A DNA stretch of 64,000 nt from Vitrella brassicaformis CCMP3155 (lineage: Eukaryota > Protista > Chromerida). The notes beneath the pieces are model-generated. The model was not told where the DNA came from and ran no database searches. It saw only the letters and a list, made by a program, of their open reading frames with translations. The translations under genes were made by a program, and so were the position numbers. Position 1 is the first letter of the stretch, and each line of letters begins with the position of its first letter. Shown here one piece after another: positions 1 through 64,000 of this stretch. The DNA lies in NCBI GenBank assembly GCA_001179505.1, contig CDMY01000457.1:1-64000 (forward strand). The letters run 5' to 3'.

Positions 1-126
1 CGCGGGATGAGGGTAGGTGGAGGGGGTTGGGTGTAGTCCGATACACGCTCGCTCATCCGAAAAGGAGGAGAAACAGCCGAGAAATCACCAACTCAATCAT
101 GGGGGGTAAGATGAATGTTGCTTTAT

Positions 127-152
127 TGAATGAATGAATGAATGAATGAATG
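127..152. repeat. (TGAA)n microsatellite downstream of the RING gene stop
   Basis: About 6 perfect TGAA units read directly. Confidence 0.9.
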
Positions 153-313
153 GGTGGTCCAAAGGCCATAAAAGCTCTCTCGATGACACAAAGACACGAC
201 AACAAAACTTGCCAAGTCACCACTGCGCCCTCCCTCCTAGCCTCATGCCCCACCCACCACCCACACACTGCAGCCCCACCGCTCCACACACCCACAGTCG
301 ATGGGTCGATCGA

Positions 314-3300
314 TCACGACAGAATGGCGTTGGTCCAGCCGTCGAAGGGTTGCCGACACAGCGGGCACTCGGGGGGCTGCAGGTTCTGCACACATTGCTG
401 GCACACGCAGAAGTGGCCGCACGGCTGCAAAACCACCGATCTCTCCTGGGCGAGGCACACTTGGCAGTCGGTGCGCTCCTCCATCTGCCGCTGCATCTGC
501 TCGCGGAACTCGGCCTGCTGCCTCTCGTGGGCCCTCTGTTGAGCTCTGGCGATGAGCGACTGCAGCTGCGGCAGCTCTGTGGTGGTGATGGCCGTCTGCC
601 GGTCGATCAGCTGCATAGCAAAGCCGCTGAGATCGTCCGCAGTGGTCAGCCCTTGGAAGGTCTCACTCAACCTGAATGACACACCGACCAAAGCACAGGT
701 GGTGCCTACCTTGAGAGGTGTGCCATTGCTCTGTGAGTGGGTACGTACCTGTCGATGTGATTGCTGCGGAGCTGGTCAATGTCAGCCTGCAGCGACCCGA
801 CGCTAGCTTGGAGGCTGGCGCACACAGGCAGCAGAACCAAACAGGGTCTGTAGGTCTGTGCAGGTTGTGTCAGCTGCCTGTCCCATACATACCTGGCGAT
901 CTCCTGCCCTTGGGATGCAGTTTCCTGTCTCAGCGAGGTATTTTCCTGCCTCAGTGACGTCTCCCTTTGAGCAGCGGCCCTGACACAAAATGAAGGAATG
1001 AAAAAAAAACCGGTGTGTAAGTGTTGCACCGGGTTAGTACCTCTTGGCTTGCTCGATGTGCCGCTGCATCTCGGTGACCTGCTGCTGACGGGCAGACCTC
1101 TCGCGATCAATAGCGCTGAGCAGGCCAGCAGCACAGCTGGACATGGCCTTGTGTGCGTCCTGTGGCTAGTGTAGGTAGACACCTGGTGAGTCGCTGGTGC
1201 TGTTGGCTGAGCTGCTGGCGGTAGACCTCATTGGCCTTCTTCATATCGGCCTGGAGCCGCTCGTTGGCCGCGAGAGTGTCGGCGACAGTCTGCTCGCCGG
1301 CCGCCTGAGCCTCACGCAAACTGCACACAGCAACGAAGAAGGGCACAGTCAGCTGGATGGATGAATGTGGTGATGCATTATGTACCGCTCGATCTCCTGA
1401 CGGGCGGCATGAGTCTCCTGCTGGAGAGCATGAAACTGTTGCTGAAGGGCGGCCTCCCTCTCCATCGACTCATGCCTGCAGCCGGATAACACAACCACAG
1501 CGGTGAGTCCTTGCTTTTCTTTCTTGTGTTTCCTCTCACCTCGACGCTTCGCTTTGCCGGTCTCTGCGCATCAACTCAGCCTCGAGCTCAGCAATCCTGA
1601 CAAGACCAGATACACCATCACTGTGTGACCAGACACTTCCAGCAATCGCCTCACCTGGCCCGCAGCGCCTCAGTCTCGTCTCCGCCACTCACACGACCGT
1701 CGTCACGACGCCCCGCCGCCCGTCCATCGGTCTCTTCAGCCCCCTGGCCAGTCAGACGCCAGTCACCACCGCCACCATGCCCACTCGCACCATCAATCGA
1801 CAGAAGGTCGTCAACTTCACGCCCACCACCGGGCAGCGGGGGCATGGAGGCGGTCGTCAGAGGAAGCAGCGGCCCACTGGCAGCGCTTACGGCGGCAGCA
1901 GAACCGGCAGCGACAGCAGCGAGGAGACGGGCAGGCTCGAGACCGTCATCCCTCTCCTCTCCCTCCCCCTCACGCACCGATGGGCTGCTGTCTGCCGGGA
2001 GAGATGGCCCTGCTGCGGCCGACGGGAGAGGGCCAGACAATGCAGCAGGGGCGTTCGATGGTGTCTTGTTCTTGCGTCGTTTTTTCTTCTTGGCCTTCTT
2101 GCCGCCCTCGCCCCCCTCCTGCCCGCCCCCATGCTGCTGCTGCTGGTCGTCATCGCTGGAGAACTCCACACCGAGCTCTTTTCGGGCTGCGCGAGCACGC
2201 GCCTCGGCCCGCTTCAGCCGCTCCTGTGCTCTCACGTCGTCCTTGGGCGGCTGGTCGCCTCTCTTCTTGTCCTTTTCGGCCATGCGGGCGGCCTTCTGCT
2301 GCATCATATCGTGTTTGTGGCGCAGCTCGTCGCCCTTGTTCTCGAGACGGATGCGCTTGTTCTCGAGGCGGATCTTGATCTTGTCGATGTCGATGCGATG
2401 GTCGTCCGGATGGGAATCAGGAGACATACCAGCAATGGCCCTCTGAAGCGGCTCTGAAAGAGAAGAGAAGGCAGAGGCTGTCGGCAATGTAGGTAGACGT
2501 ATTTGTTGGCGATCTCACTAACCGATCTCCTTCAGGAGCGTGCCCTTGGCAGCGTTGTTCCTGTTGATCTGCTCGGTGAGGCTGGTGATCTGGCGGTCGA
2601 TGTCCTTCTTGTCGGCCTTGGACGCGGCCGCCTTCTGGGCCCTCAGGTCGCTGACCTTGGTCTGCAGTGTCGACAGCAGGTTCTCGATGACGGCAAGCCG
2701 CTTCTGCTTCTCCTGCAGTGCCTGCCTTAAGAATGCAACAATGACAACAAAGCAGATGCCAGTCGGTCCGCCACTGCGCGCCTTTTCGTACTTGTGTCTG
2801 CGCGATCTCGTCCTCTCCGTGAGGTGTGGGCCGTTGCTGCCCCGGCAGCCTGGTGGCTTCTGCACAAAACACATCTCATATACATAGTTTCCACCATCCA
2901 ACGCACCCTCACTCACCGTTGAGGGCGGCGCGTGCGACGTCGACGTCCTCTTGGGTGATGTTGCTGATGGCAGGGTCGTTCTTGAGGGCCTCGAGCTGGT
3001 CGACACAGTCGCGATATCGAGTGACTGAGACGTTTTCGGAAGCGCTATCCGCTTTGGAGTCTTGGGAGAGGCGGGACAGGCTGTCGAGATAAAGTTGCAG
3101 CAACGGGCCCTACTCGTGACCGTCTGCCACCACGCCAGAGGGGCAGAGGCGTCATAGCAACTCGCAAAGGCGACCAGCAGACGCCGTTGTACATCGAGCA
3201 AATGCGATGAGCGCGACAAACAGACCAAGGCACCTGCACAGGTGCATAGACGGTCACACAGGTGCTCGCAGAGGTAGAATAGTACCCCGGCCAGTTGCGC

Positions 3301-6300
3301 CTTCACCTGTGCGGATGACCGGCTCTTCGTAGGCATACTTCTTGTTGATCTCCACGATCACGCCAATAACCGCTACAGGACAGGAGCTGGCATTGGCGAG
3401 AGGCACATCTGCATTGGTCCACAGGGATAGAAGGGTAGTTGCACAGGCCGACATGCCCTCTTGCACATGCACGTACGTGAGAGGTCCAGAATGAATGGTG
3501 AGCTGCTCCTGATTTTCTTCTGCTTGGCCCGCAGTCTCTCCTCCCTCCTCTGCCGTGCCGCCATCCGTCGGTCCTCCTCAGCTGCGTCAGCTGGCGGCGG
3601 CAGGCGAGCGTCGTCGGCTGCCCACTGACGCTCCTTGACAGCACGGGCACCGGCGAGCTCACTCTCACGCGCAGCATTGGCCTTCTCGACGGCTTCGTGG
3701 ACCAATGAGGCAAAATCGCCACTCGACAGGAACTGCCCGCCGATGAGCTCGCCGAGCGGGACGCGTGCTGTGGACAAACACACAAAAAAGCAGAGATCAT
3801 AAGAACGGATACAAGACCGGAAGGGAAGGGTTTGACGTACATGAGAAGGAAAGATTCAAGAGTGAGAGTTCCGTCACTGCGAAGCGGAGGAATGCCTCGA
3901 CGACAGTGGCGGCCGAGCTAGCATCCAGATGGAGAAACCTGACGAGCCAAAGACGGGCTTACATGCACACACGTGAGGGCATGGGACCTACTTGAGGGCC
4001 TTCCGATGGGGATTGCTGTTGAGGCCAGTGTAAATGTCCATTCCGCCAAGAGTTTGTTGTAGTTGGGGCTCAGTGGCGCCTGCTGAGAGGATGACAACAG
4101 CCGGGATGCGCTGCACCCTCACTTCTCTGCCTCGACTGAATGAGAAGGCGATGGACCGACACAACACCGTGGAGAACAAGTCCTTTGCGGCTGCCTGTAG
4201 CGAGACAATTGAACATGGCCACACATGTGACTCGAGGTGCGGTGCTCCGCTCACTGCGAAATCGCGCGGACTGTCTTTCCCAATGTCAGAATCGGTAACA
4301 GTGATCGAGCGGAGGTCCAGGGTAGTCAACGACCAGCGAGAGAGGCCCTGCACGCACGCACACGACCGTTTTGACGCCAACCACTCACTCACGCGTGTCA
4401 CGTTGTCTCACCTGGAGTAGACCGAGGAAGGCATCGAGCGGAGCAGAAGACAGTGGTAGCCCTAGGTCCCTGAGTTTGTTGAAGGGTCGCGCCTTCGTGA
4501 CGTTCTCTCTGTCTCCCTCGCCCATCCCTTGTCGCTGTCCCCCGGCTGAGCCTGTTGGGAGGGCAGCGGATGATGTGCTGGGGGTGCGTGTCACGTCATG
4601 TGGCGATGATGATGGCGGGAAGGCACTGTCATTGCTGATGTCGCCCTTGCTGTCTTGGGCCACCTTGAGCAGAGTGGCCAGCCGGTGGGTGAATGCAGCG
4701 CTCATCTTGGCATTGGAGAGCTCCAGGGTCTGCAGTGAGGGCAGGCGGGCGATGGCATCGGCGAGTCGGATGCAGTCGTCGTCGGGGATCGCCTGCAAAT
4801 CCACATCTGCACAGCACATACCATGTTGCGACAACCACATTGCAGGGGGGTGGTCCGCCCACCTCTCAGTCTGAGAGCGAGAAGTCTGTCAGCTCCCTCA
4901 AGGAAGTAGACCAGGTCGGCGATGTCGTCAGCTGTCGCTAAGCATTTCCAGCAGATCGACACACCCAGCGCCACATCGCACGAGTACCTGATGGAAATAA
5001 TGCGATAGCTCCGTTCCGCAGAAGGCTTGCGCATCGTTGCTCTCCCGAACATACCTGGCCAGTGCCGGCATCAGACTCGCGTCGTGGGTCACGACGATCT
5101 TAGGATATGGCGCCAGCAGCTCGCGATTGGCATACGAGCAGATGCGGTCCGTCGAACGGACCGGGCACAGCCTAAACCATACACACAATCAGAACAACAG
5201 TCAGACACGCCGCCATTCCATGTCATGTGATATAATGTCATGTGTATGCCTCTTTACACGTTGTATAGACTTGGGCATGAAACCGCCAGCATGGCAACCT
5301 GCTTGACAGTGAAGTTGAATGGCCCTCCAAGACGGTAAATGGTGTTGAGGACCCTCTTGTCCGACAAACAACGCACAAGGCCACTCTGATAGACATCGAG
5401 GCCAAATGTGTCTTCGTTCGGGGATTTTACAGCAGTTTGGTCTGTGTCCCTACCTACCTGTGTGTTCTGCTGCCGCACAGCCGCTGTCTGCGGGTCCTGC
5501 TGCGATAAGACCCACCGATCGATCGCCAGCTGCTCCAAAGAACACACATACAGAGTGAAAAGCAGTGATCGAGTGGTACACATAGGAGTACGGCAGACCT
5601 TGCGGCGACGAGTTTTGGCGAAGAGGTCCACCAACTGCTCCAACGCCTACAGGATTACAAACACGCGGACGTGCTGCGTGTGTTGGCAGGCCACCGCACG
5701 GGATCATGTCATCTCACCTCCCGAAAGGTACGGTTGCCCACTTCTGACGGGTCCGTGAGCGGCAAGGTGGACTCCAACTGAGCATGAAGGGCACCACGCA
5801 CCTCGGTCAGCGTGGTGGTTGTGTGGAGGATCTGACCTGTAAAATACGTTCGACGATCGGATTCTCTTTGGCCTTACCGCTCATCACCTGTCGGTCACCA
5901 TATCTGATGCACAAATGAAGACGCTTCTCTCTCGATGGGCGCATTCTGTGGCAAACGAGTGACAGACGCACCTGGCGAGGCTGTTCAGAACGACTATTGC
6001 ATCGTTGGCAGGGCTGCCAAGGACGCGGAGGTCTTGCCTCGCGGCCCTCGACAGCAGGGGATACATGAGCTCAGCCAGACCGTCACACGATGTGTACTGA
6101 GCATACAAACGAATACCGGAGGGGCAAAGCCTTACACATTGTCAGATCGCCACTGACCGTCTCACGATTGATTATGTGTTCGATCACATGGAGAGAGTTT
6201 CCGAGGACGCCTGATCCCCGCATGCTATCGCCCTCATCGGTCAGCCTGTCGTTCTGCAAGATGCTCATCGTTGCCGGAAGGAAGCCCGCCTGCGCAACAC

Positions 6301-8235
6301 GCTCGGAGTAACCACACTCTGACCACACACACACGTCAGGAGAAGCCACCGCGTAAGGGAGCAGATGTTGTCAACAATTATGTCTCCTGGTACTCACCGG
6401 CAATCACCATCGGTGTGTGAAGGCACATTCGAACGTCCTCAACTGTCCACTCAACAGCAGGGTCTTTCAGCGTGACAGCCATCTTTCTCAAGGCAGGGGG
6501 CCTCGCCAACACGGCACGACAAAGGGACTGCAGGGTAGCACTTCCTGCATACACACGTAGGCACACACAGAGTGGTGTGACGAATCAGGGAGCCCCCTCT
6601 ATGTCCCAGTGACGCCCACTGGGCAGATCATCGGTCGAGCAACGCGCTCTAAAGCGGGCGGCTGCAAAGGCGACGCTGATCGCCCGAAACGCCCTCGACA
6701 GGATCAGCAGATCAGTGCTGGTCGCCATCGCCTCGATCACCACATCGATATGCTGGGGCAGGATCGGCTCGAATGCAGCTGAATGGCACACACATGCGCA
6801 CACACACAGACACGTACACAGACAAACACACCATATGGCACACCTTTAGGGTCCATCAAGATGGTGGGCGCCACTTTGTGAGTGATGTCGAAGACGCGCC
6901 CCGGCTGCAGCCCTCTGCCCACGGCTGCATCCACCATTACACCAAACAGCGGCAGCCACTCCACACCGTACCAATAGTGCGTCTGATGGAGCCGTTCGAG
7001 GAAGGACATTGCCGCAGACTGATGCGATGGGTTGTCACGGTCACGCAATAGCGCCACAACACCAGCAGCAAGGCTGCTCTCGGATGGCTTGTGCAGGTCA
7101 GCATCCAACTCTCCCCTTCCCGCTTGTGCCATAAAGTGGAAAAGATCGTAAGTAGGAAGGTTGCGCTTCGACTCATCCATGGCGGCCACCGAGTCGCTGA
7201 ATCGCCGCACTGACGCATTATCAGACGGCAGCCGCGGCACGTCTGTGAGCTTCTCCATGTGTCGCACAAAGAGGCCGATATCACCAGCTACGATAGCATC
7301 ACGAGCGGAGCACAGGCTGGCAGCAGCTGACTCAACGACTGACGGATCGATAGCTGCCGATGGGTGCAGAGCTGGCACTTCATCATCCGAAGAGGAGGCC
7401 AGCACGCCGCCGATTGTGCATCCAGAGCCCGAGCGGGCCTGCCGCGCGTTGGCCTTGGGTTGCTTCTTGGGTGGAGCGGGGACGGGGCCGGAGGGAGGGG
7501 ACGGGTGGGAGGGACTCTCGGACGGCTGCTGCTCTGATGCCGCTGCTGCGGCGAGTGGCGACGGGTTGATGCTGCTGGTGAGGTCGACGGCTTGCTGGTG
7601 CTGCTTCTGCATCGATGAGAAAGTACTGGACTGAATAGGTGTAGAAGAGAGCTGATCCTGAAAATCACACACACACACACACACGCACACACAAACAAAC
7701 AGAGAGAGAGAGAGACCACTCAGGCATCCTCGTGTGCACTTCTGCCTTCGTGTCTGTCTGTATGTACCGGTGTGGTGTCGACAATGGCATCTGAATCATC
7801 TGTAGGCCCATGGCCGTGCTCGGCCCCTTCCATCAGCGCAGGGCAGCCTCCCTGCTGCTGCATCGCCACGCCGCCCACAGCTGATGTGCTGGCTGCTGGT
7901 GAGGGGGTGGAAGTGAGCTGCACAGACTGGGCACGATGGCATGGACTGCTGCATTGGTGCTGAGTCTGCGGGTCGCTGTCAGCCTCTTGGTGGAGAGATC
8001 CCACTGCTGGTTCGGCAGACGACGCACTAACTGGACGGCCGCCATGGCTGCTCCCTGACGATTCATCGCCGCGCCGCTCACTCCCACCAGATCCCTCCTC
8101 TGCTGACGTGCCTTCCATAGGCACCTGTTGCTGCTGCTGTGCCTGTGGTTGCTCCTGTTGGTTCTCAGGGGTGCCGTCGGGGCTGCTGTCTGCCGTGCGG
8201 CCGCTGGCGGCCAGTCCTTCTGAATCGGCATCCAT
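314..8235 (-). CDS. Multi-exon LRR-like/coiled-coil/RING-HC (C3HC4) putative E3 ubiquitin ligase, copy 1
   Basis: Last exon encodes CQVCLAQERSVVLQPCGHFCVCQQCVQNLQPPECPLC (C3HC4 RING). Coiled-coil/Lys-rich exons at 1107-2730. LRR-like segments SLTTLDLRSI and LPSLQTLELSNAKM at 4300-4800. Low-complexity N-terminus from ATG 8235 (MDADSEG). Exon order is colinear with the paralog at 47891-56132. Internal exon boundaries only partly resolved. Confidence 0.8.
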
Positions 8236-8420
8236 GGACACGAGCGCTCGGTAAGTTATCTACCTGCATGAGTCAACGCCAAAACAGACACACACGACAG
8301 AGGTACAGGTTCATGGTCCTCGTTTCACACAGCGATGCTTACAGTGAGTCTGCGCGGCCGACAGGTGGAAGATTTCCGACATCCCGTCAGGATGCAACAC
8401 CACAGCAGCTGCGGGAAAGG
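8225..8420 (-). promoter_or_regulatory. Shared 5'UTR/intron module of the RING-family genes, copy 1 (others at ~20105-20300 and ~56125-56320)
   Basis: Alignable non-coding sequence (tatctacctgcatgagtcaacgccaaaacag...cttacagtg...ggaagat...ccgtcag) with conserved donor and acceptor upstream of all three family ATGs. Confidence 0.65.
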
Positions 8421-8573
8421 CCAACAACACCACTCGTGCACCTTCCGGGAAAACAAGCTCGCAGATCGCCTTCAGCCAGAAACCATTTTGGGCGAGAGAT
8501 CTCGCTGTCCTGGTGGCAGACGACAAACGCAAAGCCTTTGGCTGAGCCATTGTCGCTGAGATCGTTTTTTTCG

Positions 8574-10576
8574 ATGAGTGGATCACTGGCAATTTCTGCC
8601 GCATTGCCAGCATCCGGCAATTCATCGGCAGCACCCTTTCTCATTCACCTGTGCATCTGCCTGATCGTCGGCATCGCAAGCCAGGCGCTGTGTGTTGCGA
8701 GTGCGGCTGAGTCTATCATAGTTCGGGTGCGCTTGCCGACGGGAGAGCTCAAGAGAGTCACCATGAGGAGAAACGAAAGGCTGCAATCCATCAGAAGAAA
8801 GGTCAGCGGACAGGACGAACAAGCCCGTTAGGCACCTGCTGTGTGTCGTTTGGTCGTTCAGTTGGGTCTTGACCGAGATGCCTCTTCGTTCCCGTTTGCA
8901 GAGGATCCCCGCGGCGCCTCCAAGCTCAGCGACAGCGCCATTCTGCAGAGGCTGAAGATCCAGAACGGCCAGATCATCTACCTCGTCCGACCGCCGTCGA
9001 CTGAGAAGCCCTCATTGATGCCGCCAGCTGAAGCACCATCAGAGAGGCTGCCTTCTGAGCCACCCGCTGCGAGGCCGACAACCGCCAAGCACGTGCGCGA
9101 TGGCTATATGCCCTACCCTGAGCTGTCATCGAGGCGCAGCGGTCGGCTGAGGCGGCGGGCCAGTGGTCGTGTGGGTCAGATGTCGATGCAGGACCTGCAG
9201 GCGACGAGCAAGAGGCTGCAGGTCAAGGCGCAGACTGATAAGGTGGTCAAGCAGGTAAGTGAACGGCCGACGGATGAAGCAGCGGCTGAATGATTCATTG
9301 CTTTGTTGCTTCATTGCTTCGCTGCTTCACTGCTTCGCTCATTCATTCACTCATTCATTGCGATCCGTCCCTTGTACGGTGAATGCAGGTGAGCGTGTCA
9401 TCGGGCGGTGCTGAGTGGTTCCTGTCCGGCATCAGGGCCTTTGCTGCGGCGAGGAACGGCACAGAGACTTCTGTGAGGGGTGCTGCCTTGCTGTACGGCA
9501 CGGTGGACGCGTCGACCGGCCGCATCACCGTGGAGGCCGTCACGCAGCCGTCGGCAATGGCATGGAGAGAGGGGGAGGAATGCGACCTCGACCAGGTCGG
9601 TGTGTGCCGAGACACTTGAACGGCAGGATCTATCTGCGTGTGTGTGGATGCAGCTCTGGTCGCCCTCAAACAGGGAACTTGACAGTGCTGACAGGTCAGG
9701 AGACAACAAGAACCACGCGACGCTCGTGACGCTCTGCTCACTTTTCTCTTCTTTCTTTTCAGGGTCGCCGAGATGCTCGGTCTTCGGCTGGTGGGCTGGA
9801 TCTTTACGAGCCCCGACGAGCAGACACCCGTGGGCAGCACTGAGATCATCACCGCCTCGCTGCTGCAGCGGCGGTGCATGCAGCGACACGGCAGGGAAGA
9901 GGGGGAGATGTTCGTGTCCGTGGCCGCCATTAGCACAGGCAATGACGTCGCCCTCGAGGCCTTCCATATGAGCAGACAAGCCGTACAGGTGCGCCTGAGC
10001 ACAAACTCACGAGGCAATTCACTCACGCGAACATCCACTTGTGCTGCATGTCTGATGTACTGATGCAGTTGGCGTCGGATGGTCTGTTTGTGCTGCCCTC
10101 GCCGGCCAGCAACGCCTCCCTCATCGCCACCAGCGAGCCTGTGTCTGTCGAGGGCCGCGAGACAACCGATCTGGACGTTCTCTTCTGCCTCATCCCTGTG
10201 GCCATCCAGTCTCACGAGGGCTGGCTGCAGAACAGCTTTCCGTCACCTTTCGTGCCACAGCAGAATGGAGAGGAGTCGCTGGCGGCCGTGCTGCGTCGTC
10301 ATATGCTGGGTCGGGACGTCAGGCGGCGGCCACTGAGTGCGCGGCTGAGGGACTTCAACCTGCTGCTCTATGTTGCCAAGTTTGTCAGCAGGTCAGCAGC
10401 CACGTCAGATCTGTGGTGGCTGTGAGGAGAGTGCTCATTCGATGCATGTGTTGGTGTTGTCTGGTTGCAGGGAAGCGGATTTGCCGGTGTTGTGTCGTGC
10501 TGTGCGTGATGTGCATGACGGGACGCCCCTGTCGTCACATTATGAGATACTGCTCGAGACCATAGCCCACACCTGA
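8574..10576 (+). CDS. NPL4: Npl4-like protein (UBL + MPN-like Npl4 domain) with N-terminal hydrophobic leader; 7 exons
   Basis: Exons ~8574-8801, 8862-9254, 9389-9596, 9654-9694, 9763-9988, 10069-10390, 10471-10576 join in frame. Motifs IIVRVRLPTGELKRV, LLYGTVD..ITVEAVTQP, VAEMLGLRLVGWIFT, LEAFHMSRQAVQL, LIPVAI, RLRDFNLLLY are typical of Npl4. Confidence 0.85.
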
Positions 10577-10980
10577 ACTGAGAGAGAGACAGTGTTCCCG
10601 GGACTGTGCGGTGTGTGTCTGTGACTACTATGACTTTTGAGCATCCAGGCAGCATTTGAGCGATGTCTCTCTCTGTGTGGAGCAGATGTGTACACGAGAC
10701 ACATTCATCGAATGGAGTCACCCAATTGGCACAGGTCAAACACGAGTAACATTGCTGGCGTGTTGATTTGAACCCTAACGATGCGTCGTGTTAATGTATT
10801 TTGTGTGTATGCGTAAGGCAGTGCACATTCACGCACACGAATAGAGAGCCTTTGTATGAATGCCAATACATGTCAACGTCCACTCGATCAACGGTACAAA
10901 TGAGCACCCATTGTATTCACGCCAGCGGTCCATCGGCAGGCAGCTGGTGCCCTCCATGCTTCAAAAGAATGAGTCCACCG

Positions 10981-11040
10981 AGAGACAGAGACAGAGAGAG
11001 GGAGACAGAGGGAGAGAGAGACAGAGAGAGGGAGAGAGAG
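10981..11040. repeat. Compound (GA)n/(GACA) microsatellite
   Basis: agagacagagacagagagagggagacagaggg... read directly. Confidence 0.85.
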
Positions 11041-11684
11041 GAAAGCCAAACACCGTCAGCAAGAAAACCGACAGGGGGGCCCTGGATAGACATTATGCAA
11101 GTCAGTGTATACGTATACGTGTGTGTACACCGATATATATAAAGGTGTGTACAGAAGACATACAAATGCGTACAGACACAGAGAGAGAGGGGGGGGGTGG
11201 AGAGGGGGGGTCGACGTGAGGCAAGGCAGCAGAAAATACGGACCAAGCGCACATGCATCTTACCTGCAGCCAGCCATCCCTCCACGATTCACCACATGTG
11301 TCCGCACAGCACGAGTAAGATGAAGAAGGATTCGAGCACATCGCTCCAGTATGTATGCATTGTGTGTGCATGACAGCATTCAGCAAAAACGCCTGCCTCG
11401 GCGACCGAGTGGCATTCATGAAGTCACACACAAAATGAATTCAGGACGACACTCAGACAGTGAGGGAGAAAGGCAACCCGCCTCCCCGCCAGCAACCAGC
11501 CACACGCATCAACGCCGCGGACCAACAAGCAGACAAGAAGGACTGACTGCATGGAAGCAGCCTGTCTGTCTGTCCGTCTGTCAACTGGTGTGATGACATG
11601 GGTGTGTGGGTGTGGATGGGCGAAGAGTGTGAAGTACACACTGCACGGCCACAGTGTGAGTGTATCCATTCATCCATCCATCCA

Positions 11685-13502
11685 TCACGAAGCAGCCCAG
11701 CCCACAGACGCTGATGCAGATGCAGACGCAGACGCAGACGCCGCCGCGGCCTCGCCACCTGCTGAGATTGCATCAGCTGGCACAAACACGCAGCCATACG
11801 TGCCCCACTTCGTTTGCTGCGTACCTCTGCTGCCCTCTCCGCTGCCATCATCATCAAAGTCCTCAAAGTCGTCCTCCACATCGTCATCATCGCCATCGAA
11901 ATCTGCATTACACACACGGATGATAGAGAAAGGCGTCAACCATCCATCCATCCATCCATCTGTGTATGCCCCTTCCTGGTTCCGAACCGTCGTCGCCGTC
12001 CAGATCGTCGTTGTCGGAATCTGCACCACACACCAACAGCAGTGAAGACAATCCATCCATCCGTCTATCCATCCATTTCCGTGTGTCCTGTGTCCGTACC
12101 GTCGTCACTGTCATCATCCTGCGGCTGCTGTCCCGCTCCCGGTGCGCCGTCAAACAGGATGGCTGAGATGACGGGCCCCAGCACCGCACGCGCCAGCCGA
12201 GTGGACACTGGGAAGCGGTCCTTGAAGGCGGCGCCACCCACACCACACACAGCCGACTCGGTCGTGCAGATGCGGACATCCGCTGCAAAAGAATAAGAGG
12301 AGAGGACAGAGATGAGAGTGAGTGTTGTATGTATGGTGTATGGGATGGACTGACTAGCGAGGGGAGGCCTCGCCGTGGGGATGGCCACCGGATCCCCGAT
12401 AAACATCCATGCGACGAATGAGTGGCCGGCGTCGGTCAGAATGAGATGACGCCGAACTGCGGGCAGAGTGTCGGGGCAGACTGATGCGGTGGTGGTGGTG
12501 CATCCCTCCACTGGTGTGTGGGGGGACTGCGTCAGCAGGTTGTGCAGCCGGTCGTTGTCGACATGGCTAACACACACATAACATACACTCGTATGACGTG
12601 GCAATGCCCACACAGAGTGATGCCCCGCCTCACTGGTCGAGTGATTGGTTCGTTGTGGTCATCGTGTGAGTCGTCTCGAAGTGGTTGAGGGCGATGCTCT
12701 TGACCCACGACGAAACAGACGAGAAGAAAAGCTGACCCGACGGCCGCCAGCCAAAGAGGTCGGAATATGCAATGCGGCTGCCGACGGGCGGGTCGTGCTG
12801 CTGTCGGTGCTGCTGGTAGAGAAAGTCGGGAGGGAGGGGCGGGTCGACGTCGATCTCGAAGCCGTCCTCGTCCTTGACGGCCCGCAGTCTGTTGCCGTGC
12901 TGGAAAAGCTGGAAGGTCGTGTTGTTGCCGAATTGGATGTGGGGGCCGACCATCTTCAGCTGAGCCAACACACGGGGAGCGGCCAAATACGCCTGCACAC
13001 AAAATACACCAACACACCACACACCGATTAAAAGCCATCCTCTCTGCCTTCCTCCCTCCCTCCCTCCCTCCCTCGGTTGGCTTACCGCCTTGTTTGGGTA
13101 TTGGTGCAGATCGCCCGCAGTGAGCCTCACAGGCAGCTGGCAGTTGCCGCACTGCCCTGCCAGCTCAATGGCCTCGCTCGTCTCACTCCAGCCGCCCACC
13201 TCCATCACACACAGCGCCGCCAGCATGTCACCCTTGCCCATCTGCTGGTCGTCGAATGTCAGCAGCTGCTGTCCGTTGGCCGTCCGCCGCAGCCCCGCCT
13301 GTCTGCTGAGCTCATCGTCTGTTGTCCATTGGCTGAGCCGCTGCCGTAGCTGAGACGTTTGGAAGAGCCCTCTCGCCCATTTGCAGGTCTTCCTCAGCCG
13401 CAGGATGTCATTGAGACTGAGAAGGAAGAATGTGCGCCGGCCGACGAGGACGTACTCGACGGGGTGCTGCTGCTGGTTGGGATGCTGCTGGTTGGGCTGC
13501 AT
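11685..13502 (-). CDS. Lineage-expanded family protein with F-box-like N-terminal helix and acidic C-terminus; ~6 exons
   Basis: ATG 13502 (MQPNQQHP). FFLLSLNDILRLRKTCKW resembles an F-box. In-frame splice joins YPNKA|AYLAAP, LDH|HVDNDR, LAT|DVRICTTE. D/E-rich tail. Confidence 0.7.
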
Positions 13503-13625
13503 CACGACCTTCGGGACTGCCCTCCCACAACCGCGAGCTTGAAGCGGAGAGCTGACGAAGCGCTTTTTGCCTTTCCACACGCGGCTGTCCACGCTCTCAC
13601 CACGCGGAAGATCTATGATCGGCGA

Positions 13626-13666
13626 GGTCGTGATCTCCGTGGTCGTGATCTACGGAGATCACGACC
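13626..13666. repeat. Perfect 15-bp inverted repeat with nested 11-bp hairpin
   Basis: ggtcgtgatctccgt (13626-13640) and its exact reverse complement acggagatcacgacc (13652-13666), with a third ggtcgtgatct between them. Confidence 0.9.
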
Positions 13667-13778
13667 AGAAGGGTGCGTCTGTCTGTCTGATGACGATGCC
13701 TGACTGCATGGCCATCCACTTGTGTGTATGTGTGTGTGTCTGCAAGACCCAGTTGCGCGTGCCTTCGGCACGCCGGCC

Positions 13779-14005
13779 TGGACGAGGATGACCTCCTTTT
13801 GGCGCCTGATGTGTGAGCTATGGTCTAGTCCTCGACCGCCATTCCTCTCCGGCGTGATCGCAGGCAACAGATGTGAGATAGTGATATCAGTGAGTCAGTC
13901 ACTGGATGACACTTCTCCGAGTGTTCTGTGTGCAGGCTGTTGTCAATCGCCGCCCACTTCTTGTATTTGAATGTCTCATTTATCGAGGACCACGCACCAG
14001 CGGCA
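13779..14005 (+). repeat. Left arm of a ~230-bp inverted duplication (exon-intron-exon fragment of the gene at 15566-15792)
   Basis: Reverse complement of 15566-15792. Both encode WTRMTSF.RLMCELW.SPRPPFL.G.IAGNR|LLSIAA..LYLNVSFIEDHAPAA and share the same intron. Confidence 0.9.
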
Positions 14006-14176
14006 GCCATATTCCTGCGGAATGAAGATCTGCTAAGCCAGGTGAGAGCCAACGCCAACAACATGACTTCCTGCCCTACCATATTGGGTGCTGTCCTCGT
14101 GTCTGCAGATCGATTGATCGCGGTCTACGTTTTATATTTCCGAGATCAACATTATCTGAGACAGTATGAGATAGTA

Positions 14177-14262
14177 GAGATACTGCTTGTGACCATGGGC
14201 CACATCTGAACTGAGAGAGACAGTGTGCCCGAGACTGTGCGATGTGTGTCTGTGACTAATAT
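14177..14262 (+). repeat. Duplicated 3' end of NPL4 (last codons, stop and 3'UTR)
   Basis: gagatactgcttgtgaccatgggccacatctgaactgagagagacagtgtgcccgagactgtgcgatgtgtgtctgtgact matches 10544-10630. Confidence 0.85.
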
Positions 14263-15565
14263 GGTTATGTGTGCCACTGGAACATGGGACACATAGTGTC
14301 CGCCAAAAACAAAGACGCTTGGAGTCATGAAAATCGGTCAAAGCGCAAGCATTGTACGAGAGAGAAGGGCCAGACTACTGCAGAAAAGCCTTGGCGACGC
14401 AACTCAAACAAACATCGGGATATAAAATGTAGGCAACGATCAGCACTCACTCTCCCTTCTAGGGTGTGTGGTGTGGTGTGGTATGGGTCATGTGTTCCTT
14501 CGAGGGAAGGGTTATCTCCTAGTCGGTCTGGGTCTCGACATGCCATGCGCACATCTAAGGGAACATAATCATGACCAACATACGGGCACATGCAATGAGC
14601 TCCGACGTAAGTGAATGGGTCGCTTGGCTGCCTTACTGATCCTCGATTAACGTGGTGAGCCGTCCGCCTGAACGTCCTGCCTAGCCGACACGCACGGCGC
14701 AAACCTGCCCGGGTGATGGCTCTGAATTCCCCACCATCACCACCGCCCCGGTTGCCGTCACCATAGCCGTCGGCACGGGCGATAACTTGGAGGGCTGCGA
14801 CTCACTCGTGGGGCTGTCCATCTCGGGCGACAGCCCGAGGGGGAATGGGTGGCTCCTCTCGATCAATCAGGCCAGAATGAGGTGACACACACACAAAGGT
14901 CTCGGCTGCCGCAGCGTGCAGCACCTGCACAGACACACAGAGACAGGCACAGAGACACATGAGTGCGCTGCGAGTCCTTTGTGTTTCTCTTCTCTTGACC
15001 CTGCTTTGTACCTGCTGCTGCTCAAATGGATGCGATGTGGCTACAGCTACTCCAGGACCACCAAACGTCTGCATTTGGAGCCACACACGAACACCACAGC
15101 AACATCACTGACAACACCTCTGAGATCTGTGTTTCTGTTGCTATCGTACGTACCGATGCTGGTGGTGCATTGGATGGAGCAGCATGGTCATGTGCCGCAC
15201 AAGGGGCGGCTGCCGACCCATCACCACCATCGCCCCCACCATGACCATCTACGTCCATCTGCTGGCCGTTCGGCGAGGCAGTCTCGACAGCAAAGGGCAC
15301 GGGCGCCGCCCTCTCCTCCCGGCCGGCCGGCCTCAGGCACAGCTCAGGTAAAGGGCACCTGCGTCAACAACACGACAGGAGGCATGAGAAGACCAACACA
15401 AGAGCGCTCTTGAGAACGCAGGGAGGATTCACTTTGCTGCTGTCGCTTCCTTACCGCATTCGTGGCCGCCTCGGCCCCATGGCCGTCAGCACCGGGCACA
15501 CCGACATCCCTCTCGCCCACCCCACTGCCCTCTCCATCTTCCTGCCGTGGCGTCCCACCTGGCGT

Positions 15566-15792
15566 TGCCGCTGGTGCGTGGTCCTCGATAAATGAGACAT
15601 TCAAATATAAAATGTAGGCGGCGATTGACAACAGCCTGCACACAGAACACTCGGAGAAGTGTCATCAGCTGACTGACTCACTGATGTCACTATCTCACCT
15701 CTGTTGCCTGCGATCGCGCCGAAGAGGAACGGCGGTCGAGGACTAAACCATAGCTCACACATCAGGCGCAAAAAGGAGGTCATCCTCGTCCA
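15566..15792 (-). repeat. Right arm of the inverted duplication (inside the kinase-like gene)
   Basis: Matches the reverse complement of 13779-14005. Confidence 0.9.
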
Positions 15793-16134
15793 CGCCGCCT
15801 TGCCGAGCTCGACAGCGTCGCTGTAGATGGCCCAGCAGCTCATGGAGACGTCCTGGTTGGCCGGCCGACCTGACTTCCCAGACGCCTCCTTTGTCGCCTT
15901 TCACCCGTGTCCACCACTCCCACTCGTCGGGTGTGGGGTTGTAGTTCCAGCCCTCCTTGGCCGGACCGCCGTAGCTCACCACCTTGGCGTGCCCCCACTT
16001 GTACGGCACCTGGTCGGCGGGGATGTTGCTGCCGTACATCATGGGCGGGTGGGCCGGGGGCGGGGAGACCACCAGAGGTGGTGCTCGTGTGCTGGAAAGG
16101 TGGGGTGGGGTGGGGTGGGTCGTGAGTGGGGGTT

Positions 16135-16434
16135 NNNNNNNNNNNNNNNNNNNNNNNNNNNNNNNNNNNNNNNNNNNNNNNNNNNNNNNNNNNNNNNNNN
16201 NNNNNNNNNNNNNNNNNNNNNNNNNNNNNNNNNNNNNNNNNNNNNNNNNNNNNNNNNNNNNNNNNNNNNNNNNNNNNNNNNNNNNNNNNNNNNNNNNNNN
16301 NNNNNNNNNNNNNNNNNNNNNNNNNNNNNNNNNNNNNNNNNNNNNNNNNNNNNNNNNNNNNNNNNNNNNNNNNNNNNNNNNNNNNNNNNNNNNNNNNNNN
16401 NNNNNNNNNNNNNNNNNNNNNNNNNNNNNNNNNN
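16135..16434. other. Assembly gap (300 N) with the same 23-mer on both flanks
   Basis: ggggtgggtcgtgagtgggggtt at 16112-16134 and 16435-16457. Confidence 0.95.
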
Positions 16435-16971
16435 GGGGTGGGTCGTGAGTGGGGGTTGGGCTTGCGGTGGGGGTGGTCTGGGCTGCCTTGATATCCGGCA
16501 GGAGGACGGCCTTCTGGCGTGTGGCTGGTGCGATGGGGGACGGCTCGGGGTTGGGGGTGTTGGGGCCGGGTCGTGACGCGTACGCATCGATCGGCACCTC
16601 TGCAGGCTGGGGGTTTGGCGGCGGTAGTACGGGTGGCTCTGCTGGTGCTGGTGGTGACTCGGGTGAGTCGGGCATGGCGCGATACGACGCCGGGGAGGCG
16701 CCAATATCCCCTGAGGCCATGTCACTGCCGGAATTGTCAGCACCACCTGACACACACGACACATACAGACAGACAGACACAGAGAGGCGAAGAGGCAAGT
16801 GAGATGGATGGATGGATGGATGCCACACACACACAACTCATACAGCACACGTGACTCACCTGCAGCAGCAGCAGCAACATTGCCAGTCGTCTCCATCGGC
16901 TTCTCACTCACTGGTGGCAGGGCGACGGGTACCTGCAGGCTGGTGCCGTTTGCCGTGGCCTCCTTGACCTG

Positions 16972-17038
16972 GTCCAGCTCCAGCAGCTCCAGCTCCAGCT
17001 CCAGCTCCAGCAGCTCCTGCTCCAGCTCCAGTAGCTGC
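16972..17038. repeat. (CTCCAG)n coding repeat encoding an ELELEL tract on the minus strand
   Basis: Tandem ctccag/cagctc units read directly. Confidence 0.8.
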
Positions 17039-19460
17039 AGGGCCCAGACCAGCTGGTCTTCTAAGTCTGCGATGGTCCCCCGCTCGCTCTGTCTGCGCCG
17101 CAATCCCTTGGCCGCGGCGCCTCCCACGATCTGCTGCCACTGGCTGAACCACTCGAGCCCCGGGCACGCTGTGAGGACTTCCTCGGGGCGCACGGGCTCG
17201 CCTTTGCGGCAGTCGAGTGGCCGGCCGTCTTGGGTGATGATGGTGGCCGTGTAAGTGGTCCCAGTCGGCCAGCAGCAGCTCCTGGGCCGCCTGAGGCTGC
17301 TCAGCTGCCCCCAGCGCCTTGGCGTCCCTGATGGCGGTCTCCACCTCCCAGTCCGCCCTCATGACGGAGCTAATGGCCCTGGCGATGCCGGTGACGATGG
17401 TCGGCTCCCCGAGCATGAGGGCTTCCGACTTGCCCTCACCCACCAGCAGCCCCTCCGCCCTCAGCTCCTGCCGCGTTCTGTTGAGGCCGGCATTGATGCG
17501 GCCGGTGGCTCCCGCGGCCGCCTCGTCCGCCTCGTCGTCGACCGGCGGCCTTCATGGCCACCCAAATCTCGGGCGACATGTGCCAGTCCGTGCCCTTCGG
17601 AAGCTGCCCTTGGGCGGCTTGGGCGGCCTTGTCCAGGGGCAGCACGACGACGTGGGGGCCCAAGTAGGCTGGTGGTGGTGGTGCGGGGAGGGAGGGGTGA
17701 GGGGTGGGGTGAGGGTATTGGCCAGGTCCAACAGCAGCGTGCCGCCGGCCGAGTCGGACTGCTGCAGCTCACTGCTGGGGCTCCGAAGGGCGGCCTTGGA
17801 GAGCATGACGTTGTTGTGGAAATGGTCGACACAGAGTGCGTGGGGCATGGCGAGTTTGTGGGCTTTGGCGGTGCACAGGAGGGCCTTGGTGAGCATGCTG
17901 ACGCGCCTCAGCACCTCCTTCCGTGCCTGCGGGCCGATGTTGCCCTTGTCCCTCCTCGCCTTGTCGAACTGCATCACCGTGTCCTGCAGCCAGTCGCTCA
18001 TATCGCTCAACTCGATGAAGTCGTGCTCTTTATCAGCACCACCTACATATCAATCAGAAACACAAAAAGAAATGAGGATCTCGGGCATGTGCGCATCTGT
18101 TTGTGTGTGTTGTGCAAGCAAGCTCATTACCAGACACTAGCTGCATGGCTATCCACAGGGCCGGGATGGCATCCCCTCTCGTGTTGGTGTAGGTGGCGGG
18201 CGACTGCGGGTCCACCTCGGCGGCGTAGAGGTTGACGAACGGAGGCTGGCCGCCGAATTGGCGCATGCGATCAGCCTCCACGCGCAGCTCCCGCGCCACC
18301 TTGGCTGCGTCGACGACCTCCTCGGCCCTGCCCTCCCCCTGGCCGGCACCTCCCTCCCCTGGAACGCTCTCAGAGGCTGCCGCTGCCGTCTCTCTCGCCG
18401 TATCGGTGGCCGTCTGCTCCCCCGTCTCCCCGCTGCCCCTCCCCTCCTCCGACTCAGACACCTCCTCTGACGAACTGCCGCTACTGCTACTGCTGCCCTC
18501 CTCCTCGGACTCGATGTCACCCTGAGGCTCCTCCTCCTCCTCCTCCTCCACCACCACCTCGCCGCATCCGGCGCTGTCCTCCTTGGACTCGTCGTCGTCG
18601 GCGTCATGCCGTAGCCGCCCTATCTTGAAGGCCACCTGGTCCCCACCGCTGCCGTCCTCGCGCGGCAGAACGCCCTTGAGGACGAGTGCCGTCCCGCCGC
18701 TCCCCAGCTCCTCCTTGGCCTTATCATCAAACAAGATTGTGCGGGCGGTGGGCCCTTGGCCGATGACCAGCTTGGCTGACATCGCTCTTTCCTCTTCAAC
18801 GCTCGCCAACGGCTTCTTCAAAATCGCTGCGAGGATCGCTGCCAAACGAGGTGATGGAGAGGAATGAGGCAGACGAATCGTAATTTCGAAAAGAAATTTG
18901 TCCCGTCTCGCGTTCTCGCCGTCGCATTAATTCTCGCCGGCAGGAGGAGAAATACGAGTCCAACCTGTAAACACGCCTCCCTCTCCTAGCGGTTCTCTCT
19001 CTCGCTCACATTGGCAGCGTGTGTGTGTTGTCGCGGCACTTTCAGCCCCTTCGGCACTCTCAGTCGCCCCGCATCTGCTAAATCCCTCCGTTGCGGTGCT
19101 CTGATGAGGCCTTGCACAGTGCATTTCATGACAGACCGACAAACTCTGCCGTCCACACACTCTGCGTCACGCACGTTCCAATTCGCGCGAGAGAGCGAGA
19201 GAAAATCGGCCAGTCGCGAGAGCTCTTCTGAGGGAGGGGGAGAGAGGCAGATGCACCCATTCATGGAGCTGCAGCCATATGGAAGATGACATCTACGCCT
19301 TCTTTCACTACAGTCCCCCATGGAAGATGTATAGAAGGAGTACGTATGTACAAATCGAGCCCGTACACGCCCACGCCCAGCAACCACATGAGTGCATCCA
19401 TCCATCCAGCCAGCCATGCAGAGGGGGGTGTGTATGAAGAAGGAGGGGAGACCAGGCCAG

Positions 19461-20113
19461 TCAGTTGGTGCCTTCACTGCACGTCGGGGCCTGCTCTGCA
19501 CTCATCCGTGTGTGGCACTCGTACATGGCCTGCTGCAGGTCAGGCGTGGCCTGCTCAATGGCCTGGAGATAGCGGCTCTCGTACCCGCCAAAGTCGCTCT
19601 CGTACCCGGGGCTGGTGAGGTCGTACTTGAGCTTGTCGTCCTTGTGCAGAAGCTTGTTGGCCTCACGCATAGCCCTCTCGCCCGCTGTTACCGTCTGCAC
19701 GAGAGGGACACATACACATCGCACAAAGATGGAAATGCCGTTCATGCCCGTGGCTCACTGCTCACCGATGCTCTGCGCAGCTGGTAGATGCATTTGGCTG
19801 CGTCGGCCTGGATGCTCCTCACCATCATCCTGGCGACGCACTCCTCAGTGCTTGCACAGTCTGACTCTGAGGGAATCAGACTACCCAAAACCTGCCAAAA
19901 CCTGGCTATTGATGAACGGCCGGCGGCCCTCGGAACGGCACACCCGCCCTGATGACCGCTGCGTGGCCCTATGTCGGCAATCGACTCGCCGTGGTTGACG
20001 GACAGCTGCTGCTGGTGGTGGTCCTCATGTGTAAGTGTATGATCAGGGATGCTGTCTGCTGGGCTGTCTGCCGTCGTGCCGCTGGCGGCGAGTCCATGTG
20101 AATCGGCCTCCAT
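19461..20113 (-). CDS. Short two-exon gene sharing the RING-family N-terminus and 5' module but with an unrelated C-terminus
   Basis: ATG 20113 MEADSHGLAASGTTADS matches MDADSEGLAASGRTADS of copy 1. Phase-0 join RRAS|TVTAGERAM. Stop at 19461. Confidence 0.6.
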
Positions 20114-20440
20114 GGGCACAAGCGCTCAGGCGGCTATCTACCTGCATGACTCAACGCCAAAACAGATGCACACACATATGACAAGAGAGGTCCTTGCGCT
20201 CAGAAAGGGACGACACTTACAGTAGTCTGTGCGGCCGTCAAGTGGAAGATCTCGGACACAATCCGTCAGAAGGCAACCACCACAGCTGCGCAAAGGCGTT
20301 CCTGCCGTATCGCCAACGAAAAACTCGCGGATTGCCGTATCAGCCAACAGCAATGGTTTGGGGCTGTTTTTCCGTCAATTTGCTGGGGGCGTCTCTCTCT
20401 TCCAAGGGTTGTCTCTCAGCTGTTAGTTGTGTTTCTCGCC

Positions 20441-21930
20441 ATGAACAAGTTACCAGAAGAACGCTTTGACGTCCTGTGTGGCTTTCTTGAGCCGCAAGAG
20501 ACAGCTTTTGTTCCGTGCGTGAGCAAAGCGGTACACACCACAATCACGGTGGCTGTGCCGGGGTATCGTATGCGGCGCTTCATCGAGGCTCACCGCGTGA
20601 GAGCTGTGCTGGCCGTGCGGGAGCCCCGCCTGCGCTCAGCCCGCAAGAAACTGACGCCGCTCCTGTACATGCTCGAGAATGCCGGCAACATTATCAGCTG
20701 GCAGCAGGTAATACATGCCCTTTCACCGCATGCATGGCATTGCATACACGCATCCCATCACATGTGTGCGCCTTTGTGTGTCTGTAGGTGCTGATATATG
20801 CCTACGTATGCGGCAGGGTGAAGGAGGTGCCGGTCAAGGTCGGTGAGGACGTGGCCGGGGCAGTGGACAAAGCTGCCTTTGACCGCCGCCCCAAGAGCAT
20901 GCGGCAGCTGTCCCTCTTCAGCCACCATCTGAAGCCGACAAACCACATGCTGCTGACGCCCAAGAAGCTGCCGGGGGGCGGGGTGGGGGAGACGAAGGAC
21001 CGGCTAGGGAGGGATTTCGTTACGGTGTACGCGGCGCCCATCCCCGGCGCTAATCATCGGGACCCCCAGCAACTTGACGACCAGAATCGGCCGCACCTAT
21101 CACCCTCGCACCCGTTCAGCGGCATTCGCCCACTTGTGGGTCCGTGTCTCCTGCCTTTTGAGGAGAACGACCCGCCCGTCGAAGGTAATGTGACGCATTC
21201 AAATGCGACAGGCCTACCTCCTCGGGTTCATGTGCATTCGATGGCTGCCTGCCTGCAGTTGGAGGCGATGACTTTCTCGGAATTCAGAGCGCTGTCGTCC
21301 ATCGGTGGGCAATTGTCGGTGGGCGGGAGACGCCAGCCGAAATACACAGGCGAAATGCAATGAATGTTGTCTGCGCGTGTGCAGGGTGCAGCAGCACTCC
21401 CGCTTCCGTGAGATCTTGACCAGTCCTCACAACAGAACCTCTGTAGGGTTCGCCCGCACACACGCGCTGATAATCAGGTGTGCAGAGGCACGCACAATAC
21501 GCCTGAGGATGCGTGTGAGGATGTGCGCCAGATGTGTGTCTTGATGTATGTATGCAATGCATATGCAGAATCCGGCAGTGCCTTTCTGGGGCTCACAGCG
21601 CCTGACCTCGACCCGCCGGTGGGCGCATCCCGGGCAGGTAAATCTATTATTCGTCGGTCTGCCAAGAACTAACGAGCCAGGACGTCGCATGACGCGCACC
21701 ATTGTCATGGGGGCGCCACGGACCCCGAGGAGCCCTTCGCATGCTACATCGAGCTGACGACGACAGACAACCTGACGGCCCACGACAGCAGCGTGGCCAA
21801 AGTCTATACGACTGAGCTCCCGCAGCCCAACGCTGGTCACGGCGGGCTGGCAGGCGCCTATGCGCAAACGGTGGCTCTGGTGCGACAGGCACTTGGCCTG
21901 CAGGACGCACACGCAATCCTGCGGCTGTGA
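20441..21930 (+). CDS. Lineage-expanded F-box-like family protein, probably frameshifted near the 3' end
   Basis: MNKLPEERFDVLCGFLEPQETAFV is F-box-like. WQQ|VLIYAY join is in frame. The C-terminal frame GATDPEEPFACYIEL...VYTTELP...QTVALVRQALG needs a shift at a G5 run near 21709. Confidence 0.55.
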
Positions 21931-22305
21931 TGGACGAGAGAGAGGGAGGGAGAGGGAGAGGGAAGCAGACTGCGGATTGCGGGGGTACTGACTGTTGCGT
22001 GTTGATCTTGATGATGGACATGCCTGCATGCATGAGTGATCTGAAGTGATACCCATCAAATCACGCTCAACTCAAACCTCTAATCCCGACCGCACAGGCA
22101 CGCTCCATTGCCTTGTCTCGTTGGGCTGTGGTGGTGTGCGTCGTCGCCAAGATGCATTGGCAGGGCCACACGAGTAGTCAATGCGATTCCGCCATCGATT
22201 CACTAGGTTGACATGAACCACACGCCCATACTTTGTGTCTCCCCCGTGCCCATTCACACTTCCATCGATCCATCGGGCAATCCATCCATCAATTCACACA
22301 TCCAT

Positions 22306-23914
22306 TCATTCCTTGAATGCAGCAGTAGCCGCCATCCCCGCCGCACCAAAGGTCGTGGCGACCTCCCTTGGCAATGGCCTGTCGACAAAGTCCCTGATAC
22401 TCTCGAACAACGCCAGCACATCCAGGTCGTCACACGTGATGGTCAGCGACTGGTGGGGATACATATGAAGGACCTCCTCCGAAAACTCCTCGTGTGCCTC
22501 ATGCCTCAAAGAAGAAAAACAAACACAAGCGAGACGTAAAGTAGAGAGAGACATGGATTGATGTTGTCCCCTCCTGCCGCCCTAAGATGGGCCCACCTTT
22601 TCGTGACGACGTCGGCGGCATCGTACTTGGACGTCACCAGGCGGTTCTTCACCGCCCCTTCGGTGGGCAGGTTGTCAGCGTAGTAGATCTCGCCGGTGAG
22701 AGGGTCGTGCAGCCGTTCAGAGAGCCGCTTCAGGGCCGTGTCGATCTTGACCGACAGGTTGATGAAGCGGTTGGGCGTCAGGTGGGCCTTGCGCAGGTAG
22801 TCGGCCTGCGCGGGGGTCTTGGGGAATCCATCTAACACCCAGCCCTTCTTCTCGCAGTCTGGCTGGCGCAAACGCTTGAGCACCGCCTCACACACCAGGT
22901 CGTCGCGCACCGGGGTGCCCTCGTTGAGGCTGCCCTTGAGCGCGTGGCTCACCTCGCTCTCGGTGATGGTGCTGAGGTTGTGCAACACCACGGCCACATC
23001 GACGTGCACCACGCCATAGTGCTTGGCGATCTTGGCTGCCTGCGTGGACCGGCCGCTGCCGGCGTGGCCCACAATCACGATCCGCGGCGGGCGGAGGGGC
23101 GCGTTGCTGTAAGGGCGCATGCTGATGTGGGCCTGGATGCCAGCGAACACCTGATCAGGCTGGAGAGTGCCGTCCACCTGGTGCACGACAGGCTGGTAGA
23201 GGTGCAGGACGCCCATGAGGTGTCGGTAGTAGTGCTGCAGGCGGAGCTCCACGGCCTCACCCGAGTCGTCTGCAGCCGTGGAGTCGCTCACGTTCTTCTC
23301 CTGGAAGCGGCCCCTGACGATGTTCTCGGGGACGTTGAGCAGGATGAACTTGTCGGGTATGATGCGATTCAGCTGCAGTGCCTGGGCCTGCACCCGCGTC
23401 CTGGGGAAGCCGTCGAGCACCCACCCGCCCTTGACGCCCTCGAGCTCCTTCTTGACCAGGTCGACGACCACGTCGTCCGGCACTAGAGACCCGCTGGCCA
23501 CCTGCTTGGTGAAGGCCTCCTCATCCGACTCGGCAAGCGTCTTGCGCAGGAGCTCGCCGACCGCCACGTGTGTGAGGTTGTACGTGTCGGCGATGCGCTT
23601 GGCATGGGTGGAGCGGCCGGAGCCGGGCGGGCCAAGGATGATGATCTTGAGGGGCTGGGGGTCCTTGAGCGTGTCGATGAGAAACTTGAGAGGGTCCTCA
23701 GGCTGGTGCAGGATCAGCTCACGCATCAAATAGTCAAACAAATCATACACCTCCTGCACACACCACACCACAGAGACGCACAAAGACCACGCAGAAATGA
23801 GGGGAGACGACATGCACTCAGCCAGCCACATGACATCTTGGCGCTTCTTGCCTTTGTTTCGAGGTAGTCCAGCGACTCGCGAAGGAACTCCTTCCTCTCT
23901 GCACCGTACTCCAT
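22306..23914 (-). CDS. AK8: Dual-domain adenylate kinase with N-terminal docking (Dpy-30/RIIa-like) domain, AK8-like, probably flagellar; 3 exons
   Basis: YLETKEVYDLFDYLMRELILHQPEDPLKFL docking domain, then two AK domains (GPPGSGRST...GWVLDGFPRT and GHAGSGRST...GWVLDGFPKT, LID RLHDPLTGEIY). Exons 23852-23914, ~22597-23753, ~22306-22505. Confidence 0.85.
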
Positions 23915-24216
23915 CGCCTACTGTTGCTCAGATCAAGCAGCACTCAAAGCAGCCGATGTCTGCAACAGTCCTCCTGGGGGCGGTCACAAGAATCAGAAGA
24001 GAGAGGTTGATTATTCCCTGAAAAACACTATGAAGACCTTCCTCTTCTCTGCGCTCCTGGCACGACGGGATTTGCAATGTTTTTTTCAGTCGAATCGGGG
24101 CGAGCTTGTGAGCTCGCAGGGCTGGGGAGCCGCGTTTTTCTTTTTTGTTTGCCACACGCCAGATACCCGAGAGCATGGCCGCCTGAGATCTCTCACTGAA
24201 GCGTGACTATATCAGC

Positions 24217-25905
24217 ATGGCATCAGAAACACACACGCCCCGCTCCGGCGCCCAAACACCTTACCGCAGGTCTGCACACGCAGAAGCGAAGATGTGTCAC
24301 GGATTGGATGCCGCTGTGTCTTATTTGCTTGGCTGCAGAATGATGTCTGGCGGCGGTTCAGGCCAGCGTCGGATGTTCCTTGCCGAGCACACAGACGAAG
24401 CCCAGTATGCACAGATGTTCAAGCGCGGCGGCAAGACGTCGTTTGTGACGCACAATGGCAAGTACAACATCCTGCTCAAGTGGGCGTTCATGTCGCGGCT
24501 GTCGGTACTCTACTGGCGGGACCGGTTCCACAACCTGCTGGTGGTCAAGTGGTGGATGCTCGTCTGCATCCTCTTCTCCCTCTACGTCATCTGGGGCACC
24601 ATACTCGCTCTCCTCACGTTCCTCGTCACGGCCGGGCAAGTCGAGGAGTGCCTGGGCGACGTGGAGGGCTATCTCAACTACTACTGGTTCGCCATCGAGA
24701 CCATGTTTGCCGTCGGCTACGGGTCGCCCAGGATGCCCACGTGCCACGCCGCCAACTGGATGGTCACCTTCATGGCCGGCAGCGGGGCCGTCCTCAACTC
24801 GATTGTCGTCGGCATCGTCTTCAACAAGTTCAGCGACGCCACCAAGCGGCGACACTCAGTGGCCTTCTCGCACGTCCTGGTGGGGGGCGACATCGACGCG
24901 AGTGATGCAGCCATGGCTATGCAGACAGGCCTGCCGGCAGCAGGTGTGTCAGGCCTCGGTGGCGTCGGCCAGGCCACCCTCATCCCGCCTAGCACCGCCC
25001 CTCGCGCCAGCTCGATGCTGCCGAGTCTGTCAGAGATGGATGAGGAGGACGGCAGCCCCCCTCCCTCGCGCAAGAGCACACTCGAGGACAGGAAGGCCGA
25101 GTCCCCCCTCTCCCCCCGCCGCACGCTGCGGCCCAGCCAGTCGTTCCAGGTCGGCCGCAAGAAGACCCTCGGCGGCACGATCTACCCCTCAACTGGAGGG
25201 GCCACGGGGCTGGGCCGGCTGTCGGTGGCCGCGGCGGCGGGGGCGTCGCAGCCAGGCATCGCTCGCATGTCTTCGGGGCTCGGGGCGTTTGGGCAGATGC
25301 AGGGCGCCGAAAGCCCGCCCACCCAGCAGATGCGGCCGCTTGAGGTGGAAGAGAAGCAGCACTTCTCGCTGACGTTCCGCATGATGAACTTGGCGTCGTC
25401 GCCCTTCATCGACCCCTCGCTCACCATATACCTCCTCGAACACGACCCTGAAGACCTGGTGAGCCAGCCCACCATCCCACCATCTCTCCATACAAAAGAG
25501 GAACACGCACCGACATCAATGCATGCGTGTCTGTGTGTCATGGCATTCGTTGCTCAGATGATTCACCGTTTCAACCGTTTTTTCACCAACATCCCCCTGG
25601 AGTTCCTGTCGCTGCCCGTGTCGGTGACGGTGGACTCGTGCGACCCCGACTCGCCCCTGTACGGCCTCACCCCCGACGAGCTGCAGCAGCACGGGTCGGC
25701 CTTCGAGCTGGTGGTGCTGCTCAACCTCACCGACAACCTCACCAGCCGCACCGTGGAGATCCGCAAGAGCTGGAAGCTCGACAACATCCACTGGAATAGG
25801 AACTTCAAGAACATCATCCGCCGCACCGGACTGGTCGACCACGGCGCATACGAGATCGATGTCGACGACTTCCACATCACCGAGGAGGAAGACTCGTGGC
25901 TGTAG
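24217..25905 (+). CDS. Inward-rectifier (Kir/KirBac-like) potassium channel
   Basis: Slide helix YWRDRFHNLLVVKW, TM1, pore YWFAIETMFAVGYG, TM2 SIVVGIVFNKFS, AFS, cytoplasmic LTFRMMN...SPLYG..FELVVLL...EIHW-like. Introns ~24270-24338 and ~25461-25557. Confidence 0.88.
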   Translation: MASETHTPRSGAQTPYRRSAHAEAKMCHGLDAAVSYLLGCRMMSGGGSGQRRMFLAEHTDEAQYAQMFKRGGKTSFVTHNGKYNILLKWAFMSRLSVLYWRDRFHNLLVVKWWMLVCILFSLYVIWGTILALLTFLVTAGQVEECLGDVEGYLNYYWFAIETMFAVGYGSPRMPTCHAANWMVTFMAGSGAVLNSIVVGIVFNKFSDATKRRHSVAFSHVLVGGDIDASDAAMAMQTGLPAAGVSGLGGVGQATLIPPSTAPRASSMLPSLSEMDEEDGSPPPSRKSTLEDRKAESPLSPRRTLRPSQSFQVGRKKTLGGTIYPSTGGATGLGRLSVAAAAGASQPGIARMSSGLGAFGQMQGAESPPTQQMRPLEVEEKQHFSLTFRMMNLASSPFIDPSLTIYLLEHDPEDLVSQPTIPPSLHTKEEHAPTSMHACLCVMAFVAQMIHRFNRFFTNIPLEFLSLPVSVTVDSCDPDSPLYGLTPDELQQHGSAFELVVLLNLTDNLTSRTVEIRKSWKLDNIHWNRNFKNIIRRTGLVDHGAYEIDVDDFHITEEEDSWL

Positions 25906-26912
25906 GGTGTGGGGTGGAGAGAGGGGGCATGGAAGGGAGGAGAGGAGACAGGTGCAGGTAGCTGGCTGGCTTCGGTTTTGCGCCCTCGGTCTTCCTTCTT
26001 TCGGTATCTGTAGAGTGAGTGTTTTCTGCCCGTTTGTGTACATGTACGCGTCTGTCTGCACGTATTTCTTTACACGACTCCACGGCACTTTTTATCCCAC
26101 TGCGTGTGTGTGCGTCTCTTATATACATGCATGTACCATCCATTCCACTACGTATCCATGTGTACATGGGGGCCGCCCCAGACAGACCGACAGACAGGCA
26201 GGCCCCTCACTCGTTCATGTGTAGCGCTTAAATGAATATCTGTCCGTGTGTGTGTACTTGTAGGAGAGAGGAGAGAGAGCCGTCCGTCCATGTGTGTATG
26301 TGCTTTCTTCACGGTGCCTGCCTGCCTGCCTGCCTGCAATTAGCCAAGAGGCCTCTGTCTCACATCTGGGGATGACTCGGCAGACGTGAATCGTGTGTTG
26401 TCCTATCTTTGGTCTTATCTCCGTTCGCTTGCTTGGAGGAAAGGGCACCTGCAGTGTCAGCGCGGAGGCACCAGAGGCTGCCCTTGCATCCACACTGGTG
26501 AACGGCGAGAGAGCAAGACAATGCGACGACCATGCCCACCATCTCTCCATTTGTATACATGCGTTATTGATCTTGATCGCGTGGCCGAGAGGCTCGTGCC
26601 GCCGTCTACATATCCCCCTTGTGGACGTCGGTGCTTTTTGTGTGGCTCTCTGTTTGTGGGCCATGCGAGAGAGACCTGTCTATACAAACACTCATGCTAT
26701 TGCTAATTTGTGTGTCTGTCGGGTTATCTACGTCCCTTCAGCCCTAGGCTTGACGACTTGTCATGATACACATCGACCGTCCCACACACGCCACATGCAC
26801 AGCTCGTCCTTTCGCAAGACACACACACATGCACAAGACAGCCACGGCCAACAAGCCTTAAATGTCATCACTACTCCTCAAGAGACATTTCGCGCCTGCC
26901 TGCCTCCGCTAA

Positions 26913-29900
26913 CTATGACCCCTCCTTTTCCTGCTGTCCATCCTCGATGCGCTGCACGTACTCCCTGGCCTTGTTCTGCACCTCCTGCTCGCCTGCAGCT
27001 GTACCGTGACGCTTTTCGAAATCCAACCACCTGACCGACCAACCATCCATCCATGTCGCAAATGAAGCAGGGTGCCAGGCATTGGTGTTCCTTACCGCTT
27101 GAAGAAGAACTTCATCTTCTGTGGCTTGAGGCTGAGCGCCACGGCCCGCTCGAAGACCTGCCGCACGTTGTCGAGCAGGGCGGGCGTCTGCCGTGGGGGT
27201 GTGGAGGCCTTGATGTGGGCGTCCAGGTGCTGAGCCCACAGATCCAGCCGACGAGGGTAGGTCCGCAACAGACCCTCAAAGATCGTCTGACCCCTGCAGG
27301 AAATCACACATGCACATGCAGGCAACAGACAGCATTCTGAGGTTTGTCGGTGGTTGGTTGGTACCTGTCGGCGCTGGCGTGTTTGTATTCGAGAAGAGCT
27401 GCCTTTGTGATGACGGCGATGTGTTTCCTTTTGGGGAGCTGCCGCAACGCTTTGGGCAGCACCTGGCGGGCCTCTTCCGCCTTGCCCGCCACCTCATACA
27501 GATAGGTCAGATAGCGTATCCACACCTGCATGAAATCGTGGATGGGCAGACAGACAGCCCGAGGTGCGGGCAAACGACACACATGACCGGCCATGTGTCC
27601 GTACTGACCTTCTTGGCTTGTGGGAATTTGTCGCACGTCTTTTGGCAGGTGGCTTCGCACAGGTCCATCTTGTTGTTGCGCTGGTAAATGTAGCCCATCT
27701 GCAGCCATATCGCCTTGGGAGAGTTGAACTGACACGCACTGCACGAACCAACAACACAACACACCCACCGACTCGCAATGAGACGGCATAGTGCACACGT
27801 CCCTGCGTGTGTGAGAGCACACGCACCGTTTGAAGACTTGGTCGAGTTGTTGCTGCGTGCCGAATGAGCACTCCATGTTGAGGTAAGCGATCCAGACGTT
27901 CTGCCTCTCCTTGTCCTCCCTGAATGAGATGTGCTTGACGCCCCGCTCAGCCACCTCACGCGCATGCCGCAGCTCGCTCAGCTTCAACCAGTACGCCATG
28001 TACCTACACAGACAAGCGTCAATGAGTGTTGATGAGAGAATGTTTCTTTGGCGTTGGTTTGGCAACTGACTTGATCCAGACGATTGACGAGTCGCCCTTG
28101 GTGAGCAGGAGGCGCTCGAAGTCATCCGGGCTCTGGGGATTGCTCGCCCAGTCCTCCCGAAGCGCTGACTCCTCCGCCGCGCGCAATGAGGCCTCCTCGA
28201 GACGCTGAATGACACGGACACAGCACGTACAAAGGAAGGAATATGTATTCCTGCTTCTTCCGCTCGTTGGCTCTCACCTTCTTGGCTTCCTTGGCCCGTT
28301 TGCTTTTCCTCTTGACTGGCACGGCCTCCTCATGATCGCCTAACTCCTCATCCCCACTCTCTCCACTCGACTCCTCACCCGCTGCCATTGTCGACGGTTC
28401 AGGTTGGCCGCCCTCATACAGCCGCACGTCGCCAAAGTCGAAGACCTCACCCAGCAGGGCGCCAGTGTCGGACGACGCAGCGAGCAGGTCTTCTTCTGAC
28501 GGCTCTGAGGCCGCCTTTCTTTTGCGGCGTTTGGGGGGCGGGAAAGGGGCGGATGACGACACATCGTCACGGTCCTGCTTGCCAGAATCCTCCTCGTGTT
28601 CTTCTTGAGCGTCCCTAGCCCGTTTGGCGGCATTCCTCTCTGTCTTCCGTCTCTTTGCTGGCGGCAATACCTCCTCCTGGTCGTCGATCTCGTCGATGGC
28701 CTCATCGCCATTCATTTCTACCTCAGCATCAGCCGGCTCTTCCTCCTCCGCCATGTCGTCCTCGTCCATCCCCAGTCCGTCCAGCATGTCTGCATCCTCA
28801 TTGATGTCCTCTTGGTCGCCCTCGTCTGCGAAGTTTGAGGGTTTGAGGCTGACGGAGAGCCGGCGCTGGTCGGTGTTGACCTTGATGACTTTGGCCTTGA
28901 CGCGGTCTCCCACTTTGAGGGACTGCAGGGGGAGGGTGAGGTTGTTGGGCGGCGGCGGGGCGTCGCTGATCTCGCTCACGTGGCAGAAACAGTCCAGGCT
29001 GACGGAGTTGTCGATGCGGATGAACACGCCGAATGACTCCTTGCGCTTGACGCGGCCCGTGACAGTGTCACCCTCCTGATTACAGACACGGGACGTAGCA
29101 GGATGAGGTGTGTGTGTGTATATCTGTCCCTCTCTCACCTTGACGTCATCAAAGGTGAGTATCTGTTGCCCCTCCTTCAGTGTGGCCGCGTCCTTCAGCG
29201 ACAGCTCCACTCGGTCATCCTCAACTTTCTTGACCACCAGCCTCCGCAGAAGCTTGCCGACGGGGAAGAGCGACTCCACCTCACTCGGGTCGGTCGGCGT
29301 CTCCCTTAACTCGCCCAGCCTGATGCGACCGGTGAGGGCATGGCTGAGGGCCACAAACACCCCCCTGGCGTTGGACTGGCTGATGTAGCCACCAACAACC
29401 TGCCCGACTGACATGGCGGAGGGATCGAGGGGGCGGTCGGTCGTGATCTTGTCCTTCTTGCTCGCTGTCTCGGCTTTGGCTAGCAGGGAGGGGCGGAGAG
29501 AACCCTCTGACAAGACGACACGCAAGAATGGAAAGGACGCCAGGCAGTGCTTTGTGTGGGCTTCTCTCACTCTCACCGAGCACGAGTTTCGATTTCTCAT
29601 CGGCCAGTCCCAGGATGACCATGGGCACCAGCTGGCCCTCCTTGAACCCCTTCAGCGGCTTCTCGGTAAGGTGGTCATGGATCTCCGTGCAGTGCATCCG
29701 CACCCCCAGACATCCACCCAGACTCACAGCCAGCTCACCGCCGCCCTTCGTCGCATTGACCGCGGCCACCCGGCCCACCACCCTCTTGCCTGCGGGCGCA
29801 CGCCTCCTGGCATACTCTCGTTGCCCCTCCTTTGTGTCGAGGGACTCGTTGCCGCCAACGGGAATCACGCCGCTTCGCCGCCGCGTTTGGGCGATGGCGA

Positions 29901-32900
29901 GGTCCAGTGATTTCTTGGCCGAGTGCGATGCGCCGGTGGCGTGTAGCACCTCCACGGTGAGGAGTTGGCCGACGTGGAAGTGTGCCTTAATGTTCTTGAG
30001 CACAGAGAGGTGCGGCGATGCGTCAGTGATGAAGACGCGGCCCTTGACGTGGGGCGAGAGCTCCACCCACAGCCCGTCTTTGTCGATAGACATCAGCACG
30101 CCGCTGTAGTGCTCACCAACCTGCACACACACAAGACGGCATAGATGCCCACGGGCACACGAGTGTGTGAGCTGACCTTGATGTTTTTCCATGTCGGCAC
30201 GAGTGCGTCCCCCATCTCCCTGATCTTGTCAGCCGGGTCCATGGCATCCGCCACCTCAGGCCGCGTCGTGATCTCCACGACAAACACACCCTCGTCGTTG
30301 CCCTCCTCATCCACCGCACCCCCCTGCTGCCTGTGCTTGACACGCACGATGCGGCCCTCCAGCTGCCCGCTGCCCTTGAGCCCCTCCAGAGGCATCACTG
30401 CATCGGGCAAGGACGACTCGTCGTGGGGCTTGCTGGGCAGAGGGGGCGGGTCGAGCATTTGTGTGCCGTGGAGACTTATCTGCACGTTGCGGCCAGTCCG
30501 ACCGAAGGCGTGTGTGGGCTTGACGGCCTTGAGGTCGCCTTTGATGAGCGAACCGACCTGAACGAAGACACACAGAGGGACCATGGACGTTTGAGCCAGG
30601 GTTGATGTTGGCGTCTCATTCCCTCATTCACCTGGAGCTCCTCTTCCTTGTAGACACGTCCGGCGACTTTCTTCTTGCCCTTGGCCTCCTTCCGCTTGCT
30701 GCTCGGCCACTGCGCCACTCCAACCAGGCACTCCCCAGCCACTGGTAGCGTCGTTGTATCCCGAATGGCGACCTTGACGCGCGGCTTGTCGCCATCCTTC
30801 TGCGCGTGCCTCTTGACATCGTTGAGACACGGCCCTGGGGCAATGATGACGGCCTTGACGCGCCGCTCGCCCACCGATGTGTCACATGTGAGGACGGAGT
30901 AGAGGGACCTGGACAGCTGGGCTTCAGCGGAGATTGTGGTGCCCTTCAGAGCCACCAGGGCGGCGCGCACATCGTCAGCAGGGTCGCCACCAGACCGCTT
31001 CCGTTTCTTTTTGCCCTTTGGTGCCGAGGCGGCCGTCTCCACCGTCCACAGAGGCCGATCGACGAGCTCGTCCTTCAGTGAAACGTCAACAATCTTCTTG
31101 TCGATGTTAACGTCGAGAACGAAAGCAGTCACCTCCGCCCCCTCGGTCAGACGGTCGGTCCTCTTCGTGGGATAGTGTGCTTTGTGGACAATGCCGGTGA
31201 GGTCCTGGCTGTCGTTGATGGACAGGATGAGGCCGTAGGGCTTGACGCTGCTCACTGTGGCAGAAAGCAGGCCGCCGATCTTGACATGCTGCCATGCGGA
31301 TGAAGATTCATCGGCTGAGTCGAGGGCACCACTCTGCGTGAGCAGCAGCCTCTCGCCATCAAGATAGCTGCATTACAGAGCAACAGATACGTTGAAATGA
31401 CATCCTCTCGCTCATTACTTGGTGCACTCACCTGGCAAGTATCTTGGAACCCATCTCAGCCATCTTGGCATCGCGACCACCCAGCGCGGACTGCCTCAAG
31501 TCCAAGTTGATCCGCCTGCTCTGCGCCGGTGCCTTGCCGTCCCCCTTGGCAGTCTCGCCTCCCGGTTCCTGCACATCGATCACCTTGGCCCACACGGTCT
31601 GCCCCTCGCTGTAGATGTCCTCTGCATTCTCCACGAAGCGGTCAGAGAGGAAGGGCTTGAGGACCAGCCCCGCGCACCGCCAGCTGCCTAGACCGACCAC
31701 CACACCGGCCGGGCTGAATCGACGCACGTACGCTAAGCGCATCTCGTGGAGGGAGATATCCTCCAGCTGGGTCACGAACTGACCGCTGCGGGACACCTCT
31801 GGGAGACCAACACGACAGCGATGGACGGCGGGGCTGTGTTCATACGGTGTGTGTCTTGTGAGTACTGTTACCGATGAGTGATGGTTTGAGCGAGACGACG
31901 GGGGCCCGAGTCTTCTTATCGGGGGTTGGGGCGCCAGGAGAGAGCACCACGGCCGATGGGAACCGCAGTGTGTGGCCGCCGCTCGTCTCCTGACCAGCCA
32001 AGTCACGGGTATACATATTGGTGTTGCAAAGCACATCGTTTCTCTCCTACCTGAGCAATTTGGTGTATTCGGTTGTTCTGCTCGACGTCGTCTGAGAGGT
32101 GACCGGGTGGGATGTAGCCCACAACCATCACGCGAGAAGACGTGCCGTCATCAGCTGAGGTGTCCACCGCAACGAAGCTCGCATACAGGCCTTGTGGTGC
32201 CTGTGGTGTTGGCTGCGTGTCGGTTGGCTCTGTCTTGACGACGGGCAGCAGCCTGACACTGTCCACAATCTGGCCATACTCGAGCAGCTCTGCATACAGC
32301 CACGCAGAAAGGAATCAGACACCAACGGTACCGTCTTTTGCTGTCCGCCTACTTTCCACTTTGTTGCCGTCGGTGACCACAGGCAGGTCCTTCTCATCCT
32401 CGTCAGCCTCTTGCTGGCCCCTCTCCACGACATCCAAGGGGACGGGCAGCGGCCTCTCCTTCACCTTGGGCTGCAGGTCCAGAGACAGCATCAGCTGGTG
32501 CCCATCTTGGTCCACACGGGTGATGCGGGCCGTCACCAGCTGCCCTTTCTTGTGGTCGGATGCAAACGTGTCGGACAGTGCCCGTGCGGGAAGAAGCCCC
32601 CTGATGTCGGCATAGAAGTGCACGACGATGCCGAAGGACTGCACCGTGCCCACCGAGCTGGCAGAGACAGAGGGCAAGGGTATGCAGGTGTGCAGCATAA
32701 TGGTGGTGTGCTGTCTTACCCCGTGACAATTTGGTTGACGTGTGCCTGTGAGATGTCGGTGAGGGCGTTGTCGTCGCGGACCAGGGTCTTCTTGGCCGTC
32801 AGCTGCAGACGCCTGCACACACACAGAGGAGGACCACGGATGAAAGAAGCGCATCCGTCCATGTGTGTTGGCCATTACCTGTCGGCCGTGTCAAGCCTCA

Positions 32901-34656
32901 GCACCCTGAACTTGGCCTTGATGCCCGGCTTGAACCGCGACGGCACCTTTCGCAACGGCACGTCAGTCAAATGCTCATGGGGCACAATCCCTGCACGCAC
33001 CCACGGATGAAGAGATATACACAGTATCACCCTGTTAGCAGGCTGCCTTCCTGTGTGTGTGTATGATACCTTTGACGTGGTCACTGAGTTTGATGAGGAC
33101 TCCGCCGTCGAGTATTTTCTCGATGACGCCCGTGACCACCTCACCGACATGCAGCTGGTGGAAGGCCAGGTACTTCTCCTCCAGCAGAGAAAGGCGGGTG
33201 GAGATCAGGTAGCCGCCCTCAAACGCGTTGCTGCTCAGCACCCTGACGGACCAGACACACAGATGCATCGAGGGAATGCGTAGAGACGGAAATCGTGGTC
33301 GTTTGTCTGCTACGTTGTGCACCTTGCTTTGCACGTCTGTCCTATCCGGTATGCGTCTTCCACCTTCTCGATCGGTTTGTCGGACATGCGACTCAACTAC
33401 AATGATATGACACGGTTGGAGGAAGATACATAAAAGGGCGCTTCCTTCTTCCGCTCACATGGCACAGGCCCAGCATCTTCTGTCCGCCTGCTGCCGCGCC
33501 TTCATCGCCATCAGCTTCTGCAGGAGGCAGCGGAGCCGTCACACGCATGAAGTCGCGGGAAGTAATGTCCAGCTGTCACACATGCAACAAGCACAGGTGC
33601 ACAATAGACAGACAGGCTGCGGTGCGTCCTTACCACGGTGCATGTGTCCAGCTGTGTGCCGGGCGGCATGTGTGATGGCATGTGGTAGCTCTGCCACTGC
33701 TGGAGGTGAGGCAGCAGGCTCAGACGCACCACACGCTCAGAGGGGATCACGGCGATGATGCGACCAACCAACTGAAAGACAGGCAAACAAGATCGGCCGT
33801 CCGAGTCAGATTCCTTCCGCTTATCGATCACCTTCTTTTTGAGAGCAATGGATGGGGCGTCGGCCGCCAGACACGGGTGCTTGACGTGATGGGGGTGGAT
33901 TGCCCCGAGCAGGGAGCCGAGCAGCGACACCAGCAGCCCCTTCTCGGCCTCCCCGCCTTTCTTCCTGCCCTCACGTGTGGCCGCCGCAGCCAGTGATGGG
34001 CTGTCCAGGAGGGTCTTGACGCGACACTCAACCAGCAGGCCCGCCTTGACCAGCTTCAGGTCCAGATCACTCTTGCCCTGACCACAAAGACACACAAGTG
34101 CATGCATACGAGTGCTCTGGTGTGCTCACGAGTGGTTTGGCTGAGGGGATCGCTGTGCAGACGACCGTCTTAGCATCTGCACACACATACAGCAAGTGTG
34201 AGTGGTTGTCAATGGCTGGCCCTCCCTCTCGCACCTTTGTTAACGGTCTCGATGGACACGAAGAGCAGGCTGCCGATTGTCAGCTGCTCCTTGGTCAAAT
34301 GGTAGGGTCGCAGCGACGGGTCACGATGGCCGTCATCCTCCCTGTCGTTTTCTCCCTCATCCTCATTGCCCGACCCCTCCGCTGTCTCCTTCAGGGGGAT
34401 GCTGGCCTCGGGCAGGAAGGCGTGTATGTGGGGAAGGCCCAGCGAGAGCAGATAGCCGTGCTCCTGGACGGAGTGCAGAGACGCCGGCAGCCACTGAAGT
34501 GAAAAAAGAAAAACAAAATGACGATAGCAACAGTTAGTGTCGCGCCTCTGCCGATTCACTGACAGCGCACCATGTTGGGCTGGATCGTGTCAATGGTGAG
34601 GCCGGCATTGCACAAAGATGGACGAAGTGACAGATCGATGCGACGCTCCTTCTCTG

Positions 34657-34692
<36 letters not shown>

Positions 34693-35315
34693 CCACATGG
34701 GATGCCGAGTCCGTGGCGTGTCCGTCATGCAACCGCCCACCTGTCTTGAGCACAACGCACGCCACAATCTGCCCGACCCGAAACCGCTCCCCCAGCGGCG
34801 CCACGCCGACACTGCCCTCGTCTGTGTCGATGTACTCGGCCTCCATGGTGTGCTGGTGGGCCACGTAGCCCGTGAGGAAGTAGGGCAGCGACACAACCAA
34901 GTCGGTCGATGTGATCTCAGACACCACACCAAGGAGGAGAGTCCCAACCTTCAGATCCTGACACACACAGGGAAGCCGGTGGTCGTCTTCGTTCGTTCCT
35001 GGCGTGGTTGTGGTGTTGTGATGGGTGGGTACCTTGAGCCTGAGATATCTGACGTCAGGCGGCAGCGTCACGGCGTCAGGACTGGGACCGATTGGCTGAC
35101 TGTCGTCATCACCACGGGATGACTCATCGGTCACAGCTCGCCTCTTGCTGCCCGGAGGCGGAGGCACACTCTTCGCTTTGGGACGGCTCCTAGGAAAGTC
35201 CTCCTCCTTGCTGCAAGGTGACGAGAGGGAGGAGAGAAGCAAACACGCAGGTCTCGCCGCTTCGGTGTGTGCATGTAGCTGTTATAACGACCTCCACCCC
35301 TCACCTATAGTCCAT
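26913..35315 (-). CDS. RRP5: rRNA biogenesis protein RRP5 (tandem S1 domains + C-terminal HAT repeats), ~20+ exons
   Basis: N-terminal MDYS|KEEDFPR. Repeated S1 motifs (KVGTLLLGVVSEI, VGEVVTGVIEKI, GDTVTGRVKRKESFGVFIRI). HAT region YMAYWLKLSELRHAREVAERGVKHISFREDKERQNVW, TIFEGLLRTYPRRLDLW, KKMKFFFKRWLDFEK. Confidence 0.95.
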
Positions 35316-35704
35316 AGAAACAGCGCCGTCCTTTCAGAAGCAGCTGACGATGAATAGTGATGGAGAGGGACACTCCGACGCTTCACGCGGCAGATGTCGG
35401 GCAAATGCTTTGCGCTTGGTTCTCACGCAGTCGTTCTCTGACCAGATCACGACGATACAAGGCGAATTCCCTTCTTTCTTGAGGCAAGCTCAAACCACAA
35501 GCTCGCAAAAAATGTCGACCGCGCGACTTGTTTTTTCGCCTTTTTCTCGAGGGCGAGAGGGAGGCAGTGACGTCGTCGAGGCAACGTTGAGCTCTTTCTG
35601 CTTCGTGGCGAGAGCGAGAAGGAGTTTTCTTGGGGCGGGGCCAGGAGGCCAGGCGCAGAGGCGCCCTTCCGTCCATTACGCGGCGACGTGACTGGGACGT
35701 GACA

Positions 35705-38700
35705 ATGACGGACGGCGAAACTGACACAAGGTAAAGCCAAAAGAGAAATGCAGTCGATGACCCAGACGCGTCACGAGACATCCCGATGCATGAACCGACG
35801 GTCATAGGGGCACCTATAGTAGGGGCACCATTCTTGACGTATGTGTTGTGTGCAGATTGCTGGGTGCGTGCGGTGATCGCATCCACCCGCAGGAGCTGCT
35901 GTTCGACAGCGGGAAGTTTCAGGCGACTCACGAGGGCCATGAGAACATCGACGAATATCAACTCGGCGGCTATCACCCCGTCAAGCCGGGGTGGGTGAAG
36001 CCACCACACACACTCGTTTCTCTTCCTCTGGTTGTATGTCATCCATCGGTCTCTGTTGTGCGTTTGTGTACGTGTGTGTTGTTCCTCCCAGTCAGCTGTA
36101 CAATGATCGCTACAGAACGTGCGCCAAGCTTGGCAACGGCCAATACTCGACAGTGTGGCTCGCACTCGACACCAAGTGCGCTATTATCCGAGCTGCATTG
36201 CTTTTTCTGATATCTCGTCGGCTTCTGGTGCTGTCTCCTGGCAGGTCGAAGCGGACCAAGAACGAGCGCCGTCGATATGTGGCCCTCAAGTTCGCCAGGA
36301 GCCACCGTGACTACGCCATGGCTGCACAGGATGAGGTAGGCTGGCTGACATGAGCAGGTGCACCCATCGCTCCCGTACCTCTGTTTGTCCTCACTGTGTT
36401 GTGTGCAGATAGCGGTGGCTGAGACGGTTCGCCGTGCCCTCTTGAGCAGCAGCAGGCTGGAATATAAGAAGAATCTGGAGGTAGGGTGACGCCACACACG
36501 CGGCGAATGCTGCATGGAACCAACCATCAATCATTCGTGTTTGGTCATTGGTGGATCAATCAGGAGAGTTTCCCCGAGTACGGCCGCACCGAGAGTCACA
36601 AGGTGCTGCTCAACTCAACACACGTCCTTCGCCTCGAGGACCGATTCGTGCATCACGGGCCACACGGCAAGCACCACGTCATCGTATTCGAGGTACGTTG
36701 TTGTGCACAGTGGAGACACAAAGGAAGAGACACACTCCCAAGCGTATGTCTCTTTCATGTGCAGCTGTTGGGCCCGAATCTGCTTGAGTTGATCCGTTTC
36801 TATCAGAAGTGCCCCAAAGTACGATGAAAGGAGAGATGGCTATGTGTACGTCTTCTCAGCACGTTTCGTGGCTTGCTTTGTGTGCAGATGTTCTGTCCGC
36901 TGGAGGTGGTTCGCAATGTCTCGTGTCAGCTCCTCATTGGCCTCCACTTCCTGCACAGCTTCGCATCGTAAGCAAACAGACAGACATGGGACGGGGGTGC
37001 GATTGATCTTGCTGTCTCTGCCTAATTGCAGCATCCTGCACACTGACTTGAAGCCCGAGAACATCCTCGTGTCGACGGCCACCTTCCTCAACGACATCGA
37101 CAAGGTGTTCAGGGACTTCCACCACGACAGCAATGGGGACGACAGCAAAGCCAGTAGCGCCGTCTCGCCCAACATTGACACAGAGGAGGGGCCGAAGGCC
37201 GAGGAGGCGCCCGCAGCCGCTGATGAGCCCCCCAGGGGCTCGGCTGTGGCCAACGGGGTGCCGCAGCTCACGCTGCCGCCACCTGCCACGGCCAGCGCTG
37301 CGCCTGCTGCTCCTGTTGTAGCTCCTGTCGCTGCCCCTGTTCCGTCCCCGACAGACCTCAAGAGCATCTTGGGGGCGCGAGGAATCAAGGTATGCACACA
37401 CTCGATTGCAGAAAAAGACTATGGAGGCAGATGTTGTGTGTTTCGGTTTGCAGGTGCCTGGTGATGTGCCTGAGGAGGCTCTGTCGACTCTTGATGAGTT
37501 CCGCAGCATCGCAAAAGGGCAGAAGAAGGACAAGAAGAAAAGACGTGAGATTGATCAATGCGTCAGCCAGACACACACACATTGCACGCTCTGTTCCCCT
37601 CGGTCTTTCAGTTCGCGAGAAACTCAAGAAGATGGGCGTTGATGATTGCATCCTCGATCTCGACCTGTCCGTCATGCCCGGCACAGCCACCAACGAGGCC
37701 ACGGCTGACAGCCCCGACGCCTCCACGGCTTCGCCCCTCACTGCTCGAGGCTTCAGGCAGCCCCAGCACAAGCACAAGAAGTCCACTCTCTTTCGACAAG
37801 CCGCAGCCGCCCAGAGGACCGCCGGGCGGAAGCAAGCAGACATCGAGGAGAGGGATGAAGCGGAGGAGCAGCAAGAGCAAGAGGGGCACGATGACGAGAG
37901 CAGCCTGGCTGACCACCCTGCTGGCCCAGAGGATGCTCCCGACACCGTTGTCCCACCAGCAGAGGAGTCCGTCACTGCTCAAGAGCCGCCTGACGTCGCC
38001 GATGGAGTGTCGGAGGCCCCGCCTGCTGACGAAGAGGCCAGTCGACACAATGGCGACGTCGAGGCCCCCGAGCAGGCACCAGACAACGAAGCGCTCGCCA
38101 GCAGCCAGGAAGGCGAGCAGGGTGCTGTGTCTCCTGAGGGCGAGGCATCCGCCGTGGCCGTCCCATTCATCGCCCCTGACCAGCCAGAAGGCTCGGCCGA
38201 CCGGCCCAGTGGCGCTGAGGCGGATGCCGGTGGCGGTGAGGTGACAGCGACCGAGCAGATGGCCGATGACGTTGCCAGCCAGACGGTCGAGGGCACTCAG
38301 GCGGACGAGGACGAGGCATCGCCAGGCAAGAGCAAGAGGAAGAAGAGGGGCCGCAGGGGAGGGGCCAAGAACAAGCGAAAGAACCAGGAAGGAGAAGAAA
38401 ACGAGGGAGGCACGGACAGCCCGCCGGCCAGCGAGGCGCCACAGGACAGCGTTGCTGCTCTCGAACTGGAGCCGCCCATCAGCGGCCCCGGCGAGACGGC
38501 AGTGCTGGTGGAGATCGAAGGCCCCGAACCCGCCTCGGCCGCGCCCCAGACCAAGAAGAAGGACAAGATGAGAGGCAAGGCTGCAGCCGCAGACAAGAGT
38601 GAAAACAAAGAGCCCGAGCAGGAGCAGGGAGATCAGGAGGAGAGAGAGGTGGACAACGACGATGCGGGTGAGGCAGACTCTGTGGACATGGTGGTGGCTG

Positions 38701-41700
38701 AGCTGGACCGCGAGGCCGCCGAGGCACGCGAGGGCGGCAAGAGGAAGGGCAAGTCGCGGAAGAAAGGCAGAGGCAAGGAGGGCCGCAGGGGCGGCAATGA
38801 TGGGGTATCGCATGGGGGGAACGGCAACGGTGGGGATGCTGCGTGTGTGGACTTTGACGAGTCGGAGTTGCCAAGGGGCAAGGTGGACGTGCCGTACGTC
38901 AAGAAGGAGCTCAAGCCCTCACGCAGTGACCCCTCGCTGCTGACCACATATGAGGAGGAATGGGAGCAATCATACGTCAAGTAGGGCAACACCACACACG
39001 AATGAATGTATCACATGGCCTTCGTTGTACGCTTCAGGCCTCCATATCAGCACTTCCAGCAGATATATGACTGGGCCATCAAGGTAGCCCAGGCTCGCGC
39101 CCGCAGTGACGCCAAGAACCTCCTGTACTACCCCATCTTGCCACCCGAGGTCAACCACCCCGTGTACTTTGCCCCGGAGTACCTCCACAGCAGCAAGCGC
39201 GCGACGGCGGGGTGTGAGGTGCCGTGCTTCTACCCCACGCCGTATGAGGTCCGCTATCTGCCCAGCACGGTCCGACATGACGTGACGAAGAAGAGCCTTG
39301 CTGACTACAGCAAGTGGTGAGATTGCATGACGGGCACGGCAGACGAAATCTCGTATTGAGAAGCGTGCTTACTGGTTGTGTGGTGGCAGTGTTGCTGACT
39401 GTCACATCTTTCATGACGACACTGCTGAGTTCAAGATTGCTGACCTGGGTGGGTCAGGCACGGGAGAGAAAGAGCAGCACGCATTTGTGCTGCGTCCTCT
39501 GTGTGTCTTCTTTGTGCAGGTAACTGCATGTTGGATTTGGGTATGGAGAGGGAGGTCATTCAGACCCGGCAATACAGAGCACCGGAGGTACGGACAGACG
39601 CAACAGCCCCCTCGCTCATGTCTCTGTTCATGTCTGCATGTGTGTCATGTGTGGATCTGTGGATGCAGGCTGTGTTGCAGATCCAGCCGTATTCCTTCAC
39701 CACGGACATCTGGTCACTGGCCTGTGTCATTTATGAGCTCGTCACTGGTGAGCGGGTGGGTGGGTCGGTAGCACGCACAGCAGGAGGATGCGGGTGCTGC
39801 TGTGTTGTGCAGGTGAGTTTCTGTTTGAGATGCTGGAGTCTGAGGATCCTGAGAATGACGACCTCACGCACATAGCACTGGTATTCCTCGCCCATGAGGC
39901 CTCTACTCATTATCGTCGTGGGTCCACATTGTGTCCCTTCCTTCCATCAATGTTAGTTTATCGAGACGTTGGGTCCGCTCCCGGAGGACATATACCAAAA
40001 AAGCGAGAAATATCAAGCAAGCTTCCTTCCGTCTCCCGCAACAGCCCTTAATTCATCCTCTCGCGTGTCTGTGCGTGTGTGTGTGCAGCGTTTCTATCCA
40101 TTTCTGTCCGACAAGAAGAAGAACCCTGACAGAAGCATCTCACGCAGACTCAGGGAAATGTGAGCATTGCTCCAAATGAAGAGGACGCGCAGACACATCT
40201 GCCTTGCCCATTTGCTCATTTCTGCGTGTTCAGTCGTAAGGATTTGGGTGAGTTCGAGCGTCAGTTGCTGGTGCAGTTCCTGGAGCCCATGCTGGAGTAC
40301 GACCCCGCCAAGCGACACACGGCCGACAAACTGCTCGCAAACGACTTCTTCACACGCAGACTGCGCATCGACAGCATGGTCCCATACTCAGAAAAAGTCG
40401 AAGAGGTAGGAAAACATACCCACACACACACACACACACACGCACTTCATTCATATCCCGGTTCGGGTCTCTGTCTGCACAGACGTGGAGCTACTGTCGG
40501 AGGTACGTCCAGCAGCACTCGTCCCCATCTGACGCCCAGGAGCATGCCGAGCACGAGAGAGAGGCCCTCGTGGCCGCCGAGATGACCGCGTCTCTTCATG
40601 ACCACCAGCACGCATCTCACTCGGCCAACGGACACCTCCAGCACGCACTCGGCCCCCGGGGCCCCTTCTATAGCTATCACGGCTACGAGACGGAGGGCAC
40701 GCAGGCGATGGCCTTCTTCGACCACAGTGATCCCCGCGCCCGCATCTACCAGACGGAGCAGGTGGACCACGCACGTGCGTGGCGTATGCGGGAGGTGTCG
40801 GAGCTGGAGGTGTCCTATGACCAGATCCGCTACATGGGGCGACCTGACCTGCTCGCACGCGACCACCTGGATCCTGCGATGCATCTGGGGGACCCCAGCC
40901 TGTATCAGCATTACCAGCAGGCGAACAACCCCCTGCTGCAGGACTACGCCTACCAGCAGGCCAACTTCCACCACGTCAACATGCTCCAAGACATCGCACA
41001 GGCACAGAAGACCGATGAGGCGCGCTACCGGTCGTCAGCCAGCGAGGCAATGGCGCGCAGGGCGCTCTTCGATCAGCACCGGCAGCAGATCATGGACAAG
41101 GTCGCCAAAGAGGACCTGCGGCGCTTCAGCGAGAAGCGACGGCAGCACGCCCAGAGGGACGAGGAGCAACTCGAAGCACTCGACGAAGATGAGGATGACG
41201 AGGACGCCGAGGCATCCAAGGCCAAGGACAGGCGAATTCTCTCGCGCACCAAGCAGACGCACCTCTCGCGTGTCGATCTGCCCGCTCACGCGACCACCGG
41301 CCGTGCCCACCACTTCCAGAGGCGATTCCAGAAGCGTCCACGTGACGACGACTCGGACGAGTGCGAGGATGTCGATGACGACGACCAGGAGGACGAGAGG
41401 GCGACCGCGGCCGCTCTCGTGTCGGAGGCAGCCGTGTCCCAGGCCATCTTGGGAATCGGAGCACAAGATGAGCTGGACAGCGACGAGCCGACCGCCCCCG
41501 CTAAGTCGACATTCACAGCACACGACGCAGGCAGGGGGCGCGCAACGAAGGCCAGGCCACACAGAACCGAGGTAAGAAGAGAGAAGAGGACAGTAAGGAC
41601 TGCCAGCATACTTGTCTCCCTGTCGGTGTGTGTCTCACCTCCAAACAGCTAACAGTGAGTGCAGTGGAGACCGACCTGTCGCCCGGCACGCAGCCCCCCA

Positions 41701-43425
41701 CCCAGCAGAGCGCTCAGCAGCCCCAGTCCATGATGGAGATTCACGCACGGGTGCAGTCGTTGCAGCATCAGGTGGACCATCTCTCCTCTCAAGTCGACAG
41801 GGAGAAGAGCAAAGAGGGCAGCCTCCGGACAAAGGAGCATCTGCTGCGAATCGAGAGGGAGAAGCGGGCGGACGACAAGCAGGGTGGCACCCGCAGCGGC
41901 CGCACCAAGCAGCAGCTCATCCACCAGCAGATGGCCACCGCCCCAACTGAGCAGCCCTCTGCAGGCCTGTCTGCCCAGCACACTGAGAGAGAGGACACAC
42001 CAGAGACACTCAAGCAAAATTTCCGTGCGTTTGCGGCGGGCCTGTCGCGCAAGATGGGCCCCAGTCAGCGCGATACGGCGGCAGCAGCAGCAGCCGCGGC
42101 CTCGGGTGTGGGCAAGACAGTGCAGCGTGACGTGAGGGCCGATGTGGAGAATATGAGCCGTCAGTCGTCTGGCAACAGCAACCCTTTCCAGCTGGAGGAG
42201 TCATTCTCTCGGGAGACGGGCCTCAGCCTCAGGGGCTCGGACAGGGAGAGGCTCATGGCCACACAGGTACACGCAAGGCCTGCATTGAGATAACACTTCT
42301 GCCAGCGTCCTGTGCACACATCCACCACTACTTGTCTGTATGTAAAGGCTCGCCTTCCCTGCTTCAGTGGAGCCAAAGTGAGCATTGCGACCACACGCCG
42401 TAATGCAGCCGGACCGCACCCACAGCCCGATCCGTCGCCCGCCTCTGCAGAAGCCGGGACCGACAACGGCCCCTCCTTCAATGAGGATGTCGACAAGGCG
42501 TCCGACCCTCCCCTCGAGCGTCCTATCCCCTGTGTGCCGTCTCCCGAGAGCATCGCCACTGATGGTGATGGAGACGACAGCGCGGCCGAGTCGAGCCAGC
42601 CGCCTGTTATCGAGAGGGAGGGCGATGCAGAGGGGGACGTCGACGGGGACGAGACGGCACTGTATCACGATGCTGAGGGCGGTGAGGGGCAGCAGGGGGA
42701 GGATGAGGGTGTCGCGGAGGCTGCTGACGTGGAGGCTGCACCGTGTGAGGATCTGCCGGAGGATTGCGAGCAGAAAGAGGACAGTGGGGCTGAATGCGAG
42801 GAGGGGGGTTCTCGTGCTCATGAGAGGGCAGGTGGAGAGCAAGAGGAGGGTGACAATGAGGCGGAGGAGGGCATTGCTGACCCCGACGTTGCCGAAGCTT
42901 TGTCCGAATTCGACTCCGGTATGCATGTATACGACCGCACATGGATGGATGGATGGATTCATTGGGTTTGCAGATTCTGATGACGACGATGACCTGCCTG
43001 TCCAAGATGCCCGAGATCTGCGTACTTTTGGTCCGTAAAGACATAGAAGGGATTTGCGTGCGTACAGGTCTCTTGTCTGTCTGTCTCCTTAGCTGGATTC
43101 GTCTCTCAGGGAGCCATGAGCTTCCTCCCTCCACAAAGGTGGGTGAGCGGGAAGGCCATCAACCGATCGAGGCACGCCACTCATTGCCTCTCTCTCTGTC
43201 TCTCTGACCTGTGTCTGCAGCGTGAGTGAATGGGCAGAGGTTGCCCCGGCTGTCTCGGACTCCGCCTGCCCCGCCGGTGATCACGCCATCGTGCATCGCG
43301 GCAGCCCCACCCTTTTCCAGCACACACACTCAACAGAGCTGCCCTCATCCACGTCAGGCAACGGCGAGGATGCGCCCTCGACCACCACCACAACCAAGCG
43401 GGACGAAAGGCAGAAGGAGAGCTGA
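35705..43425 (+). CDS. SRPK: SRPK-family (CMGC) protein kinase with very large spacer insert and long C-terminal extension
   Basis: EYQLGGYHPV, KLGNGQYSTVWLALD, VALK, HHVIVFELLGPNLL, ILHTDLKPENILV, KIADLGN, IQTRQYRAPE, DIWSLACVIYELVTGEFLF, DDLTHIAL, FLEPMLEYDPAKR. In-frame splice joins traced to the stop at 43425. Confidence 0.88.
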
Positions 43426-43914
43426 GTGAGACACATGCTGCACATGTGATGGGTGCAATTGGGCGGCGCTATCATGTGTGCCTGTCTGCAGCATCGGGTG
43501 CCTGGGTGTAGTCGCTGAATTGCTTCTTTGTGGGTGCGGCACAGACAATGGGTGGATTGCAAGGTGGGTATTTGTTTGTTCGTGTGAGACTGCATCAGAG
43601 ATACCGTGTGTGCGTGTGGGGGGGCGGCGCATCCATGTTGATACGTGCGGAACGCATGAGGGATACACAGAGACATCGGCTCGGCGACTGACTGATAATT
43701 GGCAATATCGACCGACCGAACGATTTTATGGTCTCTCCGCTCATCATTCCTCGGCAAGCACCGCGTCGCCTTCCGACGGGAGTTGAAAGCACAGTTGAAT
43801 GTGCTTTCGACAAACGTCGGCAGATGACTGAGCACTTGCAAAAGAGAATCAGAGTGATCTATCCTACACGTACTTAACACGTACACACACAGCATCCCTG
43901 CCACTATCAACCTA

Positions 43915-45605
43915 TCACACCTCACCACCCCTCCCCGGCCTCTGCCTCCCCTCAGCCACATCTGCTATGAACACACACACTCTTCTCAGCGCCTCCCTCG
44001 CCTCGGGGACAACAGATGCCCACATCTCCATAGAGTGCCAGCCCCTCCGGTTCTCATGAAGCGTTGAAACAGCCGGGCCGCTCGCCGAGTAGGACAGTCT
44101 GCGGTGCAGCTGCCGCTGCCGTCTTCGCCAGATATCCAGGAACGAATGGGCGTCGCTCCTCGACCAGTCGTCCTCACCCACAGACACATACAGGGGGGTG
44201 GAATACGTGTTGGGTGGCAGTGCTGTGGCCCGCCAGAGGGTGGGGCTTGCGTCGACAACACTCATGCCAGACGAGGGGAGCAGCCAGGAGTCGGTGGCGT
44301 TGCCCTTCAGCACCCTCTCCACATCCACGTATGCACCGTCCCGCAGTGAGTGGCCGTGGCACGTGCAGTCCATGCACTCGTGATAGGAATCACCTGGGTC
44401 AGATCACAAATGCACATAAGAGTATAATGTGATGTGTGTGTGTGTGTGTGTGATTGTCTTGCCTGAACATGAGAGGTCCAGCCACGGGGAAACGAGCGCG
44501 ATGCCGCTGGGATGACATCCGTCGCCGTGACGAAGTAACTGCAACGCGAGGTTGCCACCTGAGCCATTGCCGACGAGAATGATGGCCTTGCCGTCGCCGC
44601 CCACGAGGTCGATTAGTTCTCTGTGTGCCTCGACCACGGCATCAACCATCTCCTGGAAAGTGGCATTGTATGCCAGCGGGTAAGAAGGCGAGAACACTGA
44701 CAGCCGCTGGATGCCACACCTACCACACACCCGAACGCACATATGAGTGCGAATGGCTACTTTGTCATTGTCCCTCACCATCTTCGTTTCCGTCGTCTCC
44801 TCAGCTCCCTGTGCGTCCCTCTCGCCAACTCCAAGACAAAGCTCTCCTCCCTCCGACTGTGCCGGACATCGCCACTCAGGAACTCACCGCCATGCAGATA
44901 CAGCAGCACCATCGCATCATCCCCACACTCGCCCGCAGGGCTCTCCCCCTCCCCCTGTGTGTCATTGGCGCCGTTGCTGCTCTCCAGTGCGCCAATGGCC
45001 GCCTTGCCCTGTCTCCTCCGTTTTCTCCTACGCCCATATCGTCTTGGCAAGGGCAGTGACATCGGCAGGTCGTCGACAGAGAAGAACCACCAGTCGCCAG
45101 GTGACTTCATGGCTGTGTCTGCGGCATCGATGCGCCGAATGCCGCCGTAGCAGGGCCGCGGATGCAGGCAGAAGTCGCTCAGCTTGTCGTTGCTCTCGGC
45201 CTCCTGCACCGCTGCGCTGATGTCTATCGCAGATGAGTTTTCGCATCGCTCCAGGAAGTCGTCCCTAACGACAAATAGACGTCTTCGCGCCAGCCTGAGC
45301 TGTCGGGAGAGCAGTTTCCCATCCTCTTTGCGCGTGAGATCCGCATCCAGGTAGTCCGCTCCCTTGTCGCCGACCAACAAACTGCACACAACACATAGAA
45401 GGACTCAGCAAAGCGATGAGTGAATGGATGAATATATGCCTCCGATGGGTGCAGCTATGTGTCCATGCCTGATGTAGAAGAGGAAGGATGCCAGCTTCCT
45501 GAGAGTGAGGTCTGCCTTCTTCTTTGCCACTTTTGTCCACATCAGCATGAGTAAAGCAGCCAAGGACGGTGCGCCGAGCTTCTGTGCAACAACAGAAACC
45601 TGCAT
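43915..45605 (-). CDS. Alpha/beta hydrolase fold-3 (GDXG/HSL-like) protein with N-terminal hydrophobic anchor and altered nucleophile elbow
   Basis: LLYLHGGEF, SPSYPLA, IILVGNGSGGNLAL, IALVSPWLDL, LYVSVGEDD and GWHS occur in the order expected for the family. Confidence 0.8.
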
Positions 45606-45728
45606 TTCTCAAAGATCTTTCTCCCTCTTTCAGCTGAAGAGCGGTTTGACGGAACATTTGCGAGCTTGAAAGCTCTGCGAGGAGTTTTCCGTCCTTCTCG
45701 GCTTTTTCGTCGCCGTCAATCGGTCATC

Positions 45729-47166
45729 ATGGATCAGCTGGCTGTTGTGCGTGAGCTGCATCGCAAGCGGTACGAACTGCGGATGCAGAGCTCACAGGAC
45801 GCCATCGACGACAGTTCCGACGTACCTGACGACTCCCCGCCGCGTTCCAAGACCGCATTCGACGCAACAACGCCACTGGTGGACGAGCGGACGGAATCCG
45901 GCGGCAAGTCGAAGGGAATAGATGTGGATGAGCACAACGTGGCTGGTGGAGAGCAAGCAGGGCAGGAGAATGTCCCTGCTGTTCCTGCTGGTGTCGGCGA
46001 TTCGTATGACACTGGTGACCTGAGGCGAGCCGATGAGGTCTACCAGGAGCGGCTCATCGACAGTGGCTCCTACGATAGACATCACAAGTGGGTGGGTGAG
46101 GGCGACAAAACAATCTTGGCATCCGTGTGGTTCTTATTGCACGGTCTTTTGTTCCCTCCGTCGTCTTATCCTTGCAGGCAGGATGTCACGGTGATGGTCG
46201 ACGGCAGATGGGAGCTGCGCTTCGCTCCCCGCTGCCGGCTCCATCACCTGCTGGAGGCCATCATCACCCGCGCACAGCAAGAGGACTTCCCCTACCCCTA
46301 CTCGCTGCTGCTGCACCACCTGGATCGCTTCACCCGCTCCCATCGCGAGCACGAGGGCGAGCCGCTGTCGCTGAGTGTGTGCGTCAAGACGAAAAGCAAG
46401 ACGGAGGTGCTGCTCAACGACTACAACACGATGGGGGCACTGCCGACCATCAGAGGGGTGGTGCACATCGTGTGCCGGCCAGCTGAGGGAGTAGAGGAGA
46501 CTGGAGGGGCTGTAGATGCAGGTGCGGTGCTGTAGATCAGACAAGACAAGCACTCAATGAGTGTGTGCATGGCCATGTCCTTCATCTGTGTGGCTGTGTG
46601 TATCAGGCAAGGCCAAGCAGATGACGCCCAAGCCTGCCGAGCGACACATCATGGCCCAGACCGCGGAGGACAGTGCAGCAGCAGCTGCTGCTGCTGTTCC
46701 TCTTGCCAAGCAGCCTGTTGATGTTGCCAAGGTGGGAGGTGCTGCCAGCGGCCCCGCTGCTGCCATCCCTCTCAAGGGCGCTCCGCTGCCTGTGCGCGAG
46801 ACCGCCGAGCCTCAACACATCATGCATAAGAGTGAGCACATTCATTCACGCATACATGGGTGGGTGTGGGAGCGCATCGTTCACCTGTGCGGTCCTCCTC
46901 CTTGTTGTGGCTGTTCAGGCCCGTCGCCCCCTTCGTTGTCGCCTCCCCAGCCCCCCCACCAGCGCCCCTTCCGCCCCGCCATGCCCCTGTACGCACCAGC
47001 ACCGGCCATGATGCCCGGCGTGGGCCACTATCCTCCTGCTGCGGCGGCGGCCCGCCCGCCTGCAGCCAGTGGGTTTGTCTACGCGCCTGCGCCGTACCCC
47101 ATGCGGCCGCCCTATGGCTACCCGCATCACCAGCACCACTACCAGCACGGACATTGGCGGGGGTAG
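45729..47166 (+). CDS. Unknown protein: acidic N-terminus, possible beta-grasp/ubiquitin-like middle, Pro/Ala/His-rich C-terminus; ~4 exons
   Basis: ATG 45729. In-frame joins DA|GKAKQMTP and HK S|PSPP. Middle region VTVMVDGRWELRF..CRLHHLLEAI...VLLNDYNTMGALPTIRGVVHIV has a UBL-like pattern (weak). Confidence 0.55.
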
Positions 47167-47890
47167 AGAGGGGGACGATAAGGGGCGCTGGGTGGGGGGG
47201 TGGGTGGACTACTCGACTGGTCGACTGGTTGAGAGATTGATTTGACAGCTTCTGATGTAGGTGGGGGGCAGATGGAGCAGTGGATGGCATGAAGGTGTGT
47301 GTGGACGGTTTTCTTCTGTGTGAAGACGTGGTGGTCGTCAATGTTCATGTGGACTCGATGGATGAATGCTATGGATGAATGACGATGGAAGAGGAACAAT
47401 CTGTTTGCCAATTCGACGAGAGAGAGCTACACGATCGTTTCGGTCTCATGCAGCTAGGTACAAGTACACGCCAGCCAGTCAGACAGAAGTGCCCTCAGAC
47501 TTCTGTGTGCATCAACACACACCGATCCCGCCCTCCCTCAGATGCTGGTAAAGAAAGCGCCCGACAGCCACGACGCACAGACAGACAGAAAGAGAGGCAG
47601 GCAGGCAGGGAGAGAGAGAGAGAGAGAGAGGAGGGAGCACTATGAATATGAATGAGTATGTATGTACACATGGATACATCAACCATACATCCGGCAGCTG
47701 GTCGGTATACAGAAAGCGCACACATGCTTCGAAACACATGCAATGGAATGCGATGATGGGCAGAAAGCCATAAAGGCTGCCAACGGATGACACGATGCCC
47801 ACACACGACAGCAATGCTCTTAAACCCACCAAGTATTCCGTCACACCACATCCCCAACATCGATCGACCCACAGTTGATGGATCGGTCGG

Positions 47891-50800
47891 TCACGAGAAT
47901 ATGGCGTTGGTCCAGCCGGTGAATACCTGCCGACACAGAGGGCACTCGGGAGGGTTCAGATTCTGCGCACATTGCTGGCAGATGCAGAAGTGGCCACAGG
48001 GCTGCAGCACCACCGACCTCTCCGTCTCCTGGCACACTTGGCACTCGGTGGCCTCCTCTCGCGCCCTCTGGGTGCTCTGCTGCATCTCCTGCCGCATTTG
48101 CTCGCGCAACTCGGCTTCACCCCTCTCGCGTGCCCTCTGCTGAACCCTGGCGATGAGTGCCGCGAGTCGGGGCAGCTCAGTCGTCATGATGGCCGTCTGG
48201 CGGTCCGTGAGCTGCATGGCGAACCCGCTCAGCTCAGCCTCGGTCGTCAGGCCCTCGAAGGTCTCAGTCAACCTGAACGAATGACACACACATCACATCA
48301 AATCAAACCAAATGGCATGCACTCGTGTCGCCCGCTTCTGGGAGTGGGTGCTGACTTGTCGATGTGGTTGCTCCGCAGCTCATCTAGATCGGCCTGCAGC
48401 GCACGATTGGCCTCGCCAAGGCTGACAAACGAAATGGGAGATGAGCGTCATGGCGTTCTGTCAAAGTGTGCGTCAGCCCGTCGCCCACCTGGCGACCTCC
48501 TGTGCCTGCGATGCATTCTCCTGTCGGAGTGACGCCTCCCTCTCTGCAGCAGCACTGACACGCAATGAAACCAACAACAAACATAATGAGTCTCATTACA
48601 TTGCTCGTTAGTGTATGTGGCTGACCTCTTGTGCCGCTCCAAGTGGTGCTGCAGCTGACCCATCTCGGCCGCCTGCTGCTGGTTGAGGCGCTTCTCGCGA
48701 TCGATGTCACTGTACATACACAGACGGTGAGGCGCTGCATAGGCCTTGCACCACTCCTGTATACACATCAAACCTGGTAAGTCGCCGGTGCTGCGCGCAA
48801 TGGACCGCATTGGCTTGACGCATGTCAGCCTGGAGCTGCTCGTTGGCCGCAAGGGCCGCCGCAAGACTCTGCTCGCTGGCCATCTGAGCCTCACGCAACC
48901 TGCATACGACGCACAAAGGAGGGGAGTGACAATAAGGATGGATGGTCGGGTGTTGTGTACCGGTCGCTCTCCTCATTGGCGGTATTGATCTGCTGCTGGG
49001 CAGCCGCCTCTCGCTGCATTGCCTCACGCCTGCAAACGACACGACCCCTTCATGGATGCTTCTATATTCCTTTGTGACCACTCCCTATTCTTCTCACCGC
49101 ATTGCCTCTATCTGGCGCTCCAGTTCAGCAACTCTGACAGACAAGCACACATCATAACAGCATGTCTCATCGAGAAATGTGTGGCCACAGCGATGCGCCT
49201 TTCACCTGGCTCCCATCGCGTCAGCACCCTCTCCATCATGCCCACCGAGATGCCCCACCGACTCTCCGACCATCCGTCGTCCCTCGTGACCAGGCAGCAA
49301 CGCATCGAACTCCCGCCCGCCATGGAGAGGCAGCTGCAGCCATGACGGAGGCTGCAGAGACTCACTGGAGGCGCTCGCAGCGGCGGCAGCAGCAGCAGCG
49401 GGAGATGCGGAATAGAAGAGGCTGTCGTGGGACTCGCTCGGGGCATTGGAGGGCGTTTCCAGCAGCCCTTCAGCGAGCTCAAGATCGTCATCCACCTCTC
49501 CCTCTCCCTCTCGCACAGACGGGCTGCTGTCCTCCAGAAGATTTGACGCTGCAGCCGATGAGAAGGGGCCAGCCGGTGCAGCAGGGGCAGCCCGTGGTCT
49601 CTTGTTCTTGGGTCGTCGCTTCTTCTTGGCCCTCTTGCCGCTCTCGCCCCCGTGCTGACCGCCCCCACCATGCTGCTGCTGGTCGTCATCGCTCGACACC
49701 GGATCGCCGATCGACCGCAGAAGATCCTTCTCGCTCTTGCGTGCCGCCGCCTCCTCAGCAGCCATCTGAGCACTAACGGCCTCGTCGGTCGTCTTGTCGG
49801 CTTGGCGCTTCATCCGGCGCTCCTTCTTGGCCTTGAGCTTCTGCTTGACCTCCAGTCTCTCGCGCATCTCCTCGCGCATCATGTCGCAGCGGCTCTTGGG
49901 CGTTGCAGCCTTGCCGGGCTCCTCGCCTGCGACAAATCTCTGAAGCGCATCTGTTAGAGTAAAAGGAAGCCGCAAACTGCGCGATGGGTTGGGGTGAAGC
50001 TTGAAGCTGGTGTTGTGTTAATGCACCTACCGATCTCAGTGATCAGCGCCCTCTGTTCGGTCGCGTGCTTAGTGATCTGTGCAGTGAGGCTGGTGATCTT
50101 ACCGTCGATGGTGCTGGTGTCGCCCTTGTCGGCCTTGGACGCCACCGCATTCTCCTTTTGTGCCTTGAGGTCTGTGAGCCTGGCCTGCAGCGTTGGCAGC
50201 AGCTCCCGAATGACCTGCAGCCGCTTCTTCTTCGCCCCCATATGAGCTATCTTCTGCTGCAGCACCTCATCACGGTCCTGCATGGACAGGCGGCAGTCAC
50301 AGACACACACACAGTATCATCGATAGGTGGACGGACAGATGGGCCGCGACGGCAGACCTTCTCCATGACGGCAGGCTGCTCGCCCTTCTCATCCGACGCC
50401 TGCACGTGGTCGCAACAACACAGTGACCTGCTTCTCATCCGATCTGTCTGGTCCATTCACTTCTGTGCGTGTGCGTACCTACCCTGCGGTCGTCGGGGGA
50501 CGCCCCTGGCACTATTTGCCAGCCGAGGTCTGGACACAGAGAGGAGCGGCATGTCCGCTCCACCCCTAGCCCTTGGTTTGTCACTCACCAGCAATGTCGG
50601 CGTGTGCTGTGTCGACGTCGTCTTGGTAATCCGCGAAGTGCTCGAGCTCCGCCACACAGGCACAATATCTGTGCCAGTCAGCCGCAGTCACGGAGAAGGG
50701 GTCCTCAAAGTAATGGAGCTCGGGGCCGCATACGCTGCTCATGTACAGCTTGAGCAGCGTCAAAGCCTCCTCCTTTGCCCTCTGCCACCACCCGAGAGGA

Positions 50801-53800
50801 TTCATTGAGTCGTAGGACCGCACCAGGACCTCGCAAAGGTGCTTGGGAAGGCGGGATGAGGGATCGACGTAGTGGGAGTCAGGGACAGACTGCAGCTCTG
50901 CATGGCGAACAGACAGGGAGGTAGGCCGGCAGGTGGGCAGAGGCAGGTGAGCTAATTTACTTGTGAGGATGACCGGCTCTTCGTAGTCGAATCGCCCGTT
51001 GATCGACGCGATCATCTCGATGACGGTCCGGATGACGTCAGGGGTGCTGGGATCGACGAGAGGCACATCTGCACCGGACAACAGGCACAACCGCATAGTC
51101 GCACAAGCTGACATGCTCTGTTTGCACATTCACGTACTCGTGAGGGCTAGCACGAATGGCGGCTTGCATCTGATGTGCTTCTCCGTGGCCTGCAGCCTCT
51201 CCTCCCTCGTCTCGCGTGCCGCCCTCCGTCGGTCCTCCTCAGCTGCGTCTGCTGGTGGCGGCAGGCGGGCGTCATCGGCCGCCCACTGACGCTCGGTGAC
51301 ACTGCGCGCATCGACTAGCTCACTCTCGCGCGCAGCATGGGCCTTGCCGACGGCTTCTCTCAACAATGACGTAAAGCGGCTAATCGACAGGATCCCTCCG
51401 GTCCACAGGAACCCTCCGCGGATGAGCCTGCCGAGCGAGTCAGATGCTGACAAACACACAGAAAAGGAGAGAGGTATGGGCACCGCGGGAGTGGGATGGA
51501 TGTGGTTACGCACCATAGAGGCCGAGGACCGACAGCGTGAGATTCTTGACGGCGAATGTAAGGAGGGCCTCGGTTGTGGTCGCACTGGCATCCAGATGAA
51601 AATCCCTGAAACAACCAACACACTCCCACATGCTGGTCGCCTGTATAGCTGTGTGTCTTACTTGAGTACGGCTCGATTCGGATTGGTCGCGAGGCCACTG
51701 GTGGCTGCATGCACGACAATGTCGGCAACGCTCGAAGGTTCCAGTCCCTCCACAAAAGTGGAAATCATGGTGAGGCGCGGAGTCGACACGGTAGCAAAGA
51801 AGCGCCGTAGCGCACTCTGCAGACAACTGGCCTGCACTAGCTTGTCAGCGTCGTTGCACTTGGCGCCGTCAGAGTCGACCGACACAAGGAGCTCGAGCTT
51901 CGCAAACGATCGGCCACACAAGCCCTGGAGGGGAACGCACCCACACACGCAACCATGTCCCCACCCGTTCCCGCAGACAGGCCTGAGCTCGATTCTATTC
52001 CCCACCTCGAGCAGACTGAGATAGGAACCAAATGACATCGAACAGACGGTGACAAACATCATCCTGAGGGGAAAGCACCGCATGAGGAGTGACGGATTTG
52101 TTGCCCTTCCCTCTTGTCCACCTCTCGCTTGCTCACCTGAGTCTGCTGAATGGCCTGTCCTTCGTGCTTGTCCTTCCGACGTCCGCACCGCCTCTGTGTT
52201 GCTGGTCCGCTGCTGGGCCCGCTGACACTGCAGCCGATGAGGTGCTGGGGGTGCGGGTCACGTCACGTGATGACGACTCTGACGGGGGAGAGGGACTGTC
52301 ACTACTGATGTCGCCCGTGCCGTCCCGGGCGACCTTGAGCAGAGCGGCCAGTCGGTGAATAAAAGGAGGGCTCATCTTCCCTTGGGCGAGATTCAGGACC
52401 TCCAATGAGGGCAGGCGGCCGATGGCCTGGGCCAATCGGGCGCACTCGTCATCAGGCAACTCACGTAGATCCACACCTGAACGACAGCAGGTATTCACGC
52501 AGTATCGTCCTGTCCCAGAATGCTATCAGAAGCTGCATCTTCACCACTGAGTCACCCGTCACTTGCAGTTCGGTGAGTTTGTCGGCACTCTCAAGGAAGC
52601 TGCTCAGGTCACTGACGTCATCGGCGGTCGACGAGCACTCCCACTCGATCGGTAGCAGAAGCATCGCCTCGGATGAGTACCTGACGGGTCCAGTGATCCA
52701 ACCGCAAGCGCACGTTAGCCCCCGCCACCCCGCTCACCTTGCCAGTGATGCCGTCAGCGTCCCTTGGTCGGTCACGGTGAACTCGGCCCTCGACACCATC
52801 AACTCGCGGCACCAAGACGGTGAGATGCGGCCAGGCGCACGGACAGGACACAATCTAAATGCACCCCATACACACGACATTTGATGTCATACGATTTGAT
52901 GTGATGTGCTATGTGCTTACGCCTTGAGCAGACTTCGGCATGAGTACGCGAACCGGCGGACTAGACTAGCGGTGAACTTCCTAGGACGACTCGTGTAGAT
53001 GAGGTGGAGGATCTTCTTGTCGGACAACAGCTGGACCACAGGATTCTGTGAGAGAGAACGCACAACGAAAGTTGGTGATGCCGTCTCCTCCTTTTCCCTC
53101 TGTCCTTCGTGTGCTACCTTCATGTTGCGTTGTCGTGCTGCCTCTCGCTGCGGGTCGGCTTCCAATTGGACCAGCCGGTCGACCGTTTCCTGAACATGAT
53201 ACACACGTCTGGAGGGCCGCGTCAAGCTGTGACTTTTGGACGTACAGAGAAGTACCATCTGGCGGCGCAAACGGCCGATATGGTCCAAAACCTACACACA
53301 CACGCACGCAATGTGCATACGTGTGTCACTGTTGCGGCTCCTCCCAGTCACCTACCTCTTCGAGAACGTCTGGCGACGCCGCCGTCAGCGACAAGAAGGA
53401 CGCTTCCATCTACACGTACACACACACACACGACAGCAGCCGGATGGGTGCACACAGCGTGGCACAACTGATAGGCATGATCCCTTTCATACCTGTATGC
53501 ACTGCCTGGCGATTGGGTTGTCTTTCCACTCTCCGCGCAGCACCCGTCGAGAACCGTATCTATACCACATCACATGTCATTCGCCGGCGAAATCACACGG
53601 ATGGCGAAATTGTCTGCAGGGCACCTACGCGCTCAATTTTCTCAAGGTCAACATGGCTGCTGTGCAGACGAAGGTTGTGGTGCTCAATCTCCACTCCTTG
53701 GTCGCGGCTCTCGCTATCAAGGTCCCCATGAGCACGAGAATGCCGTCACACGCGGCATACTGAACGCCAGCAAAGACCAGAGCGGAAAGTCCACACAGAC

Positions 53801-55484
53801 AGATGTGCGTTATAACGTTTGCTGACCTCAACACGATCCACCATGGTGTTGATCAGGGCTGCGCAGCTCTCTACGACAAATGACCCGCACATGTCATCCT
53901 TGGTCAATCTGTCATTCTGCAGAATGGCCATCGCTCCCGACAGGAAGGCCGTTTGCGATAACTTCTCCTTGTGGCCCACATCTGGACATGTGCACACACA
54001 CACACACACACACGACATCAAGAAGGCAATATATGGGACGGACCATCAACAATCATATGATGCTCACCAGCCATCGCCAATGCCGGTGTCAGACACCACC
54101 AGACCTCCATAGGGCTCCAATCGCAGGGGGCATGCTCATGCAGTGCGGCACCCATCTTGCTCAAGGCAGCAGGACGCGCTAAGACACTGCGACACATCGA
54201 CACCAACGCTACACACACAGAGACACACAACTTTCTCGGGTCTCTCCATACACTGGTCCAGTTCCATGTGTCGCGCACTTGAATGACAGCATAAGCGGCG
54301 GTGCGCGCCAATGAAGACGCCGCCCAACAGCCGAGACGTCCTCGATACGACCAGGCGATCGCTGCTGACTGCAACAGTCTCAGCGAGCGAGTCGATGTGG
54401 CTCAGAATGTGCTGCCGCAATGCCTCCCTCAGATGATCCAGAGACATTCCTGAGCGATGCACAGGCACACACACAGACAAGTGAAAGACGGCAAGACGCT
54501 TGCCCGCCCACCCATATGACCACCCACCTGCGGCCATCCAGCCGTACATTGCATAAAGAGCTGCATCGAAGACCTGGTCCGCTAGTGTCCGCCTCTGCAT
54601 CGCTGCGTCCGCCAGAAGACTAAACAGCGGCCGCCATCCCGCGCCAAATCCATACCCAGATCGAAAAAGCCACCCAAGGAAGGACGCCGCTGCTGCTTGG
54701 TGCGATGGCTCATTATCGGCGAGAAGGAGGCCAACCGCTCTGTCGGCAAGGGACGGCTCTGACCCCTGTGTGGGGGCTGCCTTCTTCCTGACTAGCGACT
54801 GCCGAAATTGAACGTATAACGGATGACCAGCGGGCAGAGGGGCCACTTCTTCTCGGATCTTGTCAACATGGTCGACGAACACATCGACCTCCCCACGAGC
54901 CAGAGCGTCAAGGGCGGCTTCCATTGATGAAACAACCGCAGAGCGCTGAGATGCTGCCCCCTCTGCACCACCAGATGTTCTCACGCCGATGGGGGATGGA
55001 GCTGCGGACCGCGGCTCAGCTTCGTCGAATAGCCGCGGGCTGCTGTGCCGGTCTGCATCATGTCTGTCAGCCACTCCCTCGCTGTGAGAAGACGCCGCTA
55101 CACATGCTACGGTAGCATCACGAGCGGAGCACAGGCTGGCAGCAGCAGACTCAACGACTGACGGATCGATAGCTGCCGATGGGTGCAGAGCTGGCACTTT
55201 ATCATCCGAAGAGGAGGCCAGCACGCCGTCGATTGTGCATCCAGAGCCCGAGCGGGCCTGCCGCGCGTTGGCTTTGGGTTGCTTCTTGGGTGGAGCGGGG
55301 GCGGGGACGGAGGGAGGGGGCGGGTGGGAGGGACTCTCGGACGGCTGCTGCTCTGATGCCGCTGCTGCGACCATTGGCGATGGGTTGATGCTGCTGGTGA
55401 GGTCGACGGCTTGCTGGTGCTGCTTCTGCATCAATGAGGAAGTACTGGAATCAACAGACGTAGAAGGGAACTGATCCTGAAAAT

Positions 55485-55530
<46 letters not shown>

Positions 55531-56132
55531 CCTCACAGGCATCCTTGGGTGCACTCCTGCCTTCGTGGCTGTCTGTATACCGGTGTGGTGTCGACAATGG
55601 CATCTGAATCATCTACAGGCCCACCGCCATGTCTCGCCCCCTCCATCATCCCAGGACAGCCTCCCTGCTGCTGCATCGCCACGCCGCACACGGCTGGTGG
55701 TGAGGATATGGGGCAGAGTCGCATAGACTGCGCATGACGGGCACATGGCCGCTGGTGTCGCTGCTGGTGGTGGTCCTGATGTGTGTCGATGGCCTCACTG
55801 AGGAGCACCTCTGTGAGCACCTCCGAGCAGAGCTGCCGCGACTCAGCTTCGTCGAAGAGCTGTGGGCCGCCGTCAGTCGCAAGGGTGCTCTCTTGGCGGG
55901 GAGATCCTCCTGCTGGTTGGGCAGACGACGCACTAACTGCACCGACACCAAGGTCGCTCCCAGACGATTCATCGCCGCGCCGCTCACTCCCACCAGATCC
56001 CTCCTCTGCCGACGTGCCCTTCATATGCATGTGTTGCTGTTGCTGTGGTTGCTTCTGTTGGTTCGCGGACGTGTGGTCGGGGCTGCGGTCTGCCGCCGTG
56101 TCGCTGAAGGCCAGCCCTTCTTCGGCCTCCAT
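47891..56132 (-). CDS. Multi-exon LRR-like/coiled-coil/RING-HC putative E3 ligase, copy 2
   Basis: RING CQVCQETERSVVLQPCGHFCICQQCAQNLNPPECPLC. LRR-like LPSLEVLNLAQGKM. ATG 56132 (MEAEEGLA). Exon-by-exon colinear with 314-8235. Confidence 0.8.
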
Positions 56133-57699
56133 GGACACAAGCGCTCAGTCGACTATCTACCTGAATGAGTCAGCGCCAAAACAGACACACACGATAGAAG
56201 CACAGGTTCATGGTCCTTGTTTCACGCGCCGCACTTACAGTGAGCCTTGGCGGCCGTCAATTGGAAGATCTCGGACACAATCCGTCAGAAGGCAACCACC
56301 ACAGCTGCGCAAAGGCACTTCTGCGCAGGAATTCACCTGGCAAAAAGCTCGCATTTCGGGCTCTTTCGGTGCCGAAGCAATATTGACCCGAAGCGATCAT
56401 ATGCCCATTCATTCGTTCCGGACTGCAGTCTTTGTCAATGTTCCCTCTGCATCATGTTCCCATATCGATCAACCAGACGGACAGACAGACAGTCACCCAT
56501 GTGTGGTTGCTGTGAGTCAAATACCTCTGCGAGACTGATTGAGTCGAGTGCCAGAGCTTCTCCTGCACCGACTCAATCAGACCTGCAGCAGTACCGGACT
56601 CACGGCAATCTGCATGAGCGGAAAAAGCAAACGGTCCTTTCCATCCCTTCCTCCCATGACACGACGACAGGCAGCCAACACGAGAGTCCATCCAATGCCC
56701 TTGCTTGCTCGGGTGCATCCCTCCCTCCCTGTCCGCGTGTGTGTTGTGTAGTTAGTGTACAAGAGATCCGACCAGCCGAAAGGGAAGCCCGCGAATACAG
56801 AAATGGGTAGTGGTCTCCCCTTCCGTCTCACTCAGTCGCGCCTCGTGCGTGGGTCTTAAATACACCTACCTGGTCTCTCTCTCTCTCTCTCTCCAGTCAG
56901 CGCATCACATCCATGCAGCCATCCATGCGTGGCAGCACTCGACGGATGGATGACTAATTACACGACAGGCATACACGACGCCATCTGACCTTCCCTCCCC
57001 GCCCCTGCTCGTCGCCGCAATAGCAGCCTATGTGTATACGGCACGCAAAAATCAAGGCGACTGGAACCAAATCGAACAGCCAGCCAGAAGTATATAGCAT
57101 TTATCCAGTCAGGCAATTCATTTCCATACGTGTGCATCAACCGGAATAGGATGGTCTCGCCGACCGCGCCCATAGTGACTGGGCTGCCCACGTCACCTCC
57201 CTGTGAAGCTGGTCGGCATCACAGGGGTCACGTCGGCTACTCCGTTCACACAGCCACGCTCGGCGAGCCATGTTCCGTCAAACGTCACACAATGGATCGA
57301 CCAGAGAAGCAACACAACAGACAGTGGCACTTGTGACACGACCTCCTCGCCCGCTTCAAAGGCACCCTTAGAAGCCCGCAGCACCGCGCACGTGTATGTA
57401 TGTATGTACACCTGTCTCTCTCCATCCATCCATCCACGTGCGCCAAGGCAACAGAAAAGCAAAAAGCATATGGTGCAGGCAGCTGGTAATAGTGAGCGGA
57501 GGAGGCCAAGAAAAACGACGAGTGTGCACGCGTCTCAGCGAAAACTAACAGACCCCATCACATCCATCCATCCATCCAGTCATCCAATCGACCTACGATC
57601 CGCCAGCCCCTCTGTCTCTTGTCTACACTACATCACCCCACCCACCCTCCCATCGTCCATCCGAGTGACTATCTATCAATCAATCAGCTAGCTGGTCAG

Positions 57700-60600
57700 T
57701 CAGGCGTCCTCCTCTGCGCCGCCCGCCTCCGCCCCCCCTGCGGCCGGTAGGTTGCCGCTCGCCAGGGGCTGTGGCTGCTCGTAGATGAGGAAGTCGTCGG
57801 CCTTGTCCTCGCTCGGCGCCACCAGCATCCGCACCAGGTGCTTCTCGTGCAGCGAGAACAGCAGCACCTGCGGCAGCTGCTCGGCGTTGTTGAGCAGCTC
57901 CGTCTTGGCCCACGGCTCCACTATGTCGCCCCTGCACGCACGCCACTGCTGCGGCTTGTGTGTCTGGTTGATGGCGTTGGTCTCGGGCTCGTCTACTGCA
58001 CGGGTGTAGGTGATGAGGTCGTACTTCTGATGCGACTCGCCTGTCGCCTGGATCACCACGTCACCAGACGGCAGGCTGCCGTCGGGCGCGTCGGCGTGGC
58101 TCTTGGCCACCAGCCCCATCAGCACTGCAACGAATAAGGACATCACACACCACACAGTAGATGTAGACTGCATGGCGACCCGACCCGACCCACCCCCAAT
58201 GGATTGTCTGTCGTGTGTCAGTCAAGTGGCGCACTCACTCACCGTATTGCGGGTCGTGGTCTAGGTGCATGCGTGCGCATTTCGTGGACATCCACTCGGG
58301 CGGGACGGTGATGACCTCGTCCATGATGACACGACGGACGCCGCTCTCGGGCCAGGAGAGGAACACAAACCACCACGGGGGCAAGTTGCCCAACTGATCC
58401 ACACACAACACAACACGACACATGGCATGCCTATCACCCTTCCTAATTCCCTCCCTCCCCGTCCCTGCCCTCTGTGCCCCACTCACTGACTCACCTCTGC
58501 TGGAACGCCTTTCTTGTGTTTGGGTGGCTGGACGCCGTACACCTTGAGCTCGCCCGCGAAGGCCTTCTTGAGGATGTCGAGGAGCTTGATGTCCTCCGCG
58601 CCGCCGAGGCTCTTGATGTCGTCGTCGGTGATGATGATCTCAGTGTAGAAGTTGAGGTGCATCAGCCGCTCGGGCTTGTTGATCGCCTCGTTGAACGTGC
58701 CCGGCTCGACTAACGTAACGCTGAACATCCGACGCAACGCTGAGTCCTCTGAATGACATACACATACAGACAGAACGAGCAGAGAGACACCCATGTCATG
58801 CGTGTGTCCTGTGCCATCTCCCCCNNNNNNNNNNNNNNNNNNNNNNNNNNNNNNNNNNNNNNNNNNNNNNNNNNNNNNNNNNNNNNNNNNNNNNNNNNNN
58901 NNNNNNNNNNNNNNNNNNNNNNNNNNNNNNNNNNNNNNNNNNNNNNNNNNNNNNNNNNNNNNNNNNNNNNNNNNNNNNNNNNNNNNNNNNNNNNNNNNNN
59001 NNNNNNNNNNNNNNNNNNNNNNNNNNNNNNNNNNNNNNNNNNNNNNNNNNNNNNNNNNNNNNNNNNNNNNNNNNNNNNNNNNNNNNNNNNNNNNNNNNNN
59101 NNNNNNNNNNNNNNNNNNNNNNNNACCCACTCTCTCTCTCTCTCTCTCTCCTGTCCCCTGACCGACCGTTGTGTAGCTGCCCGCCCTTGAAGTCGGCGGC
59201 CTGCTTCTCCAACACACTCCGGTGCTTGACCCAGCGCATCTCCTCGTGCAGCCCACGCAACAGGAAGTCGCACATCTGCCGCAGCTGGGTGCGCACGCCG
59301 AGCTGGTCGCCGCCCAGGATGCCGTCGAGCGAGCGGAACTCTTGGGAGAGGTTGTAGCCCTGGTCGGTCTTCTTGCTGTTGACGAGGAACTGCTTGGCCA
59401 CACGCGCCATGGTGGAGGTGAAGGGGCGGTTCAGGGGATCCGCATGGCAGTTGCTGATGTACTGCACACAGACAGACATCCATCCATCCACAGGCACATG
59501 AATGCATGTGTGTGTGTGTGTGACTGACCTGCATGAGGGCGTTGCACCGGAGGAAGAGCGGCAGCAGGGCGTTGAATGCCTCGGGCGTCTGGTCGGTGGG
59601 GCCGGCGGTGGCGAGGGGCCGCATGGCAGTGTTGAGACGCAACTCGGCCTTCTTGACTACTTGGGCGTACTCGGGCTTCTGCACCACACGAACAGACAAA
59701 GCGACAGAGAGTCAGACACTCGTACGTATGTGTATGAAAGTGTGTGTGGGTGTCGTCAACTCACGTCAGAAGCCGCGGCAGCCTTGGCAATCTCGATGTC
59801 GTCTGAAACACACAACACAACACAACACATACACTCCAACATCCATCGAATGCCGCCCACCTTCCCCCCTCCCTCCCTCGTTGACTCACCGCAGTCGGGC
59901 TTGATGAATGCCGGAGGCAGGAGGTGTTTCTGCTGGGCCTCGTACAACAGGTAGGCCGTCATGGGTGTACCGCTGACGTCCCCCTTGCCACGCTGGTGGT
60001 CCTGGCCGCTGCCATGCTGCACGGGCACATACACCTTTTGCGGCTGTGGGCGCGGCGCCTGGTCCGCCCCCGTGTCGGGAGGGGTGGACCCAGGTGCCGC
60101 TAGGCCACCGTCGCGCTCCTGCTGGGCCTGCTGCTGCTGCTGGGCATGATGCTTGCCGTGCGCCTGGTGTGCTGGATGGTGCTGGGGGTGGTGTGCGTGG
60201 GGCGGGTGATGGTCTCTGCCGTGTCCATGAGCGTGGCCGCCGTGCGCGTGTGCCCCGCGGCCATGTCCGTGGCCATGGGGATGGGGAGCCGTCGGGCCAT
60301 GGCCGTGGGCGTGTGGAAACCCACCTCGACCTAACATGACACAGGACGCACACGGACGACCCATTGACAGAGGACCAGAGTGGGTGTGTGGCGTGTCCGC
60401 CTGTGTGCGTACCTCCGCCGCCGCCCCGTCCCGGCCTGTGTGGGCCCCCACCGCCCCGGCCCATCCGGAACTCGTGTGGGTGTCCTGTGGGTGAGCCGCC
60501 GCCGTTGCTGCCGGGGCTGGAGCCGTTGTGCTTGCTGCCCCACTCCTGGAGGGAGCTCTCCTGGATGATCGACTTGCGGTTGGGTTTGAACTCGACCTGC

Positions 60601-63338
60601 TGCTCCCAGAAGTTAAACTGACCACACACACACACACACACATGGACGTATGAGCGTGTGTGTGGCTAGTTGGGGGTGGGGGTGTGGGGGGTGAGGTGGG
60701 GGTGTACCCTGTGTCCGCTTCTGGATCTGTGCAGGAGGTAGATGGCGGCGTCGTAGGTGCTCATGGTGACGTAGCCAGTGTGGCACGGCTGGTTCCACCC
60801 CGAGTGCCCGTTGGGGTTCGTCTGCATACGCTTAACATGACCAAAATCTAGCCACACAAACAATCAGGGAGAGACGAGCAATGAGAACAGGTGCCGCCTT
60901 GGGTGCGTCTGCATGTGTTCCGCTTGTTGCCGGCGCGTACCGTCGGCCCACTTCTGTATTTCGTTTGCGAAGGCGTTGCGCATCTCCAGGTGCTCGCGGT
61001 CCTCCTCCGGCACGAACGAACACCAGACGGTGCGATCCTCCTCTGCAGACCGCACACGTAAAGACATGCCGCTTTCTCATCGTGTGCGTTGATTTGTGTG
61101 TGTGGACAAGGGCGTGTGCGCGTACCAGTAGGGTTCTTCTTGCGCGCCGCGATCTCCTCCTCGTTGGCTGAGGGAACGAAGCGCCCTCACACACATACAC
61201 CGCAGATAGAGAGATGTGGATGCGCGTGTGTGGGTGTGCTATGTACTCAACATTCATCCACCCATCCCACGTGTGCGTACGTTTGTGTGGGGCGGGTGCG
61301 GTTCTTTCGCTAACTAGCTCTATGATCTCGCGCAGCACGTCGGTGCGCTTCTGGAAGTCGTCGTAGTCCTCCAACTGCACAGACCTGAACACATCACCCA
61401 CCCCACGCGCCCACATATCAAACACGTCTGAGAAGCATGGCCTCCCTCCCTCCCTCCCTCCCTCCCTCCCCCCTCTCTCATCGCTCGGCTACTCACCCCC
61501 AGTGTCCCGTTTTGCCTCTGTAGTCGTTGCCGTGCACAGACATCTTGCCCTTGCGGGCGAGCTGCTGCTTCATGACCGTAAGCTTGGTCAGCGTGTGGCT
61601 CGGCACGAGCATCGACGACCACTGCTCGTGGTACCCCTGCTCACGGCAATACTCCAACATCAACCTACTCACACAGGAAGACCACATCCATCCACGGGGG
61701 TGTACGTGTGTGTCTTGGTGTGCCGGTGTGTGTGGCAACTGACACTATGGATCCCATGAGGGTGTCTTTGACGTCATTGTCCTTGTTGGTGGCGCCAAAG
61801 ACGACGATGGCGCTGTTGCCGGAGTCCTGTTTCTCCTCTACGCCGAAGAGTGCGGCAGGGTTCTTGACGAGGCAGTACCGGAGGCAGCCCGAGCGGTGCA
61901 TGCTCGACACCGTGTCCTTGGTGTAGAACTCCACCGCCTTGGCCGTCATGACGTCCACCATCAGGAATATCGCATACAGCGGCTGGCGCAACATCTCCTC
62001 TATGCTCAGAGACTGACGCATACACACGACACACACCAACACAGTGCAAGAACGGATTGCCCGTCATGGATTCCATGGATGTGTGTGTGCACGCGTACCT
62101 TGGCCCCACTCGCCTCCCGACCAGCCGCACTGTTCTGCAACGCGATGGCGTCAGGCACGTCGCCACCCACTATCAGTGCCTCGATGGTGGCGCGCGACTC
62201 GGGATCCATTGTGGGGTCGTCCAGCGCCTTCAAGTAAGTGGCGCGGTCGCCAGCAACAGCCGACGACGCGTGGGTCGATGGCGTGGGTGGTGGCGGGTGA
62301 GCGGGCTTGGGAGGCGGTAGGAACGCCCCCTGCTGCTGCTGTTGTTGCTGCTGTTGCTGCTGTTTGGCTGGTGCGGGGGGTGGGTGAGCGGGGCGGTTGT
62401 TCGGGACGATGCTGGTGGGTGTCGCAACCTCGTCAACGCCTGAACATAACACAACATACAATACAACACAAACATCACACAACACGATGATGTTGACCGC
62501 GTTGGGCTGCGTTTCCGAGCTTCTGACCTCGCTTGACCCCCGTGGGTGGCTGGGGTGGCGGGTGTGAGGGAGGGGGCTGGATGTTGGGCACACTGGGTGC
62601 CTGCTGCTGGGGGGGCTGCAGCTGCTGTTGCTGTTGCTGCTGTTGTGGTGGCTGACGGGGTGTGGGTGCGGGGACCTTGGGGAGCACTGGGTGAGAGGCA
62701 CCCGCCTTGGCTACTGGGTTGATCGATGCACCTTCCTGCACACACGACACCACATGGAGGGTGATTCGCATCCCACATCCATTTATGTGTTCACCCACCC
62801 CCCCACTCACCTTTCTGAAAACGATCTGCATGAGTTGGTCCACCTTCCTATCCACCTCCCCCAGCCGCTTGTCCATCCCACGCACACACCCCTCAACCAC
62901 ACGACGAATGGCCTCCTCCAGCTCGGGCAGCGTCATCGTCCCCACAATCCCGCTCGATGGGCTGCTGGTGACGCTCGCATGGTGCCCCTTGCGGCCGTTG
63001 CTGCCGGCTGGAGGGGTGAAGGCGGCCTCTCCGTTGAGGTCGGCGTAGGGGCTCTGCCGCTGGTCGGTCCCGACATGGTACTGCTGCTGCTGCTGTGCTG
63101 CCTGCTCCTGCTGCTGGTCGGGGTAGACGTCGCCGTACTCGGGCGGCTGCCGCTGCTGTTGCGCGTAGTACTGCAGGTAGTCGGCGTCATACGCGTTGCC
63201 GTGTGCCTGTCCGTGAGAGGAGGGCGTGAATGGGGCGGCTTCGCTGTTCATGCAGTGGCCGCTGTCGTCATTGGAGGTGGTACGGTGGCCCTGATAGCCG
63301 TGGTCATATGCGCCGTATGACCCAGAATAGGGATCCAT
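57700..63338 (-). CDS. 17-exon protein: PAM2-like motifs, Q/P-rich regions, divergent RRM, RGG/His-rich region, catalytically inactive USP-like domain
   Basis: All traced GT-AG joins keep frame; one intron contains the N gap. RRM: DRTVWCSFVP...DFGHVKRM...TGYVTMSTYDAAIYLL...QQVEFKP. USP-like boxes: AFNALLPLFL, DFLLRGLHEEM, SALRRMFSV, LPPWWFVFL, YDLITY, WRACRGDIV, QVLLFS. Confidence 0.75.
58825..59124. other. Assembly gap (300 N) inside an intron of the pseudo-USP gene
   Basis: N run next to a (CT)n tract. Confidence 0.95.
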
Positions 63339-63584
63339 CTTGTGCGCGCTTGCGCCGAAAGGGGAGATGTGGCAAAACCAGAGGCGAAACGGGCGCTGAG
63401 CTACATGAAAACTGCCGAAATGCGTCTAATCCTCCCCTCGACGAGCTCCTGCGAGCTTGAAGCCAAAAGAGGAGTGGTTTTTCGTTGCTGAGGTTTAGAT
63501 GGAGGTGAAGTTTGGAGCATAGTGGACATCACAGCGTCCTCACAGCGTAGATCTCTCTCACTATCATCCTGGCCGCACCAGATC

Positions 63585-64000
63585 ATGCGCGTTGTCCGTG
63601 TGATTGCATTCATCCTCGCTGCCGGAGCACATGGGGCTGCCACAGGGCCCAACTCGCCCTCGCCAAACCGCCCACAGCCACCAACCAGCAGCGTACCGAA
63701 GGTTTTCCACGCAAGACAGGTGCAAGGCTGCAGCCACTATGTGCAGACAATTGTGTTGGTTGTCCTTTTCAGGCGTTGGATGGCAACCTGCGGCAGGTCG
63801 CGTGGATTGGCGGCGAACTGCCAGACAAGTGCAACCAAGAGTAAGAGGGAACAAGGAGCAACACAACAGACTTGTACTCGCTACGTATACGCCCTTTCCT
63901 TGATCAGGTGTCGTTCGTCGTGTCTGGCTAACGCAGCCCTCCGCCCCTCGACCACAGACGACTGCCTCTTCCGCTGCTCATGCCTTGCCACACCTTCACG
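63585..64000 (+). CDS. 5' part of a secreted Cys-rich protein (absent from the ORF track; runs off the window)
   Basis: Exons 63585-63719, 63773-63840 and 63908->64000 splice in frame to MRVVRVIAFILAAGAHGAATG...RQ|ALDGNLRQVAWIGGELPDKCNQE|CRSSCLANAALRPSTTDDCLFRCSCLATPS. Confidence 0.7.
   Translation, partial: MRVVRVIAFILAAGAHGAATGPNSPSPNRPQPPTSSVPKVFHARQVQGCSHYVQTIVLVVLFRRWMATCGRSRGLAANCQTSATKSKREQGATQQTCTRYVYALSLIRCRSSCLANAALRPSTTDDCLFRCSCLATPS

What the first reader, a model, noticed from the sequence alone, without database searches (positions are those of the whole stretch)
57700..63338. Novel architecture: PAM2-like + Q-rich + RRM + RGG + dead USP in one protein
Seen: 17 exons join in frame into a protein with N-terminal PAM2-like motifs, polyQ/Pro regions, an unknown ~150-aa globular block, a divergent RRM split over three exons, RGG boxes, a His-rich tract and a C-terminal USP-like domain. 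Established: PAM2 binds the PABP MLLE domain; USP10/Ubp3 (PAM2 + active USP) acts in stress granules and ribosome quality control; PAN2 and USP39 are RNA-linked pseudo-USPs. I do not recognise this combination from any described family. Inference: an undescribed mRNP/stress-granule scaffold coupling poly(A)-bound mRNA to ubiquitin sensing, plausibly for translational dormancy in spores or cysts. This is the best candidate for a new system in this window.
Basis: partly seen in the sequence, partly recalled or inferred. Interest (0 to 1): 0.8.

Follow-up and report, generated by a model that had tools for sequence, protein, structure and literature searches.

The report
Orphan RNA-binding-like protein, USP unproven
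This is a real, transcribed 17-exon gene of the alga Vitrella brassicaformis for a 1286-residue protein with no detectable relatives. It looks like an mRNA-particle scaffold, but the claimed dead deubiquitinase domain could not be demonstrated.

Summary
The gene model is confirmed. Seventeen GT-AG exons on the minus strand (63338 to 57700) join in frame to 1286 codons. Two spliced transcript contigs carry every junction. The public record CEM14755.1 (Vitrella brassicaformis, "unnamed protein product") matches the model exon for exon.

The assembly gap lies wholly inside intron 14. Transcripts join 59167 directly to 58748, and a DNA contig shows about 9 missing letters, not 300.

Read directly from the sequence:
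- polyQ and Pro-rich tracts
- three RGG boxes
- a His-rich tract
- one consensus PAM2-like peptide (residues 30-39; present in 0.125% of shuffles)

The RRM has weak but above-noise support. hhalign against a bacterial RRM profile gives P 0.0076 and beats 200 of 200 shuffles, and the best site in the whole protein is the predicted one. Pfam does not call it.

The dead-USP call is not demonstrated. Pfam gives nothing, profile scores equal shuffles, and AlphaFold models were unusable. Only language-model neighbours (mostly UCH) and one USP11 hit at E about 1 point that way.

No homologue was found anywhere.

Best reading: a lineage-restricted PABP/RNA-binding scaffold with an unassigned C-terminal domain.

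The scan read this same stretch once before (s1-194587), not on other DNA.

The parts
57700..63338 (-). Whole coding region: 17 exons, 1286 codons plus stop. Exons: 63338-62811, 62735-62528, 62439-62099, 62012-61744, 61664-61497, 61384-61281, 61167-61126, 61042-60941, 60847-60708, 60617-60413, 60330-59890, 59802-59765, 59678-59529, 59461-59167, 58748-58495, 58393-58243, 58124-57700.
   Evidence: All introns are GT-AG and the phases close to 3861 nt. Spliced contigs X6 record 13 and X7 record 14 carry the junctions. The model is identical exon by exon to CEM14755.1 = P0003.
58825..59124 (.). Assembly gap (300 N), inside intron 14 (59166-58749). True missing length is about 9 nt in a CT/GA microsatellite.
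   Evidence: Transcript contigs join 59167 to 58748 directly. DNA contig X3 record 6 has only 44 letters between 58824 and 59160.
63222..63251 (-). PAM2-like peptide 1, residues 30-39 (MNSEAAPFTP). It fits the consensus [LM]N..A..F.P.
   Evidence: This is the only match to the regular expression in the protein. It occurs in 0.125% of 20000 composition-preserving shuffles. The Pfam PAM2 model gave no hit on exon 1.
63009..63038 (-). PAM2-like peptide 2, residues 101-110 (LNGEAAFTPP). It repeats the EAA(P)FTP core, but the Ala-Phe spacing is one residue short of the consensus.
   Evidence: sequence read directly.
62811..62942 (-). Residues 133-176, a charged heptad-like segment. A helix or coiled coil is my inference from the sequence.
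   Evidence: Sequence and composition. No family hit.
62261..62735 (-). Residues 177-305, a Pro/Gln-rich linker (28% P, 20% Q) with Q8 and Q12 runs. It spans intron 2.
61281..62260 (-). Residues 306-540, a block of ordinary (non-repetitive) composition without any recognisable family. It spans introns 3-5.
   Evidence: Pfam gives nothing and the PDB sequence search gives nothing. Atlas feature scores are at most 0.87. The word search and the metagenome scan give nothing.
60570..61042 (-). Residues about 555-650, an RRM-like region over exons 8, 9 and the start of 10. The RNP2-like stretch is VWCSFV and the RNP1-like stretch is CHTGYVTM.
   Evidence: hhalign against 93 bacterial RRMs scores 18.3, P 0.0076, and 0 of 200 shuffles reach it. 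The best site in the whole 1286-aa protein is 581-627, in RRM register. phmmer finds HuR RRM at E 1.5 over 606-648. Pfam RRM_1 is not matched. The AF2 model has pLDDT 39.
60320..60470 (-). Residues 684-706, an RGG/Gly-rich box (RGG at 688, 698, 704). It spans intron 10.
60113..60319 (-). Residues 707-775, a His-rich tract (33% His; HG/HA/HP repeats) ending in a Q run.
57775..59971 (-). Residues 823-1262, a C-terminal block of about 440 aa with ordinary composition (exons 11-17). The USP-like reading is not demonstrated. There is no Cys at either candidate catalytic position (E895 or L905).
   Evidence: Against: Pfam gives nothing; hhalign and hmmsearch against 50 giant-virus USPs score at shuffle level; the AF2 model has pLDDT 34.6. 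For: 25 of 30 Atlas feature neighbours are UCH at 0.92-0.93; USP11 is hit at E 0.45-1 on the LHE block; the best local alignments fall in colinear USP motifs at 908-926, 974-988 and 1204-1238.

Best explanation
This is a genuine, expressed Vitrella brassicaformis gene. It encodes a 1286-residue protein with no detectable relatives, and more than a third of it is low-complexity sequence.

The most likely role is a scaffold of cytoplasmic mRNA-protein particles. Each of the following steps is inferred, not shown:
- The N-terminal PAM2-like peptide (residues 30-39, perhaps helped by the related 101-110 copy) docks on the MLLE domain of poly(A)-binding protein.
- A degenerate RRM (about 555-650) and the adjacent RGG box contact RNA.
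- The Gln/Pro/Tyr-rich and His-rich tracts give multivalent, possibly pH- or metal-sensitive, self-association.

The C-terminal block of about 440 residues has no protease catalytic residues at the candidate positions and acts as a non-catalytic interaction module. It may be a highly degenerate USP fold (I put that at roughly 55%), but this is not shown.

Shown: the gene structure, its transcription as one spliced RNA, continuity across the gap, and the composition and motifs.
For: - Gene model and single transcript.
- PAM2 consensus match, rare in shuffles.
- RRM-like signal above all 200 shuffles, in the correct register, and the best-scoring site in the whole protein; HuR lead.
- RGG, His and Q/P tracts read directly.
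- C-terminal block: ordinary composition; Atlas neighbours mostly UCH; USP11 lead; colinear weak motif matches.
- PAM2 plus USP on one chain has a precedent in USP10, which works with the RRM/RGG protein G3BP (PMC4810302, found and cited from its abstract and my own knowledge).
Against: - No Pfam family is matched in the whole protein or its parts, even at E<=10.
- The RRM signal is modest: P 0.0076 for the domain and 0.094 over the full length. hmmsearch with the same RRM set reports nothing.
- USP profile scores are indistinguishable from shuffles: 40 of 150 shuffles score as high or higher, and the block tests are likewise at noise.
- The two alignments put the Cys box in registers about 10 residues apart.
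- Both structure predictions failed.
- With no homologues, nothing is known about which residues are conserved.
- PAM2 is a short motif; a proteome of this size is expected to hold some chance matches.
Confidence: 0.4

Rival explanations
1. One reading: the C-terminal domain is a true catalytically dead USP fold that binds ubiquitin or ubiquitinated ribosomes/mRNPs. The protein would then couple poly(A)-bound mRNA to ubiquitin sensing, in effect a single-chain G3BP-plus-USP10 analogue.
For: - Atlas feature search: 25 of 30 nearest clusters carry UCH.
- USP11 was the only PDB hit for exon 14, in the LHE-block register.
- The best local hits of the USP profile fall in three colinear hallmark blocks.
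- There is no Cys at either candidate catalytic position.
Against: - None of these leads is significant.
- Pfam UCH and UCH_1 are silent.
- hhalign scores equal shuffles.
- The C-terminal half has no PDB hit.
- Structure prediction failed.
- Ubiquitin binding is untested.
Confidence: 0.25
2. None of the domain calls is real. The protein is a fast-evolving, taxon-restricted, largely disordered protein with two novel folded blocks, and the PAM2, RRM and USP resemblances are chance.
For: - No Pfam families are matched.
- No homologues appear among 1.84 billion representatives for exon 17, nor in the word and locus searches.
- Structure models are low confidence.
- USP scores are at noise.
Against: - The RRM profile score exceeds all 200 shuffles and lands on the predicted site.
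- The strict PAM2 pattern occurs in only 0.125% of shuffles, and its core is repeated.
- Two independent detectors pick the same rare family, USP, for the C-terminus.
Confidence: 0.3
3. The protein is an active deubiquitinase with an unusual catalytic site.
For: Cys907 and Cys917 lie near the candidate Cys box, and His residues are present at 1141, 1155, 1177 and 1201.
Against: - There is no GNTC-type Cys box or GHY-type His box.
- The aligned catalytic positions are E895 or L905, and the His-box position aligns to Ser-Gly-Asp.
- There is no Pfam match.
Confidence: 0.03
4. The gene model is an annotation or assembly artefact: two genes fused across the gap, or a non-coding transcript.
For: The 300-N gap interrupts the locus.
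Against: - Single spliced contigs from two samples (two studies; X3 and X7 share one sample) span all exons and join 59167 to 58748 in frame.
- A 3861-nt open frame is kept through 16 introns of mixed phase.
Confidence: 0.02

Closest known systems
USP10 (Ubp3 family) together with its partner G3BP (Bre5)
   Same: USP10 carries a PAM2 motif upstream of a C-terminal USP domain and acts in stress granules and on 40S subunits with G3BP, which supplies an RRM and an RGG region (PMC4810302). This protein has a PAM2-like peptide, an RRM-like region, RGG boxes and a C-terminal block with faint USP-like motifs, all on one chain.
   Different: No sequence homology to USP10 or G3BP was detected. No NTF2-like domain and no FGDF motif were seen. 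The C-terminal block lacks the catalytic Cys and His and is not shown to be a USP at all.
PAN2-PAN3 deadenylase (pseudo-USP plus PAM2)
   Same: It links a catalytically dead USP-type domain (PAN2) with a PAM2-bearing partner (PAN3) on poly(A)/PABP. This description is from my own knowledge.
   Different: This protein has no WD40, no DEDD exonuclease and no pseudokinase. It ends 24 residues after the C-terminal block, and Pfam UCH_1, which covers PAN2, is not matched.
GW182/TNRC6 and ataxin-2 type PABP-docking scaffolds
   Same: They combine Gln-rich low-complexity sequence, a PAM2 motif and (in GW182) a degenerate RRM that Pfam detects poorly. They work as multivalent mRNP scaffolds (PMC3018788, listed).
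   Different: This protein has no GW repeats and no LSm or LSmAD domains. The only Pfam flicker (GW182 M domain, E 0.026, below the cutoff) sits on a Gln/Pro run and is compositional.
USP39/Sad1 (spliceosomal pseudo-USP)
   Same: It is an RNA-machinery protein with an inactive USP domain (from my own knowledge).
   Different: This protein has no ZnF-UBP domain and no detectable similarity to USP39.

Membership tests
USP / peptidase C19 (Pfam UCH PF00443, UCH_1 PF13423) | Profile match to the family model | tested here: not met
   Pfam gives 0 families at E<=10 for P0001, P0003 and P0003:860-1286. An HMM of 50 giant-virus USPs scores -2.9 bits. The hhalign score of 15.9 equals shuffles (40 of 150 score as high or higher).
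USP / peptidase C19 | Cys box with the catalytic Cys (GNTCY-type) | tested here: not met
   No such motif is present. The candidate registers place E895 or L905 at the catalytic position.
USP / peptidase C19 | His box with the catalytic His (GHY-type) | tested here: not met
   There is no GHY. The greedy alignment puts Ser-Gly-Asp 1166-1168 there. That alignment is not itself significant.
USP / peptidase C19 | Palm-thumb-fingers fold | tested here: inconclusive
   The AF2 single-sequence model of 820-1270 has pLDDT 34.6, so no fold search was run. Atlas features favour UCH.
RRM (Pfam RRM_1 PF00076) | Profile match to the family model | tested here: not met
   There is no Pfam hit at E<=10 on the exons, on P0003:540-720 or on P0003. 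hmmsearch with 93 bacterial RRMs reports nothing.
RRM | Beta-alpha-beta-beta-alpha-beta core with RNP2 and RNP1 in register | tested here: inconclusive
   hhalign gives P 0.0076, 0 of 200 shuffles reach the score, and the alignment covers alpha1-beta2-RNP1-alpha2. The best site in the full protein is 581-627. There is a HuR lead at E 1.5. RNP1 keeps only one of its two aromatic residues. The AF2 model has pLDDT 39.4.
PAM2 motif (PABP MLLE ligand) | Consensus hydrophobic3-N4-x-x-A7-x-x-F10-x-P12 | tested here: met
   Residues 30-39 match, and only 0.125% of shuffles contain the pattern. The second copy at 101-110 does not fit the spacing. The Pfam PAM2 model is silent.
PAM2 motif | Binding to an MLLE domain | not testable with these tools
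   This needs pull-down or ITC with Vitrella PABP.
RGG box proteins | Clustered RGG/RG repeats in a Gly-rich tract | tested here: met
   RGG occurs at 688, 698 and 704 within a segment that is 37% Gly.
G3BP family | N-terminal NTF2-like domain | tested here: not met
   There is no Pfam NTF2 hit. Residues 306-540 have no PDB or Atlas lead.
PAN2 | WD40 propeller and C-terminal DEDD exonuclease flanking the pseudo-USP | tested here: not met
   There are no Pfam hits, and the protein ends at residue 1286 just after the block.

The most novel reading that the evidence does not exclude
One polypeptide unites the modules that other eukaryotes split between G3BP (RRM + RGG) and USP10 (PAM2 + USP), with the USP turned into a non-catalytic reader. 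This would be a chromerid-specific single-chain organiser of mRNP condensates that links PABP-bound mRNA to ubiquitin marks.
Probability: 0.22. Interest if true: 0.65.

Novelty: new variant of a known kind. Interest (0 to 1): 0.4.

Why it matters
If the RRM, PAM2 and pseudo-USP readings all hold, this would be an undescribed way of building an mRNP or stress-granule hub in the photosynthetic relatives of apicomplexan parasites. It would also be a natural fusion arguing that PABP docking, RNA binding and a USP-type module belong to one functional unit.

As it stands, the solid results are narrower:
- A validated gene model.
- A resolved assembly gap (about 9 nt, intronic).
- An expressed 1286-aa protein with no detectable relative (exhaustive for exon 17, word-based for the rest). 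Its folded blocks are good targets for structure determination.

Tried and rejected
- Exon-by-exon Pfam scans found nothing.
- Pfam on the full-length database protein and three parts found nothing.
- PDB sequence searches of exon 4, 305-545, 1085-1262 and exon 17 gave no or irrelevant hits.
- An idea that residues 320-350 form a UBA-like helix pair had no support and was dropped.
- Homologue searches: exhaustive phmmer with exon 17 (only itself plus one spurious repeat protein), three word-index searches, two metagenome scans and one viral scan. All were empty.
- AlphaFold2 single-sequence runs on 820-1270 and 548-652 were both below pLDDT 40, so no fold search was run.
- I did not feed AF2 an alignment padded with unrelated USPs, because the result would be circular.
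- A USP profile built from 50 of 94 giant-virus USP ORFs, fetched with a Cys-box DNA pattern, gave no score above shuffles for the whole domain or three blocks.
- Atlas features for 308-540 were all below 0.9.
- Literature searches for the accession, for RRM plus pseudo-DUB architectures, and for Vitrella stress granules found nothing relevant.
Full report
**Gene model**

Reading the minus strand of 57650-63400, I placed 17 exons with GT-AG borders. Their phases close exactly to 3861 nt, which is 1286 codons plus a TGA at 57702-57700. Introns are 67-118 nt, except intron 14, which holds the N run. ATG 63338 is the first in-frame ATG after an upstream stop 29 codons away.

**Gap and single transcript**

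This was the test the scan's program asked to be done first. Public runs that hold the stretch were found, and four were laid on 57700-63338.

- Two runs hold spliced contigs: X6 record 13 (4004 nt) and X7 record 14 (3873 nt). Both cover the locus from 63338 to 57700.
- The joints table lists introns 1-8, 10-13, 15 and 16 exactly at my borders. Intron 9 follows from X1 record 3.
- For intron 14, the piece ending at 59167 occupies contig positions up to 3135 (X6), and the piece starting at 58748 begins at 3136. The two exons therefore abut with nothing between them.
- The gap 58825-59124 is thus wholly intronic, no exon is missing, and the reading frame (1 + 2 bases, codon GAG) is continuous.
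- DNA contig X3 record 6 has 44 letters between 58824 and 59160, where the window has 35 read letters plus 300 N. The true gap is about 9 nt of a CT microsatellite, which makes intron 14 about 127 nt, like its neighbours.
- The runs are not labelled RNA, but contigs lacking all introns can only come from cDNA.

Exons were searched one by one by reference.

- The exhaustive search with exon 17 returned a database protein, P0001, covering the last 483 residues.
- Its 90% cluster holds the full-length public record P0003 = CEM14755.1 / UniRef A0A0G4FMF9, "unnamed protein product", Vitrella brassicaformis CCMP3155, 1286 aa.
- Every one of my exon translations is found in P0003 in order and without gaps other than the split codons.
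- All full-length analyses used that stored record.

**What the sequence shows directly**

| Residues | Feature |
|---|---|
| 1-132 | Q/S/G/A/Y-rich. Contains MNSEAAPFTP at 30-39, which fits the PAM2 consensus (hydrophobic-N-x-x-A-x-x-F-x-P). Contains a related LNGEAAFTPP at 101-110, whose Ala-Phe spacing is one short. |
| 133-176 | Charged, helix-like segment |
| 177-305 | 28% Pro, 20% Gln, with Q8 and Q12 runs |
| 306-540 | Ordinary composition |
| 541-652 | The RRM candidate |
| 653-706 | 37% Gly, with RGG at 688, 698 and 704 |
| 707-775 | 33% His |
| 776-822 | G/P/Q-rich linker |
| 823-1262 | Ordinary composition |
| 1263-1286 | Ala/Gly/Glu tail |

The strict PAM2 pattern occurs in only 0.125% of 20000 shuffles of the protein.

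**Domain tests: family and PDB searches**

- Pfam finds no family in the full protein or in 280-560, 540-720 or 860-1286, even at E<=10.
- PDB sequence searches give only marginal hits.
  - USP11 at E 0.45-1 over the block that ends in FLLRGLHEE. It was the only hit for exon 14.
  - HuR RRM at E 1.5 over 606-648.

**Domain tests: ESM Atlas and structure prediction**

- The ESM Atlas feature search for 820-1286 lists 25 UCH-bearing clusters among 30 neighbours (0.92-0.93). Above them are two unnamed clusters at 0.95 and 0.94. By the tool's own calibration this is a lead, not proof.
- For 308-540 nothing reaches 0.9.
- AlphaFold2 had to run without an alignment because no relatives exist. It gave pLDDT 34.6 for 820-1270 and 39.4 for 548-652. 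No fold search was justified.

**Profiles of my own, with shuffle controls**

I built comparison profiles only from sequences the tools returned.

USP profile:
- A Cys-box DNA pattern pulled 120 giant-virus loci. From these, 94 complete USP ORFs with Cys and His boxes were extracted and thinned to 50.
- hhalign of 860-1286 against this profile scored 15.9, against 14.5 +/- 2.6 for shuffles; 40 of 150 shuffles scored as high or higher.
- hmmsearch gave -2.9 bits.
- Three sub-blocks were also at noise.
- The best local matches do fall on three hallmark USP blocks in colinear order: 908-926 on the tail of the Cys box, 974-988 on the EFL..LHE block, and 1204-1238 on the W..DD.V...Y.LFY block. The last is the best site in the whole protein.
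- This colinearity is not statistically supported.
- The USP11 and profile alignments disagree by about 10 residues on the Cys-box register (E895 versus L905). In neither is a Cys at the catalytic position.

RRM profile:
- An RNP1 pattern pulled 120 bacterial loci, giving 93 non-redundant RRM domains.
- hhalign of 548-652 scored 18.3, P 0.0076. This is above all 200 shuffles (mean 10.8, sd 2.4, max 17.9).
- It aligns 581-629 to helix 1, strand 2, RNP1 and helix 2.
- Scanning the entire protein, the best site is again 581-627, and the three best 105-residue windows all overlap it.
- RNP1 (CHTGYVTM) keeps one of its two aromatic residues. RNP2 (VWCSFV) keeps its aromatic.
- I take the RRM-like call as probable (about 75%) and the USP-like call as open (about 55%).

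**Relatives**

- Exon 17 against 1.84 billion cluster representatives with full HMMER found only itself.
- Word-index searches for 820-1286, 305-660 and P0001 found nothing.
- Metagenome and viral locus scans found nothing.
- The exhaustive search covered only exon 17; the others depend on shared 5-residue words. Very divergent orthologues (for example in Chromera) are therefore not excluded for the other regions.

**Most likely mechanism (inferred)**

The protein most likely acts as an mRNP scaffold.
- It docks on PABP through the PAM2-like peptide.
- It holds RNA through the RRM-like and RGG regions.
- It multimerises through the Q/P/Y and His-rich tracts.
- It presents a non-catalytic C-terminal module.

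The closest functional analogy is the USP10-G3BP pair of stress granules (PMC4810302). PAN2-PAN3, GW182 and USP39 share single aspects. Membership in any of these families fails the tests I could run.

**Novelty and score**

The gene and protein are already in public databases, but uncharacterised. I found no paper naming them.

The architecture, as far as it can be verified (PAM2-like, Q/P, RRM-like, RGG, His-rich, then an unassigned 440-aa block), is a new variant of the known class of low-complexity RNA-binding scaffolds. The striking part of the claim, a dead USP, remains unproven.

Interest is 0.4. It would rise to about 0.65 if a USP fold and PABP or ubiquitin binding were shown.

Noticed in passing
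window 16135-16434: A second 300-N assembly gap lies elsewhere in the window. By analogy with the gap studied here, its stated length may also be a placeholder.
   Followed up: no
window 62736-62810: Intron 1 is 75 nt, in frame and free of stops. Its retention would insert 25 residues without breaking the protein. All spliced contigs seen had it removed.
   Followed up: partly
window 59125-59159, 60615-60652, 61433-61482: Introns carry microsatellites: (CT)n, (CA)n and (GGGA)n-type on the minus strand. Logan contigs break at these sites, and the assembly gap sits on one of them.
   Followed up: partly
window 54139-55608 (minus strand): A 490-codon open stretch downstream of this gene on the same strand is probably part of the neighbouring gene. 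It was not analysed.
   Followed up: no
same genome, other pieces (notes s1-231226, s1-227165, s1-221753): Other first-stage notes in this genome also claim USP domains that have lost Cys and His. If real, Vitrella may have several pseudo-USPs.
   Followed up: no
P0001 (JGI/IMG contig of 1806 nt): The C-terminal 483 residues of this Vitrella protein also exist, 100% identical and correctly spliced, as a JGI/IMG record on a 1.8-kb contig. That is, there is a cDNA-like sequence in a JGI data set. Its sample of origin was not traced.
   Followed up: no
L001-L120 (IMG/VR giant-virus contigs): One Cys-box DNA pattern recovered 94 complete USP-type ORFs of 240-480 aa with intact Cys and His boxes in Nucleocytoviricota-like contigs. 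These small viral deubiquitinases are abundant.
   Followed up: partly
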